Sequence record: MN022785.1 | Length of the DNA: 64,000 nucleotides | Strand: one strand, 5' to 3' | DNA from: Escherichia phage VEc20 | Shown here: positions 1 through 64,000 of the stretch, piece after piece | Numbering within the stretch: position 1 is the first letter of the stretch | Layout: every line of letters starts with the position of its first letter | The notes under the pieces: model-generated | Databases searched by the model: none | What the model saw: the letters and a program-made list of their open reading frames with translations, nothing else | What the model was told of the DNA's origin: nothing | Position numbers and translations under genes: made by a program

Positions 1-65
1 GCCTTGGTAAAAACGCTTACTTCCGCCGTGTATATGTTAAAGGTATCTAATCTTTGACGATTTAA

Positions 66-95
66 GGGACCTTCGGGTCCCTTTAGTTGTTTTTA
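66..95 (+). terminator. UUCG-tetraloop hairpin (GGGACC-TTCG-GGTCCC) followed by T-rich tract
   Basis: Inverted repeat 66-81 then T-rich run; lies upstream of the gene 24 late promoter. Confidence 0.5.
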
Positions 96-98
96 TGG

Positions 99-106
99 TA
101 TAAATA
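99..106 (+). promoter_or_regulatory. late promoter TATAAATA
   Basis: Exact TATAAATA about 28 nt upstream of the gene 24 ATG; T4 late promoter consensus. Confidence 0.65.
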
Positions 107-133
107 AATCATATAAACCAAAAGGAAAGCGCA

Positions 134-1417
134 ATGGCTAAAATCAACGAACTTCTGCGCGAATCAACCACAACGAATAGCAACTCAATCGGTCGCCCAA
201 ATCTCGTTGCTTTGACTCGCGCTACCACTAAATTAATATATTCTGACATTGTAGCAACGCAAAGAACTAATCAACCTGTTGCTGCTTTTTATGGTATCAA
301 ATACCTTAACCCAGACAATGAATTTACATTTAAAACTGGTGCTACTTACGCTGGCGAAGCTGGATATGTAGACCGAGAACAAATCACAGAATTAACAGAA
401 GAGTCTAAATTAACTCTCAATAAAGGCGATTTATTCAAATATAATAATATCGTTTATAAAGTATTAGAAGATACTCCATTTGCTGATATTGAAGAAAGCG
501 ACTTAGAGTTAGCTCTTCAGATTGCAATTGTTCTTTTAAAGGTTCGTCTATTTTCTGACGCAGCGTCAACAAGCAAATTTGAAAGCTCTGATAGTGAAAT
601 TGCGGATGCTAGATTCCAGATTAATAAATGGCAAACCGCAGTTAAATCTCGTAAACTTAAAACTGGCATCACAGTTGAATTAGCGCAAGATTTAGAAGCA
701 AATGGATTCGATGCTCCTAATTTCTTGGAAGATTTGCTTGCAACTGAAATGGCGGATGAAATAAATAAAGATATTTTACAGTCTTTGATTACAGTGTCAA
801 AACGCTATAAAGTTACAGGAATTACTGATAATGGATTCATCGATTTGAGTTATGCATCTGCACCTGAAGCTGGTCGTTCATTATATCGAATGGTATGTGA
901 AATGGTTTCACATATCCAAAAAGAATCAACTTATACAGCAACATTTTGTGTAGCTTCAGCTCGTGCTGCTGCGATTCTTGCTGCATCAGGTTGGTTAAAA
1001 CATAAACCGGAAGATGATAAATATCTTTCACAAAATGCCTACGGGTTCTTAGCTAATGGTTTACCGCTTTATTGCGATACTAACAGCCCATTAGATTATG
1101 TAATCGTTGGTGTAGTAGAAAATATCGGTGAAAAAGAAATTGTTGGTTCAATTTTCTATGCTCCGTATACAGAAGGTCTTGACTTAGATGACCCTGAACA
1201 TGTAGGTGCATTTAAAGTTGTTGTTGATCCAGAAAGCTTACAACCGTCTATCGGTTTATTAGTTAGATATGCTTTATCAGCAAATCCTTATACCGTAGCA
1301 AAAGATGAAAAAGAAGCAAGAATAATTGATGGTGGAGACATGGATAAAATGGCGGGTCGTTCAGATTTGTCTGTTTTATTAGGTGTTAAATTACCAAAAA
1401 TTATTATTGATGAATAA
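134..1417 (+). CDS. 24: head vertex protein gp24
   Basis: 427-aa ORF recognised as T4 gp24; length matches; late promoter upstream; RBS AAAGGAAAG. Confidence 0.9.
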   Translation: MAKINELLRESTTTNSNSIGRPNLVALTRATTKLIYSDIVATQRTNQPVAAFYGIKYLNPDNEFTFKTGATYAGEAGYVDREQITELTEESKLTLNKGDLFKYNNIVYKVLEDTPFADIEESDLELALQIAIVLLKVRLFSDAASTSKFESSDSEIADARFQINKWQTAVKSRKLKTGITVELAQDLEANGFDAPNFLEDLLATEMADEINKDILQSLITVSKRYKVTGITDNGFIDLSYASAPEAGRSLYRMVCEMVSHIQKESTYTATFCVASARAAAILAASGWLKHKPEDDKYLSQNAYGFLANGLPLYCDTNSPLDYVIVGVVENIGEKEIVGSIFYAPYTEGLDLDDPEHVGAFKVVVDPESLQPSIGLLVRYALSANPYTVAKDEKEARIIDGGDMDKMAGRSDLSVLLGVKLPKIIIDE

Positions 1418-1423
1418 AACAAA

Positions 1424-1448
1424 GGGACCGAAAGGTCCCTTTTTATTT
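1424..1448. terminator. bidirectional intrinsic terminator hairpin
   Basis: GGGACC-GAAA-GGTCCC with A-run before and T-run after; sits between convergent genes 24 and rnlB. Confidence 0.6.
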
Positions 1449-2454
1449 AGCTCACCAACTCAATCCAAGCTGGACGAAGTACATCTTGTACCATTTTAAC
1501 TAATTCCTTTTTAATCAAAGAAGGATTATCTGCTTGAGTTAGAGTAATACCTTCACGAGAAGTTTCTTCCAAAATATCTTGAACAGTTAGCCCCATCACC
1601 TTTCCAAAATCCTTTGGACCAATTTCGCCAATTTTAGAAATAACGTTATTTACGCGGTTTAGTGTAACGTAACAAGCTAAAATTCCAACCAATTTGTTAT
1701 CAGCTTCTGATAGTTCAACTTTAGCTTTAATAGGCTTATCAGACTTTTTCTTTTCACTAAATTTAGAGTTCTTGCATTTAATCGCTACACGAGCACCGTT
1801 TGGCAGCCATTTAGGGAAACAAGGCTTCAGAACATAACCTTCTGCAGTATTATCACCAATAACATTAGCATCAAATACACAATTATTTGCTTCGACAAGG
1901 TCTTCCGATGCCGTAACGTTATAAGCGGCTAAGACGGAATCAAGGTCGTTTGGAATCATGATAAGAGCATCAAATGTTCCACGTCCAAGCATTGGTGCCA
2001 TTTTAAAACCAAACGTATTACAGAAATCTTGCATTTCGTAATCACTCATGTAATAAGTATCACCGCTTTCCGTGTTTATGATGATATCGAATACATAGAA
2101 ATCTTTTTCACCGTAGTCAACACCTTTCTGAATTCCACCACCAGCGAATTCACCAAAGACTTGATATGTCACCGGCATTGAAGTTGAAATACTGTCCATG
2201 ACTTCTTGAACGCCTTTAATAGCTTTATCATACTTTTTGAGTACTATTTCATAGCCATAAAAATCTTCTGCTGGAAGAATAGGGCCAGTACGTTTAGCGC
2301 AAGTTACTTTATCACGCTCAATAATCAATGAGAAATTTGTACCATGAATCTTTTCACGAGCTACCCACTCCCCACCAGTCAATCCCAAGCTATAAAGTTT
2401 TTCAATGAATTTAGAATTGTAATGATTTTCAAGACTGCTATATTTTTTAAACAT
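1447..2454 (-). CDS. rnlB: RNA ligase 2
   Basis: 335-aa ORF starting [12 protein letters not shown] with the KIHGTN adenylation motif; T4 Rnl2 is about 334 aa at this position. Confidence 0.9.
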
Positions 2455-2463
2455 AATTAATCC

Positions 2464-2742
2464 TCAAAATGTAATTTCTAACCAATCACCATCACGCTGA
2501 TCACTATTGACTTTAAAGCTGAATCCTTCTTTTCTCAGCCAATCACCAATTTCTTCAGTAATCAATTTATCACGAGCAATACAATAATAATTAAAATGTG
2601 TTTTACCTTGTTCAGCTGCTTTATTAGCAAGTTCCGAAAAATCTTTAATAAAACATTCTAGCTTAAACTGTTTACTTTTGAATGCTTTTTCGCGTAATTG
2701 ATTAGCAAAAGATTCATTTTCATAAAGATCATACTGTTCCAT
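2464..2742 (-). CDS. hypothetical protein (24.2-like)
   Basis: 92-aa ORF tightly packed between rnlB and the next ORF. Confidence 0.5.
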   Translation of the reverse strand: MEQYDLYENESFANQLREKAFKSKQFKLECFIKDFSELANKAAEQGKTHFNYYCIARDKLITEEIGDWLRKEGFSFKVNSDQRDGDWLEITF

Positions 2743-2944
2743 TTTTCACCTTTTTATTGATATGTCTTTTTCTATAGACAACTTTTTCTCGAGTTTCAAA
2801 TTTATTCTTAGCAGTCATAGCTCGAGCCCATAATACAGCCACTTCTTTTGCCTGTAAGTTTAATTCACGAGCAATTTCAATGAATGACTTTCCAGACTCA
2901 TGAAGAGTAAACACCACAACCTCAGTTCTCATAATCAATCTCAT
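2729..2944 (-). CDS. hypothetical protein (24.3-like)
   Basis: 71-aa ORF overlapping its neighbour by 14 nt. Confidence 0.5.
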   Translation of the reverse strand: MRLIMRTEVVVFTLHESGKSFIEIARELNLQAKEVAVLWARAMTAKNKFETREKVVYRKRHINKKVKNGTV

Positions 2945-3000
2945 GTTATCGAGTTGGTGCCATTATATACATCATTTTCTGATTGTGTTTTGTGTGCTTT

Positions 3001-3027
3001 CAAAATGAAGAAAGGGGCCGAAGCCCC
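3001..3027 (-). terminator. intrinsic terminator downstream of hoc
   Basis: GGGGC-CGAA-GCCCC (UUCG loop in minus-strand RNA) followed on the minus strand by TTTCTTCATTTT. Confidence 0.55.
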
Positions 3028-3033
3028 TTATGA

Positions 3034-4452
3034 TTATGGATAGGTATAGATGATACCAGTTTCTAAAGCAGTTTTATGAATGATATATCCATTACGCGAT
3101 TCTTGGACATCAACTTCTGGATAGTCTTTCATCATCTTCTGAAGAGTGTAACGATGCAGGTAGTATTTACTATCTGGATCTTCAGTTTTCCAATCTTTAC
3201 CTTCTTCAGTCATTTTTTGAATTTCATCCATAACCCACCAACCGCACCAGATGTAAGCTGAGCTACGGTGTGGAAGAGGATGAACATAAGGTAATTCACC
3301 TTCTGGTTCTGGAGCAACTTTATCAGTTACCTGAACTTGACCTTCTGCCGTAATAGTTTTGCTATCATAATCAGCAGCAGTAACAGTTGCAGTAACTTCA
3401 ATAGTTTGACTTCCAATAGATGAGGTATCAACAGTATATACGTTAGTTGACCCTTCCACAGGAGAAGAATCTTTCTTCCATGAGTAAGTAATTTGTGCTG
3501 CTTCAGGTGCGCCATTAACATTAGCAGTAAATGTAGCCGAAGCATCTTGCTGAACATTAATAGAAGGAGGAGTCAATGTAACCTGTGGATTCATTGTCTT
3601 CTTATTAACTGTCAATGATACTTCATTGGAAGTAACTTCCTTTTCATTATAATTTTCTGCAGTTACTTGGGCTACGCATTTAATTCTTTTTACTCCACTT
3701 GTAGTTGGAGTATAGTTAAATGTAGAGTTAGTTTCTCCACCAACTTGTGAATCATCTACATACCACTGATACGTAGCAGACGCTCCGTCAGGTTGAGAAG
3801 CTAATGCAGCAGTAAATTGAACCGGGGTTCCAATTACTCCAGCAGCAGGACTAGCAGGAGTTACTGCCAAGGTAGTTGTCTGTGTCTTTTTATTAACTGT
3901 CAATGATACTTCATTGGAAGTAACGCTCAGTGCATCATAATCTGTCGCAGTTACTTGAGCTACACACTTAATTTTTTTAACTCCGCTTGTAGTAGGAGTA
4001 TAATTGAATGTAGCAGAAGTTGCTTCGCTCACAGGAGAACCGTCAACGTACCATTGATACGTAGCAGATGCGCCCGATGGCTGTGAAGCTAAGGCAGCAG
4101 TAAATTCAACGGCTGTTCCGATTACTCCTTCTGGAGGACTATTAGGAGTTACAGCTAAGGTAGTTGTTTGTGTCTTATTTTGAACTGTGATAGTTGTACT
4201 AATTTCAGCTGTTTCAGCTTCAGAATCAGGAATAGTATTTGTTGCAACTACCTTAATAGTCTTTTGACCAGCAGGTCCTTTTAATACATAATCAAAAGTT
4301 GCTGCTGATCCTTCTTGGGGAGCATTATCTACGCTCCAAGCATAGGTAATAGTTCCACCTCCAGTTTCACCACTGGGTGTAGCAGTAAACTGCTTGGTTT
4401 CATCAATAACCCCTGTCGGTGTTTTAGGAGTTATATCAACTGTAAAAGTCAT
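3034..4452 (-). CDS. hoc: highly immunogenic outer capsid protein Hoc with an extra Ig-like domain
   Basis: 472-aa ORF starting MTFTVDITPKTPTG with the conserved C-terminal capsid-binding region; two tandem ~96-aa Ig-like repeats of about 85% identity. Confidence 0.85.
   Translation of the reverse strand: MTFTVDITPKTPTGVIDETKQFTATPSGETGGGTITYAWSVDNAPQEGSAATFDYVLKGPAGQKTIKVVATNTIPDSEAETAEISTTITVQNKTQTTTLAVTPNSPPEGVIGTAVEFTAALASQPSGASATYQWYVDGSPVSEATSATFNYTPTTSGVKKIKCVAQVTATDYDALSVTSNEVSLTVNKKTQTTTLAVTPASPAAGVIGTPVQFTAALASQPDGASATYQWYVDDSQVGGETNSTFNYTPTTSGVKRIKCVAQVTAENYNEKEVTSNEVSLTVNKKTMNPQVTLTPPSINVQQDASATFTANVNGAPEAAQITYSWKKDSSPVEGSTNVYTVDTSSIGSQTIEVTATVTAADYDSKTITAEGQVQVTDKVAPEPEGELPYVHPLPHRSSAYIWCGWWVMDEIQKMTEEGKDWKTEDPDSKYYLHRYTLQKMMKDYPEVDVQESRNGYIIHKTALETGIIYTYP
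3601..4176 (-). repeat. tandem in-frame duplication (2 x 288 bp) inside hoc
   Basis: Sequence ttattaactgtcaatgatacttcattggaagtaac recurs at 3602 and 3890 (offset 288 bp); encodes two similar Ig-like domains. Confidence 0.85.
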
Positions 4453-4461
4453 AAGTTATCC

Positions 4462-5142
4462 TTATTTTAATGTTACGAAAGAAGAATTACGTGTTTCACG
4501 AATTAGAACTGATCCGTCACGATTAATGTAGTAAATTAAGCTAAATAAAGTTTGGTGTGCCGACGCATGTTCAAAACTAGTTGGATGAGATTTCCAATCA
4601 GGAGTTTCAGCGATCCATTGATAAATCCACCAAGGAACCGTACAGAATCCTGGATTTTTCCCCAATAATTGAAGATTCGGGCTAAAGTTTTCCGGAAGAG
4701 TAAATACAGACGGCTTTTCAGATTCAATAATCTCAGCTACAGCTTGTTCGAATTTTTCTTCAACAAAAGGAGTATCTTCAATCAAAACATCAGTATTTTC
4801 AGGAATTTTATCCGTTTCTACCACTTCAATTTTAATATCAGATTTAACTGGAGAATCAATCAGAAGTGCTGCTTCTGGATTAACTTCTTCATCGTCATAT
4901 TTTAACCCCTCTGCAGCATCAGCAGCATCAATTAAGTCTTTAATAGATAACCCATCAGTCTCTGGCATAGGTTCACTAGCGAGCTTCTGGAGGGCTTCTT
5001 CAATATCAGCAACGATATTATCAAAAGATTTATTCTTTTTGACCTTTATACCAAACTGTTCAGCATATTCAGCTAATTTAGCTTTAGCTTCTTTATTATC
5101 ATCAAGAGCCTTCAGCTCTGCAATATAATCTTTATCTATCAT
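4462..5142 (-). CDS. inh: prohead protease inhibitor Inh-like protein
   Basis: 226-aa ORF immediately upstream of hoc; position and length match T4 inh. Confidence 0.7.
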   Translation of the reverse strand: MIDKDYIAELKALDDNKEAKAKLAEYAEQFGIKVKKNKSFDNIVADIEEALQKLASEPMPETDGLSIKDLIDAADAAEGLKYDDEEVNPEAALLIDSPVKSDIKIEVVETDKIPENTDVLIEDTPFVEEKFEQAVAEIIESEKPSVFTLPENFSPNLQLLGKNPGFCTVPWWIYQWIAETPDWKSHPTSFEHASAHQTLFSLIYYINRDGSVLIRETRNSSFVTLK

Positions 5143-5155
5143 AATATTTCCTCAG

Positions 5156-5163
5156 TATAAATA
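5156..5163 (+). promoter_or_regulatory. late promoter TATAAATA
   Basis: Exact TATAAATA 29 nt upstream of the segE-like ATG. Confidence 0.6.
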
Positions 5164-5191
5164 TAGATATATTTATTACTCGGAAAATAGT

Positions 5192-5809
5192 ATGTACCAC
5201 TTTGTATATGAAACAACAAATCTAATAAATGGTAAAAAGTATATAGGAAAACACTCTACTGATGACTTGAATGATGGTTACCTTGGTTCCGGTAAGGCAA
5301 TTCAGCAGGCTATAAAGAAATATGGTGAAAACAATTTCTCTAGAACAATACTAAAAGAGTTTAAAACTTCCGAAGAAGCGTACATGTATGAAGAAGAAAT
5401 TATAACTCCTGAACTAATAAAAAGCAAAAATTATTATAATATGAAACCTGGTGGAATTGGTGGAATTGTTATGACTACAGAGGTTATAGCAAAGATGAAA
5501 GAATCTTCCGCTAAAAGATTTGAAAACTCACCAGGCACGGTATTAGGTAAAACTTGTTACACCAATGGAACTAAAAATATTTTTATTAAACCTGGAGAAC
5601 TTGTTCCAGAAGGATTTGTAAAAGGGATGGTTCATCCTAATAGAAAGTCCAGAAAAGGATGTAAAGTCAAACCGACTACCACAGGAACTTTTTGGGTCAA
5701 TAATGGCGCAATAAATAAATTAATACAACCAGACGGTATTATTCCCGACGGATTTATTAAAGGTCGTCTCATGAAAAGAGATTCTAAAGGCAAATTTAGT
5801 AAGGCATAA
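5192..5809 (+). CDS. segE: GIY-YIG homing endonuclease (segE-like)
   Basis: 205-aa ORF; N-terminal GIY-YIG motif YHFVYETTN...KKYIGK; sits between inh and uvsW where T4 carries segE. Confidence 0.65.
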   Translation: MYHFVYETTNLINGKKYIGKHSTDDLNDGYLGSGKAIQQAIKKYGENNFSRTILKEFKTSEEAYMYEEEIITPELIKSKNYYNMKPGGIGGIVMTTEVIAKMKESSAKRFENSPGTVLGKTCYTNGTKNIFIKPGELVPEGFVKGMVHPNRKSRKGCKVKPTTTGTFWVNNGAINKLIQPDGIIPDGFIKGRLMKRDSKGKFSKA

Positions 5810-5811
5810 TT

Positions 5812-7320
5812 ATGGATATTAAAGTACATTTTCACGACTTCAGTCATGTACGCATCGATTGTGAAGAGAGCACGTTCCACGAATTAAGAGATTTCTTTTC
5901 GTTTGAGGCCGATGGATATAGATTTAACCCTCGCTTCAGATATGGCAACTGGGATGGGCGAATCCGTCTTTTAGATTATAATCGTCTTCTTCCATTCGGC
6001 TTAGTCGGGCAAATTAAAAAGTTCTGCGATAACTTTGGCTATAAAGCCTGGATTGACCCACAGATTAACGAAAAAGAAGAATTATCAAGAAAAGATTTTG
6101 ATGAATGGCTTTCTAAATTAGAAATCTATTCAGGAAATAAAAGAATTGAACCGCATTGGTATCAAAAAGATGCAGTGTTCGAAGGATTAGTTAATCGTCG
6201 TAGAATTCTTAATCTTCCAACATCCGCTGGTAAATCGTTAATTCAAGCTTTGCTTGCGCGATATTATTTGGAAAATTATGAAGGTAAAATTCTTATCATT
6301 GTTCCAACAACTGCTCTAACAACTCAGATGGCTGATGACTTCGTTGACTATCGTTTATTCAGTCATGCAATGATAAAGAAAATTGGTGGCGGAGCATCAA
6401 AAGATGATAAATATAAAAATGATGCACCAGTCGTTGTTGGTACATGGCAAACTGTAGTAAAACAACCGAAAGAATGGTTCTCACAGTTTGGAATGATGAT
6501 GAATGATGAATGCCATCTTGCTACAGGAAAAAGTATTTCATCTATCATATCAGGTTTAAATAACTGCATGTTCAAATTTGGTCTATCTGGTTCATTACGT
6601 GATGGCAAAGCCAATATCATGCAGTATGTTGGAATGTTTGGTGAAATATTTAAGCCAGTAACGACTTCTAAGTTAATGGAAGATGGACAAGTAACTGAGC
6701 TAAAAATTAATAGTATTTTTCTTCGCTATCCCGATGAGTTCACTACTAAATTAAAGGGAAAAACTTATCAAGAAGAAATAAAAATTATTACGGGGCTTAG
6801 TAAAAGAAATAAATGGATCGCTAAATTGGCTATTAAGCTTGCACAAAAAGATGAAAACGCTTTTGTCATGTTTAAACATGTATCACATGGTAAAGCTATT
6901 TTCGATTTAATTAAAAATGAATACGATAAAGTTTATTACGTATCAGGGGAAGTTGATACCGAAACCCGCAATATAATGAAAACCTTAGCTGAAAATGGTA
7001 AAGGAATAATTATAGTAGCTAGTTATGGTGTATTTTCTACTGGTATTTCAGTTAAAAATCTGCATCACGTTGTTTTAGCGCACGGTGTTAAATCAAAAAT
7101 CATTGTATTACAAACAATCGGTCGTGTATTACGTAAGCATGGTTCTAAAACAATCGCAACAGTCTGGGACCTCATAGATGACTGTGGTGTCAAGCCAAAA
7201 TCTGCTAATACTAAAAAGAAATATGTTCACTTGAACTATCTTTTAAAACACGGCATTGATCGTATTCAGCGCTACGCAGATGAAAAATTTAATTACGTAA
7301 TGAAAACAGTTAATTTATAA
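5812..7320 (+). CDS. uvsW: UvsW DNA helicase
   Basis: 502-aa ORF with Walker A (PTSAGKS) and DECH box. Confidence 0.9.
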   Translation: MDIKVHFHDFSHVRIDCEESTFHELRDFFSFEADGYRFNPRFRYGNWDGRIRLLDYNRLLPFGLVGQIKKFCDNFGYKAWIDPQINEKEELSRKDFDEWLSKLEIYSGNKRIEPHWYQKDAVFEGLVNRRRILNLPTSAGKSLIQALLARYYLENYEGKILIIVPTTALTTQMADDFVDYRLFSHAMIKKIGGGASKDDKYKNDAPVVVGTWQTVVKQPKEWFSQFGMMMNDECHLATGKSISSIISGLNNCMFKFGLSGSLRDGKANIMQYVGMFGEIFKPVTTSKLMEDGQVTELKINSIFLRYPDEFTTKLKGKTYQEEIKIITGLSKRNKWIAKLAIKLAQKDENAFVMFKHVSHGKAIFDLIKNEYDKVYYVSGEVDTETRNIMKTLAENGKGIIIVASYGVFSTGISVKNLHHVVLAHGVKSKIIVLQTIGRVLRKHGSKTIATVWDLIDDCGVKPKSANTKKKYVHLNYLLKHGIDRIQRYADEKFNYVMKTVNL

Positions 7321-7336
7321 GGGCTTCGGCCCTTTG
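7320..7336 (+). terminator. short UUCG hairpin after uvsW
   Basis: GGGC-TTCG-GCCC followed by TTT; weak. Confidence 0.3.
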
Positions 7337-7345
7337 GAGAAAAAG

Positions 7346-7576
7346 ATGTTACTAGAATTTAAACAATTTCTTTATGAAGCTTCTATTGATGAATTTATGG
7401 GTAAAATTGCCTCTTGTCAAACATTAGAAGGTTTAGAAGAACTTGAAGCTTATTATAAGAAAAGAGTTAAAGAAACTGAATTAAAAGATACTGATGACAT
7501 CTCAGTCAGAGATGCTTTGGCAGGAAAAAGAGCTGAATTAGAAGATTCAGACGATGAAGTAGAAGAAAGCTTTTAA
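7346..7576 (+). CDS. uvsW.1: UvsW.1-like small acidic protein
   Basis: 76-aa ORF from the first ATG (7346) with GGAG RBS; the supplied ORF starts at an upstream TTG. Confidence 0.6.
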   Translation: MLLEFKQFLYEASIDEFMGKIASCQTLEGLEELEAYYKKRVKETELKDTDDISVRDALAGKRAELEDSDDEVEESF

Positions 7577-7577
7577 A

Positions 7578-7608
7578 TTAAAAAAGGCCCAACCAAAAAG
7601 GAAGGGCC
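7578..7608 (-). terminator. hairpin with minus-strand U-run
   Basis: GGCCC...GGGCC stem; on the minus strand followed by CTTTTTTAAT; downstream of the uvsY operon. Confidence 0.4.
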
Positions 7609-7631
7609 AAAACTATAGACTAAAGGTCACA

Positions 7632-7799
7632 CTATAGCAAAAGTTGCGTTTCATTTAATTGTTCTTCCGAACTTTCTGAAACTGGTAGTTCTTTAATGTA
7701 ATTATAGCAAGGCCCAGGATGTACAGGACCTTTGTCTGTTTCAACAACCAATGCAGAATCGATTGGAGTTTTACAGACAACACAAATCTTATCTGACAT
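7632..7799 (-). CDS. small Cys-containing protein (uvsY.-2-like), 55 aa
   Basis: Hand-translated MSDKICVVCKTPIDS...HPGPCYNY; strong RBS GAGGAG; late promoter immediately upstream; below the 60-aa ORF cutoff. Confidence 0.45.
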   Translation of the reverse strand: MSDKICVVCKTPIDSALVVETDKGPVHPGPCYNYIKELPVSESSEEQLNETQLLL

Positions 7800-7824
7800 G
7801 ATTGTCTCCTCTGAATTATATATC

Positions 7825-7832
7825 TATTTATA
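7825..7832 (-). promoter_or_regulatory. late promoter TATAAATA (minus strand)
   Basis: Plus-strand tatttata = minus-strand TATAAATA, about 26 nt upstream of the 55-aa ORF. Confidence 0.5.
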
Positions 7833-8052
7833 CAACTCTCATATGCATATCAATGCCCATATCTTTAGAATAAAAATATTCATCAAGATATCCGGCAAAT
7901 TTTCCTTTAATATAAAGAACATCTTCACCGCACGGGTGGTCAGCCAGGATACGAATATCCTGACGCTTGAGATTATACTTTTTCATTAAGAATTGAATTT
8001 CCGTTTCAAATTCTTCTTCATAATTAAAAGCATCATCAATGCTATATCTCAT
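7828..8052 (-). CDS. hypothetical protein (uvsY.-1-like)
   Basis: 74-aa ORF; TAATG stop/start overlap with uvsY. Confidence 0.55.
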   Translation of the reverse strand: MRYSIDDAFNYEEEFETEIQFLMKKYNLKRQDIRILADHPCGEDVLYIKGKFAGYLDEYFYSKDMGIDMHMRVV

Positions 8053-8465
8053 TATTTTCCAGCCTCAAATGCTCGCATGTCTTGAATATGCTTAATAGCA
8101 AATCCACGTGATTTAATAGCATCAAGAGCTCCGCTACAGAAATCTAATAAAATCCCCCAATACTGTAACGAGGTATCAACCTTTAAAACATCCTTATCAG
8201 CTGATAGAACTGTCTTCATTTCTGATTTCTCGTAACGATCCATACTAAATTCATCACCATCTCCTCGTCCCGAGTAGTAGTCTAATTTAGCTTTAAGAGC
8301 AACTTTTTTCTGTGCTTCAATTCTAAGCATTTCCTTTTTAATACTTGAATGCTTATTAAGCCATTTACTATATAACATCACATTATTAGCTGCTTCATAT
8401 TGTAATTTAGTCGAATCTATAAACACATCTTTCTTCAATTCTTCTTGAAGATCTTCTAATTTCAT
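8052..8465 (-). CDS. uvsY: recombination mediator UvsY
   Basis: 137-aa ORF, the T4 UvsY length, between genes 25 and uvsW. Confidence 0.9.
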   Translation of the reverse strand: MKLEDLQEELKKDVFIDSTKLQYEAANNVMLYSKWLNKHSSIKKEMLRIEAQKKVALKAKLDYYSGRGDGDEFSMDRYEKSEMKTVLSADKDVLKVDTSLQYWGILLDFCSGALDAIKSRGFAIKHIQDMRAFEAGK

Positions 8466-8505
8466 ACTGTTCTCTATTCAATTGTTATTGGATGGACTTA
8501 GATTC

Positions 8506-8531
8506 ATTATACCACGTTTATACGTGAAGCA
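8506..8531 (-). promoter_or_regulatory. MotA-dependent middle promoter of uvsY
   Basis: Minus strand reads aATGCTTCA-N13-TATAAT; MotA box centred near -30, directly abutting the gene 25 stop codon. Confidence 0.6.
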
Positions 8532-8930
8532 TTATACTCTATTACTGGAAGCCAGTTGCAGTTTTATCTGCTCAATATCATCAGGGTTATCAATGACCGA
8601 AAAGCGTATTTCTACTATCAGAGTATAATCATCATAAACCGGTATTACATTAACTGCTAATTTATCAATACGTGGCTCATAGTTTCTTACTGCGCTTTCG
8701 ATGTTACGCTCAACCGTATCAGCAGTAAGAGGAGTCATATTTTCAAAAAGCTGATCTGATAAATCACATCCAAATTCAGGGTCAAAAGGTCTCGACCCCT
8801 TTCTGGTTGTAATAATTCCTAAAAGACTGTTTTTAATTGACCTTAATCCAAGAGATCTGGAAACGTCTTTGTCCCAATCCATTTTCATTTCTGGGTCAAT
8901 GTCAGAATAAAGCTTATTAATATTTGCCAT
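8532..8930 (-). CDS. 25: baseplate wedge protein gp25
   Basis: 132-aa ORF, T4 gp25 length and position. Confidence 0.85.
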   Translation of the reverse strand: MANINKLYSDIDPEMKMDWDKDVSRSLGLRSIKNSLLGIITTRKGSRPFDPEFGCDLSDQLFENMTPLTADTVERNIESAVRNYEPRIDKLAVNVIPVYDDYTLIVEIRFSVIDNPDDIEQIKLQLASSNRV

Positions 8931-9556
8931 TACAATAGCTCAAAGAATTCTTTGAGTCCTCTTATTACATGAGCGTGAGATTTTCCACACTCTGGACACT
9001 TAATTGGAACAGCCAAATAAACAGTAGGCTTTAAAAGCATATCTTTTATAGCTACAATATCTGACTCTGTGATGATAGAATATAAATCTTCCAACTCTTT
9101 TTCATTCAAGTCTTCAATTGGAATGCTTTCCCCGTTAGCATGAATCGTTTCTATGCATGATACTATCATGTGGGCTATATTTTTATCATCAAAAATTTTA
9201 GGGTAATGGAACTTAATTTTGATGTCACCCAGTGTATACCAGAGGTCTTCTGGTGCATCTATTTGTGTATGTAATAGATTTATATGGGTTGGTATTTCAG
9301 TTCCACAGGTGCACTTCCAGGAGTTTTCGTGATTAACTTCGCCGAGAGAATGTGCCCATAAATGAATCAACAATAGTTCTGATTCTTGGCGGTTTAAATC
9401 TTTTGCATTTGTGCAGTCTTTGATTAGCTTTTTAACAATTACTTCTACGGAACCATTATTTTTGGCAGTAATAAGTTCTAGATATTCTTTAAGCGTGAAT
9501 GCGCGACAATTGATTATTTTAGAACCAACTCTCACATCAAATTTGTATTCATACAT
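8930..9556 (-). CDS. 26: baseplate hub protein gp26
   Basis: 208-aa ORF; 1-nt overlap with gene 25; RBS AGGAG. Confidence 0.85.
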
Positions 9557-9577
9557 ATTTAGCTCCTTTATTTATCA

Positions 9578-9585
9578 TATTTATA
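9578..9585 (-). promoter_or_regulatory. late promoter TATAAATA (minus strand) for genes 26-25
   Basis: Plus-strand tatttata at 9578-9585, upstream of the gene 26 start at 9556. Confidence 0.55.
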
Positions 9586-9589
9586 AATA
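9582..9589 (+). promoter_or_regulatory. late promoter TATAAATA for gene 51
   Basis: Exact motif 18 nt upstream of the gene 51 ATG; divergent with the minus-strand late promoter. Confidence 0.6.
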
Positions 9590-9606
9590 GAATAAAAGGA
9601 GCATCT

Positions 9607-10356
9607 ATGGCAAACATTATTCGTTGTAAATTACCAGATGGTGTTCATCGTTTTAAACCATTTACGGTAGAAGATTATCGAGATTTTTTGTTAGTTCGAA
9701 ACGATATAGAACATCGGTCACCACAAGAACAAAAAGAAATAATTACTGATTTAATTGATGATTATTTTGGAGACTATCCGAAGACTTGGCAACCATTTAT
9801 ATTTTTGCAGGTATTTGTAGGGTCAATAGGTAAAACTAAAGTACCAGTCACATTCGTATGTCCAAAATGTAAAAAAGAAAAGACAGTTCCATTTGAAATA
9901 TATCAAAAAGAATTAAAGGAACCTGTTTTTGATGTAGCTAATGTTAAAATTAAATTAAAGTTTCCTTCTGAGTTTTATGAAAATAAAGCAAAGATGATTA
10001 CTGAAAATATTCATTCCGTCCAAGTAGATGAAATTTGGTATGATTGGAAGGAAATTAGCGAGTCCAGTCAAATAGAACTAGTTGACGCCATCGAGATAGA
10101 AACATTAGAAAAAATTCTCGATGCAATGAATCCTATTAATTTAACTCTACATATGTCATGCTGTAATAAGTACATTAAAAAATACACTGATATAGTAGAC
10201 GTGTTTAAGCTATTAGTTAACCCAGATGAGATATTTACTTTTTATCAAATTAATCACACACTCGTAAAAAGTAATTATAGCTTAAATTCAATAATGAAAA
10301 TGATTCCTGCCGAGCGCGGATTCGTATTAAAACTGATTGAGAAGGATAAACAATAA
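9607..10356 (+). CDS. 51: baseplate hub assembly protein gp51
   Basis: 249-aa ORF, T4 gp51 length and position. Confidence 0.85.
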
Positions 10357-11531
10357 TGAGTATGTTGCAACGCCCCGGATATCCAAATCTCAGCGTTAAA
10401 TTATTTGATAGCTACGACGCTTGGAGTAATAATAGATTTGTTGAATTAGCTGCTACTATTACCACATTAACTATGCGGGATTCTCTTTATGGCCGAAATG
10501 AAGGAATGCTGCAGTTTTATGATTCTAAAAACATCCATACAAAAATGGATGGAAATGAAATAATTCAGATTTCTGTAGCTAATGCAAATGATATTAATAA
10601 TGTTAAAACACGAATTTATGGATGTAAGCATTTTTCCGTGTCAGTAGATTCAAAAGGTGATAACATCATTGCTATTGAATTGGGAACTATTCATTCTATA
10701 GAAAATCTTAAATTTGGTAGACCATTTTTCCCTGATGCGGGTGAATCTATAAAAGAAATGCTTGGCGTCATTTATCAAGACCGTACATTATTAACTCCAG
10801 CGATAAATGCTATAAATGCTTATGTTCCTGATATTCCATGGACTAGCACATTTGAAAACTATTTGTCATATGTCAGAGAAGTTGCTCTAGCTGTAGGAAG
10901 CGACAAATTTGTATTTGTGTGGCAAGACATCATGGGAGTTAACATGATGGACTATGATATGATGATAAATCAAGAACCATATCCAATGATTGTCGGTGAG
11001 CCATCTTTAATAGGTCAATTTGTCCAAGAATTAAAATATCCATTAGCATATGATTTTGTTTGGTTGACTAAATCGAATCCTCACAAACGTGACCCAATGA
11101 AAAACGCTACTATCTATGCGCATTCATTTTTAGATTCTTCATTGCCAATGATTACTACAGGAAAGGGTGAAAACTCTATTGTAGTGTCAAGGTCAGGTGC
11201 TTATTCTGAAATGACTTATAGGAATGGATATGAAGAAGCTATTCGTCTTCAAACTATGGCACAATATGACGGCTATGCTAAATGTTCTACTGTCGGTAAT
11301 TTTAACTTGACTCCTGGTGTTAAAATTATTTTTAATGATAGTAAAAACCAATTTAAAACAGAATTTTACGTTGATGAAGTTATCCATGAATTATCCAATA
11401 ATAATTCAGTAACTCATCTATATATGTTCACTAATGCAACGAAACTGGAAACAATAGACCCAGTTAAGGTTAAAAATGAATTTAAATCTGATACTACCAC
11501 TGAAGAAAGTAGTTCTTCCAATAAGCAATAA
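10356..11531 (+). CDS. 27: baseplate hub protein gp27
   Basis: 391-aa ORF, T4 gp27 length; TAATG overlap with gene 51. Confidence 0.9.
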
Positions 11532-12009
11532 AGAAGTTTCTATTCCTAAAATGGGTCTTAAACATTATAACATTTTAAAAGATGTTAAAGGTCCTGATGA
11601 AAATTTAAAACTTCTTATTGATTCTATTTGTCCGAATTTATCGCCGGCAGAAGTTGATTTCGTTTCTATTCATTTATTGGAATTTAATGGAAAGATTAAA
11701 TCTCGTAAAGAAATAGATGGCTATACTTATGACATTAATGATGTCTATGTATGCCAAAGATTGGAATTTCAATACCAAGGAAATACATTTTATTTTAGAC
11801 CTCCTGGAAAATTTGAACAATTTTTAACGGTGAGCGATATGTTATCTAAATGCTTGCTTAAGGTCAACGATGAAGTTAAAGAAATTAATTTTCTTGAGAT
11901 GCCAGCATTCGTTTTAAAATGGGCAAATGATATTTTTACAACTTTAGCAATTCCTGGCCCTAATGGTCCAATAACTGGAATTGGCAATATTATTGGATTA
12001 TTTGAATGA
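11476..12009 (+). CDS. 28: baseplate hub distal protein gp28
   Basis: 177-aa ORF overlapping the gene 27 3' end in another frame. Confidence 0.75.
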
Positions 12010-13778
12010 AAAAGCCACAAGAAATGCAAACGATGCGTAGAAAAGTTATTTCAGATAATAAACCAACACAGGAAGCGGCTAAATCCGCTTCCAACACTTT
12101 ATCTGGGCTTAATGACATTTCTACAAAATTGGATGATGCTCAAGCTGCTTCTGAATTAATTGCTCAAACTGTCGAAGAAAAATCGAATGAAATAATTGGA
12201 GCAATTGACAATGTAGAAAGTGCAGTGAGTGATACTACTGCTGGTTCTGAGTTAATTGCTGAAACTGTCGAAATTGGCAACAATATTAATAAAGAAATCG
12301 GTGAATCACTCGGAAGCAAATTAGATAAATTAACAAGTTTACTAGAGCAAAAAATCCAGACAGCTGGAATTCAACAGACTGGAACTAGTTTAGCCACTGT
12401 TGAAAGCGCTATTCCTGTTAAAGTCGTTGAGGATGATACTGCCGAATCTGTGGGTCCTTTATTACCAGCTCCCGAAGCAGTTAATAATGATCCTGACGCT
12501 GATTTTTTCCCTACCCCTCAACCAGTTGAACCCAAACAAGAATCGCCAGAAGAAAAACAGAAAAAAGAAGCATTTAACTTAAAATTATCTCAAGCTTTAG
12601 ATAAATTAACAAAGACTGTTGATTTTGGATTTAAGAAATCCATTTCAATTAGTGATAAAATATCAAGCATGTTATTTAAGTACACCATAAGTGCTGCTAT
12701 TGAAGCTGCTAAAATGACTGCAATGATATTGGCTGTTGTTGTTGGAATAGACCTTTTGATGGTTCATTTTAAATACTGGTCAGATAAATTTTCAAAAGCC
12801 TGGGATTTATTTAATACTGACTTTACTAAATTCTCTAGCGAAACCGGAACATGGGGTCCTTTATTACAGAGCATCTTTAGTTCTATTGATGAAATTAAAA
12901 AGTTTTGGGAAGCCGGAGATTGGGGTGGATTGACAGTAGCTATTGTTGAAGGGCTTGGAAGTGTTCTTTATAATTTAGGAGAGCTTATTCAATTAGGTAT
13001 GGCTAAATTATCTGCAGCAATTCTTCGAGTCATTCCTGGCATGAAGGATACTGCTGATGAAGTAGAAGGAAGAGCATTAGAAAATTTCCAAAATTCTACT
13101 GGAGCATCTCTTAATAAAGAAGACCAAGAAAAAGTAGCAAATTATCAAGATAAACGAATGAATGATGATCTTGGCCCAATAGCAAAAGGATTAGACAAAA
13201 TTGCGAACTGGAAAACTCGTGCATCTAACTGGATTCGTGGTGTAGATAATAAAGAAGCATTGACTACTGACGAAGAACGTGCAGCAGAAGAAGAAAAATT
13301 AAAACAACTTTCACCGGAAGAAAGAAAAAATGCTTTAATGAAAGCTAATGAAGCTCGTGCTGCGATGATTCGTTTTGAAAAATATGCTGATTCAGCTGAT
13401 ATGAGCAAAGACTCGACAGTTAAATCAATTGAAGCTGCTCATGAAGACCTTAAAAAACGAATGAATGATCCGGATTTAAATAATTCACCAGCAGTTAAAA
13501 AAGAACTTGCTTCTAGATTTGCTAAAATTGATGCCACTTATCAAGAGCTCAAGAAAAATCAACCTGAAGCAAAACCTGAAACTTCTGCTAAATCACCAGA
13601 AGCAAAACAGGTCCAGGTGATTGAAAAGAACAAAGCACAGCAAGCTCCTGTTCAACAAGCATCTCCTTCAATCAATAATACTAATAATGTTATTAAGAAA
13701 AATACTGTCGTTCATAATATGACACCCGTAACGAGCACGACTGCTCCTGGTGTATTTGATGCGACTGGAGTTAATTAA
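12006..13778 (+). CDS. 29: baseplate hub / tail length determinator gp29
   Basis: 590-aa ORF, T4 gp29 length; ATGA overlap with gene 28. Confidence 0.85.
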   Translation: MKKPQEMQTMRRKVISDNKPTQEAAKSASNTLSGLNDISTKLDDAQAASELIAQTVEEKSNEIIGAIDNVESAVSDTTAGSELIAETVEIGNNINKEIGESLGSKLDKLTSLLEQKIQTAGIQQTGTSLATVESAIPVKVVEDDTAESVGPLLPAPEAVNNDPDADFFPTPQPVEPKQESPEEKQKKEAFNLKLSQALDKLTKTVDFGFKKSISISDKISSMLFKYTISAAIEAAKMTAMILAVVVGIDLLMVHFKYWSDKFSKAWDLFNTDFTKFSSETGTWGPLLQSIFSSIDEIKKFWEAGDWGGLTVAIVEGLGSVLYNLGELIQLGMAKLSAAILRVIPGMKDTADEVEGRALENFQNSTGASLNKEDQEKVANYQDKRMNDDLGPIAKGLDKIANWKTRASNWIRGVDNKEALTTDEERAAEEEKLKQLSPEERKNALMKANEARAAMIRFEKYADSADMSKDSTVKSIEAAHEDLKKRMNDPDLNNSPAVKKELASRFAKIDATYQELKKNQPEAKPETSAKSPEAKQVQVIEKNKAQQAPVQQASPSINNTNNVIKKNTVVHNMTPVTSTTAPGVFDATGVN

Positions 13779-13786
13779 GGAATAAT

Positions 13787-14881
13787 ATGGCAATTGTTAA
13801 AGAAATAACTGCTGATTTAATTAAAAAGTCCGGTGAGAAAATTTCAGCCGGACAGAGTACTAAATCAGAAGTAGGAACTAAAACATACACTGCCCAGTTT
13901 CCAACTGGGCGTGCTAGTGGTAATGACACTACAGGGGACTTCCAGGTAACAGATCTATATAAGAATGGATTATTATTTACTGCATACAATATGTCATCTA
14001 GGGATTCTGGAAGTCTTAGATCGATGAGATCTAACTACTCTTCTTCATCTTCGAGTATTTTACGTACAACAAGAAACACTATTAGTAGTACAGTATCAAA
14101 ACTATCAAATGGATTAATATCAAATAATAATTCAGGAACAATAAGTAAAGCTCCTATCGCAAACATTCTTTTACCGAGATCTAAATCTGATGTTGATACA
14201 TCATCACATAGATTTAATGATGTTCAAGAAAGCCTTATCAGTAGAGGTGGAGGTACTGCTACTGGAGTGCTAAGTAATATTGCTTCAACTGCAGTATTTG
14301 GGGCGTTGGAAAGTATAACACAAGGTATAATGGCTGATAATAATGAACAGATTTATACGACAGCCAGAAGTATGTATGGTGGTGCTGAAAATAGAACTAA
14401 AGTGTTTACATGGGATTTGACTCCACGTTCAACAGAAGATTTAATGGCTATTATTAATATCTATCAATATTTTAACTATTTTTCTTATGGTGAAACGGGT
14501 AAATCTCAATATGCTGCTGAAATAAAGGGGTATTTAGATGATTGGTATCGTTCTACGTTAATTGAACCTTTATCTCCGGAAGACGCAGCTAAAAATAAAA
14601 CACTATTTGAGAAAATGACATCGAGTTTAACTAACGTTCTAGTGGTTTCAAACCCGACAATTTGGATGGTGAAAAACTTTGGTGCAACATCTAAGTTTGA
14701 TGGAAAAACGGAAATATTTGGCCCATGCCAAATACAGAGCATCAGATTTGATAAAACACCTAATGGTAACTTTAACGGATTAGCTATTGCTCCAAACCTC
14801 CCTAGTACATTTACTCTCGAGATTACTATGAGAGAAATTATCACGTTAAACCGTGCTTCTTTATATGCGGGGACTTTTTAA
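13787..14881 (+). CDS. 48: baseplate tail-tube junction protein gp48
   Basis: 364-aa ORF, T4 gp48 length and position. Confidence 0.85.
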   Translation: MAIVKEITADLIKKSGEKISAGQSTKSEVGTKTYTAQFPTGRASGNDTTGDFQVTDLYKNGLLFTAYNMSSRDSGSLRSMRSNYSSSSSSILRTTRNTISSTVSKLSNGLISNNNSGTISKAPIANILLPRSKSDVDTSSHRFNDVQESLISRGGGTATGVLSNIASTAVFGALESITQGIMADNNEQIYTTARSMYGGAENRTKVFTWDLTPRSTEDLMAIINIYQYFNYFSYGETGKSQYAAEIKGYLDDWYRSTLIEPLSPEDAAKNKTLFEKMTSSLTNVLVVSNPTIWMVKNFGATSKFDGKTEIFGPCQIQSIRFDKTPNGNFNGLAIAPNLPSTFTLEITMREIITLNRASLYAGTF

Positions 14882-15846
14882 TGTATTCTTTAGAGGAATT
14901 TAATAATCAAGCAATAAACGCAGATTTCCAACGTAATAATATGTTTAGCTGCGTTTTTGCAACAACTCCATCAACTAAAAGCTCTTCGTTGATAAGTTCA
15001 ATTAGCAACTTTTCTTATAATAACTTGGGCCTAAATTCAGATTGGTTAGGATTAACTCAAGGTGATATTAATCAGGGAATTACCACGCTAATTACAGCTG
15101 GCACACAAAAACTGATAAGAAAATCAGGGGTTAGTAAATATCTTATTGGTGCCATGAGTCAACGTACAGTTCAAAGTTTATTAGGCTCATTTACAGTTGG
15201 TACATATTTAATTGACTTCTTTAACATGGCATATAACTCATCTGGATTGATGATATATTCTGTAAAAATGCCAGAGAACAGATTATCCTATGAAACTGAC
15301 TGGAACTATAATTCTCCTAATATTCGTATAACCGGAAGAGAATTAGACCCTTTGGTTATTTCATTTAGAATGGATTCAGAAGCTTGTAACTATCGTGCAA
15401 TGCAAGACTGGGTTAACTCTGTTCAAGACCCAGTAACTGGACTGCGTGCTTTGCCGCAAGATGTCGAGGCAGATATTCAGGTTAATCTTCATTCTCGCAA
15501 TGGATTACCACATACTGCGGTGATGTTCACTGGATGCATTCCAGTGTCCGTAAGCGCTCCTGAGTTATCATATGATGGAGATAACCAAATAACTACATTT
15601 GATGTTACTTTTGCGTATAGAGTGATGCAGGCTGGAGCAGTTGATAGACAAGCTGCCCTTGAATGGCTTGAATCTGCTACTATAAATGGTATTCAAAGCG
15701 TTCTCGGAAATAGTGGAGGTGTTACTGGACTATCTAATTCGCTTTCACGACTTAGTAGATTAGGGGGAACTGCAGGAAGCATTTCAAACATTAATACTAT
15801 GACAGGAATTGTCAATTCGCAAAGTAAAATATTAGGAGCAATATAA
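14881..15846 (+). CDS. 54: baseplate tail-tube initiator gp54
   Basis: 321-aa ORF; TAATG overlap with gene 48. Confidence 0.85.
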   Translation: MYSLEEFNNQAINADFQRNNMFSCVFATTPSTKSSSLISSISNFSYNNLGLNSDWLGLTQGDINQGITTLITAGTQKLIRKSGVSKYLIGAMSQRTVQSLLGSFTVGTYLIDFFNMAYNSSGLMIYSVKMPENRLSYETDWNYNSPNIRITGRELDPLVISFRMDSEACNYRAMQDWVNSVQDPVTGLRALPQDVEADIQVNLHSRNGLPHTAVMFTGCIPVSVSAPELSYDGDNQITTFDVTFAYRVMQAGAVDRQAALEWLESATINGIQSVLGNSGGVTGLSNSLSRLSRLGGTAGSISNINTMTGIVNSQSKILGAI

Positions 15847-15850
15847 CAAC

Positions 15851-15880
15851 GGGGACCTTTCGGTCCCCATATTTTTATTT
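15851..15880 (+). terminator. intrinsic terminator after gene 54
   Basis: GGGGACC-TTTC-GGTCCCC followed by ATATTTTTATTT. Confidence 0.6.
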
Positions 15881-16165
15881 GCGGAATGAAATGAAAGCAG
15901 AAACTGAAGCAACTAAACTGTCTTCAATATAAACTTCAATTTTTACCGGAGCTTCTGACTCAAATTTACCTGTTACTACACCCTGAAAAATACTTTCAGT
16001 CTGTTCTGGCTTTGAAAAATTTTCAGAAGGAAAAATTCCGAACTTTTTATCTGTTCCAAAAATTTTAATAAATTCATCGTAAACCGCTTCGTTAAAAGCA
16101 TTATCAGCAGGAATAACGCCTTCAACTACAAGTTCTTGACCTAAAAAGCGTAAAGAAGATTTCAT
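15875..16165 (-). CDS. hypothetical protein (alt.-3-like)
   Basis: 96-aa ORF with RBS GAGGAA; driven by the early promoter at 16197-16225. Confidence 0.55.
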   Translation of the reverse strand: MKSSLRFLGQELVVEGVIPADNAFNEAVYDEFIKIFGTDKKFGIFPSENFSKPEQTESIFQGVVTGKFESEAPVKIEVYIEDSLVASVSAFISFRK

Positions 16166-16196
16166 TTTGTGTTCCTCATGTTATGTCAGTAAGACT

Positions 16197-16225
16197 ACTA
16201 TAACACAACACGAGGGACTTGTAAA
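16197..16225 (-). promoter_or_regulatory. early promoter (TTTACA-N17-TATAGT)
   Basis: Minus strand GTTTACA-17 bp-TATAGT; part of a 54-bp element (16173-16226) identical to 30449-30502. Confidence 0.55.
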
Positions 16226-16401
16226 CTACATTTTGAACTTTTTAGTACGCGGAATAGGCATGCGTCGATTTTATACTGTTTCATTGTTTGAAGAGCAGTA
16301 TCAAAAACAGCATTAATGACACCAATTGGATTTCCACTCAAGTTTTTAAGCTTAACTAATGATAGTTTCTCATTAACACCTATCATTACGATATGCATCA
16401 T
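16198..16401 (-). CDS. Alt N-terminal paralog fragment (aligns to Alt residues ~65-130)
   Basis: 67-aa ORF MMHIV...TMKQYKIDAC aligning to Alt MMHIVPF...TMRQYKIDAC; ATGA-coupled to the upstream fragment. Confidence 0.5.
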   Translation of the reverse strand: MMHIVMIGVNEKLSLVKLKNLSGNPIGVINAVFDTALQTMKQYKIDACLFRVLKSSKCSLQVPRVVL

Positions 16402-16583
16402 TTTATCGCCTGGTTTAACGTTTTATTTGTATCACCGTCAGAGGTGTATGTACAAAATCTAAATCCAGGAAGTACGCTTTCTTCACCGGCTTGAATAGCA
16501 AAAATTTGAGGTATTTTATGCTTAGGATTTAAGTTAACAACCGGCGCCGAAGCGCCGTCAAATAATTCTGTAATAAGTTCCAT
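16398..16583 (-). CDS. Alt N-terminal paralog fragment (aligns to Alt residues ~2-60)
   Basis: 61-aa ORF MELITELFD...NLNPKHKIPQIF...CTYTSDGDTN aligning to the Alt N-terminus; starts 3 nt after the alt stop. Confidence 0.5.
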   Translation of the reverse strand: MELITELFDGASAPVVNLNPKHKIPQIFAIQAGEESVLPGFRFCTYTSDGDTNKTLNQAIK

Positions 16584-16586
16584 GAT

Positions 16587-18683
16587 TTATCCTTGAACGA
16601 ACTTGTAAGGCATGTTTGTAATATCTATGCAAGACGCAATAATTCCAAGAGATGATTCGACTTTCTGTTTAACATTTGATGAAACAAATGATGCAAAATC
16701 AACTCTATCTTCTATTTCAATATCACCAGTCATTGCAACTACTTCACCAGTTTCCATTAGACGGTCACCGTCATAAATTACTGATTCGGTGAGTTCTTCC
16801 GTAGTCATAACTTCAGCTTGAATGAGTTTTGTATTATTAGATGTTGTTCCGTCGTTATTAGAAGCATCAGTTATTTTATTGACTTTGACCATCAATCCAC
16901 GCGGTAGAATAACTTCAGCTTCTGTTGCTATTCCGAGACTTCCTGGATATACAACATTAACTTTATGAGCTCCATCAATTGCCCATCCTATTTGAACTTT
17001 AACGTATTCAGGATTTTCTTTATACGCTCTTATTTCGTTTGGATTAATAGTTATTCCTTCTTCATTTTTATCAACTGTTAATTCATTGCGAGCTTCTGGT
17101 TCTAAAAGACCAATACCAGCATGTGTAATTCCAAAACGTCCAAAAATGATAGGAGTTAAAGAAGTAGATACAAAATTTCTGAAATAGAATACTTTATTTT
17201 TAACTAGTGCTTCGTATATAGGAGCAGTCATACTTTGAGCACGATAAACTGTAATGCCTTCTGGTATACGATCACCATTTTCAAAAGCAGAATCTAAATT
17301 AGTTATAGCAGCTTCAATTTCTTTTTCACTCATTACTTCATAACGTTCTGGATCATAACGACCCAAAAGAAGATTATTGATGTCAGTATATCCTGAACCG
17401 CAATACTCTCTAATGCCACGCTTTTGTGATGGAGTATATTTAGAACCATCACGGGCAATAGTAATATCAATCATTGGACCTGCACCAATTCCAGAGAAAC
17501 TATAAATCATTCTTTTGAGGAATTTAGTTTTTGTCGCGTTCCAGGAATTTTTAGTTATTTCTTCCCAGACTTCATCTGGCTGTCCTTTACGGGTTTTATT
17601 ATGTTTATCAAGCCAAGTATCTTTATATTCTTCAAATAATTGATTAACAGCTGCTGCGTATTTCTCTAAACATTTTATTGAAGTAGTCGGTTCATTTTTA
17701 ATCGCATTAAGAATTACATCTTTAATTTTTTCAGAAACTTCATTAACCTCACTTTTTGAAAAGAATTTATAGTCATAATGAAGTTCATCTGCAGTTCCTT
17801 CGGCAATGATTTTTGCTGCCTTAGTTTTAGAAGCTAATGAATTAATTCCAATTTTCATTTCTTCTGCTTCGGGAATTAAAGGTGCAGTAGCTGGTTTATT
17901 AAAATTAGCTGCTGTAGATTCATACTTCTGGAATAATTCACTTTCAAATCTAGAAGACTCTAATGATTGACTTTGTGCAATTGCTCTACGGGAAATTTTA
18001 ACTTTAACGATTACAGCTTGGTCAGAACGTTTATCATTTTCTTGTGCAATAGATGCTGCAATTGCCTCATTTTTAGTTACTTGAGCTCCAGTATCTTTAT
18101 TGATATAAACATCACCGACCTTCGATTCAACTTTAGTAAAGAGCTCGGTACTAATTTCCGGAACCCCTGGAATGTCTTCTAGTGATACATTTTTGCGATG
18201 TATAAGAATATATGCATACTTTTTATCATAATCCCAGAGTTCCTTAAGAAGGACGTATCTGCCACCTGAACGACTACGGATAAGTCTATCAGCAATAACT
18301 TGAATTTGTCGAGCTTGACCAGCAGTTTTAGACTTAAGAATACGGAGCATACAGGCATCAATTTTATACTGACGCATTGTTTGCATTGCAACAGTAAAAA
18401 CCGAATTGATATAATTAATTGGGCTTGGACCAAGACCTTTCAATTTAGCAATTGAACCTTTAGCGGTTAATGTAAAAGGAACAATATGCATCATTTTATC
18501 GCCCATCTTTAAATCACGATTAGTATCACCTCCAGATGTATAGGTACATAAACGAAAGCCTGGTTGTTCAATTGCATCATCAACATGAACTGAAAAAATT
18601 TGTGGTATTTTCTTCTTTGGATTTAAGTTTGTAATCGGAAGAGTAGTATCTTCGTCAAATAATTCTGTAATTAGTTCCATCAT
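16587..18683 (-). CDS. alt: ADP-ribosyltransferase Alt (packaged RNA-polymerase-modifying enzyme)
   Basis: 698-aa ORF; ART-like motifs (R...STS...EAE) in the C-terminal half; late promoter upstream. Confidence 0.85.
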   Translation of the reverse strand: MMELITELFDEDTTLPITNLNPKKKIPQIFSVHVDDAIEQPGFRLCTYTSGGDTNRDLKMGDKMMHIVPFTLTAKGSIAKLKGLGPSPINYINSVFTVAMQTMRQYKIDACMLRILKSKTAGQARQIQVIADRLIRSRSGGRYVLLKELWDYDKKYAYILIHRKNVSLEDIPGVPEISTELFTKVESKVGDVYINKDTGAQVTKNEAIAASIAQENDKRSDQAVIVKVKISRRAIAQSQSLESSRFESELFQKYESTAANFNKPATAPLIPEAEEMKIGINSLASKTKAAKIIAEGTADELHYDYKFFSKSEVNEVSEKIKDVILNAIKNEPTTSIKCLEKYAAAVNQLFEEYKDTWLDKHNKTRKGQPDEVWEEITKNSWNATKTKFLKRMIYSFSGIGAGPMIDITIARDGSKYTPSQKRGIREYCGSGYTDINNLLLGRYDPERYEVMSEKEIEAAITNLDSAFENGDRIPEGITVYRAQSMTAPIYEALVKNKVFYFRNFVSTSLTPIIFGRFGITHAGIGLLEPEARNELTVDKNEEGITINPNEIRAYKENPEYVKVQIGWAIDGAHKVNVVYPGSLGIATEAEVILPRGLMVKVNKITDASNNDGTTSNNTKLIQAEVMTTEELTESVIYDGDRLMETGEVVAMTGDIEIEDRVDFASFVSSNVKQKVESSLGIIASCIDITNMPYKFVQG

Positions 18684-18703
18684 ATCCTCTCTAGTGTTTA
18701 TTC

Positions 18704-18711
18704 TATTTATA
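18704..18711 (-). promoter_or_regulatory. late promoter TATAAATA (minus strand) for alt
   Basis: Plus-strand tatttata about 21 nt upstream of the alt ATG. Confidence 0.55.
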
Positions 18712-18716
18712 AAATT

Positions 18717-18734
18717 AAAGGCCCGAAGGCCTTT
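18717..18734 (-). terminator. UUCG hairpin terminator between gene 30 region and alt
   Basis: AAAGGCC-CGAA-GGCCTTT; minus-strand RNA carries a UUCG loop followed by U-rich sequence. Confidence 0.45.
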
Positions 18735-18921
18735 AGTAATCTAGTGGTAAGAGAGTACGATATATTTCAAACTTTGGTCCTTTTTCATAGGCATCAAATG
18801 TTTCTGTAAATTTATTATAAGCGTATGCATCTACAAATTCGAGAATGACTTGTGATACAGAAGTAGAAACATCTCCACCTTCTTTTTGAGCAATGACAAT
18901 TGTTTCTAAGTAAGCTTTCAT
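18733..18921 (-). CDS. hypothetical protein
   Basis: 62-aa ORF overlapping the gene 30 stop by 4 nt. Confidence 0.5.
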   Translation of the reverse strand: MKAYLETIVIAQKEGGDVSTSVSQVILEFVDAYAYNKFTETFDAYEKGPKFEIYRTLLPLDY

Positions 18922-20381
18922 AGACCAGTTACCTCATGAAAATCACCAAATACATCCTCGAATGTATTAGCTTTAGTTTTATCTTCACGTAAACGAATCG
19001 CAATCGGAAGAAATAATTTAACGTAATCAGTGCGGCCATCAGATTTTAACCAACCGTTGCATTCGCACTCTAGAATTTTTCCAATATAATAATTTTGGTT
19101 TTCCATAATGCGAGTACGGTCAAGTTCATGTGATTTTACACCGGCTTTATCTTTTAAGCCTGAACCAGCATTTACCTTAATTTTTCCACACTCTGACTCA
19201 AGAATAAATCCACCCGCTTTAGTAGGGTCTTTACGGTGAGGATAAATTCCTACAATTTTTAAATCAACATCAATTACTTCTTTAAATTTATAGAGATTTT
19301 TTGAACGAGCATTTTCCCATAATCCATCGATATTTTTGAGAATAATACCTTCAAGACCTTGGTCAATATACTTTTTATAAATTACCTTAGCTTCATCTAG
19401 GTTATTTACTACCTGGTTTTCAATTAAAATTACTTTATCATAGCCTGATGTCATTTGTTCTAGTTTAGAAAAACGTACATCATATTTTAAACGAAACGCC
19501 GGAAGACCGTATATTTCTACCAACGGGACATAATCCCAGACCTGAAACTTCATGCATTGAGCTTCTTTTTCGGAAATGGTTCCCTTTAAAGATTTATTAG
19601 CGATTCCATTAGAAGTAGTACGTGATTCAGCTACTTCGGCGAATTCTTTGGCTTTACTAATTTCAGGATAAGCATCAAAAAGAAAATCTAGGCCTTCTGG
19701 CTCCTTTTTAACTTGCTCATGGTATACCAATTCGCCATCAATTAACACGCCTTCTGGATGAATCTGGCGGGCTTCAGCGGTCATTTTGATTAATTCTTCC
19801 TTAAGAAGATCTAATCCTAGATATTCATTACCGGCTCGTGATAAAAGACGAACATCATCTAATTCATCACCTCTGACTTCGGCAAAGCACCGAGCCCCAT
19901 CAGCTTTTAACTGGGCAAAGGCTGGAAATTTGATATTCTTATTAATGCCTTTTTCATCATAAGAACTTGCCAGCATTTGAGGTTGTTCAGGAATTAAACC
20001 TGGCCAAACTTTGTTTGCAATAGATACTGAAGCACCACATTCAAGGTCTCGCATCATCACTCGACGCAAAACTTCAACATCATCTTTTTTACCATCGGTG
20101 ATATATCCAGTTAATTCCTCAATTGCTGCATTTCCAGTCAATTTCCGAGTAGCTAATGTGAATTCAATGAAGTCAAGCATATCGGTAAGAGTCAACATTC
20201 CAAAACTCTGGGTAGCAATACCAGGTTTAGGCCATTTCTTGATATAATACTGCAGCCCACGAGAATAAGTCAGACGATATACTCGTTTAAGCAATTCATT
20301 ATCTTTATTCTTTTCAAGAATTGCTTGCTTCTGCTTAGTTGAACCAATAGATGCTATTTCGTTCAGAATTTTAAGAATCAT
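18918..20381 (-). CDS. 30: ATP-dependent DNA ligase gp30
   Basis: 487-aa ORF, T4 ligase length; adenylation motif KADGAR. Confidence 0.9.
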   Translation of the reverse strand: MILKILNEIASIGSTKQKQAILEKNKDNELLKRVYRLTYSRGLQYYIKKWPKPGIATQSFGMLTLTDMLDFIEFTLATRKLTGNAAIEELTGYITDGKKDDVEVLRRVMMRDLECGASVSIANKVWPGLIPEQPQMLASSYDEKGINKNIKFPAFAQLKADGARCFAEVRGDELDDVRLLSRAGNEYLGLDLLKEELIKMTAEARQIHPEGVLIDGELVYHEQVKKEPEGLDFLFDAYPEISKAKEFAEVAESRTTSNGIANKSLKGTISEKEAQCMKFQVWDYVPLVEIYGLPAFRLKYDVRFSKLEQMTSGYDKVILIENQVVNNLDEAKVIYKKYIDQGLEGIILKNIDGLWENARSKNLYKFKEVIDVDLKIVGIYPHRKDPTKAGGFILESECGKIKVNAGSGLKDKAGVKSHELDRTRIMENQNYYIGKILECECNGWLKSDGRTDYVKLFLPIAIRLREDKTKANTFEDVFGDFHEVTGL

Positions 20382-20647
20382 TGTTCATCCTTCAGAGTTT
20401 GGTTTACAGCTCTATTATAAATCAATTCATCATTAAGCTCAGTCAAAGACTTATGATATGTGGTTCTAACTTTATTTCCTTGCATCCAGTGCTTGATATA
20501 AATGAAACCTTGCTCTACGCATTTTTTAAAAATTCGTTCGTCTTTTTGAGCTCGGAATTCTGGATTGCATCTAAAAAATTGATTTACGTGACCGTAATCA
20601 CGTGTAGTATTACCTTCATTTTCATAAATAGTGTGAACAACAAACAT
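20378..20647 (-). CDS. hypothetical protein (30.1-like)
   Basis: 89-aa ORF with 4-nt overlaps to both neighbours. Confidence 0.5.
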   Translation of the reverse strand: MFVVHTIYENEGNTTRDYGHVNQFFRCNPEFRAQKDERIFKKCVEQGFIYIKHWMQGNKVRTTYHKSLTELNDELIYNRAVNQTLKDEQ

Positions 20648-21486
20648 TAGAATGCTCCTTGGAAAATATTATCACCACAAGTAGGTCTATTATACAAATA
20701 CTCTATACCGCCGGGTTTAATATAGTTCCATGTCTGAAACGGATGTGTCTGATATGGATGATATAGATGATTATAAGGATTAAATCCAGGAGTTCTCCAG
20801 GTAGTGTTCCAACGAAAAGAATCGTTTTTAATCATCTTTTCAATTACATCTTTTATAGCTTTTTCACTATCAAAACTTTCTTTATTTTCCTTTGGTGAAA
20901 AAAGCTTATTCTCTACATCGTTCCATGTATAAACTCGCTGAGCAGTTTTTGGAATACTGTCACGTTCCCCTCGAGCCATCCAATAAACAGGAACACTTAA
21001 TATTTCACTCGCGTGATCGCAGTGGTGAGCGAGATCGTCAATATAACAAATTACGTTATATTTCTCTTTTGCCTTTTTGAACAACTCTTCTTTTGAAGAA
21101 TCATGACCACACATCAGTACTTCTGAGAAGGCACCAGGAAAAAGAGCATTCAAATTAAATTGACGATTCAGCAGAGCGTCAATAGAATCACCCAGCGCTG
21201 TAACAGCTACAAAATTATAATCTTCTTTTAATTTGTTAATTACACACAGAGCATCTTTATATGGAGACAAGTAACGAATAAAATCTGAACGATTGTATTT
21301 TTCAATTAACTTGACACCAAGTTCTTCATCACAATTAAAAAGTTTACCAGGAGAAATAAATTTTTCATCTTGGATCATTTTTAAAATATGTTCCAACGGA
21401 AGATTATATTTCTGAGCAAAATAAGGAAGGCCTGATTGCCAGCTTAAACACACTCCATCAATATCAGTTAAAATAGTAGGCTTCAT
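20647..21486 (-). CDS. HAD-superfamily hydrolase-like protein (30.2-like)
   Basis: 279-aa ORF with N-terminal DxDGV motif (ILTDIDGVCL). Confidence 0.55.
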   Translation of the reverse strand: MKPTILTDIDGVCLSWQSGLPYFAQKYNLPLEHILKMIQDEKFISPGKLFNCDEELGVKLIEKYNRSDFIRYLSPYKDALCVINKLKEDYNFVAVTALGDSIDALLNRQFNLNALFPGAFSEVLMCGHDSSKEELFKKAKEKYNVICYIDDLAHHCDHASEILSVPVYWMARGERDSIPKTAQRVYTWNDVENKLFSPKENKESFDSEKAIKDVIEKMIKNDSFRWNTTWRTPGFNPYNHLYHPYQTHPFQTWNYIKPGGIEYLYNRPTCGDNIFQGAF

Positions 21487-21947
21487 AGAGAGTCTCTTAA
21501 TAGGTTTAACACATCAATAAATTCAGCTTCGGTTAGTATTGTATCATCTTTTGTTAGACCACTAGCCATGCTGTGCTTCAAAACTTTTCCTTTCGAGGCT
21601 TGTAACGCATCACGAAAGCCCTTGTTTTGGATCGCTGCTTCAAAATATGCATTTGTGTATAATTCTTTCCACGCCGGGGAGTATCTTGAAAATGGAACTC
21701 CAAGCCAGAAGAGGGTTCCACGGTCTTGAGCTCTTGCATAAGACCTTCCAGCTTGTTGGGCGGCAAGCCCGGATAACCCAAATATACGACGTTGTTGTTC
21801 AACGTTTTTCACCTTGCATCCTTGGAGGAATCCTTCAAGACCTCCAAATTGAATACCATCCATAACGAAAGGCCAATGGGCGAAATTACTTAATGCACAT
21901 GATGGCCACCTAAAATTGCTTCTAATCTCTAACTCAGACATTTTCAA
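21483..21947 (-). CDS. NADAR/YbiA-family protein (30.3-like)
   Basis: 154-aa ORF; segment LSNFAHWPFVMDGIQFGGLEGFLQGCKV resembles the YbiA/NADAR core FSNFAAWP...EHYFQAQKF. Confidence 0.5.
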   Translation of the reverse strand: MKMSELEIRSNFRWPSCALSNFAHWPFVMDGIQFGGLEGFLQGCKVKNVEQQRRIFGLSGLAAQQAGRSYARAQDRGTLFWLGVPFSRYSPAWKELYTNAYFEAAIQNKGFRDALQASKGKVLKHSMASGLTKDDTILTEAEFIDVLNLLRDSL

Positions 21948-22140
21948 TGCTTATAATTTCAACATCAGCCCAATGACCATAGCAAGGAAGACGAAATTCA
22001 ACTGGCCAGTTAGGGTCCTTTTCTAATATAATAGACTCAACTCGTGGTTCTTCACGTTCATCAGTATATGGATTTTTATCTGTTACTTTATATGTGACCT
22101 TAATGTACTGAATTCCAAAAATCTTATTAATTATATTCAT
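21934..22140 (-). CDS. hypothetical protein
   Basis: 68-aa ORF in the operon. Confidence 0.45.
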   Translation of the reverse strand: MNIINKIFGIQYIKVTYKVTDKNPYTDEREEPRVESIILEKDPNWPVEFRLPCYGHWADVEIISIENV

Positions 22141-22334
22141 ACTAATTCCTTTAATCCGTAGATAGGAGATAATTCATCACCCATACGAAGGTCTTCATTT
22201 CCATCTACCCAGGAAACAATATAAGCCTCTTTTATTTGAATACCACTCCATTTAAATGGAGGTAGAACCTTAGAAATTAATCCAGGTATACCAACTCCCT
22301 TTAATTCAACAGTTTGACCTAAAAAGAATTTCAT
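22137..22334 (-). CDS. hypothetical protein
   Basis: 65-aa ORF, 4-nt overlap. Confidence 0.45.
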   Translation of the reverse strand: MKFFLGQTVELKGVGIPGLISKVLPPFKWSGIQIKEAYIVSWVDGNEDLRMGDELSPIYGLKELV

Positions 22335-22621
22335 TAGAACCTCATCTGAAAACCGTGCGATTTAACATTACCGCCGCCAATATCAGAGATATTAATTTCG
22401 CGCGCAATTGAAGGGTCAATGTCAATTTCACGATTGAGTTTAGTGATAGCTAAAGTATCGCGCCCATTTACAGTACGAAACTCTAAAGGACAAACCACAT
22501 CAACGTAGTTTTTAATCGATTCACTGGTAGGCTGCAAATGAGCAGGAAGGTCTTTAGGCGCCTTTGAGAAAACCACTTCACAGAAATTTTTGCGGGTATC
22601 AAAATAAGTAGTCATAAACAT
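22334..22621 (-). CDS. hypothetical protein
   Basis: 95-aa ORF, 1-nt overlap. Confidence 0.5.
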   Translation of the reverse strand: MFMTTYFDTRKNFCEVVFSKAPKDLPAHLQPTSESIKNYVDVVCPLEFRTVNGRDTLAITKLNREIDIDPSIAREINISDIGGGNVKSHGFQMRF

Positions 22622-22638
22622 AGTATTTTCCTCAGTAA

Positions 22639-22664
22639 GGGGCCGAAGCCCCTCATTTTATTTT
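22639..22664. other. intergenic GC hairpin (GGGGC-CGAA-GCCCC)
   Basis: UUCG-loop hairpin in minus-strand RNA between two early ORFs; the T-run is on the plus side only. Confidence 0.4.
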
Positions 22665-23040
22665 AAATATCAAATTCGTTAAGAACTACATCAAAGATTG
22701 CTTCAAGATGCTCAGGTTTAGCTCTGTTACTCAGAATATGACGAATCCAAGTTTTAACCAGAAGCTTGCGATTAACGCCATTCCAGCAAGGATGAGTCCC
22801 TAAATCGCGTTGACGAAAATCATCATCCAAAGCAATTTTGAAGTTGGAACCTTCCATTGTGATTGAAACCGTGATGCCATTTTCAAATCGCATATAAACG
22901 TAGTTAGGAGTCATATACTGTTCAATTTCGCATACTGATCCATTTTGATGTTTCCAAAGGCAGATGGTATCAATAGAACCTGCAATACCATTAGAAACAT
23001 ATTTACGTTCAAAGTTAATGTAGTTCATTTTATTCTCCAA
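22663..23040 (-). CDS. hypothetical protein
   Basis: 125-aa ORF downstream of the early promoter at 23065-23092. Confidence 0.5.
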   Translation of the reverse strand: MENKMNYINFERKYVSNGIAGSIDTICLWKHQNGSVCEIEQYMTPNYVYMRFENGITVSITMEGSNFKIALDDDFRQRDLGTHPCWNGVNRKLLVKTWIRHILSNRAKPEHLEAIFDVVLNEFDI

Positions 23041-23064
23041 GATGTTTAATTGCGGTACAGGTAT

Positions 23065-23092
23065 ATAATATCATGTCCTGTACCAAAGTAAA
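23065..23092 (-). promoter_or_regulatory. early promoter (TTTACT-N16-TATTAT) inside an inverted repeat
   Basis: An 8-bp inverted repeat GGTACAGG/CCTGTACC (23054-23084) brackets the -10 region. Confidence 0.4.
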
Positions 23093-23095
23093 CAA

Positions 23096-23428
23096 TTATT
23101 TTACTACTTTCCAATGCTGCATGTCAAGTTTACCAACTTTTTTCATCTTCTCAATTAAGCGTTCGGCACGTTGGCGAGCTGTAACATAATACCATTCACC
23201 TAATTCATTTTGTTCAATTTTTCCAACGATTACTGTATTCAATTCATAAATCCAACCAGTAAAGAAATTATGAACTTGAATTGTAAAGGTGAAATCTGTT
23301 CCCATACCTTCTGTTGTTTCTACTTCAATAATATCACCTTCAACTGCCATTAAGAACCACATAGTTTCATCATATTTACCATTGAAGCATTTAGTTTTAA
23401 CTGCAGCGTTCAGATTAATCGTTTTCAT
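23096..23428 (-). CDS. hypothetical protein (30.9-like)
   Basis: 110-aa ORF downstream of the early promoter at 23456-23484. Confidence 0.5.
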   Translation of the reverse strand: MKTINLNAAVKTKCFNGKYDETMWFLMAVEGDIIEVETTEGMGTDFTFTIQVHNFFTGWIYELNTVIVGKIEQNELGEWYYVTARQRAERLIEKMKKVGKLDMQHWKVVK

Positions 23429-23455
23429 TTTATTCTCCTTTGTTTGTGTAAGATA

Positions 23456-23484
23456 ATACTATCACAAAGGAACCATACTGTAAA
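23456..23484 (-). promoter_or_regulatory. early promoter (TTTACA-N17-TAGTAT)
   Basis: Minus strand GTTTACA-17 bp-TAGTAT about 28 nt upstream of the 23428 start. Confidence 0.5.
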
Positions 23485-23504
23485 CAACTTTATGCAATCT
23501 TTGG

Positions 23505-23533
23505 AAAATAAAAAAGGACTCCCGAAGGAGTCC
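23505..23533 (-). terminator. intrinsic terminator (UUCG hairpin plus U-run)
   Basis: GGACTCC-CGAA-GGAGTCC; minus-strand RNA hairpin followed by UUUUUUAUUUU. Confidence 0.6.
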
Positions 23534-23538
23534 TCAAC

Positions 23539-23757
23539 TTATGCTTTCTGCTTACCAAAACGAGAAGCATCATCTCGAAGAACCGCACGTGCTCGGCGCA
23601 TGATCTTCTCAACAGTTTGATTGATACGAGAGTTCGACCCACGCTTGTAGCCAGCGCGTTTAGAATCACCAACTTTCTTTTCAACTGCTTTCTTTGCTTT
23701 AGCTTGTTTTGCCATTATAAATTCTCTTTTAAATGAAAATGCAGGACTTATTGGCAT
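23539..23757 (-). CDS. small highly basic protein
   Basis: 72-aa ORF, or 58 aa if it starts at ATG 23715 (MAKQAKAKK...); Lys/Arg-rich; terminator directly downstream. Confidence 0.45.
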   Translation of the reverse strand: MPISPAFSFKREFIMAKQAKAKKAVEKKVGDSKRAGYKRGSNSRINQTVEKIMRRARAVLRDDASRFGKQKA

Positions 23758-24113
23758 TGCCTGCGCAAGCCCTCAAGGGGAACATAGGTTTTTGGATATT
23801 TAACGACCAGGATAACCATAAACCCGTCATCATACCTTATAGCTCTTATCTGTTGCACACCGTTAGCTTAAAGGTTCCGGGTTCGATTTCTCGAGGATAA
23901 GATATATACTGATGGATATATAGGCCTTGAGGCGTACTCCCGATTGGCCATCACCTCGGGGTAGCATGCACTTGCCGCTATAAGAATAACATTCAAGAGG
24001 TACACCGTAAAACTGCCGGGGTCTTAAAACTATAATGATTCGCAAATCATTAATCAGACAGTTCGACGGCTCCTCGATTTTAGCTCACACTAAGGCAGTG
24101 AATCTCCAGTAAA

Positions 24114-24362
24114 TTACTTCAGTGTTACCACAAAGTGACGAACTGCTTTTCGTGCAGCAGAAGCCAAAGGCTTAGCATATTTAAGTTCATCTTTTTCCTG
24201 AAGCTCAGCAGCTAATGCAGTTTGAGCAGGATTCAGATGTTTGAAATAACGCAGGATTTCAAGAGCTTCGGCTTCAACATCAATAGATGCGCCATAGTTT
24301 TCGTGACCATTATTCCATGCGTTTCGTTGCAGTTCAAGAGCGTGTTGTAATTGTTTAATCAT
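24114..24362 (-). CDS. rIII: RIII-like lysis-inhibition accessory protein
   Basis: 82-aa ORF immediately downstream of gene 31; length and position match T4 rIII. Confidence 0.6.
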   Translation of the reverse strand: MIKQLQHALELQRNAWNNGHENYGASIDVEAEALEILRYFKHLNPAQTALAAELQEKDELKYAKPLASAARKAVRHFVVTLK

Positions 24363-24501
24363 TTAAAAATTCTCGTTAGAGATTAAAACTCGGTAGTCAC
24401 GTTCTTCTGAATTTCATCTTCTTTCGACAGATCTCTCAGTTGTAGACTACCACATAGAATTGTTCGGTTAACTTATTATTCCGACACCCAATTCATATTA
24501 T

Positions 24502-24509
24502 TATTTATA
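24502..24509 (-). promoter_or_regulatory. late promoter TATAAATA (minus strand)
   Basis: Plus-strand tatttata right after the gene 31 stop, upstream of rIII. Confidence 0.4.
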
Positions 24510-24845
24510 TCACTTATAAAGACACGGAATAGCTTTATAGTGACAGGTAACAAATTTTTGTTTAATTTCTTTTGGCTGCTTAAGACCCAGAGCTACAAAA
24601 GGATGCGGAACATTTCGAATTTGACCAACTGGGAGAGAAGTCAAATCACCAACTTCGCAGAAACCTTCAGGAACATCAGGACCGACAGAGTGAATTACAC
24701 ACAGTTCAGGAACTTCACCTTGAACACGTTTACCGATAATAAGTCCTGATTCTGTAACTTCTTCATCACCGGCTTGTGAAGGTTCAGAAACTAAAATAAC
24801 ATATTCACCGACAGCGCGAATTGGTAGCTGTTGTACTTCAGACAT
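24510..24845 (-). CDS. 31: co-chaperonin gp31 (GroES analogue)
   Basis: 111-aa [22 protein letters not shown]... recognised as T4 gp31. Confidence 0.9.
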
Positions 24846-24875
24846 CGTTTTTCCTTTTTGTTAACAGATGAGTTA

Positions 24876-24900
24876 ATAATAACAAATAATTCTTAAAGCA
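24876..24900 (-). promoter_or_regulatory. MotA-dependent middle promoter of gene 31
   Basis: Minus strand AATGCTTTAA-N12-TATTAT, abutting the upstream ORF stop. Confidence 0.5.
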
Positions 24901-24901
24901 T

Positions 24902-25210
24902 TTATTTACCAATAAATTGGAGCAAATGCTCAACTTTCATACCATTAACAGAAATCAATTTGTCAATAGAAAAACCTCGCCAAGCGCCAAGTTCAACATC
25001 AAATACTGGAATCATATCCGTAGATTCTTTCCGAGTAGATTCAGTCAATTTACCGGTTTGCATGGTTGGCATAAAGTCTGCATCACGAGTACCTTTCATA
25101 GTACGAATAGTACCATCAGACTTTTCAAAAACTACGTTTGAAACACCCATGGACAATTTAGTTTTCAAAATTTCACGAATTGCTACTTTCTGCTCAGTTG
25201 TTAGTTTCAT
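24902..25210 (-). CDS. hypothetical protein (31.1-like)
   Basis: 102-aa ORF. Confidence 0.5.
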   Translation of the reverse strand: MKLTTEQKVAIREILKTKLSMGVSNVVFEKSDGTIRTMKGTRDADFMPTMQTGKLTESTRKESTDMIPVFDVELGAWRGFSIDKLISVNGMKVEHLLQFIGK

Positions 25211-25447
25211 TTATTTACCTATCACAGTTTTAATATGAGTTGTTCCACGTTCTTTAAGGGTGGAAAGTAATTTTTGGCATTTTTCTAAATCAGATTTCCA
25301 ACTATGTGGTCTATCAATACAAACCCAGTTTGACTTATAATACTGCTTCCATTTAGAGAAAAAATACTTCTTATACTCTACAGCAAATGAAATGTTCTCG
25401 TTGGAATAAGAACTAATTGCTGTGAGCTGTACCAAACGAAATTTCAT
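25211..25447 (-). CDS. hypothetical protein (31.2-like)
   Basis: 78-aa ORF. Confidence 0.45.
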   Translation of the reverse strand: MKFRLVQLTAISSYSNENISFAVEYKKYFFSKWKQYYKSNWVCIDRPHSWKSDLEKCQKLLSTLKERGTTHIKTVIGK

Positions 25448-26028
25448 TATTCACCACAGAATTCGTTGATATTTTCCCAGTTTAACTTATTCAAGTTTTT
25501 CTTAGGAACATTAAACACTTCAATACCTGCATTTCGCAGAATATCATCCCAGCCAGGTTTATTTTTATCGTATGTTTCACAATAAACCAGCTTTTTAATT
25601 CCAGATTGAGCTATCGCTTTTGCGCAATCTGGACATGGAGAAAGTGTTACATACATAGTAGCACCTTCAATAGAAGAACCATTTCGTGCAGCAAACAAAA
25701 TTGCATTTAGTTCAGCATGAATTTCATTTTTAGATGACCATTCCGAGTGAGCACTACGATGTTCTTTCGCCAAGACAAAACGATCAGTTGAACCAAATGA
25801 TACACATTCGGGCTTATGGCCTTGAATGATAGTGTGTTTAGGCTTATTCAACAACCAACCTTGCTCAGCAGCATAATCACAGCAATTTACTCCACCTGCG
25901 GGTGAACCATTATACCCAGTAGAAATAATACGTCCATTCTTTTCAATTACTGCTCCTACCTTCCAGGAACAACATTTTGATTCCTGCGATACTAAATATG
26001 CAATTTGAAGTACTGTACTCGCTTTCAT
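25447..26028 (-). CDS. cd: dCMP deaminase
   Basis: 193-aa ORF with zinc-binding motifs HAE...PCxxC (HAELNAI...SPCPDCAKA). Confidence 0.9.
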   Translation of the reverse strand: MKASTVLQIAYLVSQESKCCSWKVGAVIEKNGRIISTGYNGSPAGGVNCCDYAAEQGWLLNKPKHTIIQGHKPECVSFGSTDRFVLAKEHRSAHSEWSSKNEIHAELNAILFAARNGSSIEGATMYVTLSPCPDCAKAIAQSGIKKLVYCETYDKNKPGWDDILRNAGIEVFNVPKKNLNKLNWENINEFCGE

Positions 26029-26363
26029 TTCATAATCACCAGATAAGCAGATTTAGCAGTTTCAACACGATAAATTTCGTGACGAAGTTTAGTTATACTT
26101 TTAATAACAGAACTAATTATATTCTGCCCATCTTTAAAGCGGTTTTTCTTATCAATAAAAACTGCGCCAGTCATCTTTTTGTGAAGCTCAACTGGATACT
26201 TCGTCACAATAATAGCATCATACACAGAAGGATGAATACTATTCACCAGAGTATCATTCATTAAAGTTATTCTAATGAACTGTGCTGTTTCAGAATCAAG
26301 CGCTCTATGATCGCCAGTATCATTTTCAAGACAATTATCAATTATATCAGTTAAATTCATCAT
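26025..26363 (-). CDS. hypothetical protein (cd.1-like)
   Basis: 112-aa ORF, 4-nt overlap. Confidence 0.5.
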   Translation of the reverse strand: MMNLTDIIDNCLENDTGDHRALDSETAQFIRITLMNDTLVNSIHPSVYDAIIVTKYPVELHKKMTGAVFIDKKNRFKDGQNIISSVIKSITKLRHEIYRVETAKSAYLVIMK

Positions 26364-26596
26364 AGTACGCCATACACCCTTTGTGCTTCAACTAATCCAT
26401 CAAAATCCAGTTTAAGATGCGATATTTGATCGCCATCACCTGGATTCACAATTACTAATACTGAACGAGGAGTTTCGGTAATAACACGAACCGATGTTTC
26501 AGGAAATCGTTCAGAAACCTTATTTACCAATTCCTGAGCAAATAGTTTAACTTTTTCTTGGAATTCTTTAACAGTAATTGGTTTTTCACTTAGCAT
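26360..26596 (-). CDS. hypothetical protein (cd.2-like)
   Basis: 78-aa ORF. Confidence 0.45.
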   Translation of the reverse strand: MLSEKPITVKEFQEKVKLFAQELVNKVSERFPETSVRVITETPRSVLVIVNPGDGDQISHLKLDFDGLVEAQRVYGVL

Positions 26597-27117
26597 GTTG
26601 ATCCCAGCTCCTTACTTTCAACGTTTTTAACTAATTTGACAGAAACTAATTCAGCATCTTGAGTAATCATTACCGGGCCTTCTTCATACTCTTCAAGATA
26701 TTCTAGAGCTTTCTTTTTAGCTTCTTCCTTCGTATCAGTTTGAGCATAGATATAAAACATACAACCAGTAATACCTACTACTTTCCACTTAATTTCTTTA
26801 TCAGTTTTAATTTCAAATTTACTGACAGAATCATCTTTTTGAACTTCTTCGAAAAAAGAATATTCTAACATATAAGCAATTGAAAATAACGGGCTAACTT
26901 TATAAGATTCGCCCATTACATCAACAGCTTTATACCAACAATCATCAATTTCGCGTTTAATGCTAATAACATTTTTCGCAGGATCTATTTTTACTTTAAA
27001 TGAATTTTCCCCAATAAACTGGGCAATTCGTTTATTAGCCCCGCAAGTTTCATTAAAAATATCTTTATATCCAGCTTTAAAGCGATAAACCTTATCTTCT
27101 TCAAACCATTCGCTCAT
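26590..27117 (-). CDS. hypothetical protein (cd.3-like)
   Basis: 175-aa ORF downstream of the early promoter at 27148-27176. Confidence 0.5.
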   Translation of the reverse strand: MSEWFEEDKVYRFKAGYKDIFNETCGANKRIAQFIGENSFKVKIDPAKNVISIKREIDDCWYKAVDVMGESYKVSPLFSIAYMLEYSFFEEVQKDDSVSKFEIKTDKEIKWKVVGITGCMFYIYAQTDTKEEAKKKALEYLEEYEEGPVMITQDAELVSVKLVKNVESKELGSTC

Positions 27118-27147
27118 TTCAATTTCCTCATTTGTTTTGGTAGAGCT

Positions 27148-27176
27148 ATAATATCACAACTCTACCGTAAAGTAAA
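27148..27176 (-). promoter_or_regulatory. early promoter (TTTACT-N17-TATTAT) inside an inverted repeat
   Basis: GGTAGAG/CTCTACC inverted repeat (27139-27166) brackets the -10. Confidence 0.45.
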
Positions 27177-27179
27177 CTA

Positions 27180-27485
27180 TTAAATTGCTTTGAATTCTGA
27201 TGTCTGTGATTCAAAGCGAATATCGCCTTTGATGACTAGCTCAGCATCAAGACCGAATACAACAATGATATGCGCTGAACCTGGATACAACGTGATGGCA
27301 ACAGAATCCACCTGGTCTGGAAGCAAAGTATTCAATACATGAGTCACTTGAGCGTGGATTCGAAGTTCAGCTGCATTATCAAGCTTTTCAAACATGTTAT
27401 TAGCGATAATTTGGCTAAACACTACTTCTACGATTTTAGAGTAAGTCGGAAACATATTTACCTCACATAATTTTCTTCGAGCCAA
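27180..27485 (-). CDS. hypothetical protein (cd.4-like)
   Basis: 101-aa ORF. Confidence 0.45.
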   Translation of the reverse strand: MARRKLCEVNMFPTYSKIVEVVFSQIIANNMFEKLDNAAELRIHAQVTHVLNTLLPDQVDSVAITLYPGSAHIIVVFGLDAELVIKGDIRFESQTSEFKAI

Positions 27486-27658
27486 TCAATAACATCCAAA
27501 GCGTTATCAAAAGTTGAACCATCTACTTTGTCTTCTGTTTCATAATCAAGAACATCTAGGCCTACTCTTCCGTCAACAATAGGCCATAAACAAAATAGAT
27601 ATTTCTTTTCTTTTTCAATTTTATCACAAAGACGATAAATCTTTTCTATATTATTCAT
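27458..27658 (-). CDS. hypothetical protein (cd.5-like)
   Basis: 66-aa ORF. Confidence 0.4.
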   Translation of the reverse strand: MNNIEKIYRLCDKIEKEKKYLFCLWPIVDGRVGLDVLDYETEDKVDGSTFDNALDVIDWLEENYVR

Positions 27659-27847
27659 AAGTTTTCCATGGTAAAGGCAGTTTAGTTTTCTTTACTGTTA
27701 GTTCAATATCAGGATTCTTTTCTCTTAATTTAAGGCATTCCTCCCAAGCTCTGATTTCACTAGTGAATACACAAAATTGCCCATTACTAGTACCAACTAA
27801 ACCACTATTTACAATAACAATAGACCAAGTTTCATGATGCCACGCCA

Positions 27848-27848
<1 letters not shown>
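27651..27848 (-). CDS. hypothetical protein
   Basis: 65-aa ORF, 1-nt overlap with pseT. Confidence 0.4.
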
Positions 27849-29073
<1,225 letters not shown>

Positions 29074-29076
29074 TTA

Positions 29077-29307
29077 TTATTTCTCAACCAATGATTGAAT
29101 ATAATCATGCAGGTCTTTAGATGCTTTACCCCACTTATTTTGGTATTCATTTTTAAGATTAGCCCGAGATTGAGCTAATAAAACATCATTAGTTGGAGGT
29201 AAAGATTCTAACCGTTGAATCTGGCGTCCATAAATCATTGCAGCCATCTCGGATTCATAAATCAATCCTTTGAGATGTTCAAATTGATGCCATGAAATCA
29301 TTTGCAT
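29077..29307 (-). CDS. hypothetical protein
   Basis: 76-aa ORF. Confidence 0.4.
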   Translation of the reverse strand: MQMISWHQFEHLKGLIYESEMAAMIYGRQIQRLESLPPTNDVLLAQSRANLKNEYQNKWGKASKDLHDYIQSLVEK

Positions 29308-29597
29308 TTATCCTCTTTTAGCTCTTGACGATAATAACATATCATAGTTTTTTGGTCATGTACATATCGTTTTACATCATTAAGCCAAATACGAAATTCC
29401 TGGGAATCTTCAAATGGCATACCGACCCAAGCTTTACCATCAATAACTTTAACTTGCCAAGATAGTTTAGCTTCATCATATGACTTTATTTGTACAGGCC
29501 AATTAGGATGAACTGTTTCTTTCTTTACTTCTAGAGGCTTTGTCGAACAACCAACTAGAAGACCAATAGATAATATTACTGCTGATAGTTTAATCAT
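29298..29597 (-). CDS. pseT.2: o-spanin (outer-membrane lipoprotein) candidate
   Basis: 99-aa ORF with signal peptide and lipobox LLVGC; 4-nt overlap with the upstream i-spanin candidate. Confidence 0.55.
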   Translation of the reverse strand: MIKLSAVILSIGLLVGCSTKPLEVKKETVHPNWPVQIKSYDEAKLSWQVKVIDGKAWVGMPFEDSQEFRIWLNDVKRYVHDQKTMICYYRQELKEDKCK

Positions 29598-29947
29598 TTA
29601 GAAAGGTCCTGGATGTCTTCTGCGAACTTGTTGAAGGAGTTGTTGATTTGTTTTTCAACCAATCCTGGCTTATGAGCCACCACATCCGCCTTCTTTGCGT
29701 CTTTGCGCAGTTTTTCATTTTCACGCTCAATAGCAGCAATTGCCTCACGATTTTTATTATTCATCGCATCAATATAATTATACTGAATTCGCAAATTGTT
29801 TAATGCTAAAGCGTTTTCATTGGCCGTTTTTGTAATTTCTACAACAGACGTTTCTAATCTTTCAATTTTATTTTTTAAAATTAAAGAAGTTCCGCCCAAT
29901 GCAATTACAATTAATAGCAAACCTGTTGTCGTATTACTTAATTGCAT
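29594..29947 (-). CDS. pseT.3: i-spanin (N-terminal TMD, periplasmic coiled coil) candidate
   Basis: 117-aa ORF; hydrophobic segment LLLIVIALGG followed by a charged helical region. Confidence 0.55.
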   Translation of the reverse strand: MQLSNTTTGLLLIVIALGGTSLILKNKIERLETSVVEITKTANENALALNNLRIQYNYIDAMNNKNREAIAAIERENEKLRKDAKKADVVAHKPGLVEKQINNSFNKFAEDIQDLSK

Positions 29948-30444
29948 AAAGTTTTAATAACCTCTATAATATCGTCTTGAGAAAGACCGTTAATTAAAAT
30001 ATGATGTTCCGCCGGAGATTTAGAAATTTTAAAGCATGCCGCAACATCTTCTGCCATATCTGATGCACTACGATTTGGATTACTAATCCCAAGGCGGTGT
30101 TTTCCCGTTAAAGGATTAACGATGATATAGCATTTACAGTTGTTAATATGAACATTAGGTTGAGTCTGATTAATGAACACATCACAATCATATTTCGCAA
30201 GCTGATTTTCTAAAAAGACTTTCATCTCCTCAACCGCATCAGGAAGCATATCACGGGCTTGCTCAAGACGACGATTTCGATATTCTTTAATGGTCGTTTT
30301 CCGCTTGACTTGCTTAGCTAAATCTTTCTTAAGATCGGTGATATATCCAACTCGACGATTTCCTTTGAATACAGAAATCCCATCTGTAGTATCACCGTAT
30401 GCTTCAACGACCATTTCAGTAGTAATAAGTTGTAAATCCATCAT
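29938..30444 (-). CDS. alc: Alc-like transcription terminator of cytosine-containing DNA
   Basis: 168-aa ORF between the spanins and rnlA; length and position match T4 alc. Confidence 0.6.
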   Translation of the reverse strand: MMDLQLITTEMVVEAYGDTTDGISVFKGNRRVGYITDLKKDLAKQVKRKTTIKEYRNRRLEQARDMLPDAVEEMKVFLENQLAKYDCDVFINQTQPNVHINNCKCYIIVNPLTGKHRLGISNPNRSASDMAEDVAACFKISKSPAEHHILINGLSQDDIIEVIKTLCN

Positions 30445-30472
30445 AAAGTCCTCATGTTATGTCAGTAAGACT

Positions 30473-30501
30473 ACTATAACACAACACGAGGGACTTGTAA
30501 A
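30473..30501 (-). promoter_or_regulatory. early promoter (TTTACA-N17-TATAGT)
   Basis: 54-bp element 30449-30502 identical to 16173-16226, covering -35, -10, leader and RBS. Confidence 0.55.
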
Positions 30502-30505
30502 CAGC

Positions 30506-32093
<1,588 letters not shown>

Positions 32094-32101
32094 AATAAAA
32101 T

Positions 32102-32115
32102 GGGCCTTGCGGCCC
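32102..32115 (-). other. intergenic hairpin between nrdB and denA
   Basis: GGGCC-TTGC-GGCCC; GCAA loop in minus-strand RNA, followed by AUUUUAUU. Confidence 0.4.
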
Positions 32116-32120
32116 ACTCC

Positions 32121-33290
32121 TTAAAAATATTTTTTAAAACTCATCATAACTTTATCATCAACATCATTATCAATCTGTGCTACAAGGTAAGATGACAGTT
32201 CTACTTCTTGCGGCGCGGATTGAACATTATCAGAATTAAGGTATTCACGAATCCAAGGATATGGATGTTTAACCGGAGCATCGGTAATTGGGCATGGAAG
32301 ACCGCACTGTTTCATACGAGATACAGTTAAGTAATCAATAAAGCTCCACATGCTATTTGTATTTAATCCAGGAACATCACCATCTTTAAATAAATGAACT
32401 GCCCAATCTTTTTCTTGGCGGTTAACTTCCATGAAAATATCAACTGCTTCTTGTTCACACTCTTGAGCAATTTTAACCCATTCATCGCCATCAGTGCCAA
32501 GTTGAAGTTGACGAATAATATATTGAGTGCCTTTAAGGTGAAGCTGCTCATCACGTGCAATGAACTTCATAATCTTGGCATTACCTTCCATGATTTCCAT
32601 ATTCTTGTGGAAGTTAAAGGTACATGCGAAAGATACATAAAAACGAATAGCTTCTAAGGCATTAATAACGTGCAAACAGAGGTAAAGAGATTTCATTAGC
32701 TCTCGTTTGGCGTATTCAACGACTTTACCAAGTTCATCTTTGCGCCAACCTTCAGACAAAATTCCTTCGTATTCTTCTTTAGCGTTTTCCCAATAACGAG
32801 TTTTAATCAGAACATCATCATAATAACGTCCAATGGATTCAGCACGTTTCATAATAGCTTCATCTAGTACAATCTCATCAAATACCTTTGACGGATCAGT
32901 ATAAAGATTTCGCATGATATGTGTATATGAACGGCTGTGAATAGTTTCACTAAAAGTCCATGTAGCAACCCATGTATCAAGGCTTGGGTCTGAAATTAAT
33001 GACATAAGTACAGCAGACGGTGCACGACCCTGAATGCTATCCAAAAGTGATTGATACTTCAGGTTATTAGTAAAAATATTTTGCTGATACTGAGGAAGCT
33101 TATTAAACTGTGCAGCATCCATCATTAAGTTTACTTCTTCAGGACGCCAGAAAAATGATAAAGATTTCTCAATAAGTTCTTCAAATACTCTATGCCGTTG
33201 AATATCATATCGAGCTAAACCCAATCCAGAACCAAAAAACATCGGCTCAGTCAAAATATTAACAGGGGATGTATTAAAAACTGTACTCAT
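32121..33290 (-). CDS. nrdB: ribonucleotide reductase small subunit NrdB (uninterrupted)
   Basis: Continuous 389-aa ORF with no intron. Confidence 0.9.
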   Translation of the reverse strand: MSTVFNTSPVNILTEPMFFGSGLGLARYDIQRHRVFEELIEKSLSFFWRPEEVNLMMDAAQFNKLPQYQQNIFTNNLKYQSLLDSIQGRAPSAVLMSLISDPSLDTWVATWTFSETIHSRSYTHIMRNLYTDPSKVFDEIVLDEAIMKRAESIGRYYDDVLIKTRYWENAKEEYEGILSEGWRKDELGKVVEYAKRELMKSLYLCLHVINALEAIRFYVSFACTFNFHKNMEIMEGNAKIMKFIARDEQLHLKGTQYIIRQLQLGTDGDEWVKIAQECEQEAVDIFMEVNRQEKDWAVHLFKDGDVPGLNTNSMWSFIDYLTVSRMKQCGLPCPITDAPVKHPYPWIREYLNSDNVQSAPQEVELSSYLVAQIDNDVDDKVMMSFKKYF

Positions 33291-33928
33291 TTAGAATCCT
33301 TAAATTTACATTTATCATAATGCCATCTTAGAGCATTGCCTTTATTAACTTTCTTGCCACAATGCGGACAAGGCGGATACTCTATACTTTGCTTAGTTCT
33401 CAAAGAAATCAAATCGCGAGTTTCTTTAGTATGAGGAACATCTCTTGTCGGAGAGATTGTACCATACATCGGATTAAGCACGCCGACTTTAGCAGCAGCT
33501 ATATTCTTTTTAGCTTCTTCGGTTTTAGGTTTTCTCATGCGAGCTAAATGCTCTTTGGTAAATTTCCTTCCTTTAAGAGCTCTACTTATCTTTTCCCTGG
33601 TTTCTATAGAAACTTCACGTCCTATAGCAGCTTCAGATAAACGTCGTCTACCTAATTCGTATAGTTGAGAAGAAATTTTATATGAGCGATTTTTACCAGT
33701 CAAGCACATTAAACCAAAAGCTTTCTTTAATCCTGGGGTGTCATATATTTTGCATAAAAGCCAATGAGCTATAAAATGCTCTCTACCTGTTAATTCAACT
33801 AAATTTTCTTTATCATCAGAACCTCCCATGCATCTAGGGATTATATGATGAGTCTCTTTATATCCTAATAAAGGTTCCCGAGCCTGAGCTCGGGAAATTA
33901 GGTCATTATAGATTTTTTGATAATTCAT
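33287..33928 (-). CDS. mobE: HNH homing endonuclease (mobE-like)
   Basis: 213-aa ORF with HNH motif HHIIPRCMGGSDDKENLVELTGREHFIAH; sits between nrdA and nrdB where T4 carries mobE. Confidence 0.6.
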   Translation of the reverse strand: MNYQKIYNDLISRAQAREPLLGYKETHHIIPRCMGGSDDKENLVELTGREHFIAHWLLCKIYDTPGLKKAFGLMCLTGKNRSYKISSQLYELGRRRLSEAAIGREVSIETREKISRALKGRKFTKEHLARMRKPKTEEAKKNIAAAKVGVLNPMYGTISPTRDVPHTKETRDLISLRTKQSIEYPPCPHCGKKVNKGNALRWHYDKCKFKDSK

Positions 33929-36192
33929 TACAATTTACACGCTGCACAATCTTCAGCTTTTGGAGTTTCTATTTCATAATCATCAGTACCAGAACCATCG
34001 CGGGTATTATGATAATAGAAATTTTTTCCGCCAAAATACCAAAAATACAAAAGGTCATCAATCATTATTGACATTGGAACCTTGCCTTTAGGGAAGATTT
34101 GGGGGTCATAGTATGTATTCGCCGAAGCTGATTGACAAACCCATTTCAGCATAATAGCTACCTGCGTAAGATAAGGTTTATTACCTTTCTTAGCTAATTT
34201 CCATGTATAGTCGTAAAGGTCTATGTTATGCTCAATATTGGGCACGACCTGATTAAAGGAGCCCTCTTTTGATTCTTTAACAGAGACTGGTCCACGTGGA
34301 GGCTCGATACCGTTTGTACTGTTAGAAACTTGGGAAGATGACTCACATGGCATAAGTGCTGATAATGTGCTATTACGGATGCCAAAGAGCTTAAGGTCTT
34401 CCCGCAGCGACGACCAGTCACAAACGTATTTTGGAGCTGCGATTTGGTCAATCTTTTTATTGTACCAGTCGATAGGTAATTCGCCTCGAGACCAACGAGT
34501 GTCTGAATAATATTCGCAAGGTCCTTTTTCTTTGGCGAGCTTAATGGATGCTTTAATGAGTCCATACTGTAATCTCTCAAATAGTTCATGTGTTAAATCG
34601 TTAGCATCTTCATAAGAAGCAAAGTTACTTGCCAGCCAAGCTGCATAGTTAGTAACACCTACACCGAGGTTACGACGCTTTTTAGCTTTTTCTGCTTCAG
34701 GAACTGGATATCCTTGGTAATCCAAAAGATTATCAAGAGCACGAACTTGGACTTCTGCCAATTCATTAATTTTATCTTGGTCTTGCCAATCAAAATTATC
34801 CAGTACGAATGCAGAAAGAGTACACAATCCAATTTCAGCATCAGGACTATTCACATCATTTGTTGGAATAGCAATTTCACAGCACAAGTTACTCTGACGA
34901 ATAGGTGCCTTTTCACGAATAAACGGAGTATAGTTATTCGTATTATCAATGAACTGCACATAAATCCTTGCTGTTCCTGAACGTTCAGTCATGAGCAATT
35001 CAAATAGTTCACGGGCTTTAATACGCTTTTTACGAATATTAGGGTCTTTTTCTGCGGCTTCGTATAATTCACGGAAACGGTCTTGGTCTTTAAAATAAGA
35101 ATAATAAAGCTCGCCACCCATTTCATGCGGACTGAACAAAGTAATGTAATCGTTCTTTCCGAATCGTTCCATCATCAAATCATTCAGCTGAACACCATAA
35201 TCCATATGACGAATGCGGTTTTCTTCTACGCCTTTGTTATTTTTCAAAACGAGAAGATTTTCAACTTCCAAATGCCAAATAGGATAATAAGCAGTAGCAG
35301 CGCCGCCACGAATTCCACCCTGTGAACATGATTTAACTGCAGTCTGAAAATGTTTCCAAAAAGGAATAACACCAGTATGACGTACTTCACCCATGTCAAT
35401 CTTAGAACCTTCAGCACGAATCATACCAACGTTAATACCAATTCCAGCGCGTTTAGAGATATATTCAACAATTGAAGCAGAAGCTTTATTAATTGACTTC
35501 AATGAATCACCAGCTTCAATAACAACACATGAACTAAACTGTCGAGTCGGAGTACGGCAACCAGCCATAATAGGAGTTGGCAATGAAATCTGTCGAGTAG
35601 ATACCGCTTCATAAAAACGAATAACATGTTTTAATCTATCAACAGGTTCATCTTGATGCAATGCCATTCCAATAGTCATAAATGCAAACTGTGGAGTTTC
35701 ATAAATTTGACCAGTGGTTTTATCTTTAACTAGATATTTTTCTTTTAATTGCATCGCCCCGGAATAAGTAAATTCCATATCCCGCTCGTGCTTAATTTTT
35801 GATTCTAAAAATGTAATTTCTTCTGCTGAATATTTTGACAATAATTCAGGGTCGTATTTACCTTCATTTACACAGTAAGAAATATGGTCAATAAATGAAC
35901 GTGGTTCATACTGCCCATAAACATGCTTACGAAGAGCAAACATTAAACAGCGTGCAGCTACATATTGATAATCAGGCTCTTCAACCGAAATAGAATTCGC
36001 AGCGGCCTTAATGACAATAGTCTGAATATCATCAGTTGTCATTCCATCACGGAGATAAGATTTAATATTTTCATATAATTCATAAGGATCTACTGATGTT
36101 CCCTCAGCTGCCCAAGATAAAACTTTAATAATTTTTTGCGGGTCAAAGCTCTGAGAAACACCACTACTTTTGATAACATTAATTAATTGCAT
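33928..36192 (-). CDS. nrdA: ribonucleotide reductase large subunit NrdA
   Basis: 754-aa ORF, T4 NrdA length. Confidence 0.9.
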   Translation of the reverse strand: MQLINVIKSSGVSQSFDPQKIIKVLSWAAEGTSVDPYELYENIKSYLRDGMTTDDIQTIVIKAAANSISVEEPDYQYVAARCLMFALRKHVYGQYEPRSFIDHISYCVNEGKYDPELLSKYSAEEITFLESKIKHERDMEFTYSGAMQLKEKYLVKDKTTGQIYETPQFAFMTIGMALHQDEPVDRLKHVIRFYEAVSTRQISLPTPIMAGCRTPTRQFSSCVVIEAGDSLKSINKASASIVEYISKRAGIGINVGMIRAEGSKIDMGEVRHTGVIPFWKHFQTAVKSCSQGGIRGGAATAYYPIWHLEVENLLVLKNNKGVEENRIRHMDYGVQLNDLMMERFGKNDYITLFSPHEMGGELYYSYFKDQDRFRELYEAAEKDPNIRKKRIKARELFELLMTERSGTARIYVQFIDNTNNYTPFIREKAPIRQSNLCCEIAIPTNDVNSPDAEIGLCTLSAFVLDNFDWQDQDKINELAEVQVRALDNLLDYQGYPVPEAEKAKKRRNLGVGVTNYAAWLASNFASYEDANDLTHELFERLQYGLIKASIKLAKEKGPCEYYSDTRWSRGELPIDWYNKKIDQIAAPKYVCDWSSLREDLKLFGIRNSTLSALMPCESSSQVSNSTNGIEPPRGPVSVKESKEGSFNQVVPNIEHNIDLYDYTWKLAKKGNKPYLTQVAIMLKWVCQSASANTYYDPQIFPKGKVPMSIMIDDLLYFWYFGGKNFYYHNTRDGSGTDDYEIETPKAEDCAACKL

Positions 36193-36509
36193 AAGTCCTC
36201 AACTTGAAAATCGTCTTTAAACAATCGGTTAACTATATGAGCTATTATATCACCATGACACGGCTTTGGTTTACATGTGCATCCTAGCCTCATTCCGCGT
36301 AAAGGCTCTAAATGTGCTTTAGTTATTTCTCCGGATTTAATTCGACGTATAAAATCTTTTTTGAATAATTCAATGGCAGCCTCCCGGCTGCCAGCATCTT
36401 TACCGACGTAATTTCCCCAAAATGTACCGCGGTGAATATTAATATCAAAGTCGGATTTATATTTATTCACTACCTGGCATAGACGGCCCGCGCGACGATA
36501 ATTCGTCAT
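36183..36509 (-). CDS. hypothetical protein
   Basis: 108-aa ORF with Cys/His cluster ([11 protein letters not shown]). Confidence 0.5.
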
Positions 36510-36738
36510 ATTGTTTTTCCGTTAAAACAGTAATATCATAGTAACAATCAGAAGAAGTTTTAACTGTAGAAATTTTATTATCAAAATACTCACGAGTCAT
36601 TTTATGAGTATAATATTTTTTACCATAAATGATAATAGGCTGATTTGGTCCTGGAACTTCTAACTCGCTTGGGTTAGGAAGTGTAAAAAGAATGGCACCA
36701 GAAGTATCTTTAAATCGTAAAATCATATATCCTCTCAA
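36463..36738 (-). CDS. hypothetical protein
   Basis: 91-aa ORF. Confidence 0.45.
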
Positions 36739-36749
36739 TTAAATTAAAA

Positions 36750-37061
36750 TTATACCGCCATTTTTCCTTTCAAGACACCGTGGGATTGATAATCTTTGAG
36801 AACGAAATCTTTAGGCCTAAGTTTAAGAACATATTTTAATTGTTCTTTAGTAGAAAGATATCGGAATTTATAAGGTAGACCACTTATTACCAGCTCACAA
36901 AGCTCTTTAGGTTCACGCCTCAAAATTTCTTTACATTGTTCTACGTGATTCATATAGATATGAGTATTACCACCAGAAAATATCAAATCTCCTGGAATAA
37001 GATTACACATCTTAGCTACAATATGCGTCAAGGCAGCGTACGAGGCAATGTTGAACGGTAG
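36750..37061 (-). CDS. td: thymidylate synthase, exon 2
   Basis: Encodes LPFNIASYAALTHIVAKMC... through the stop; the 3' splice site follows the intron-terminal G at 37062. Confidence 0.85.
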   Translation of the reverse strand, partial: LPFNIASYAALTHIVAKMCNLIPGDLIFSGGNTHIYMNHVEQCKEILRREPKELCELVISGLPYKFRYLSTKEQLKYVLKLRPKDFVLKDYQSHGVLKGKMAV

Positions 37062-38077
37062 CATTATGTTCAGATAAGGTCGTTAATCTTATCCCGGAAT
37101 TATATCCAGCTGCATGTCACCATGCAGAGCAGACTATATCTCCAACTTGTTAAAGCAAGTTGTCTATCGTTTCGAGTCACTTGACCCTACTCCCTAAAGG
37201 GATAGTCGTTAGGCATTTATGTAGAACCAATTCCACTTATCAGATTTTACACGGTAAGTAACTAATCCTGATGAAATTTCAAAATGTCTAGCCGCATCGG
37301 CTGCACATTCAAAAATAATCCCATCGCATGAAATCTTTTTGATGTTAGCTGGCTTTTTGCCTTTCATCTTTTCAGATAGTTTAGTTTTAGTTTTTTCTGA
37401 ATGTTTGTGATTAAAGAACGGGTTATTTTCACCTGAACGTTTTCGGCACTTTCCACAAGTATCGGCCGAAGATGGTATGCGAACACCGCATTTACAAAAC
37501 TTGTGGTTTTCTGGATTCCATCGGCCATTTTTACTTCCGTGTTTACCATAAAGAGCTTTCCGACCATCAGGACCAAGCTTAAGCATCTTAGCTTTAACAG
37601 TTTCAGCTCGTTTCTTAGCAATTTCTTCTTTTAATGGATGATTTGAAAGCACATCGCCAAAAGACGCATCAGCAATATTATATCCATTAATTTTAGAATT
37701 TAGCTCTTTAATCCAAAAATTTTCTCGTTCAATAATCAAATCTTTCTCATATGGAATTTCTTCCAGTACAGAGCATTCAAAAACATTACCATGTTTATTA
37801 AAAGACCTTTGAAATTTTATAGAAGAGTGAACACCGTTTTCAAGGTCTTTAAAATGTCTCTTCCATCTTTTCTCAAAATCTTTAGCACTTCCAACATACA
37901 CTTTACCGTTTAAAGTGTTTTTAATCTGATAAATTCCGCTTTTCATAAACACCTCTTTTTATATAGAAGTATTTATTAAAGGGTAGTCCTACAATTTAGC
38001 ACGGGATTGTCTACTAGAGAGGTCCCCCGTTTAGATAGATTACAAGTATAAGTCACCTTATACCTAGGCCTAAATTA
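37062..38077 (-). mobile_element. td group I self-splicing intron carrying the I-TevI gene
   Basis: 1016 nt between exon 1 (...FLG) and exon 2; 5' end reads UAAUUUAGGCCUAGGUAUAAGGUGAC and 3' end ...CAUAAUG, as in the T4 td intron. Confidence 0.85.
37209..37946 (-). CDS. I-TevI: intron-encoded GIY-YIG homing endonuclease I-TevI
   Basis: 245 aa from ATG 37946 (MKSGIYQIKNTLNGKVYVGS...) with RBS GAGG. Confidence 0.85.
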   Translation of the reverse strand: MKSGIYQIKNTLNGKVYVGSAKDFEKRWKRHFKDLENGVHSSIKFQRSFNKHGNVFECSVLEEIPYEKDLIIERENFWIKELNSKINGYNIADASFGDVLSNHPLKEEIAKKRAETVKAKMLKLGPDGRKALYGKHGSKNGRWNPENHKFCKCGVRIPSSADTCGKCRKRSGENNPFFNHKHSEKTKTKLSEKMKGKKPANIKKISCDGIIFECAADAARHFEISSGLVTYRVKSDKWNWFYINA

Positions 38078-38626
38078 ACCCAAGAAAACATCTACACTGC
38101 GTTGATACCACTGCAAATCCAAATAGCCATTACGCACATTAAACTGATAGAACATATGACAAGGCGGTAATGCCATATATTTAAGTTCAGCTGGATTCCA
38201 CGCAGAAACAATTTGTCGCCTATCATTCGGCAGTTTTTTAATACGATCAATAACTTCTACAATTTGGTCTACACCGCCAAAATCACGCCACTGTTTTCCA
38301 TAAATTGGACCAAGTTCACCGCTATGGTATCCTAAATCTTTTGCTTGATTTTCGTAATTTTCATCCCAGACTGTTTTGCCTTGAATTAATGAATCATGCT
38401 GAATTAATCGTAAATCATTGACATTTGTGCTTCCTGATAAAAACCAAAGTAGCTCAGCAATGCATGCATTCCAGGCGAGCTTTTTAGTTGTTACTGCAGG
38501 AAAACCTTTACTTAAATCCCAGCGTAATTTAGTACCGAACAAAGCAATTGTTCCTGTGCCTGTTCGATCATCGGTTTCATAGCCATTTTCAAAAATGTCT
38601 TTAATTAAATCTTGGTATTGTTTCAT
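38078..38626 (-). CDS. td: thymidylate synthase, exon 1
   Basis: 183 codons MKQYQDLIKD...QRSVDVFLG ending at the 5' splice site; 183 + 103 = 286 aa. Confidence 0.85.
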
Positions 38627-38671
38627 TTAGTACCTTATATAAATTATAATACATTTTATGAAGCTAAATAA

Positions 38672-39019
38672 TCAATACGGTTTAGCATCAAATTTTCTTT
38701 CGATTTCAGGAGTGAAATATAATTCTTTACCGCGTTTAGAAAAGCGACCAATAATATGATAATTATTCTCATCAAACGTGATATTACCAATATCCATAGC
38801 TTTCAACCAAATATCGATATTTCTATCCAGCTTTATGTCAAAATTCCAATACGGAGAACTATTACCGAAAATACTGCAAGCGGATTCAGTGAAACAACTG
38901 CTATAAATCTTGTCTTTAGGAACTACTAATTGATAGACACCTTTAATAAACTGAGGACCTTGCCATTTTGGCTGTTTTGCGTCTTTTTCTAATAGAATAG
39001 GATAATAATTAAAGTTCAT
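38672..39019 (-). CDS. hypothetical protein encoded by a cassette inserted between frd and td
   Basis: 115 aa from ATG 39019 (MNFNYYPILLEK...); no recognisable motif. Confidence 0.5.
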   Translation of the reverse strand: MNFNYYPILLEKDAKQPKWQGPQFIKGVYQLVVPKDKIYSSCFTESACSIFGNSSPYWNFDIKLDRNIDIWLKAMDIGNITFDENNYHIIGRFSKRGKELYFTPEIERKFDAKPY

Positions 39020-39039
39020 ATTTTCCGCCACGCGTTATT

Positions 39040-39866
<827 letters not shown>

Positions 39867-39876
39867 ATTATTTTCC

Positions 39877-40119
39877 TTAAATAGACTTTTTCACAATTTT
39901 CCAATCAGCTTTAAACTGCTCGACGTCAGAATGGTAAATCCAGAATCCTGCGCTTTCTCCGTCTTCATAAAGAGGACATCCATCACATTCATCTTCCCAT
40001 CCCATGCCACGTAAAAGGTGTTCAGCTTTTTCAACAAGTTCAGAATCTTTACCGATGATATTAAAATACCATTTACCTCTAACTTCTGAATCTTTGATGC
40101 TCTGGCGTTGTAATCTCAT
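39877..40119 (-). CDS. hypothetical protein (frd.2-like)
   Basis: 80-aa ORF. Confidence 0.45.
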   Translation of the reverse strand: MRLQRQSIKDSEVRGKWYFNIIGKDSELVEKAEHLLRGMGWEDECDGCPLYEDGESAGFWIYHSDVEQFKADWKIVKKSI

Positions 40120-40228
40120 TTTATTCTCCTTAGCAAGCTTTAATCAAAAGATATAAACAGACCAACATAACTGCTGCCATAATATAAGGTGCGAACATTT
40201 TCTTTTCTCCATTAGTTTTGATAGGGTA

Positions 40229-40257
40229 ATAGTATCACACTACTACCCTTCTGTAAA
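40229..40257 (-). promoter_or_regulatory. early promoter (TTTACA-N17-TACTAT)
   Basis: Member of the GATAGGGTAATAGTA...TGTAAAC promoter family. Confidence 0.5.
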
Positions 40258-40275
40258 CTACTTTTTGAAAGTTTT

Positions 40276-40623
40276 TCACAAAAGTTCAATGATTTCATCT
40301 ACATTGTTTTCGTCAACAATGCAGTGAATTTTTGTTACGCCAGAAACTTTGTCTTTGACTTCATCTTCTTCAGAAGTCGGTTCTTTATACTCACGAAAAC
40401 AATGAAATTCGTCTTCACAAACGTTAAAGTAAAAATGCTTTCCATTTGCGCATTCAATGTGTTTTATTACTCTAAATCCATCAACAAAGAAAGCTTCTTT
40501 AACTTCAAACCATCCGCCATTTTCTTGAATAATTTTAACTATTGCTGAATTAGAACGTGGGCGATAATTAATAAATGTATCAATAAGTCTTGGAACAAGT
40601 TCATACTTTTTACCGATATACAT
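40276..40623 (-). CDS. hypothetical protein (frd.3-like)
   Basis: 115-aa ORF. Confidence 0.5.
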   Translation of the reverse strand: MYIGKKYELVPRLIDTFINYRPRSNSAIVKIIQENGGWFEVKEAFFVDGFRVIKHIECANGKHFYFNVCEDEFHCFREYKEPTSEEDEVKDKVSGVTKIHCIVDENNVDEIIELL

Positions 40624-40667
40624 TATGTTTTCCTCATTTTAACGGGGCTGTAATAGCCCCTTGATAA

Positions 40668-40895
40668 TTATTGTTCAATCAATCCCATGTAAAATTCTGC
40701 GTCTTCAGAATCCATACCATCACAATATTCATTAGCCATAAAGCGGGTGAGGTCTTCAAGAGGACCTTCAATAACGATTTGAATACTCCAAAACTTAGAA
40801 TCTTGCACGCTTGTGATACTAAGTTCAGGATAACGATTACGAATAATTTCTTCGATATATTCAAAATCAACGATGTCAATATCAACTTTAGCCAT
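40668..40895 (-). CDS. hypothetical acidic protein
   Basis: 75 aa from ATG 40895 (MAKVDIDIV...) with RBS GAGGAAA; the longer supplied ORF would start upstream of its own promoter. Confidence 0.5.
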
Positions 40896-40938
40896 ATTAT
40901 TTTCCTCTTTAATCATCAGCAGTATTGCCGATAGTTGT

Positions 40939-40967
40939 ATAGTACCATGGAAGGACAAGGATGTAAA
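40939..40967 (-). promoter_or_regulatory. early promoter (TTTACA-N17-TACTAT) with A/T-rich UP region
   Basis: Part of cassette 40930-41017, near-identical to 58478-58567 except for the -35/-10 spacer and terminator stem. Confidence 0.55.
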
Positions 40968-40989
40968 CCGTTTTGTGAAAAAATTTTTG

Positions 40990-41017
40990 AAATAAAAAGG
41001 GGACCTCTAGGGTCCCC
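40990..41017 (-). terminator. intrinsic terminator downstream of gene 32
   Basis: GGGGACC...GGTCCCC hairpin followed on the minus strand by TTTTTATTT. Confidence 0.6.
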
Positions 41018-41039
41018 AATTAATTAGTAATATAATCTA

Positions 41040-41945
41040 TTAAAGGTCATTCAAAAGGTCATCTAGGTCCGTGTCATCAGCACTAGATGAACTGCCAGAG
41101 CTTGAGCTCATAAAATCATCTTCAGTTTTTGTATTGAAGTCATCAACATTGAATGCATCCAAATCATCAGCAACTTTATCAGCTTTCTTAGCAGCAGTTG
41201 CAGCAGCACCGCCCATCACAGCAGTTCCCATAACTTGACCGAATTTAGTATTCAGTTCTTCAAATGATTTGAATTTATCTTTAGAAGTCATTTCAGAAAG
41301 GTCAACCATTTGTTCGAACAGTTCTTTCTGGAAAGATTCATCATCAATGTTTGGAATCGCAGATTGATTCAGGAATTTAGATTCATCGTAGTTACTAAAT
41401 CCGGAAACTTGTTTAACTTTCAGTACAAAGTTAGCACCTTCCCACGGACAAGTTACATCAACCGGAGTTTCACCCATTTCAACATCAACCGCAATCATTG
41501 CATTGATTTTATCCCAGATTTTCTTACCGAAACGATATTTAAATACTTTACCTTCATTTTCTGGAGCAGCTGGGTCTTTTACAACAAGAATATTAGCCCA
41601 GTAAGAAGTTTTACGTTTAACAAGACTGTACTCTTTATTGTCAGTGTTGTACAGATCATTTTTACTGATGTACTGACATACTGGGCAAGAATCGTAATCA
41701 CCATGGGTAGATGAACATGTTTCAATATACCATTTACCATTTTTCTTGAAACCGTGATTTACAAGAATTGCGAATGGTGCTTGTTCATCATTTTTAGACG
41801 GAAGAAAACGAATTACTGCTTGACCGTTACCCGCATTATCGAGTTTCAGTTTCCACTCGCCTTTATCTTCAGAAGAAAAACCTTTATTGCCATTCAGTTT
41901 AGCCATTTGTGCAGCAAGTTCAGCAGTAGATTTACGTTTAAACAT
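41040..41945 (-). CDS. 32: single-stranded DNA-binding protein gp32
   Basis: 301-aa [24 protein letters not shown]... with an acidic C-terminal tail. Confidence 0.95.
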
Positions 41946-42012
41946 TTTATTTCCTTTTTAATTTAATTTAATTAACAGTTGGTGCTATGACACTTTACCT
42001 CATAGCTGGCAT
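41946..42012 (-). promoter_or_regulatory. gene 32 translational operator (pseudoknot plus A/U-rich repeat)
   Basis: mRNA leader GCUAUGAGGUAAAGUGUCAUAGCACCAACUGUUAAUUAAAUUAAAUUAAAAAGGAAAUAAA-AUG matches the T4 gene 32 autoregulatory leader. Confidence 0.7.
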
Positions 42013-42632
42013 AATTCGCAATACTCTGGGTCTTCGAGAGGTATCCAACCTAAGTTGAAATACTTTACCATCGATTTAGCAGTTGTATCAGTTATATTTA
42101 TATTACCTTTAACTCTTCGCCATCCAGGAGTTTTACCGTACAGATTAGAGGATAATAATAACACATAATTCTCGTAAGCAATATGAGATAATTTCCAAGA
42201 CTCTATATTAGCTCGTGATGTTTTCCAAGGTCTAAAATCGTCACGGTTCATATAATTAGCCAATCTCATATGCTCTCTAACTTCCGGGTCTTTGGCTGGA
42301 TGAGTTTCACCACTCACACCAAATCCACCACCAGCATATACCAGATTAAAATAGTCTGGATTATCTCTTGCATTTACTTCAAGTTGGTATTTTCGTTCTG
42401 CTTCAATAACATCCAAGTCATCATCAATTTGAATTATTTTAACGCTCGGTTTTTGAAGCATTAGCGCATTCAAAAATCTTTTTTGTTTACATGAGCTCCA
42501 GTATTCCTTTCCGGAAGAGTCATATATTATTCCGTTCTCAAATGAGCAATTTAATTTACTACCGATATAATAGTATGGCGGAGTCTTATTTTTGACACGG
42601 TCTTCAAATGTAAACCAATATACTATATTCAT
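42000..42632 (-). CDS. segG: GIY-YIG homing endonuclease (segG-like)
   Basis: 210-aa ORF with N-terminal IVYWFTF...YYIGSK motif; between genes 59 and 32 as segG is in T4. Confidence 0.6.
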   Translation of the reverse strand: MNIVYWFTFEDRVKNKTPPYYYIGSKLNCSFENGIIYDSSGKEYWSSCKQKRFLNALMLQKPSVKIIQIDDDLDVIEAERKYQLEVNARDNPDYFNLVYAGGGFGVSGETHPAKDPEVREHMRLANYMNRDDFRPWKTSRANIESWKLSHIAYENYVLLLSSNLYGKTPGWRRVKGNINITDTTAKSMVKYFNLGWIPLEDPEYCELCQL

Positions 42633-42633
42633 A

Positions 42634-43287
42634 TCAATACTTGCAAGATTTCACAATTTCAATGAAAACATTTTTAGCTTTCTGTGAATCAATATTTAAA
42701 ATTTTTCTATAAGCCTTTAACTTTATAGAATAATTATTCCAGACTAAATTATCAGTCTGTTCATCGTGTTTATCAATTATATTTAAAAACGAATCAAGCA
42801 AGATAAACGTTTCAAACGAAATTATGTTCGATTGAAGTAGTTTAAAAATATAACTTGATTGAACTTTTGGATTATATTCAAAAATTTCTTTAAAAGCAGA
42901 AACTTCAACTTTTTTACTGAAATAGTAAATGTTGCGAATATCTTCTTCAAACTTAAATTTAATTTGCTTCAAGCGTCCGATATATTCACGATAAAACACA
43001 AGTGCATCAGCGTCAGAGATGTCGCCAATCCAAGCATCCTGGTTAGCAACCAGATTGCTTATAAAGATTAAAGCAAGTTCCTTTAATTTATATTTTTCTG
43101 ATAACTTCTGGAAAAAATACTTATCCCTTCGCTTTTGATAAGCGGCATCAGACACCCGCATGCACCAATTATACTTAATTACATCATACTTTCCATTCAT
43201 ATGTTGTTTTATCATTAAGTATAATTTATAAACTGATTTACCATCAATATATCTTTCACCACCAGCAGGCATGCGGAGTTTAATCAT
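42634..43287 (-). CDS. 59: helicase loader gp59
   Basis: 217-aa ORF, T4 gp59 length and position. Confidence 0.85.
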   Translation of the reverse strand: MIKLRMPAGGERYIDGKSVYKLYLMIKQHMNGKYDVIKYNWCMRVSDAAYQKRRDKYFFQKLSEKYKLKELALIFISNLVANQDAWIGDISDADALVFYREYIGRLKQIKFKFEEDIRNIYYFSKKVEVSAFKEIFEYNPKVQSSYIFKLLQSNIISFETFILLDSFLNIIDKHDEQTDNLVWNNYSIKLKAYRKILNIDSQKAKNVFIEIVKSCKY

Positions 43288-43622
43288 AGTAGAAAATCTA
43301 ATGTATTAGTTTTTTCACAACGAACAACAGAAGGACGTAAAAGATTTTCGTCAATAGCTTCTGACTGAATTTTTTCAATTATACCCGAAGGAATAAATTT
43401 AGCAAATTGAGTTTCAGGAATAGAATTTTCTTCCAAGAATGCTGTTGTAGCTTCAAGATAACTCATTCCAAACTCTTCTACCATTTTTTCAATAATAAAT
43501 CCATTTTCTTGACGATCAAGAAGCTTTGCTATTTCATCCTTTTCTTTCTTGATTGAAAGTTCTTTTTCTGAAAGACCGGTCTCATCGACCGGACGAATAT
43601 CATTTAGAGAAAACTGTGTCAT
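43284..43622 (-). CDS. 33: late transcription co-activator gp33
   Basis: 112 aa from ATG 43622 (MTQFSLNDIRPV...); the supplied ORF starts at an upstream TTG. Confidence 0.7.
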   Translation of the reverse strand: MTQFSLNDIRPVDETGLSEKELSIKKEKDEIAKLLDRQENGFIIEKMVEEFGMSYLEATTAFLEENSIPETQFAKFIPSGIIEKIQSEAIDENLLRPSVVRCEKTNTLDFLL

Positions 43623-43869
43623 AAAGTTCAACTACCTCTTCAGTTTCAGCTTCAAACACATCACGGTTATCTTTATGATACAAAGCTAACAAACGATTAA
43701 ACATCTTACCATCAACGCCAAGTTCATCTTTAGCACGAATTCGAATATCTTTAATCAGTTCATTATAACCGGAAATTTTCAGTTTATGATCAGATGCTTC
43801 TTTAATAAATTTAGCCAAGTCTTCGCCATGGATAGCTTCATCAAATTCAACCATTTCTTTTTTAGCCAT
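43600..43869 (-). CDS. dsbA: dsDNA-binding protein DsbA
   Basis: 89-aa ORF between rnh and gene 33. Confidence 0.65.
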   Translation of the reverse strand: MAKKEMVEFDEAIHGEDLAKFIKEASDHKLKISGYNELIKDIRIRAKDELGVDGKMFNRLLALYHKDNRDVFEAETEEVVELYDTVFSK

Positions 43870-43877
43870 TATTCACC

Positions 43878-44795
43878 TCAAAATTCATTAATGCTATTAG
43901 TTAATTTAGAAAGACCCGCTTTTACAAAATATGAATAAATTTTGCCACGCGGTGGTAATTTATATGAATTATAGTAATTCACAATGTTTGAAGCAATATT
44001 ATCAGGAATATAATCAAAATCAATTAGAACTAAATTTTCTTTATAACGATTATATTCAGATTCTGTGAGAAGCACCTTAGCTTGCTCACGGTCATTAGCA
44101 ATAGCTTCAACGATTGAAGTTTTCATTGAAGGAGTTCGTTCACCTTCAACTCTGGTAAACCAAAAGTCAGATCGTACTTTAACTGAAGCAACGTTATCCT
44201 TTTTGTCGCCCTTAAGGATTTTAGTCATACAGTCAATTTCAGCAGAACCGCTTTTAATTTTAACCCATTTCTTATGCATCGGTGACCATTGCTTAACATT
44301 TGGATATTTGTGAAGCTGTGTAAAGTCACCATCCGATGAAATGATTAAAATCTTATGTCCTTCTAAAGAGAACTTTTTAACAAGAACAGCAATGTGGTCA
44401 TCTGCTTCATACTTATCAATATCCATAACAATGTATGGCATATAAGCTTTCAATTCATCTATAACTTTATGGCTGGATTCAAAATAACCTTCCCAGTCCC
44501 AAGTAGATTCTTCTCGTGCTTTTCCACGGTTTTTCTTGTAATAATACGCGAAATCACGACGCCAATATCCAGATTTCGCGTTATCAATACACAGTACAAT
44601 TTTAGTGTATCCAAGTGTTTTTGCTTTTTTGACATTAAACTTAATTGAGTTCAATATCAAATGACGAACCATTGATAAATTAATTTTTTCTTTATCTGGG
44701 AAGTTTACCAGAGCAGTTGAAAGAGCAATTTGACTAAAGTCAATAAAGCAAATTCCTTCTTTGTAATCTTCATCCAGCATCATTTCTAAATCCAT
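43878..44795 (-). CDS. rnh: RNase H / 5'-3' exonuclease
   Basis: 305 aa from ATG 44795 (MDLEMMLDEDYKEG...) with RBS GAGG; the supplied ORF starts at an upstream TTG. Confidence 0.85.
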   Translation of the reverse strand: MDLEMMLDEDYKEGICFIDFSQIALSTALVNFPDKEKINLSMVRHLILNSIKFNVKKAKTLGYTKIVLCIDNAKSGYWRRDFAYYYKKNRGKAREESTWDWEGYFESSHKVIDELKAYMPYIVMDIDKYEADDHIAVLVKKFSLEGHKILIISSDGDFTQLHKYPNVKQWSPMHKKWVKIKSGSAEIDCMTKILKGDKKDNVASVKVRSDFWFTRVEGERTPSMKTSIVEAIANDREQAKVLLTESEYNRYKENLVLIDFDYIPDNIASNIVNYYNSYKLPPRGKIYSYFVKAGLSKLTNSINEF

Positions 44796-44824
44796 ATGAA
44801 CCTCGTTCAATTAGTGAGATTTCT

Positions 44825-44853
44825 ATTATATACTATCTAAATCTTAAAGTAAA
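44825..44853 (-). promoter_or_regulatory. early promoter (TTTACT-N17-TATAAT) for rnh
   Basis: Minus strand GTTTACT-17 bp-TATAAT about 23 nt upstream of the rnh ATG. Confidence 0.5.
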
Positions 44854-44857
44854 CAGG

Positions 44858-44865
44858 TATAAATA
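44858..44865 (+). promoter_or_regulatory. late promoter TATAAATA for gene 34
   Basis: Exact motif 35 nt upstream of the gene 34 ATG. Confidence 0.6.
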
Positions 44866-44899
44866 CTTATTATTGAAAACACAATAGGAGCCCGGGAGA

Positions 44900-47800
44900 A
44901 TGGCCGAGATTAAAAGAAAGTTCAGAGCAGAAGATGGTCTGGACGCAGGTGGCGATAAAATAATCAACGTAGCTTTAGCTGATCGTACCGTAGGAACTGA
45001 CGGTGTTAACGTTGATTACTTAATTCAAGAAAACACAGTTCAGCAATATGATCCAACTCGTGGATATTTAAAAGATTTTGTAATCATTTATAATAATCGT
45101 TTTTGGGCAGCAACGGATAATATTCCAAAACCTGCTGGAAATTTTAATAGAATTCGTTGGAAAGCATTACGTACTGATGCCGTATATACAACCGTATCAT
45201 CTGGACCATATCAATTAAAATCCGGAGAAGCAATTTCAGTAGATACATCAGTTGGCAATGACATTGAGTTTACTTTACCAGCTTCTCCGCTTGATGGAGA
45301 AACCGTAATAATTCAAGATATCGGTGGAAAACCTGGCATAAATCAGGTTAAAATAAATTCTTCAAATCAGAGTATTGTCAATTTTAGAGGTGAACAGGTA
45401 CGTTCAGTTTTAATGACTCATCCAAAGTCACAGATGGTATTCATTTTTAATAATCGTTTGTGGCAAATGTATATTGCTGATTATAGCAGAGAAGCTGCGA
45501 TTGTTACTCCATCGACTGCATATCAAGCACAATCTAATGATTTTATCGTACGTAGATTTACTTCTGCCGCGCCGATTAATGTTAAGCTCCCAAGATTTGC
45601 CAATCATGGAGATATCATTAATTTCGTTGATTTAGATAAATTAAATCCACTTTATCATACAATTGTTACGACATATGATGAAACGACGTCAGTGCAAGAA
45701 GTTGGAACTCATTCCATTGAAGGCCGTACATCGATTGACGGTTTCTTGATGTTTGATGATAATGAGAAATTGTGGAGATTGTTTGACGGGGATAGTAATG
45801 CGCGTTTACGCATTATAACAACTAATTCTAATATTCGTCCAAATGAAGAAGTCATGGTATTTGGCGCGAATAATGGAACAACCCAAACAATTGAACTTCA
45901 GCTTCCAACCGATATTTCCATTGGTGATACTGTTAAAATTTCCATGAATTACATGAGAAAAGGACAAACAGTTAAAATCAAAGCTGCCGGTGAAGATAAA
46001 ATTGCTTCTTCAGTTCAATTGCTGCAATTCCCAAAACGCTCAGAATATCCGCCTGAAGCTGAATGGGTAACAGTTCAAGAATTAGTTTTTAATGGTGAAA
46101 CTAATTATGTACCAGTTTTGCAACTTGCTTATATAGAAGATTCTAATGGAAAATACTGGGTTGTACAGCAAAACGTTCCGACAGTTGAAAGAGTCGATTC
46201 TTTAAATAATTCTACTAGAGCAAGATTAGGCGTAATTGCTTTAGCTACGCAAGCTCAAGCAAATGTCGATTTAGAAAATTCTCCACAAAAAGAATTAGCA
46301 ATTACTCCAGAAACGTTAGCTAATCGTACTGCTACTGAAACTCGCAGAGGTATTGCAAGAATAGCAACTACTGCTCAAGTGAATCAGAACACCACATTCT
46401 CTTTTGCAGATGACCTTATCATCACTCCTAAAAAGCTGAATGAAAGAACTGCTACAGAAACTCGTAGAGGTGTCGCTGAAATTGCTACGCAGCAGGAAAC
46501 TAATACAGGTACTGATGATACTACAATCATCACTCCTAAAAAGCTTCAAGCTCGTCAAGGTTCTGAATCATTATCTGGTATTGTAACTTTTGTATCTACC
46601 GCAGAAGCTACTCCAGCTTCTAGCCGTGAATTAAATGGTACGAATGTTTATAATAAAAACACTAATAATTTAGTTGTTTCACCTAAAGCTTTGGATCAGT
46701 ATAAAGCTACTCCAACGCAACAAGGCGCAGTAATTTTAGCAGTTGAAAGTGAAGTAATTGCTGGACAAAGCCAAGAAGGATGGGCAAATGCGGTTGTAAC
46801 GCCAGAAACGTTACATAAAAAGACATCAACTGATGCAAGAATTGGTTTAATTGAAATTGCTACACAAAGCGAAGTTAATACAGGAACTGATTATACTCGT
46901 GCAGTCACTCCTAAAACTTTAAATGACCGTAGAGCAACTGAAAGTTTAAGTGGTATAGCTGAAATTGCTACACAGGTTGAATTCGACGCAGGCGTCGACG
47001 ATACTCGTATCTCTACACCATTAAAAATTAAAACCAGATTTAATAGTACTGATCGTACTTCTGTTGTTGCTCTATCTGGATTAGTTGAATCAGGAACTCT
47101 CTGGGACCATTATACCCTTAATATTCTTGAAGCAAATGAGACACAGCGTGGTACACTTCGTGTAGCTACACAAGTTGAAGCTGCTGCAGGAACATTAGAT
47201 AATGTTTTGATAACTCCTAAAAAGCTTTTAGGTACTAAATCTACTGAAGCACAGGAAGGTGTCATTAAAGTTGCAACTCAGTCTGAAACTGTGGCTGGAA
47301 CGTCAGCAAATACTGCTGTATCTCCAAAAAATTTAAAATGGATTGTGCAGAGTGAACCTACTTGGGCAGCTACTACTGCAATAAGAGGTTTTGTTAAAAC
47401 TTCATCTGGTTCAATTACATTCGTTGGTAATGATACGGTAGGTTCAACACAGCCATTAGAATCATATGAGAAAAATGGTTATGCAGTATCACCATATGAA
47501 TTAAATCGCGTATTAGCAAATTATTTGCCATTAAAAGCAAAAGCTGTAGATAGTAATTTATTAGATGGTCTAGATTCGCTCCAGTTCATTCGTAGGGACA
47601 TTGCACAAACAGTTAATGGTTCACTAACCTTAACCCAACAAACGAATCTGAGTGCCCCTCTTGTATCATCTAGTACTGCTACATTCGGTGGATCAGTTTC
47701 AGCAAATAGTACATTAACTATTTCTAATACTGGAACGGCAACTCGTCTGATTTTTGAGAAAGGACCTCAAACTGGAACAAACCCAGCTCAAACGATGACA

Positions 47801-48769
47801 GTCAGAGTGTGGGGAAATCAATTTAGTGGGGAATCAGACACAACACGTTCTACCGTATTTGAAGTTAGTGATGAAACGTCTAGTCATTTTTATTCTCAGC
47901 GTAATAAAGCTGGAAATATAACATTTAATATCAACGGTACAGTAACACCGATAAATGTTAATGCTTCAGGAACATTGAATGCAAATGGTGTAGCAACATT
48001 TGGTAATTCAGTCACTGCAACTGGTGAAATTATTTCTCGAAGCGCAAATGCTTTCCGTGCTATTAACGGAAATTATGGTTTCATTGTTCGCAATGATGGG
48101 TCAGTAACGAATTTTATGCTTACTGCATCGGGTGATCAAACTGGCGTATTTAATGGATTGCGTCCTTTAGCTATTAATAATGCATCTGGCCAAGTAACGA
48201 TTGGTGAAAGCTTAATCATTGCAAAAGGTGCTACTATAAGTTCAGGCGGTTTAACTGTTAACTCGAGAATTCGTTCTCAGGGTACTAAAACCTCTGATTT
48301 ATATACCCGTGCGCCAACATCTGATACAGTAGGATTCTGGTCAATCGATATTAATGATTCAGCCACTTATAACCAGTTCCCGGGTTATTTTAAAATGGTT
48401 GAAAAAACTAATGAAGTGACTGGACTTCCATACTTAGAACGTGGTGAAGAAGTTAAATCTCCTGGTACATTGACTCAGTTTGGTAACACACTTGATTCAC
48501 TTTACCAAGATTGGATTACTTATCCAACGACCCCAGAAGCACGTACCACTCGCTGGACACGTACATGGCAGAAAACCAAAAACTCTTGGTCAAGTTTTGT
48601 TCAGGTATTTGACGGAGGTAACCCTCCTCAACCTTCAGATATAGGAGCGATCCCATCTGATAATGGAATAATAGGTAATCTTACTATTCGCGATTTCTTG
48701 CGAATTGGTAATGTTCGCATTATTCCTGACCCAGTGAATAAAACTGTTAAATTTGAGTGGATTGAATAA
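44900..48769 (+). CDS. 34: long tail fibre proximal subunit gp34
   Basis: 1289-aa ORF, T4 gp34 length, with repetitive beta-rich segments. Confidence 0.9.
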   Translation: MAEIKRKFRAEDGLDAGGDKIINVALADRTVGTDGVNVDYLIQENTVQQYDPTRGYLKDFVIIYNNRFWAATDNIPKPAGNFNRIRWKALRTDAVYTTVSSGPYQLKSGEAISVDTSVGNDIEFTLPASPLDGETVIIQDIGGKPGINQVKINSSNQSIVNFRGEQVRSVLMTHPKSQMVFIFNNRLWQMYIADYSREAAIVTPSTAYQAQSNDFIVRRFTSAAPINVKLPRFANHGDIINFVDLDKLNPLYHTIVTTYDETTSVQEVGTHSIEGRTSIDGFLMFDDNEKLWRLFDGDSNARLRIITTNSNIRPNEEVMVFGANNGTTQTIELQLPTDISIGDTVKISMNYMRKGQTVKIKAAGEDKIASSVQLLQFPKRSEYPPEAEWVTVQELVFNGETNYVPVLQLAYIEDSNGKYWVVQQNVPTVERVDSLNNSTRARLGVIALATQAQANVDLENSPQKELAITPETLANRTATETRRGIARIATTAQVNQNTTFSFADDLIITPKKLNERTATETRRGVAEIATQQETNTGTDDTTIITPKKLQARQGSESLSGIVTFVSTAEATPASSRELNGTNVYNKNTNNLVVSPKALDQYKATPTQQGAVILAVESEVIAGQSQEGWANAVVTPETLHKKTSTDARIGLIEIATQSEVNTGTDYTRAVTPKTLNDRRATESLSGIAEIATQVEFDAGVDDTRISTPLKIKTRFNSTDRTSVVALSGLVESGTLWDHYTLNILEANETQRGTLRVATQVEAAAGTLDNVLITPKKLLGTKSTEAQEGVIKVATQSETVAGTSANTAVSPKNLKWIVQSEPTWAATTAIRGFVKTSSGSITFVGNDTVGSTQPLESYEKNGYAVSPYELNRVLANYLPLKAKAVDSNLLDGLDSLQFIRRDIAQTVNGSLTLTQQTNLSAPLVSSSTATFGGSVSANSTLTISNTGTATRLIFEKGPQTGTNPAQTMTVRVWGNQFSGESDTTRSTVFEVSDETSSHFYSQRNKAGNITFNINGTVTPINVNASGTLNANGVATFGNSVTATGEIISRSANAFRAINGNYGFIVRNDGSVTNFMLTASGDQTGVFNGLRPLAINNASGQVTIGESLIIAKGATISSGGLTVNSRIRSQGTKTSDLYTRAPTSDTVGFWSIDINDSATYNQFPGYFKMVEKTNEVTGLPYLERGEEVKSPGTLTQFGNTLDSLYQDWITYPTTPEARTTRWTRTWQKTKNSWSSFVQVFDGGNPPQPSDIGAIPSDNGIIGNLTIRDFLRIGNVRIIPDPVNKTVKFEWIE

Positions 48770-48777
48770 GAGGTATT

Positions 48778-49893
48778 ATGGAAAAATTTATGGCAGAGTT
48801 TGGACAAGGATATGTCCAAACGCCATTTTTATCGGAAAGCAATTCAGTAAGATATAAAATAAGCATAGCGGGTTCTTGCCCGCTTTCTACTGCGGGGCCA
48901 TATGTTAAATTTCAGGATAATCCCGTTGGAAATCAAACATTTAGTGCAGGTCTTCATTTAAGAGTTTTTGACCCTTCTACGGGAGCATTAGTTGATAGCA
49001 AGTCATATGCTTTTTCTGCTTCAAACAATACAACATCTGCCGCTTTTGTCAGTTTCATGAATTCTTTGTCAAACAATAGACTTGTTGCTATATTAACTAG
49101 CGGAAAGGTTAATTTTCCTCCTGAAGTGGTATCTTGGTTAAGGGGAGCAGGAACTTCAGTTTTTCCATCAGATTCAGTATTGTCAAGATTTGACGTGTCA
49201 TATGCTGCTTTTTATACTTCTTCTAAAAGAGCTATTGCATTAGAGCATGTTAAACTAAGTAATAGAAAAAGCACAGATGATTATCAAACTATTTTAGATG
49301 TTGTATTTGATAGTTTAGAAGACGTCGGAGCTACAGGATTTCCTAAAAGAACATACGAAAGCGTTGAGCAATTTATGTCTGCGGTTGGAGGAACTAATAA
49401 TGAAATTGCGCGATTGCCAACTTCAGCTGCTATAAGTAAACTTTCTGACTACAATTTAATTCCTGGTGATGTTCTTTATCTTAAAGCACAACTATATGCT
49501 GATGCTGATTTACTTGATCTTGGAACTACAAATATATCTATTCGTTTTTATGATGCATCAAATGGATATATTTCCTCGACCCAAGCTGAGTTTACTGGGC
49601 AAGCTGGGTCTTGGGAATTAAAAGAAGATTATGTAGTTGTTCCTGAAAATGCAGTAGGATTTACGATATATGCACAAAGAACTGCCCAAGCAGGTCAAGG
49701 CGGCATGAGAAATTTAAGCTTTTCTGAAGTATCAAGAAATGGCGGCATTTCAAAACCTGCCGAATTTGGCGTCAACGGTATTCGCGTTAATTATGTCTGC
49801 GAATCGGCTTCACCTCCAGATATAATGGTACTTCCTACACAAGCCTCTTCTAAAACTGGCAAAGTGTTTGGGCAAGAATTTAGAGAAGTTTAA
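48778..49893 (+). CDS. 35: long tail fibre hinge protein gp35
   Basis: 371-aa ORF with RBS GAGG. Confidence 0.85.
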   Translation: MEKFMAEFGQGYVQTPFLSESNSVRYKISIAGSCPLSTAGPYVKFQDNPVGNQTFSAGLHLRVFDPSTGALVDSKSYAFSASNNTTSAAFVSFMNSLSNNRLVAILTSGKVNFPPEVVSWLRGAGTSVFPSDSVLSRFDVSYAAFYTSSKRAIALEHVKLSNRKSTDDYQTILDVVFDSLEDVGATGFPKRTYESVEQFMSAVGGTNNEIARLPTSAAISKLSDYNLIPGDVLYLKAQLYADADLLDLGTTNISIRFYDASNGYISSTQAEFTGQAGSWELKEDYVVVPENAVGFTIYAQRTAQAGQGGMRNLSFSEVSRNGGISKPAEFGVNGIRVNYVCESASPPDIMVLPTQASSKTGKVFGQEFREV

Positions 49894-49898
49894 ACTGA

Positions 49899-49925
49899 GG
49901 GAGCCTTCGGGTTCCCTTTTTCTTT
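49899..49925 (+). terminator. intrinsic terminator after gene 35
   Basis: GGGAGCC-TTCG-GGTTCCC followed by TTTTTCTTT. Confidence 0.55.
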
Positions 49926-49932
49926 ATAAATA
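49925..49932 (+). promoter_or_regulatory. late promoter TATAAATA for genes 36-37-38
   Basis: Exact motif 24 nt upstream of the gene 36 ATG. Confidence 0.6.
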
Positions 49933-49955
49933 ATATTAAAATAAAGGGGCATATA

Positions 49956-50606
49956 ATGGCTGATTTAAAAGTAGGTTCAACTGTAGGTGGATCTGTCATT
50001 TGGCATCAAGGAAATTTTCCATTGAATTCAGCCGGTGACGATGTACTCTACAAATCATTTAAAATATATTCAGAATATAATAAACCACAGGCAGCTGATA
50101 ACGATTTCGTTTCTAAAGCTAATGGTGGTACTTACACCGGTCCAATTACTATTAATTACGGGGTAAATAGTTATCTTCAATTAAGTAATAATGAAACCCC
50201 CATTCGAATTCGTTCTGGTGGCGGTACCGGTAATACTCTTGTAGTTGGCGGCTCTTCCGGCGGTATTAGTTTTAGACCTGCAGGTAGTGAAATCACTACT
50301 GGACAAATTACTATTACACCAGAAGGTTTGACAACATTTACCAGGGCTGTAACGGCTCCATCGGTAACTGTTACATCTACTCCTTCCGCAGCATCTGATG
50401 TTACTCGTAAAGATTATGTTGATGGAGCAATAAATACTGTTACAGCAAATGCAAACTCTAGGGTATTACGCTCTGGAGACACTATGACAGGAAATTTAAC
50501 TGCGCCAAACCTTTTTTCACAGAATCCTGCATCTCAACCTTCACACGTTCCACGATTTGACCAAATCGTAATTAAGGATTCTGTTCAAGATTTCGGCTAT
50601 TATTAA
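49956..50606 (+). CDS. 36: long tail fibre protein gp36
   Basis: 216-aa ORF between genes 35 and 37. Confidence 0.85.
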
Positions 50607-50614
50607 GAGGACTT

Positions 50615-53600
50615 ATGGCTACTTTAAAACAAATACAATTTAAAAGAAGCAAAACTGCAGGTCAACGTCCTGCTGCTTCAGTATTAGCCGAAGGTGAATT
50701 GGCTATAAACTTAAAAGATAAAACAATTTTCACAAAAGATGACTTAGGTAGTGTTATAGAATTAGGTTTAAAATATGGAGGAACAATTGATGGTTCTTTA
50801 ACTGTTAATGGAAACATAATTGGAAATTTAACAGGTAACGCTGCAACTGCAACGAAATTAAAAACAGCACGAAAAATTAATGGTATATCCTTTGATGGGT
50901 CAAAAGATATCACGCTAACTCCATCTGACATAAATGTCAATAGCACAACGTTTATAAAAAATAACGGCGAATTACCTGTTGATGCTAATTTAGATGAGTA
51001 TGGGCCTGTTGAAGAATATCTTGGAGTTTGGTCGAAAGCAACTTCAACCAACGCTCAACCAGCAAATAAATTTCCAGAAGAAAATGCTGTAGGTGTTCTA
51101 GAAGTATTTGTGGCCGGTCAATTTGCTGGTACTCAGAGATATACAACTAGATACGGAAATGTTTATATTCGTTCCTTGACTGCTACATGGAACGGAGTAA
51201 ACGGTCCGTGGAGTGCGTGGCGAAATATTCAATCTGGTACTCGTCCACTGTCAACAACGATTGATCTTAATGATCTAGGAGGCGCTGAACACCTTGGTTT
51301 GTGGCGAAATAGTTCAAATTCCATTGCTACCTTTGACAGAAATTTCCCAGAAGAAGGATCGTCAGCTCAAGGACTTTTAGAAGTATATGAAGGTGGAAAC
51401 TATTCTCGCACACAGAGATATACGACCAGATTTGGTGTTGTTTATACTCGCTGTCTTGCTGCTGCATGGGATGCATCTGCACCTAAATGGGGACCGTGGC
51501 AACAAGTCGGTAATGTCACACCGGCGACTTTCTATGACGGAGACCTGAATGATTTTAAAGCTCCTGGGTTATATAACATTTTAGGCACTGATGCCGTTAT
51601 TAACTGTCCTACCGGTGAAGGTTTGCCGACTGTTATTGTTGGTTTGCTGGAAGTTAAACAGCGTGCTTCTGGCGGTGCTATTTTCCAAAAATTTACTACT
51701 GCCGGAACGGGTGCAACTACTCGCGATCGTATTTTTGAGCGTGCATATACTGGTGGTGTGTGGGGTGCATGGAACGAAGTATATACATCTTATTCCCTGC
51801 CAATTACTTTGGGTATGGGTGGTATTAAATCTAACTTAGCAGAGTTAGACTGGCAAACATTTGATTTTGTTCCTGGTAGTATGTTTAGCGTTCCTTTGAA
51901 CAAAATAAAGAACATGCCAGCTAATATGGATTGGGGTACGATTGACGGAAACTTAATTATGTTTTCTGTTGGTCCTAGCGAGCACACCAGCACAGGACGT
52001 ACTGTTCAGGTTTGGCGTGGTACTGTATCCCAGACAAACTACCGTTATTTTGTCGTTCGTGTATTCGGTAATTCAGGAAATAGAACTTGCACAGTTCGTC
52101 GCGTTGTTCTTGAAGATGGTCGCCACAAATGGACAGCGCAACAAGATTTTAATGGCGCAGTTAACTTCGGTGCTCCTACCAATTTTAACTCTACTGTTAA
52201 CCTTAATAACACTACCACTTTTAAAACAGAAGTTAAATTTCGCTCATTGAATGCATTCCGTATGTATGGCGGAAAATTTGGTACAATTTTCCGTAATGAT
52301 GGAGAGAGTCTTTATATTCTTTCCACCGACGAAGATGATCAAGATGGAAACTTTAATAAAAATAGACCTTTCCGCTATCAATTAAAAACTGGCGATGTTA
52401 CTTTGGGTGGCACTAGTGGTGCTAACGTTTTAAAATTAAAACGTGATTCTCTCACCGCATTTTTTGGTGGTGATATTAACATGAAAGGCTTGATGACTTT
52501 TGACGCCGGACGTTTAGGATCACGAGATTATTTTAAATTTAACCATTGGGGTGATAGTAATAATGCGCGCGATAACATTATTCAGTTAGAAGACAGCAAA
52601 GGCGTTCATTTTTCCACTGAACGTACTTTAGCGACAGGTGCAATTAAAACTAAATTTTTTGGTGAAACCTTCACTGACGGTACATTATACCTAAATCAGA
52701 TGAATAATAGCTCTGAACGATTCTCTATCAACAATTGGGGAAATTCAGAAGTTGGACGCGCGGCAATCTTAGAAATCAGCGATTCACAAGGTTATCACTT
52801 CTATACGGAACGTAGAACAGATGACAGTTTGGTGTTTGATATATCCGGTGCGTTGACCGTGCGTGGACCTAACGGAATAACCGTCAAAAACTCAACTGGT
52901 GCACGCCATATCTGGTTTAGAGATGATAGCGAAACAGAAAAGGCTGTTATTTGGGTGACCGATGATGGTATTTTACATATACGAAATAATCGTGGGGGTT
53001 CATTTAGTCATCACTTCCAAGGTGCAATGATTAAAGCGGGAGAGCGTGTTCCTTATGCCGGAGATCAAGGGCTTATTCGCGGTGAAGTTTCTGGTGGTGC
53101 ATGGGTAGACTGGCGAGATCGTCCGGCTGGATTGTTGGTAGACTGTCAGGACTCACGAAGTCAAGCATATAACATTTGGAAAGCTACTCATTGGGGCGAA
53201 CAGCACCTTGCGGCGATGGGTGTTCATGCTGGCGGTGGTAATCCTCATGTTGTATTGCATGTGGGTGGGAGTGATTATGCATTTGCATCTAACGGTGATT
53301 TTACTGCTGGTGCTGCTGTATATTGTAACGACGTTTATATTCGTTCTGACCGTCGTCTGAAAAATAATGTTGAAGACTACGAAGAGAATGCGGTGGATAA
53401 GGTAAATAAACTCAAAGTTAAAACCTATGATAAAGTTAAATCTCTTTCTGACCGCGAAGTTATCGGCCATGAGATTGGTATTATCGCACAGGATTTGCAA
53501 GAAGTATTACCGGAAGCTGTTAGCACTTCTAGTGTCGGATCTCAGGATAACCCAGAAGAAATTTTAACAATTTCTAACTCTGCTGTGAACGCGCTTTTAA

Positions 53601-53698
53601 TTAAGGCTATCCAAGAAATGAGCGAAGAAATTAAAGAATTAAAAACGCCTTTCTTCACTAAAATTGCTCGCAAAATTAGTAATTATTTTAAATTCTAA
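50615..53698 (+). CDS. 37: long tail fibre distal subunit gp37 with C-terminal intramolecular-chaperone-like domain
   Basis: 1027-aa ORF; SDRRLK motif about 116 aa from the C-terminus. Confidence 0.9.
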
Positions 53699-53704
53699 CA
53701 ACAA

Positions 53705-53720
53705 GGGGCTTTGCCCCTTT
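53705..53720 (+). other. short GC hairpin between genes 37 and 38
   Basis: GGGGC-TTT-GCCCC followed by TTT; weak terminator or attenuator. Confidence 0.35.
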
Positions 53721-53730
53721 GGAGAAAATT

Positions 53731-54531
53731 ATGGCAGTAGTTGGAGTTCCTGGCTGGATTGGAAGTTCAGCCGTAAATGAAACGGGTCAGCGCTGGATGA
53801 GTCAAGCAGCTGGTCAATTAAGATTGGGTGTTCCTTGCTGGATGAGTCAATTTGCAGGTCGCTCAAGAGAAATTATTCATACACTTGGAGCAGACCATAA
53901 CTTCAATGGTCAATGGTTCCGAGATAGATGTTTTGAGGCCGGTAGTGCACCTATAGTGTTTAATATTACAGGTGATTTAGTATCATATTCTAAAGATGTT
54001 CCTTTATTCTTCATGTACGGGGATACGCCTAATGAATATGTTGTTCTTAATATTCATGGTGGTGTTCATATGTGGGGTCGTGGTGGTAATGGTGGATACA
54101 CTCACTCGGGAGGCGACGGTAACGGTACACAAGGTGGTCATGTTATTCAAAATGATATCGGTGGACGGCTTCGTATTTGGAACTACGGTGTTATAGCTGC
54201 TGGCGGTGGCGGCGGTGGTGGTATTGCATATCGTCCACACTCAGGGGCAAACTGGCAAGATATCGGTGGCGGTGGTGGTCGACCTTTCGGTGGCGCTGGC
54301 GGTGGCGGTTATTCCGGTGGTGCTGCTTCGTATGAAGGTCCGGGTGGTGGTTATGACTATGGTAACGCACACTCCGGCGCTGGTGGTAATGCTGGTGCTG
54401 CTGGTCAGAATGCATGGTCTGACGGCGGTAAAGTTCTTAAAGTTGGTGTTGGTGGTGCGTCTGGTCATGCAGTGTTTGGATCTTCTCCAACTTGGGGTGT
54501 TGTTGGAACAATTTACGGACCAAGAGTATAA
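53731..54531 (+). CDS. 38: receptor-recognising adhesin gp38 (T2-type, glycine-rich motifs)
   Basis: 266 aa from ATG 53731 ([19 protein letters not shown]...) with RBS GGAG; C-terminal half has poly-Gly blocks ([25 protein letters not shown]) separated by short variable segments. Confidence 0.8.
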
Positions 54532-54561
54532 TGTGAATAAATACCCTTAAAAGGAGGGTCT

Positions 54562-55218
54562 ATGGCAGCACCTAGAATATCATTTTCGCCCTCTGATATT
54601 CTGTTGGGTGTTCTAGATCGCTTGTTCAAAGATAACGCTACCGGGAAGGTTCTTGCTTCCCGGGTAGCTGTCGTAATTCTTTTGTTTATAATGGCGATTG
54701 TTTGGTATAGGGGAGATAGTTTCTTTGAGTACTATAAGCAATCAAAGTATGAAACATACCGTGAAATTATTGAAAAGGAAAGAAATGCACGCTTTGAATC
54801 TGTCGCCCTGGAACAACTCCAGATAGTTCATATATCATCTGAGGCAGACTTTAGTGCGGTGTATTCTTTCCGCCCTAAAAACTTAAACTATTTTGTTGAT
54901 ATTATAGCATATGAAGGAAGATTACCTTCAACAATAACTGAAAAATCACTTGGAGGATATCCTGTTGATAAAACTATGGATGAATATACAGTTCATTTAA
55001 ATGGACGTCATTATTATTCCAACTCAAAATTTGCTTTTTTACCAACTAAAAAGCCTACTCCCGAAATAAACTACATGTACAGTTGTCCATATTTTAATTT
55101 GGATAATATCTATGCTGGAACGATAACCATGTACTGGTATAGAAATGATCATATAAGTAATGACCGCCTTGAATCAATATGTGCTCAGGCGGCCAGAATA
55201 TTAGGAAGGGCTAAATAA
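54562..55218 (+). CDS. t: holin T
   Basis: 218-aa ORF, T4 holin length, one N-terminal TMD (VAVVILLFIMAIVWY) and a large periplasmic domain; RBS AAGGAGGG. Confidence 0.9.
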   Translation: MAAPRISFSPSDILLGVLDRLFKDNATGKVLASRVAVVILLFIMAIVWYRGDSFFEYYKQSKYETYREIIEKERNARFESVALEQLQIVHISSEADFSAVYSFRPKNLNYFVDIIAYEGRLPSTITEKSLGGYPVDKTMDEYTVHLNGRHYYSNSKFAFLPTKKPTPEINYMYSCPYFNLDNIYAGTITMYWYRNDHISNDRLESICAQAARILGRAK

Positions 55219-55491
55219 TTATTTGTTCGTATACATCTCTAAATATCGATATACACTCTCAAAACCCTCGTTGAATTCGTCGATGAGGGTTTTCTTATCT
55301 TCTTGAGTTAATTCAGAAACAATTTTACGGAATGAATTCTGATTTAACTTTCTACCTTCATGCGTTACTCCAATCTCATTCAGAAATGCAATAAAATTAG
55401 CACGATTTTCAACAATATCTTCTCTGGAAAATTTAATCAAAATAGACGCAACAGTAATAATTTCACGAACTGTATCAATGTTTTTATTCAT
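55219..55491 (-). CDS. asiA: anti-sigma70 protein AsiA
   Basis: 90-aa ORF MNKNIDTVREIITVASILIKFSRED... recognised as T4 AsiA. Confidence 0.9.
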   Translation of the reverse strand: MNKNIDTVREIITVASILIKFSREDIVENRANFIAFLNEIGVTHEGRKLNQNSFRKIVSELTQEDKKTLIDEFNEGFESVYRYLEMYTNK

Positions 55492-55652
55492 TAACTATAC
55501 CACTCAATTAGTTGACTTTGTTATAATATCATCAGACACTTGATTTGTAAACTGGTCTGTGTTATTTTCTTCAAAAATTTTTTCTACGAATTCCTTGAAC
55601 GACTCACGTTCCTGAGCTACATTATGCTCGATTACCTTTTCAAGATTATGAC

Positions 55653-55931
55653 TCATTCGAAATAATCTTCAATTTCGTAATCATGGACATAAATCATTAT
55701 AGTTTTTAATACATCATCAATACTTTTTCCTGGAGCTGGAATTACGTAAAAATATCCTGCTTTTGAGAGGTCTTTATAAGTTCCAACCAAGAAATCATTA
55801 TTCTCGAGATGTAATTCTTCAACTAATTCATTAACAATTGAATGGTATAAATTTGGTAGAAACTTATATAGCTTTTCTAGAATATCAATTTTGATTGTAT
55901 ATTGAACCACAGATTGAGAATCAATAATCAT
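55653..55931 (-). CDS. arn: Arn-like anti-restriction protein
   Basis: 92-aa acidic ORF, T4 Arn length and position. Confidence 0.55.
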   Translation of the reverse strand: MIIDSQSVVQYTIKIDILEKLYKFLPNLYHSIVNELVEELHLENNDFLVGTYKDLSKAGYFYVIPAPGKSIDDVLKTIMIYVHDYEIEDYFE

Positions 55932-56014
55932 AGACCTTCCCCTTATGTTTCTGTTTGCGATTAGATTCTTTAAACGCTTTCTTCTTATCCTTATGAACAG
56001 AAGCTTTATTAAAA

Positions 56015-56233
56015 TTATGTTTTGCGACTAAATTGTTCATAGTGCTGAATTACCTCTCTCAAACATTTGCATGTGAATGAAAACTTTTTAGCTACACCAC
56101 ATTCAAATATATGTTCTCTTAAATCACGTGTGTCAGTATATCCCATCTCAACAATAAAATGTCGTATTAGATTTTTATCTTTATCATTGAGAGAATTAAA
56201 ATAATCGGATTTTGAATTAATTTCCCTGGCCAA
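56015..56233 (-). CDS. hypothetical protein
   Basis: 72-aa ORF. Confidence 0.45.
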   Translation of the reverse strand: MAREINSKSDYFNSLNDKDKNLIRHFIVEMGYTDTRDLREHIFECGVAKKFSFTCKCLREVIQHYEQFSRKT

Positions 56234-56513
56234 ATTGAATCACCTTCAGTTGACGTTTTAGTTCTTTTATCATTTCTTCATTCATCGCAATATAAAGATC
56301 GCGTAAAGCGGGTTTTAACATTCCATTTACTGGAGAACTAAATGGACATACATAATCTTTTCCTACGAGCTTTTTAGTGAATTCCATATTACAGAACTGA
56401 AATGCCGGTTCATTAGCATAAATTCCCCAATTGGTTGACATCATTTTATTGGCATATTCCAATGCTTGGATTTGATTAGTAATTCCATCAATTTGAAACT
56501 TTTTAATATTCAT
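56217..56513 (-). CDS. hypothetical protein
   Basis: 98-aa ORF. Confidence 0.45.
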   Translation of the reverse strand: MNIKKFQIDGITNQIQALEYANKMMSTNWGIYANEPAFQFCNMEFTKKLVGKDYVCPFSSPVNGMLKPALRDLYIAMNEEMIKELKRQLKVIQFGQGN

Positions 56514-56980
56514 TAGTAAAGGTCCTCGGAGTAAAGTTCTTTTTCACTACCACCACGTTCAATACGCACTTGTCCAGCGTAAGTTGCAATAATCATTGCT
56601 TCTTCACGTGTCCAGTAATTGCTATACTGGTCAATAAATCCTTGGTCTTCACCACAAACATGGTCTGATACAAGTTTATCACTTACCTGGTCAAGAACTT
56701 CAGCCATATCTTTAGAATAATGACGAGCACCAGGAATAACCAGAGTCCCACCATCTTTTAACTTAAAGCGGTTGGCTGCACACACAATTCGACGTTGATA
56801 TTTTTCATTATTGTTCCAATGAGCTACTTGCCAACAGATTTCAGGAACCTCTTCTAAAACATCCTCTTCCGTATATTCGGTGTAGTCGCCATAGGCCTGT
56901 AATTTAGCTGCTAGACTTTCTGGAGTTTCACGTAATAAAGCCAGGTCTAATAATTCAAGACGCTCTTTGAAGGTTTTCAT
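56513..56980 (-). CDS. hypothetical protein
   Basis: 155-aa ORF, 1-nt overlap. Confidence 0.5.
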
Positions 56981-57128
56981 TTGGTTTCCTCAACACTTTT
57001 AATTTTTATAGCTTGTTTAGAACTTTCAAAGCATTGACAATATACTCTTACCGCATCAAACTGGTTGGCCGCTTTAAGATGGACTACACCTTCGTCGTTA
57101 TAAAATTCTACGACAATTTTAAATGTTT

Positions 57129-57458
57129 TCATTTAAACCATCCTTTAATACGTTGCCATAAAGTTTTCTGTTGAGCTTTGTTAACACCAATTGAACGAAT
57201 AACTGGTTGAGATTCCTGAAATTCTTTATAATCAGCAAGGTAAATTTCGTAAGCTGCATCCGTAAATGAACTTATCGCTGCCATAAAATTATTGCGAATA
57301 CCTACTGAAGCATCTTTACTTTCACGAATAATCATGTATTTACCAGTCTTAATCTTTACGATAGTTCCAAGATAAGCTCCATGGTACCAGATGTCCCAAC
57401 CCTCTTGAGTAGGTTCTACACAACGACGAAGTTCATTGACAATTTCTAACTTGTTCAT
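57129..57458 (-). CDS. hypothetical protein
   Basis: 109-aa ORF just downstream of motA. Confidence 0.5.
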   Translation of the reverse strand: MNKLEIVNELRRCVEPTQEGWDIWYHGAYLGTIVKIKTGKYMIIRESKDASVGIRNNFMAAISSFTDAAYEIYLADYKEFQESQPVIRSIGVNKAQQKTLWQRIKGWFK

Positions 57459-57468
57459 TATTTATTCC

Positions 57469-58104
57469 TCACAGTTCAGATGCTACAGTGATTACAACTT
57501 CAATATTTTCTGCCGAGCGTTTAATGTCAAGATACACATTACCGTTTTTAGCGATTTTACATGACATTCCGATATCAGTAAATTTCTGAATATGATGTTC
57601 CATCATTTTGTATCCAAAAATTCGCATATTTCCATTATTGTTAATTTCAAAATTACGAATTCCGTGAGTGCGTTTTTCTAAAATGGCAAGATAATTACTA
57701 CGATAAGTTTCAACCTTTTTAAGAACAAATCCATTTTCATCTAAAAGTTTTAACATGAGGTCTTTATCTTCTTCCATATCAGAAGTAATCTCACGAGCTT
57801 TACGAGTTGCTCGTTTTTTCAGTAGTTCAGGAGCATTTTCCTGTGCATATAAAGTTGCCGCATTTGAAATAATATCCTGAGCTTCACCAGTAATGATTAA
57901 TCCATCACCAGATTTCTCCACCAGGCCTTTTTTAATCAATACCCCAATATTACTATTAACTACTGCGTTACCTAAATCTGGATGCACCTCACGAACTTCT
58001 GCGGCTGTAATGAAATCTTTCTTAGCAATGGTAATTAAAATCGCAGCAGTTTTTTCATTCAGAACATCGTTAGAAGCTTTGATGATGTAAGTTACTTTAG
58101 ACAT
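57469..58104 (-). CDS. motA: middle-transcription activator MotA
   Basis: 211-aa ORF MSKVTYIIKASNDVLNEKTAAILITIAKKDF... recognised as T4 MotA. Confidence 0.85.
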   Translation of the reverse strand: MSKVTYIIKASNDVLNEKTAAILITIAKKDFITAAEVREVHPDLGNAVVNSNIGVLIKKGLVEKSGDGLIITGEAQDIISNAATLYAQENAPELLKKRATRKAREITSDMEEDKDLMLKLLDENGFVLKKVETYRSNYLAILEKRTHGIRNFEINNNGNMRIFGYKMMEHHIQKFTDIGMSCKIAKNGNVYLDIKRSAENIEVVITVASEL

Positions 58105-58141
58105 TTTAATCTCCGTTTCAGTTCATTTATTTGATAGGTCT

Positions 58142-58169
58142 ATAGTATCATGTTTAAAGCAGAAGTAAA
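58142..58169 (-). promoter_or_regulatory. early promoter (TTTACT-N16-TACTAT) for motA
   Basis: Contains the family-conserved GATAGGTCTATAGTATCA segment. Confidence 0.5.
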
Positions 58170-58209
58170 CACTTTTTTGCACTCTTTTTCAAGAGCTCTA
58201 ATAAAGTAC

Positions 58210-58437
58210 TTACTTAATGTTCAGATTACGAACTTCGATTTCGTCTTCATGGGCAAAATCAAACTGTTTGAATTCTGTGTCACCTTTAAATTTAAAAATC
58301 ATTGTGAAGAAAGTCAGAACACCAGGTTTTTCTTCACGAACTCCACAGATATCATATTCAATACCATCTACAACCAGTTTGTTAGCAGTCAGAGCATTTT
58401 TAGCTTTAACGATTTCGTTTTCGATTTTAAATTTCAT
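58210..58437 (-). CDS. hypothetical protein
   Basis: 75-aa ORF driven by the early promoter at 58487-58515. Confidence 0.5.
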   Translation of the reverse strand: MKFKIENEIVKAKNALTANKLVVDGIEYDICGVREEKPGVLTFFTMIFKFKGDTEFKQFDFAHEDEIEVRNLNIK

Positions 58438-58486
58438 TTTTTGTATCTCCGGGTTGTTTGTTTCAGTTCATTTATTTGATAGTTGT

Positions 58487-58515
58487 ATAGTACCACAGTA
58501 TGCTTTGGTTGTAAA
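58487..58515 (-). promoter_or_regulatory. early promoter (TTTACA-N17-TACTAT) with UP region
   Basis: Cassette 58478-58567 shares the -10 and UP/-35 flanks with 40930-41017. Confidence 0.55.
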
Positions 58516-58539
58516 CCGTTTTGTGAAAAAATTTTTGAA

Positions 58540-58567
58540 ATAAAAAAGGGAGAGCCTCGGCTCTCCC
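58540..58567 (-). terminator. intrinsic terminator
   Basis: GGGAGAGCC-TC-GGCTCTCCC followed on the minus strand by TTTTTATTT. Confidence 0.6.
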
Positions 58568-58572
58568 TAAAA

Positions 58573-58722
58573 TTACTGCATGACTGTGATAACTGTCATG
58601 ATAACACGTTGAATTCCGAACGCAAGAAGACCTCCTGCTACGGCAGGAACAACACCTAAACCCGCCAGTAAAATGCCACCAGATACTAATGCAGCGCTTG
58701 TGATACCAATGAATGGACTCAT
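58573..58722 (-). CDS. small hydrophobic membrane protein (49 aa)
   Basis: Hand-translated MSPFIGITSAALVSGGILLAGLGVVPAVAGGLLAFGIQRVIMTVITVMQ; ATGA overlap with the gene 52 stop. Confidence 0.5.
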   Translation of the reverse strand: MSPFIGITSAALVSGGILLAGLGVVPAVAGGLLAFGIQRVIMTVITVMQ

Positions 58723-60047
58723 TTGATTTCCTCTAAATCTTTGGTGTATTCTGTAACTACATCAGTAGTTTTCCAATATTCGTTTTCTTCTTTTTTGGCT
58801 TTAGCTTCTTCAGCAAGTTTCTTTGCTTCGTCGGAAGTCATATGAAAAATGTTCATTCCAACTAGTTTATCAACATGAGAAGAATACATATCAATTTTAG
58901 AAAGTTCTTCGGTCAGTTCTTTGCGAGTTTTACCTTGTACAACAATTTCACCTGAAATTACTTTCTTAATGAAATGTGCCTTGGCAAAAGCTAAACGAAA
59001 TGCTGATTCAGTTTCTTTGATTTTGTTATCAATTCGTTTTTGGACATAAGTTTTACGAACTTCAACGAAGTCTTTGATTAAATCAACTACATTATCGTAA
59101 ACTTGCAGCTTTCCTTTCTCATTAATGACGGTAATATTCTGGGAACGACGCTCAATCAACCCGAAGTCTTTCATAATTTTTGCATGGCGTTCTTCTTCAT
59201 TATCGCTCAAAGAGTATTCTTTTCGGAATTTAACTTTGAATCCAAAACCATGCTCACCACAAGCATCATCCCATGTAATGAAGCCTTTATCTTCAAGCGG
59301 GTCTAAGATTTTACTCACATAAGTTTCACGATCATACTTATATGGAATCTCAGTGATATGCATTTGAGTTCGTGAAGTAAACTTATATGTTCCACGAATT
59401 TCATATTGCCCATCAATTTCAACGACTTCACCACGAAATTCTGGGAATTCTACCTTCGGTTTAGTTACTTTCTTTCCTTGAAGAGCTTGCAGTACAGCTT
59501 TCTTGACAGAAGAAACACTATGAGGAAGAATGTAAGTTGCATAACCAGTTGCAATACCGGAAACGCCATTAAGAAGAACAGTAGGAATAATAGGCAAATA
59601 GAAAGCAGGCGGAATGTGTTCTTTATCTTGATGTACTGGAGCATATTCAGTATCTTTATATACGTTATAGAAATTTTTACTTACACGAGCAAAAATATAA
59701 CGACTTGCTGCTACCTTTTGGACAGTACGAGAACCAAAGTTTCCTTGACCGTCTAACAGAGGAAAGTTATTATTCCAAGTGTTAGCCATCAAAGCACCTG
59801 CGTCTTGCGCAGAGTTTTCACCATGATGATATCCAAGGTCCGCTACACCGCCTGCGATAGAAGCGAGTTTGTGAAACTTATCTTTATTTCCTCGTGCCAA
59901 ATCAAGAGCTCGAGCAATAACAAATCGTTGAACTGGCTTAAATCCGTCAATCATATTTGGAATGGCACGATTTTCAACCGTGTACATAGCATAAGCCAAT
60001 GCTTCATTATCAATGATACTTTTTAAATCACGATTATTCAGTTGCAT
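58719..60047 (-). CDS. 52: DNA topoisomerase II medium subunit gp52
   Basis: 442-aa ORF, T4 gp52 length; GyrA-like segments. Confidence 0.9.
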   Translation of the reverse strand: MQLNNRDLKSIIDNEALAYAMYTVENRAIPNMIDGFKPVQRFVIARALDLARGNKDKFHKLASIAGGVADLGYHHGENSAQDAGALMANTWNNNFPLLDGQGNFGSRTVQKVAASRYIFARVSKNFYNVYKDTEYAPVHQDKEHIPPAFYLPIIPTVLLNGVSGIATGYATYILPHSVSSVKKAVLQALQGKKVTKPKVEFPEFRGEVVEIDGQYEIRGTYKFTSRTQMHITEIPYKYDRETYVSKILDPLEDKGFITWDDACGEHGFGFKVKFRKEYSLSDNEEERHAKIMKDFGLIERRSQNITVINEKGKLQVYDNVVDLIKDFVEVRKTYVQKRIDNKIKETESAFRLAFAKAHFIKKVISGEIVVQGKTRKELTEELSKIDMYSSHVDKLVGMNIFHMTSDEAKKLAEEAKAKKEENEYWKTTDVVTEYTKDLEEIK

Positions 60048-60051
60048 AAAT

Positions 60052-60192
60052 TTACCATACTAGTGAATGTAGTGCCATAATAACATCAGAAATGAAAAGC
60101 ACGACTTGAATTAATCCGAACATTATTCCGTAATATAATGCTATCAATAAAATAGCAAGGGCTAATGAATAGCCCAAGATTTTCTTAATCAT
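60052..60192 (-). CDS. small hydrophobic membrane protein (46 aa)
   Basis: Hand-translated MIKKILGYSLALAILLIALYYGIMFGLIQVVLFISDVIMALHSLVW. Confidence 0.4.
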   Translation of the reverse strand: MIKKILGYSLALAILLIALYYGIMFGLIQVVLFISDVIMALHSLVW

Positions 60193-60343
60193 TAGTAGAT
60201 AACAACACAAATGTTAAATATGCACACATACCCTGAGCTAAAGCTTGCGAAAACACACTGCTGGCATCAATACAGATAGTTAAAACACATGCTACTATCC
60301 AACAAATAAATGAAATAACTCCTAATAATTTTGCGATATTCAT
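60185..60343 (-). CDS. small hydrophobic membrane protein (52 aa)
   Basis: Hand-translated MNIAKLLGVISFICWIVACVLTICIDASSVFSQALAQGMCAYLTFVLLSTND. Confidence 0.4.
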   Translation of the reverse strand: MNIAKLLGVISFICWIVACVLTICIDASSVFSQALAQGMCAYLTFVLLSTND

Positions 60344-60350
60344 ATTTTCC

Positions 60351-60431
60351 TCACTGGCGTCCGAAGACGCCTTTAGTTTTAAGATTATTACGATAGAACT
60401 GCATCACGTGTTCGTTGTGGAAATTACTCAT
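60351..60431 (-). CDS. stp: Stp peptide (26 aa)
   Basis: Hand-translated [26 protein letters not shown], matching T4 Stp as I recall it; TAATG overlap with ndd. Confidence 0.7.
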
Positions 60432-60889
60432 TAATATGCCTGCAAAACGAATTTAAAATTATCAGCCAACATACGGTTCATTTCTTCAAGTGTTTGATAC
60501 TCAGAATGATGATTACGAGTAAACGCTAAAGCTAACTGTCCTTTTCCAAATCCCGTCGTCAGAGGTTTCATCTTAGAAGCAGGCAGATAAAATACTGCGT
60601 ATGGAACATTGTTATTTGCAATAGTACGTGCAAGCTGAGACCGACGTTGACGAATATGACTTAGAACTGCACTGAATCCTTGCTTAGAACGCTGATTACC
60701 TACATAAAATCGTGCAGACACGCATGGATTACTAAATGGACGACCATCTAATTTACTCGCTAAAAAGTAAAATCCAGGTTTAGATAAAAAGTCTTTATGC
60801 GGAGTTCCCAAAAACCATTCACCGTTCTTGATTGTACCAATAACGGTAGCGCCTGCGTTGTTCAGATCAGTAACAGTCATGTATTTCAT
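60431..60889 (-). CDS. ndd: nucleoid disruption protein Ndd
   Basis: 152 aa from ATG 60889 ([18 protein letters not shown]...) with RBS AGGAAA. Confidence 0.8.
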
Positions 60890-60947
60890 ATTAATTTCCT
60901 CTAAATTATTTTCTACTCCAAGGCCGCATGAATACGCGGCCATTAAA

Positions 60948-61163
60948 TTAATCGTCGCAGTCGACGCTCAATTCCCAAAACTCTTCTACAGTATAAGTTT
61001 CAGTATCATTTTCAATACAGAAACGTTCATTACTGTTATTTGCTAAAGTAGCATTAACTGTCGGTTTCTCGCTAGTGCTCTTAAGAGGTGAAATACGAAT
61101 TAACTGATCACCGTTATCTAAACAGAAAATTTCACCAACTTTTACATCTTTAAAACTTTTCAT
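60948..61163 (-). CDS. hypothetical protein
   Basis: 71-aa ORF. Confidence 0.45.
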
Positions 61164-61278
61164 AATTCACCTCAAGGAGTATAAAATCCAAACGCAGTTG
61201 TTGACCATCCCATCCAATATGGAAAATTTGCACCAATGTAAAACATAAGAATATAAAACCAACCGCTCAGCAAATTCA

Positions 61279-61497
61279 TCATTTTACACCATTCCAAATT
61301 GTTTCAACCACAGATTTTAAACCATTTTGATGAATATCCATTCCGACTACTGCCATCAAATAGATTCCAACTACAACTGAACCTAAGGCAAAAATCAACA
61401 TGAAAATGAATAAAGCCGGAAAAATATTATCGAAAAACCATTCAATAAATGTAAAAACACTGCGTTTACGCTTCATATTTTCCTCACATAAATCCAA
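61279..61497 (-). CDS. small membrane protein
   Basis: 72-aa ORF with a long hydrophobic stretch. Confidence 0.4.
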   Translation of the reverse strand: MDLCEENMKRKRSVFTFIEWFFDNIFPALFIFMLIFALGSVVVGIYLMAVVGMDIHQNGLKSVVETIWNGVK

Positions 61498-61597
61498 AGT
61501 AAGCGTTTAATACATCAATCATTAAAACGATTGGGAATATACTCAAAACTACTAGTATTATAACTACATTCCATATAGCTTTAACAATCTTTTTCAT
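61484..61597 (-). CDS. small membrane protein (37 aa)
   Basis: From ATG 61597 with RBS GGAGG (MKKIVKAIWNVVIILVVLSIFPIVLM...). Confidence 0.4.
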   Translation of the reverse strand: MKKIVKAIWNVVIILVVLSIFPIVLMIDVLNAYFGFM

Positions 61598-61625
61598 TTT
61601 GTGTTCCTCCGTAGTTGATAGGGTA

Positions 61626-61654
61626 ATAGTACCACGGAGGAACAGTCTTGTAAA
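61626..61654 (-). promoter_or_regulatory. early promoter (TTTACA-N17-TACTAT)
   Basis: GATAGGGTAATAGTACCA family member. Confidence 0.5.
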
Positions 61655-61839
61655 CAACTTTTTAAAAATATTCGTAATAAATGTGAATACCAACTACTAC
61701 CGCTGAAACCTGTGCAACCCACCACGCACAAGCAATAAGTACAGAATTCAAAATTTTCATAATAACCTCATTACAAAAGTAAATGTTAAACAAATTAATG
61801 GAATACTAATTAACCAAACAAAACACCACCATAATGAAC

Positions 61840-62103
61840 TCATAGTTCAATCTCAGCGATTTTCATTTCATTATTGTTAATAGCATTTTTAAGACTATCC
61901 GAAAGAATTACATTCCAGTGGTCATTCATATGACCATTAACTAAGCGTGTAATTTCTTCGGGAGTTGAAAAATAAGGCGTATCAGACTCCCAATGCGATA
62001 ATCCTAAGCGAGTATAAATCATGCCTTCATCATCGCTAGAATATTCAACTGACACAAACTCATCAGTTATTTTATGTTTAGCGTAATAAAATTTAAATTT
62101 CAT
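61840..62103 (-). CDS. hypothetical protein (87 aa)
   Basis: From ATG 62103 with RBS GGAG. Confidence 0.5.
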   Translation of the reverse strand: MKFKFYYAKHKITDEFVSVEYSSDDEGMIYTRLGLSHWESDTPYFSTPEEITRLVNGHMNDHWNVILSDSLKNAINNNEMKIAEIEL

Positions 62104-62137
62104 TTTACTCTCCAAATCCGTATCAGTTGATAGTTGT

Positions 62138-62166
62138 ATAGTACCACGGTCCTTGTGGTATGTAAA
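62138..62166 (-). promoter_or_regulatory. early promoter (TTTACA-N17-TACTAT)
   Basis: Third copy of the GATAGTTGTATAGTACCA cassette (62129-62190). Confidence 0.5.
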
Positions 62167-62183
62167 CCATTTTGTGAAATTTT

Positions 62184-62741
62184 TTAAATGGAAAGATACC
62201 ATCCGCTGTAGTTGCTTTTTCTTACAACCTTACGAAGGTCTTCTCTATCACCGATGAACTTCGGAGTGTATTGGATGACACCTGGATGAATTTCTTTAGT
62301 GTTGAATATAATTATACAGTCAGCGACTTGATGATTTAGAATGGGCCCTAGATTTATTCCAGAACCATATGGATACTCTCCGCTGCATCCTGTTGTCACC
62401 GAAATCCAACGTGAGTCAGTTTGATGTGTCTTAACTTCTACACGAAGCCCGCAGTATCTTGGATGCGCCAATACATCCCATGCATATGTGTACGGATCAT
62501 CGACATCTTCTTGACCTTTGTTAACATACCCGCTCAGCCAATCTGCTACAAAAAACTCTGCGTACACAGCGATACGGCATCTTTCGATAACTTCTGCCTT
62601 ATCCTGATTTGGGTTTTGTTTTAAAGAGTATCTTGCAGTATCAACAATTTTGACCTTCATTTCACTAGTCAAGTCACTGTTCGATAGGGTAAATGTCGGA
62701 ATCTGAAATAGTCTCTGTAACCCCGGATTCGTTTTCTGCAT
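62184..62741 (-). CDS. denB: endonuclease IV-like protein
   Basis: 185-aa ORF, T4 DenB length, between ndd and rIIB. Confidence 0.6.
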   Translation of the reverse strand: MQKTNPGLQRLFQIPTFTLSNSDLTSEMKVKIVDTARYSLKQNPNQDKAEVIERCRIAVYAEFFVADWLSGYVNKGQEDVDDPYTYAWDVLAHPRYCGLRVEVKTHQTDSRWISVTTGCSGEYPYGSGINLGPILNHQVADCIIIFNTKEIHPGVIQYTPKFIGDREDLRKVVRKSNYSGWYLSI

Positions 62742-62800
62742 TTAAACTTTCCTTTTATGTCTGAATCACTGGTATTCATATAATAAATCATAATTTCTCT

Positions 62801-62823
62801 TAAAACAAAAGGGCCGAAGCCCT
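62801..62823 (-). terminator. UUCG hairpin with U-run
   Basis: AGGGC-CGAA-GCCCT; minus-strand RNA hairpin followed by UUUUGUUUU; the same hairpin recurs at 63038. Confidence 0.45.
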
Positions 62824-62827
62824 TATT

Positions 62828-63022
62828 TTATTTGAATTGTGCAATTCTTTTCTCTAGACATTCAGCATAAGATTTCATTGAGATAAACTGCGAAAGTAAC
62901 AGTTCTTGCTCAACTGCATTAACTGTTAGAAACTTTGCGCTTTCTAAAAATTTGCTCAGTGCATTAATTTTGAGCATTAATTGATCGTATTCTTCTTTTA
63001 CTCGTGCTTGATAACCTAACAT
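62828..63022 (-). CDS. hypothetical protein
   Basis: 64-aa ORF flanked by two copies of the AAGGGCCGAAGCCCTTA hairpin. Confidence 0.45.
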   Translation of the reverse strand: MLGYQARVKEEYDQLMLKINALSKFLESAKFLTVNAVEQELLLSQFISMKSYAECLEKRIAQFK

Positions 63023-63037
63023 AATTTTCCTCAGTTA

Positions 63038-63051
63038 AGGGCCGAAGCCCT
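63038..63051. other. intergenic UUCG hairpin
   Basis: AGGGC-CGAA-GCCCT directly after the rIIB stop. Confidence 0.4.
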
Positions 63052-63989
63052 TATTTAAATTGTTCAGTAACGTCTTCAACTACTTCGTATTGGCAGGTAC
63101 GCATTTTAGCATCGTTGTAATCAATCGGAATTGATACTACATCACGCGGATGTACTTTAACTTTTACAACTCGGCTAGTTGAACTGCCAAAGTGACGAAT
63201 ATAAGATTTAGAACACACATGCAGACCGCGAGAACAAGTTTGTGTATCATCGTCATTCACACGAGTACGTGGCATTTTAACTACTTTACCAGGGCTGTTA
63301 TCAAAAGTATTTGAATGACAGTCAAAGTAATTGCTGCGAACTACTTTCCAAGCATAGAAGTAACCGTCTTCTGTAATTTCAATATCGTTTGCTACCAAGA
63401 AATCAAAGAGTCGAGATACCGCTTTTTGGCTTGGGTTTTCCAACAGATTTTCCAAGAACGGAAAATAGAATTCAAAGTTTTCGCCTTTTTCCATCGAGTC
63501 AAGAATACGATCAACCAAACCAGATCGCAATTCAATATTTTGATAGAACAAGCTTCCACCTTCAATTCGAACATCGCCGGAAATATATTTTTCAACAGCG
63601 CGACGAACATTAATTTTTTGTGCCGCTTCTTCCAACTTATCCGCTACAAGCAGATTAAGAATTTCCTGGAAGTTTGAATGAGTATTAGGAGTTGCGTTAT
63701 AAGTTACACCGTCAACAGTAATTGAAATGAATTTTTTAGATGCATTCCAAATAATGTCAGATTTAGCAACTGGAGCAATAACTGCATCGCTATTAACTTT
63801 AACTGTAATGTCACCGCTAATAGTAACTTTAGAGCGTTCTGCTTCTTCAGCATTTTTCAAAACACGACGGATTGTGTCAACCGATACACCTTGCCAATCA
63901 GCCAATTCCTGTTGGGTGTAATTACCACTTGAATACAGCTTAACAATTTCAGCTTGTTCGTTTTTGGTCAGGCATTTAATATTGTACAT
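63051..63989 (-). CDS. rIIB: rIIB protein
   Basis: 312-aa ORF, T4 rIIB length, at the end of the early array. Confidence 0.8.
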   Translation of the reverse strand: MYNIKCLTKNEQAEIVKLYSSGNYTQQELADWQGVSVDTIRRVLKNAEEAERSKVTISGDITVKVNSDAVIAPVAKSDIIWNASKKFISITVDGVTYNATPNTHSNFQEILNLLVADKLEEAAQKINVRRAVEKYISGDVRIEGGSLFYQNIELRSGLVDRILDSMEKGENFEFYFPFLENLLENPSQKAVSRLFDFLVANDIEITEDGYFYAWKVVRSNYFDCHSNTFDNSPGKVVKMPRTRVNDDDTQTCSRGLHVCSKSYIRHFGSSTSRVVKVKVHPRDVVSIPIDYNDAKMRTCQYEVVEDVTEQFK

Positions 63990-64000
63990 AATTTTCCTTA

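Follow-up and report, generated by a model that had tools for sequence, protein, structure and literature searches.

Gene 38 of Escherichia phage VEc20: a mosaic gene for an Ox2-like tail-fibre adhesin predicted to recognise OmpA

A stretch of 64,000 nucleotides from Escherichia phage VEc20 (sequence record MN022785.1), hereafter referred to as the window, was analysed with regard to its long-tail-fibre genes. The window as a whole is of Tequatrovirus type, with the best 24-kb match to Yersinia phage PYps5T (97.4%). The gene order g36-g37-g38-t is that of the canonical T-even long-tail-fibre locus, and the order g37-g38-t is common to phages Ox2, T2, T4, T6, RB32, PP01, and PST. The asiA gene also neighbours the locus, on the opposite strand. 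The features in and around gene 38 are as follows.

49956-50606: gp36, the neighbour within the tail-fibre locus.
50615-53698, plus strand: gene 37, the distal long-tail-fibre subunit of 1027 aa, a trimer carrying gp38 (Pfam Gp34_trimer and Peptidase_S74).
53348-53695, plus strand: C-terminal intramolecular chaperone of gp37, aa 912-1027, predicted to be removed by self-cleavage (Peptidase_S74 at aa 911-969, 2.8e-15).
53704-53724, plus strand: GC-rich hairpin AGGGGC-TTT-GCCCCT at 53704-53718, followed by the Shine-Dalgarno sequence GGAG at 53721-53724 (from the sequence).
53731-54531, plus strand: gene 38 with its stop codon, coding for gp38 of the adhesin type (receptor-recognising protein, 266 aa) (ORF, Pfam, PHROG, and identity to Ox2).
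54562-55218, plus strand: gene t, holin (Pfam Phage_holin_T, 1.5e-116).

Gene 38 starts with ATG and codes for 266 aa followed by a stop codon, and both the list of ORFs and the translation agree with the initial annotation as to the extent of this ORF on the plus strand and its N-terminus. The ATG is located 6 nt beyond the GGAG. A TTG start at 53719, four codons upstream, is given in the mechanical ORF list, but was rejected: it lies inside the Shine-Dalgarno and hairpin region, and the ATG is where the Gp38_N model of Pfam and the annotated gene of Ox2 both begin.

The hairpin between g37 and g38, which lies right against the g38 Shine-Dalgarno sequence, has a folding energy of -13 kcal/mol (z = -1.17), which is not exceptional on its own, and it was not flagged by the terminator scan. 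A stem occupies the corresponding position in T2, T6, PP01, PST, EV240, and T4, where both the stem and the loop have other sequences and the loop is often UUCG; it is found even upstream of the unrelated g38 of T4. This conservation across phages suggests that the hairpin is real and represents a conserved intercistronic RNA element. On the other side of the gene, between g38 and t, the sequence AATAAATA at 54536-54543 aligns with the T4 late-promoter-like TATAAATA, which precedes the holin gene at the corresponding position; seven of the eight positions match.

Two Pfam models cover gp38 from end to end of each profile, Gp38_N (PF21721) at aa 1-42 (2.9e-20; 72.4 bits with a cut-off of 25; positions 1-40 of 40) and GP38 (PF05268, "phage tail fibre adhesin Gp38") at aa 47-266 (2.5e-67; 227.3 bits with a cut-off of 25; positions 1-218 of 218), and the Pfam search reported no families in gp38 besides these two adhesin models. 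Further matches of the protein are to PHROG 2056 (5e-110), annotated as "tail fiber protein; host specificity", to the structure of the PP01 gp38 receptor-binding domain (9V85; 3.2e-65), and, at aa 5-263, to chain D of the S16 gp38 structure (6F45; 5e-43). The proposal made in the initial annotation, that the architecture is that of an adhesin and not that of the 183-aa chaperone of T4, is borne out by the Pfam, 9V85, and 6F45 matches. Homology to the chaperone-type gp38 had been named there as the finding that would speak against an adhesin; BLASTP against T4 gp38 (183 aa) gave no similarity, with the best E = 3.7 over 7 residues.

The name of the gene and its position between g37 and t, both common to T4, are the only grounds for regarding the gene 38 product as a non-structural chaperone of the T4 type, which would promote trimerisation of gp37 and be absent from the virion, leaving receptor binding to gp37. 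T4 gp38, a tail-fibre assembly chaperone, is neither a virion component nor a receptor binder (T4 record annotation; PMC6851490), and apart from name and map position it has nothing in common with gp38 of the window, to which its sequence is unrelated. In addition, the adhesin models and structures match over the full length, gp37 of the window has an S74 intramolecular chaperone of its own, and past its first 66 residues gp37 shows nothing but short and weak local matches to T4 gp37, none of them to the C-terminal receptor-binding tip of the latter. The probability of a T4-type chaperone is accordingly negligible. The full-length matches to adhesin models and structures, together with the lack of similarity to T4 gp38, thus support the adhesin reading and exclude the chaperone alternative. 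Membership of gp38 in the adhesin family of the T2/T6/Ox2/S16 type is confirmed at the level of sequence, with nothing found that argues against this assignment, and the long tail fibre of this Tequatrovirus is very probably capped by the gene 38 product, acting as a receptor-binding adhesin in monomeric form.

Among the members of this family, the closest to gp38 are the "receptor-recognizing protein" of Escherichia phage ph0021, with 265 of 266 residues identical, and Ox2 gp38 (CAA29158), with 263 of 266 (99%); at the DNA level, gene 38 is 98.4% identical to the Ox2 gene 38 deposited in 1987 (GenBank X05675). The identities to other gp38 proteins are 89% for both RB32 and fFiEco06, 72% for T6, 63% for PP01, and 44% for T2. 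Ox2 gp38 has the same length of 266 aa and the same flanking genes, g37 and t, and differs by three substitutions, S14A, K174N, and R193G. The designation "T2-type" in the initial annotation is therefore adequate as the name of a broad class, but not as a statement of closest kinship, given 44% identity to T2 against 99% to Ox2, nor does it fit the N-terminal attachment domain, which is of the T6/Ox2/RB32 subtype and not of the T2 subtype. Such attachment subtypes of the gp38 N-terminus were described in PMC3157838. T2 gp38 has the same family membership and domain order, and keeps the C-terminal IYG-RV and the three Trp residues; its own subtypes of both the N-terminal attachment domain and the gp37 tip set it apart, as do its targets, FadL/OmpF and not OmpA (PMC3157838).

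Glycine amounts to 69 of the 266 residues of gp38 (26%) and to 53 of the 140 residues at positions 111-250 (38%), with runs of 7, 5, 4, and 3 residues; the next Gly-richest ORF of at least 150 aa within the window contains 11% Gly. The codon GGT is used for 47 of the 69 glycines, and the peak of local GC content in the 3' half of gene 38 (0.53-0.60 versus the window average of 0.36) is due to the glycine codons, mostly GGT. Long overlapping ORFs of up to 114 aa are present in other frames of the Gly-rich region, on both strands of 54177-54550. As genes, these ORFs (for instance, 54206-54550 on the plus strand and 54191-54415 on the minus strand) were rejected as by-products of the stop-free GGT/GGC repeats.

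The segmentation of gp38 was examined with an alignment of 17 distinct gp38 sequences, comprising those of the window, Ox2, ph0021, T2, T6, RB32, fFiEco06, PP01, PST, and eight IMG/VR contigs, and conservation of each segment was expressed as mean column entropy in bits. The layout of glycine-rich motifs (GRMs) and hypervariable segments (HVSs), as defined in PMC3157838 and shared by T2 gp38, was reproduced in this alignment. The segments of gp38, all on the plus strand, are listed below.

53731-53856: N-terminal attachment domain, aa 1-42 (Gp38_N); W9, W22, and W37 are invariant in the alignment.
53857-54075: beginning of the central beta-helix domain, aa 43-115, with good conservation (entropy 0.50 bits); aligns with the beta-helix of 9V85 and 6F45_D.
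54076-54096: GRM1, GRGGNGG, aa 116-122 (entropy 0.26); G116, R117, G118, G119, and G121 are invariant.
54097-54132: HVS1, aa 123-134 (entropy 1.62), corresponding to PP01 loop-A by loop mapping.
54133-54201: conserved beta-helix turn between two polyglycine extensions, aa 135-157 (entropy 0.53), kept in PP01 and S16.
54202-54222: GRM2, GGGGGGG, aa 158-164 (entropy 0.12).
54223-54264: HVS2, aa 165-178 (entropy 1.76, the highest of all segments), corresponding to PP01 loop-B and containing N174 (K in Ox2).
54265-54291: GRM3, GGGGGRPFG, aa 179-187 (entropy 0.04), invariant in the alignment.
54292-54375: HVS3, aa 188-215 (entropy 1.33), corresponding to PP01 loop-C and loop-D and containing G193 (R in Ox2).
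54376-54405: GRM4, GAGGNAGAAG, aa 216-225 (entropy 0.77); G216, G218, G219, G222, and G225 are invariant.
54406-54447: HVS4, aa 226-239 (entropy 1.56), corresponding to PP01 loop-E.
54448-54528: GRM5, aa 240-250, and the C-terminal strand returning to the beta-helix, aa 251-266 (entropy 0.90 and 0.68, respectively).

Across the 17 sequences, the five GRMs are near-invariant (0.04-0.90 bits) and the four HVSs are hypervariable (1.33-1.76 bits), and conservation extends to the N-terminal 115 residues, the turn at aa 135-157, and the C-terminal 16 residues. In GRM5 and the C-terminal strand, the invariant residues are A247, V248, G250, P253, W255, G259, I261, Y262, G263, R265, and V266. The description of the C-terminal half in the initial annotation, glycine blocks split by variable segments, thus corresponds to a real and non-random pattern, as judged from the entropies. 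The equivalent of GRM2 in S16 gp38 is the long PGII helix 3, 151-GGGGGGGG-158 (PMC6851490).

The receptor-recognition loops A to E of PP01 gp38 (PMC12892980) were carried onto gp38 of the window through the alignment, with the following result.

Loop A: gp38 aa 122-130, in HVS1.
Loop B: gp38 aa 167-176, in HVS2.
Loop C: gp38 aa 191-194, in HVS3.
Loop D: gp38 aa 209-213, in HVS3.
Loop E: gp38 aa 229-235, in HVS4.

Since the HVSs coincide with loops A to E, they are the predicted receptor-contacting loops of gp38; in PP01, loop-E is the main specificity determinant (PMC12892980). The alignment with T2, T6, and their relatives, which the initial annotation had proposed for mapping the variable segments, therefore places these segments where PP01 has its loops. 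The suggestion made there, that the variable segments are the likely host-range determinants, agrees with the alignment and with published work (PMC3157838, PMC6851490, PMC12892980, and bioRxiv 10.64898/2026.04.02.716166). In the last of these studies, exchange of gp38 from HVS2 onward sufficed to convert a phage of the T6 kind from the use of Tsx to that of OmpA.

The gp38 proteins of Salmonella phage S16 (6F45) and E. coli phage PP01 (9V85) show clear homology to gp38 of the window over the full length of the sequence, although both bind OmpC and their loop sequences differ throughout from those found here; PP01 gp38 in addition has a K3-like N-terminal subtype. The two structures together define a fold with a helical attachment bundle, a five-ring beta-helix, and a polyglycine-II sandwich with distal loops. 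We infer the polyglycine-II sandwich fold of gp38 from homology to these solved structures, 9V85 and 6F45_D. A single-sequence AlphaFold2 model, made with no alignment as input, was unusable (pLDDT 32.6, pTM 0.20). At the attachment end, three conserved Trp residues of S16 gp38, located at the apices of helices a1-a3, are inserted into the gp37 trimer at three symmetry-equivalent pockets (PMC6851490), and W9, W22, and W37 of gp38 correspond to these three residues, the docking itself being a prediction. An internal direct repeat of 32 nt with 78% identity (53792-53823 and 53837-53868) encodes the second and third WMSQ Trp-bearing helices. The repeat hints that the pseudo-threefold docking bundle may have arisen by internal duplication.

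The presumed partner of gp38 is encoded by g37, which has about 90-94% nucleotide identity to g37 of LF73P3, RB32, and ZN18. The C-terminal region of gp37 matches 6F45_A (3e-12), the fragment of S16 gp37 that was crystallised with gp38. In the sequence YIRS|DRRLK of gp37, the S|D-x-R-x-K motif aligns with that of T2, T6, Ox2, and S16 gp37, pointing to a predicted self-cleavage after Ser911 with release of about 116 residues. The predicted cleavage is consistent with the work of Drexler et al. 1986 (cited in PMC3157838), who reported that gp37 of T2 is processed.

The close similarity to Ox2 does not extend over the whole region. When identities were calculated in 50-nt bins, the segment 53431-53880 of the window, which runs from the g37 3' end across the intergenic region to about codon 50 of g38, was 100% identical to RB32, and the segment from ~53831 to 54580 was ~99.5% identical to both Ox2 and ph0021. 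The receptor-binding half, at 54031-54530, has 9-15 differences from RB32 per 50 nt; in Ox2, in contrast, the DNA differs further upstream, in the g37 3' end, the region between g37 and g38, and the first ~50 g38 codons. Judged from these comparisons, gene 38 is a recombinant or natural chimera composed of an RB32-identical 5' part and an Ox2-like remainder. The bin identities place the crossover at ~53830-53930, in the neighbourhood of the linker that joins the attachment domain to the beta-helix domain. One of the three differences from Ox2 gp38, S14A, is accounted for by this mosaic.

The mature distal tip of gp37, at 52900-53347 of the window (aa ~765-911), is of the RB32/ZN18 subtype and very different from the tip of Ox2, T6, and PST. 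Ox2 gp37 has before its cleavage site a tip of another subtype, and over the last ~170 residues it is identical at 100 of 173 positions (58%), most of which belong to the chaperone domain that follows this site. An RB32/ZN18-type gp37 tip is in line with the crossover in gene 38, and matches the published scheme of modular exchange, in which the attachment module is inherited together with gp37 and it is the specificity module that is swapped. The N-terminal attachment domain of gp38 is nearly the same in phages with the RB32/ZN18 tip and in those with the Ox2/T6/PST tip. A single attachment subtype of gp38 is therefore combined with two or more subtypes of the gp37 tip.

As to the receptor, Ox2 is the classical OmpA-dependent phage, the adhesin of which is encoded by gene 38 (PMC12032242; PMC3157838), and RB32 is another OmpA-dependent phage (PMC3157838). 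The receptor-binding part of gp38 is that of Ox2 except for K174N in HVS2 and R193G in HVS3, and on this basis OmpA, and not FadL/OmpF as for T2, is most likely the receptor of the phage. Some additional sensitivity to LPS, with a complex OmpA-plus-LPS behaviour, was reported for both Ox2 and RB32 (PMC3157838), and the phage of the window may possibly depend on the LPS core in addition to OmpA. The stretch R-V-H-S-G-A is key for the OmpA "type 1" gp38 group (PMC12032242); gp38 has at aa 168-173 the similar sequence RPHSGA, and it is tentatively assigned to this group.

By alignment mapping, K174N falls in predicted loop B and R193G in predicted loop C, and this raises the question whether an adhesin of the Ox2 family has been shifted here from plain OmpA to other OmpA alleles, to a stronger requirement for the LPS core, or to a second porin, either through these two substitutions or through pairing with an RB32-type gp37. 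Single HVS changes can switch receptors in the gp38 adhesin family, as in RB68, where Q206L, a single substitution in HVS3, causes a switch from OmpF to OmpW (bioRxiv 10.64898/2026.04.02.716166). Furthermore, position 174 aligns with K168 of PP01, a proposed contact with LPS sugar (PMC12892980), OmpA-binding gp38 variants differ in the OmpA loop alleles they accept (PMC12032242), and the OmpA-plus-LPS behaviour of Ox2 and RB32 noted above would be compatible with a shift of this kind. On the other hand, the remaining HVS residues are all identical to those of Ox2, including the whole of HVS1 and HVS4, and in the close relatives ph0021, fFiEco06, L010, and L011 the usual residues are N174 and G193. 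With N174 and G193 in the majority among the closest natural relatives, the 1987 sequence deposited for Ox2 appears as the outlier, and a functional shift is possible, not likely; we consider a shifted specificity to be quite improbable. Recognition of plain OmpA thus stays the preferred reading.

A combination of both peculiarities may also be considered, namely, that gp38 is a chimera of an RB32-type attachment module, co-inherited with the RB32/ZN18-type gp37 tip, and an Ox2-type module in which K174N and R193G alter the accepted OmpA alleles or the dependence on the LPS core. This combined proposal is unlikely, but if it were true, nature would have provided in this phage a ready-made case of modules being swapped and of host range being tuned by point mutation.

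The mode of action proposed for gp38 relies on the solved S16 and PP01 homologues and on the genetics of Ox2, T2, and T6, to which the family, layout, conservation, and partner gene observed in the window were added. The gp37 subunit would trimerise assisted by its own S74 chaperone domain at the C-terminus, and this domain would then cleave itself off after Ser911. A single gp38 monomer may then dock by fitting W9, W22, and W37 of its helical bundle into the three equivalent pockets of the newly formed gp37 tip. The glycine-rich motifs are predicted to form polyglycine-II helices that are stacked in a sandwich of three layers, and the HVSs would project as five short loops from the distal face of this sandwich. 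Binding of these distal loops to the extracellular loops of the outer-membrane protein OmpA would represent the reversible first step of adsorption.

In most T-even phages, gp38 is the main determinant of host range. An Ox2-type allele predicts OmpA as the receptor, and such a prediction is useful both for the design of phage cocktails without shared routes of resistance and for receptor-swap engineering. The gp38 family, its fold and modular logic, and this allele are already known, having been described since 1987, and the finding of gene 38 as such adds no new biology; the chimeric make-up of the gene is a small addition made here.

An example of a different rearrangement was found among the IMG/VR sequences. 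A contig of 167,948 bp (L017) encodes at positions 1501-2331 a gp38 of 277 aa in which the GRM2-HVS2 unit GGGGGGYYSPFSQMRLTF is duplicated in tandem, and its gp37 is the same as that of Yersinia phage vB_YepM_ZN18. It illustrates, in a natural sequence, how a unit can be duplicated through the GRMs.

Follow-up and report, generated by a model that had tools for sequence, protein, structure and literature searches.

Conserved hydrophobic mini-genes around gene 52, stp and ndd in the T4-like phage VEc20

The early region of phage T4 that runs from motA.1 to ndd.6 (NC_000866, T4p263–T4p275) contains a series of very small genes, motA.1, 52.1, ac and ndd.2–ndd.6, which T4 annotations have carried for decades and which have entries in PHROGs and Pfam. 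The block between 52.1 and rIIB can be removed without killing the phage, as published T4 deletions have established, and both the 3.4-kb sa-delta-9 deletion (PMC6071114) and the 3,254-bp GT7 deletion (PMC9712115) are viable. In sa-delta-9 the stimulation of phospholipid synthesis is abolished and phage production is halved (PMC6071114); this deletion also takes out ndd and denB, and the phenotype is that of the deletion as a whole. The transcripts of all these genes are classed as early in T4 (PMC9697503 Table S2). Within the hydrophobic set, ac alone has a phenotype, acridine sensitivity, and a literature search on the ndd.x gene names returned passing mentions only. The T4 record labels some of these products “outer membrane” or “periplasmic”, which are predictions copied between records.

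Here we describe the equivalent region of Escherichia phage VEc20 (MN022785.1), in a stretch of 64,000 nucleotides (the window) that belongs to a T4-like phage (Tequatrovirus) and is 99.4% identical to phage G4498.

Gene order and signals in VEc20 and T4

VEc20 and T4 share the order, strand and spacing of the genes from motA.1 to ndd.6, with ndd.2–ndd.6 in identical order between ndd.1 and denB, and have motA, 52, stp, ndd, denB and rIIB as common neighbours. The products of the mini-genes are 92–100% identical in amino-acid sequence between the two phages. VEc20 differs in carrying two additional non-hydrophobic genes, an 87-aa ORF (orf87), which is hypothetical in G4498 and absent from T4, and a 75-aa ORF. 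Each mini-ORF maps one-to-one onto a named T4 gene and is also an annotated CDS in close relatives.

A profile search gave end-to-end PHROG matches for all the mini-ORFs (E 1e-17 to 1e-31), and DUF7396 (52.1), DUF7248 (ndd.2a/3) and PF08133 (stp) were matched above the Pfam thresholds. The motA.1 product, 98% identical to that of T4, matches phrog_3487 over 1–49 of 49 residues (E=7e-31), and 52.1 matches DUF7396 over 1–46 of 46 (78.3 bits, cutoff 27) and phrog_3595 (E=8e-25). Ac, 96% identical to T4 Ac, matches phrog_2501 over positions 1–51 (E=3.7e-25), and its homologues carry PF26944. The ndd.2a/3 product scores 68.5 bits against DUF7248 (cutoff 27) and matches phrog_2401 over 1–65 (E=9e-30), and ndd.2, ndd.4, ndd.5 and ndd.6 give full-length PHROG matches with E values of 3e-17 to 4e-26. 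These comparisons identify the mini-ORFs as the real, conserved T4 early genes motA.1, 52.1, ac and ndd.2–ndd.6, already known, and their presence is an ordinary finding and no discovery. An earlier note on this DNA had called them unannotated, which is true only of its ORF track with a 60-aa cutoff, the same ORFs being annotated in T4 and close relatives.

All the ORFs listed in that note were found where it had placed them, on the minus strand (Table 1). Its interval 61484–61840 comprises three ORFs, those of ndd.4, ndd.5 and ndd.6, and ndd.2 and ndd.2a/3 are further hydrophobic ORFs of the same run. The tight or overlapping spacing that it described is also present. There are 4-nt ATGA overlaps at 52/motA.1, where the motA.1 start codon overlaps the gene 52 stop, at ndd.2a3/ndd.2, and at orf87/ndd.6 and ndd.6/ndd.5, by which ndd.6 is joined to both its neighbours; the overlap is 8 nt at ac/52.1 and 1 nt at ndd/stp, and the remaining junctions are gaps of 4–8 nt, with a 4-nt gap between the end of 52.1 and the start of gene 52. 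Most starts are preceded, at a distance of 5–8 nt, by a GAGG or GGAGG Shine-Dalgarno sequence. Most mini-ORFs are led by T4-type early promoters and organised in leftward polycistronic units, of which the ndd-stp-ac-52.1-52-motA.1 unit ends at the intrinsic terminator. Found in the run between ndd and ac, stp is a landmark outside the hydrophobic set (GRAVY -1.03), ac itself lying between stp and 52.1.

Table 1. Features of the VEc20 region, in window coordinates
Feature	Position	Strand	Description and basis
Intrinsic terminator	58547..58568	-	9-bp stem, 6 GC pairs, T-run; terminator annotation in G4498
motA.1	58573..58722	-	49-aa hydrophobic, Gly/Ala-rich; T4 motA.1; phrog_3487; GRAVY 1.61; dN/dS 0.06
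Gene 52	58719..60047	-	DNA topoisomerase II medium subunit, 442 aa; dN/dS 0.01; flanked by two mini-ORFs
52.1	60052..60192	-	46-aa hydrophobic; T4 52.1; DUF7396; phrog_3595; dN/dS 0.15
ac	60185..60343	-	Acridine sensitivity/resistance locus, 52-aa hydrophobic; T4 ac; phrog_2501; dN/dS 0.02
stp	60351..60431	-	26-aa hydrophilic, host PrrC anticodon nuclease activator; PF08133, 75.3 bits; phrog_6763; T4 annotation
ndd	60431..60889	-	Nucleoid disruption protein, 152 aa from annotated ATG; T4, G4498 annotation
ndd.1	60948..61163	-	71-aa acidic soluble protein; phrog_2183; GRAVY -0.54
ndd.2	61172..61282	-	36-aa, aromatic-rich, uncharged; phrog_4135; dN/dS 0.12
ndd.2a/ndd.3	61279..61476	-	Fused ORF, 65 aa; DUF7248; phrog_2401; dN/dS 0.08
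ndd.4	61484..61597	-	37-aa, KK-start then hydrophobic helix; phrog_3098; GGAGG 8 nt upstream
T4-early-type promoter	61626..61654	-	Ahead of ndd.4; TTTACA-17-TACTAT, upstream TG
ndd.5	61662..61760	-	32-aa hydrophobic; phrog_5011; dN/dS 0.07
ndd.6	61757..61843	-	28-aa hydrophobic; phrog_8851; dN/dS 0.20
orf87	61840..62103	-	87-aa acidic, first gene of orf87-ndd.6-ndd.5 unit; phrog_2390, E=4e-46
T4-early-type promoter	62138..62166	-	Upstream of orf87, ndd.6, ndd.5

The gene models differ in a few details. The ndd.2a and ndd.3 genes form a single ORF in VEc20 and most relatives, split in T4 because of a 1-nt indel; its product combines an N-terminal KRKR with a single hydrophobic helix and a conserved tail, GLKSVVExxWNG, at the C-terminus. 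The ndd.4 product has 37 residues from the VEc20 start and 42 as annotated in T4, and ac has one extra Thr codon in VEc20, three codons before the stop. The length given for 52.1 is counted from the ATG, the ORF list containing a 52-aa TTG-extended version with its end at 60210.

The mini-ORFs are protein-coding genes

The listed peptides had been described as hydrophobic, and GRAVY values bear this out: 1.25–1.80 for six mini-ORFs, with 0.88 for the 65-aa and 0.62 for the 36-aa ORF. Such frames might open by chance in AT-rich DNA, with no product made, because T-rich codons yield hydrophobic residues, and ORFs of this kind do arise here, for example a 59-aa other-frame ORF inside gene 52 and several antisense ones. 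However, on the coding strand of 58560–61850 there are six ATG-initiated ORFs of 28–70 aa with GRAVY >= 1.2, against a mean of 0.18 and a maximum of 2 in 300 dinucleotide-preserving shuffles, and the mini-ORFs fill the intergenic gaps of that strand behind Shine-Dalgarno sequences or coupled starts. The earlier note had named a lack of reading-frame conservation in related genomes as what would refute its reading; the frames are intact in nearly all copies (15–24 related loci), and changes fall mostly in third positions, with dN/dS of 0.02–0.20 in the annotated frame, ndd.4 excepted, and about 0.5–14 in the off-frames. For ndd.4 the within-genus value is 0.59, a weak statistic drawn from only 7 variable sites, and pN is 0.28 versus a pS of 0.70 across genera, where dN/dS is of limited use, synonymous sites being saturated (pS 0.6–0.85).

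The 1.8-kb block is covered to 80% or more in 493 phage records, and seven of the eight hydrophobic families recur in different T4-like genera, down to 60–78% gp52 identity. Among them are 52.1 (44 loci, lowest gp52 identity 61%), ndd.4 (40 loci, 60%) and ndd.2 (23 loci, 61%); ndd.5 is restricted to Tequatrovirus, its 18 loci all having 98–100% gp52 identity.

At the protein level, a time course of the T4 proteome detected ndd.1 early and no peptide of this set (Class_P = NA; PMC9697503), which would also suit chance frames, and a literature search for ribosome-profiling data on T4 or relevant small-protein studies found none. Translation is thus argued from evolutionary evidence, to which genetics is added for ac. 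The PHROG and Pfam matches and the genetic phenotype of ac likewise speak against chance frames, an explanation that is effectively refuted and keeps hardly any probability. The mini-ORFs are true protein-coding genes, conserved, under purifying selection, and provided with Shine-Dalgarno-led or ATGA-coupled starts.

Two mini-genes bracketing gene 52

The positions of 52.1 and motA.1 at either end of gene 52 raise the question of whether the peptides themselves matter. The two could be chiefly translated spacers, whose translation would set how strongly gene 52 is expressed or how stable the mRNA is, the peptide sequences being secondary. Of 44 loci with 52.1, 27 have this gene ending 4 nt ahead of gene 52 and 43 no more than about 70 nt ahead, and a conserved hairpin lies within its codons 6–12. 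The stop codon of gene 52 is overlapped by a mini-ORF, of varying sequence family, in 39 of 57 loci, and in a T4 CRISPRi-ART screen motA.1 was scored “Semi-Fit” and gene 52 “Fit”, all of which would agree with a spacer. Amino-acid sequence is nevertheless under purifying selection in both genes (dN/dS values in Table 1), and 52.1 hardly varies in its C-terminal half from genus to genus. In addition, the slot after gene 52 is occupied by at least four families that cannot be related by BLAST, every one of them strongly hydrophobic, a trait that a pure spacer does not need. We consider a chiefly spacer role quite improbable.

A further reading of the same observations, also unlikely, is that 52.1 and motA.1 are tied functionally to the T4 topoisomerase/replication complex, as membrane tethers or modulators. 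If true, this would account for the retention of a hydrophobic slot on both sides of gene 52 while the sequences are replaced across genera, and for the semi-fit knockdown score of motA.1.

Possible roles at the host envelope

The explanation that we find most likely, drawn from the properties of the products, is that these peptides are made early, sit in the inner membrane and modify the host envelope in an accessory capacity. Each product is predicted to be a 28–65-aa peptide consisting essentially of one long hydrophobic helix. The hydrophobic stretches measure 15–45 residues, GRAVY ranges over 0.6–1.8 and 52.1, ndd.4 and ndd.2a3 have N-terminal K/R residues. The AF2 model of the isolated 52.1 peptide is a single helix over residues 2–45 (pLDDT 96.8) and that of isolated Ac a single continuous helix, neither of which distinguishes a transmembrane helix from a hairpin. 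Judging from hydropathy and helix predictions, the peptides would enter the inner membrane of the host during the first few minutes of infection, and would act as accessory, host-specific modifiers of envelope functions, outside the replication and assembly machinery. Sequence searches against solved structures gave no meaningful match for Ac, the 52.1 profile, motA.1 or ndd.2a3. Candidate lipoprotein signals in Ac (IVAC) and ndd.5 (LIAC) were rejected, the Cys not being conserved in divergent Ac homologues and coming too early in ndd.5.

For the peptides other than Ac a comparable mode of action may, tentatively, be proposed, in which these small proteins bind or modulate proteins of the host inner membrane, or act on lipid synthesis. 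The T4-induced stimulation of phosphatidylglycerol that is lost in sa-delta-9 would then depend on at least one of them, and it is a possibility that host phosphatidylglycerol synthesis is switched on by one of the ndd.2–ndd.6 or 52.1 peptides.

Superinfection exclusion, lysis timing and host transport inhibition had been suggested in the earlier note as roles for small membrane peptides of this kind. The last of these finds support for ac only, through acridine sensitivity and a proposed efflux block, and no link was found to the first two. In T4, exclusion and lysis timing are the work of imm, sp, rI, rIII and t, genes located elsewhere. Imm, Sp and rI are small early proteins, either membrane-bound or periplasmic; the mini-proteins resemble them in size, in early expression and in their predicted association with the membrane, and rIIB (lysis inhibition/Rex exclusion) is 2 kb away. 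However, they have no sequence or profile relationship with Imm, Sp or rI, occupy a different genomic location and belong to a block with no reported exclusion or lysis phenotype. The profile searches matched each peptide only to its own unknown-function PHROG, with no holin, antiholin, Imm or Sp profile, and against a holin or antiholin there are, besides the absence of such PHROG or Pfam matches, the early-type promoters and early T4 transcripts. In the CRISPRi-ART data imm, rI, rIII and t are fit or semi-fit, whereas motA.1 alone is so within this set, and the phenotypes for which deletions of the entire block are known concern acridine, nuclease and lipids, and not lysis (PMC6071114, PMC9712115). 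A part in exclusion or lysis timing is therefore very unlikely.

There is a somewhat better, still low, probability that the peptides are counter-defence factors, or defence triggers, directed at membrane-bound exclusion systems, of host or prophage origin, and mattering on particular hosts only. Genes of that kind abound nearby, among them stp (EcoprrI/PrrC), rIIA/B (Rex) and arn (McrBC), the mini-genes are dispensable on laboratory strains (PMC6071114, PMC9712115), and the turnover and duplication of families between genera are expected in an arms race. PADLOC, in contrast, gave a single weak hit, ndd.4 to KwaA (E=0.0085), probably owing to composition. This explanation overlaps with that of accessory envelope modifiers and is compatible with it.

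Knockout of ac in T4 results in acriflavine resistance, and its expression from a plasmid sensitises E. coli to acriflavine and ampicillin; phage PP01, whose ac is the same extra-Thr variant as that of VEc20, shows acridine sensitivity, as T4 does (bioRxiv 10.1101/2025.06.30.662393). That Ac blocks AcrAB-TolC efflux is a hypothesis of the same 2025 preprint. Most likely, the peptide would disable drug efflux, AcrAB-TolC being the proposed target, so that acridines accumulate in the infected cell. The ac gene shows that a 51–52-aa peptide encoded in this operon can alter how the host handles drugs. The other seven of the eight hydrophobic mini-genes have no assigned function, despite purifying selection and, for most, conservation across several T4-like genera, and are small, cheap targets for functional work.

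Two small proteins offer a comparison. AcrZ, a bacterial small inner-membrane regulator of 49 aa, binds AcrB. Ac is similar to it in size, in its single hydrophobic helix and in its proposed action on the same AcrAB-TolC pump, but Ac would inhibit the pump, whereas AcrZ tunes it; as to kinship, neither Ac nor the 52.1 profile retrieved any PDB chain at E <= 10, from a PDB set assumed to contain AcrZ. Stp (PF08133) is a very small early T4 peptide, hydrophilic and cytoplasmic, whereas the neighbouring mini-proteins are hydrophobic. It has a proven host target, and peptides this small from this operon are therefore functional.

Gene order and coding evidence

The region at 56500-64000 matches Escherichia phage vB_EcoM_G4498 along its full length with 99.4% identity, and around 300 further Tequatrovirus (T4-like) records are 95–99% identical to it. 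The minus strand is the coding strand for every gene, in the order motA, 75-aa ORF, motA.1, 52, 52.1, ac, stp, ndd, ndd.1, ndd.2, ndd.2a/3, ndd.4, ndd.5, ndd.6, 87-aa ORF, denB, denB.1 and rIIB. The order in T4 is identical except for two extra ORFs of the window, which T4 lacks. Both are non-hydrophobic and each is preceded by its own T4-early-type promoter: an acidic ORF of 87 aa (orf87; phrog_2390) lies between ndd.6 and denB, and one of 75 aa (phrog_10955) between the motA.1 terminator and motA.

The short, tightly spaced hydrophobic ORFs pointed out in the earlier note were all found in the ORF list of the window. They are packed with ATGA overlaps, an 8-nt overlap between ac and 52.1 and gaps of 4–8 nt, as had been claimed, and most starts are preceded at 5–8 nt by GAGG or GGAGG. 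Six of them have GRAVY values of 1.25–1.80, the hydrophobic stretch being almost the entire peptide. The 65-aa product of ndd.2a/3 begins with MKRKRS followed by a single central hydrophobic helix, the ndd.2 peptide is uncharged and rich in aromatics, and the stp peptide is hydrophilic. Six hydrophobic ATG-initiated ORFs of 28–70 aa were observed, against a mean of 0.18 and a maximum of 2 in 300 dinucleotide-preserving shuffles of the same strand.

Features of the region, with within-genus dN/dS and cross-genus family size
Feature	Coordinates	Strand	Length	dN/dS	Family (loci)	Lowest gp52 identity	Remark
75-aa ORF	58210-58437	minus	75 aa				
Terminator	58568-58547						strong; after motA.1
motA.1	58573-58722	minus	49 aa	0.06	21	78%	
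52.1	60052-60192	minus	46 aa	0.15	44	61%	length counted from ATG
Hairpin	60159-60175						52.1 codons 6-12
ac	60185-60343	minus	52 aa	0.02	24	67%	
stp		minus		0.06			
Stem-loop	60925-60944						between ndd.1 and ndd
ndd.2	61172-61282	minus	36 aa	0.12	23	61%	further hydrophobic member of the run
ndd.2a/3	61279-61476	minus	65 aa	0.08	26	61%	further hydrophobic member of the run
ndd.4	61484-61597	minus	37 aa	0.59	40	60%	dN/dS from only 7 variable sites
Early promoter	61654-61626						upstream of ndd.4 and later genes
ndd.5	61662-61760	minus	32 aa	0.07	18		Tequatrovirus only
ndd.6	61757-61843	minus	28 aa	0.20	29	67%	most distant member doubtful
orf87	61840-62103	minus	87 aa				
Early promoter	62166-62138						upstream of orf87-ndd.6-ndd.5

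All nine small ORFs matched PHROG profiles end to end (E 3e-17 to 7e-31), and 52.1, ndd.2a/3 and stp scored above the curated thresholds of Pfam DUF7396, DUF7248 and PF08133, respectively. Within the genus, 15–24 Tequatrovirus loci from annotated phage records and IMG/VR contigs were compared. The frames are intact in nearly all copies, the few exceptions including a T4 frameshift in ndd.2a/3 and single indel or start-codon variants in ndd.2, ndd.4 and ndd.6. Most variable sites fall at third codon positions, and Nei-Gojobori dN/dS in the annotated frame is given in the table; the other two reading frames of the same DNA gave about 0.5–14. The frames are conserved across related genomes, so the loss of frame that the earlier note named as evidence against its reading was not what we found. 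On these comparative sequence data, the mini-ORFs are real genes.

That part of the earlier interpretation stands; the description of the ORFs as unannotated does not. T4 has names for all of them, close relatives annotate them too, and they are absent only from the supplied ORF track with its 60-aa cutoff; the set is already known. Annotation is patchy, with 52.1, stp, ndd.2, ndd.5 or ndd.6 left out of several related records. Product names are inconsistent between records and sometimes wrong: motA.1 is labelled “topoisomerase” or “transcriptional regulator” in some, and neighbouring genes “naphthalene 1,2-dioxygenase”. The former two names, like “outer membrane protein” and “periplasmic protein”, were either predicted, without verification, or transferred in error. 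The T4 reference (L003, 5933-6129) has one base fewer than the window just after the ndd.2a/3 start codon, ATGAA-CGT versus ATGAAGCGT, and the frameshift leaves two shorter annotated ORFs in its place, the off-frame “ndd.3” of 26 aa and “ndd.2a” of 40 aa. Since the ORF is undivided in 16 of 17 Tequatrovirus loci, T4 ndd.3 is probably a frameshift artefact or strain mutation and not a gene.

Turnover across T4-like genera

Cross-genus families were defined by single-linkage BLASTP clustering of small hydrophobic ORFs from 57 loci, and in these families pN is lower than pS, pS being saturated. The ndd-52 interval always contains 1–5 hydrophobic mini-ORFs of 43–60 aa in T4-like phages of several genera; loci of other genera (L008-L044) hold extra families of 57–60, 51–70 and 43–49 aa that the window lacks. 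The interval looks like a hotspot at which small membrane peptides are gained and lost. In 43 of the 44 loci that carry it, 52.1 lies immediately upstream of gene 52. At the other end, the gene 52 stop is overlapped by the ATG of a hydrophobic mini-ORF in 39/57 loci, these ORFs belonging to at least four families unrelated by BLAST (49 aa, the motA.1 type, and 34, 45 and 23 aa). The slot is conserved and its sequence is not, which is why a link of the flanking mini-ORFs to the topoisomerase or to gene 52 expression can be proposed, with low probability.

Transcription signals and expression

Two T4-early-type promoters, TTTACA-17-TACTAT with a TG in front, were located at 62166-62138 and 61654-61626, and a third early promoter, past the motA.1 terminator, leads into the next transcription unit. 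The hairpin inside 52.1 (GGGCTA-TTCAT-TAGCCC plus a T-rich run) is a terminator according to the G4498 annotation; its stem is present in nearly all 52.1 variants, in some of which paired T>C and T>G changes lengthen it to 7 bp. The hairpin possibly serves as an attenuator or a processing signal before gene 52. The GC-rich stem-loop GGCCGC-GTATTCAT-GCGGCC has no T-run; rather than terminating transcription, it may stabilise the mRNA or take part in its processing.

In a dual-omics study of T4, transcripts of motA.1, 52.1, ac, stp and ndd.2-ndd.6 were classed as early and none of their proteins was recorded as detected; Ndd and Ndd.1 were detected early (PMC9697503 Table S2). Non-detection is expected for peptides that are tiny and hydrophobic with few tryptic sites. 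Our literature search found no ribosome-profiling study of T4.

Dispensability and possible role

The sa-delta-9 deletion (~3.4 kb), which removes 52.1, ac, stp, ndd, ndd.1-6 and denB, still gives 50% of the wild-type phage yield, and the stimulation by T4 of phospholipid synthesis, in particular of phosphatidylglycerol, is lost (PMC6071114). The GT7 deletion (3,254 bp, 52.1 to rIIB) was cleanly rebuilt and is viable (PMC9712115). On laboratory hosts T4 can do without the entire block. In genome-wide CRISPRi-ART knockdown of T4, gene 52 was “Fit” and motA.1, of unknown function, “Semi-Fit”, and 52.1, ac, stp and ndd.2-6 were in neither list. Because the 3' end of gene 52 contains the ribosome-binding site of motA.1, the motA.1 signal may reflect an effect on gene 52.

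Hydropathy and AF2 models indicate that the products are helical membrane peptides, and are compatible with either one transmembrane helix or a hairpin. The 52.1 peptide is modelled as a single helix (residues 2-45, pLDDT 96.8) and Ac as a helix over residues 3-50 (pLDDT 74, lowest confidence at 26-45). Sequence searches with Ac, the 52.1 profile, motA.1 and ndd.2a/3 showed no resemblance to solved structures, and PADLOC returned nothing beyond one weak match, probably compositional. Their identity and membrane-peptide nature are very likely correct; any specific mode of action is proposed tentatively. On the favoured reading, the mini-genes would supply a set of accessory peptides, made early and placed in the inner membrane, for modulating lipid metabolism or proteins of the host envelope.

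Several Ac variants were seen. Shigella phage vB_SsoM_113 (L048, 3204-3528, gp52-plus orientation) carries tandem T4-type and RB68-type paralogues sharing a central motif (D/E)xSSVFxQxxAQG, and phage RB68 has the RB68 type alone, in place of the T4 type. The T6 protein (P0007), of 49 aa, diverges after Gly38-Met39 through a frameshift at its C-terminus, and a metagenomic contig (P0003) has stp and ac fused in one 81-aa call; errors of sequencing or gene calling probably explain both, though the T6 frameshift may be real. Ac in the window has an extra Thr three codons ahead of the stop, a variant reported as functionally neutral in phage PP01 (bioRxiv 10.1101/2025.06.30.662393).

Ac would be the sole worked example of such envelope modulation. 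T4 without ac is acriflavine-resistant, and plasmid-expressed Ac raises the acriflavine sensitivity of uninfected E. coli by ~3 logs and sensitises it to ampicillin as well (bioRxiv 10.1101/2025.06.30.662393); the mechanism proposed by the authors is a block of AcrAB-TolC by membrane-inserted Ac (same preprint; repeated in PMC13250531).
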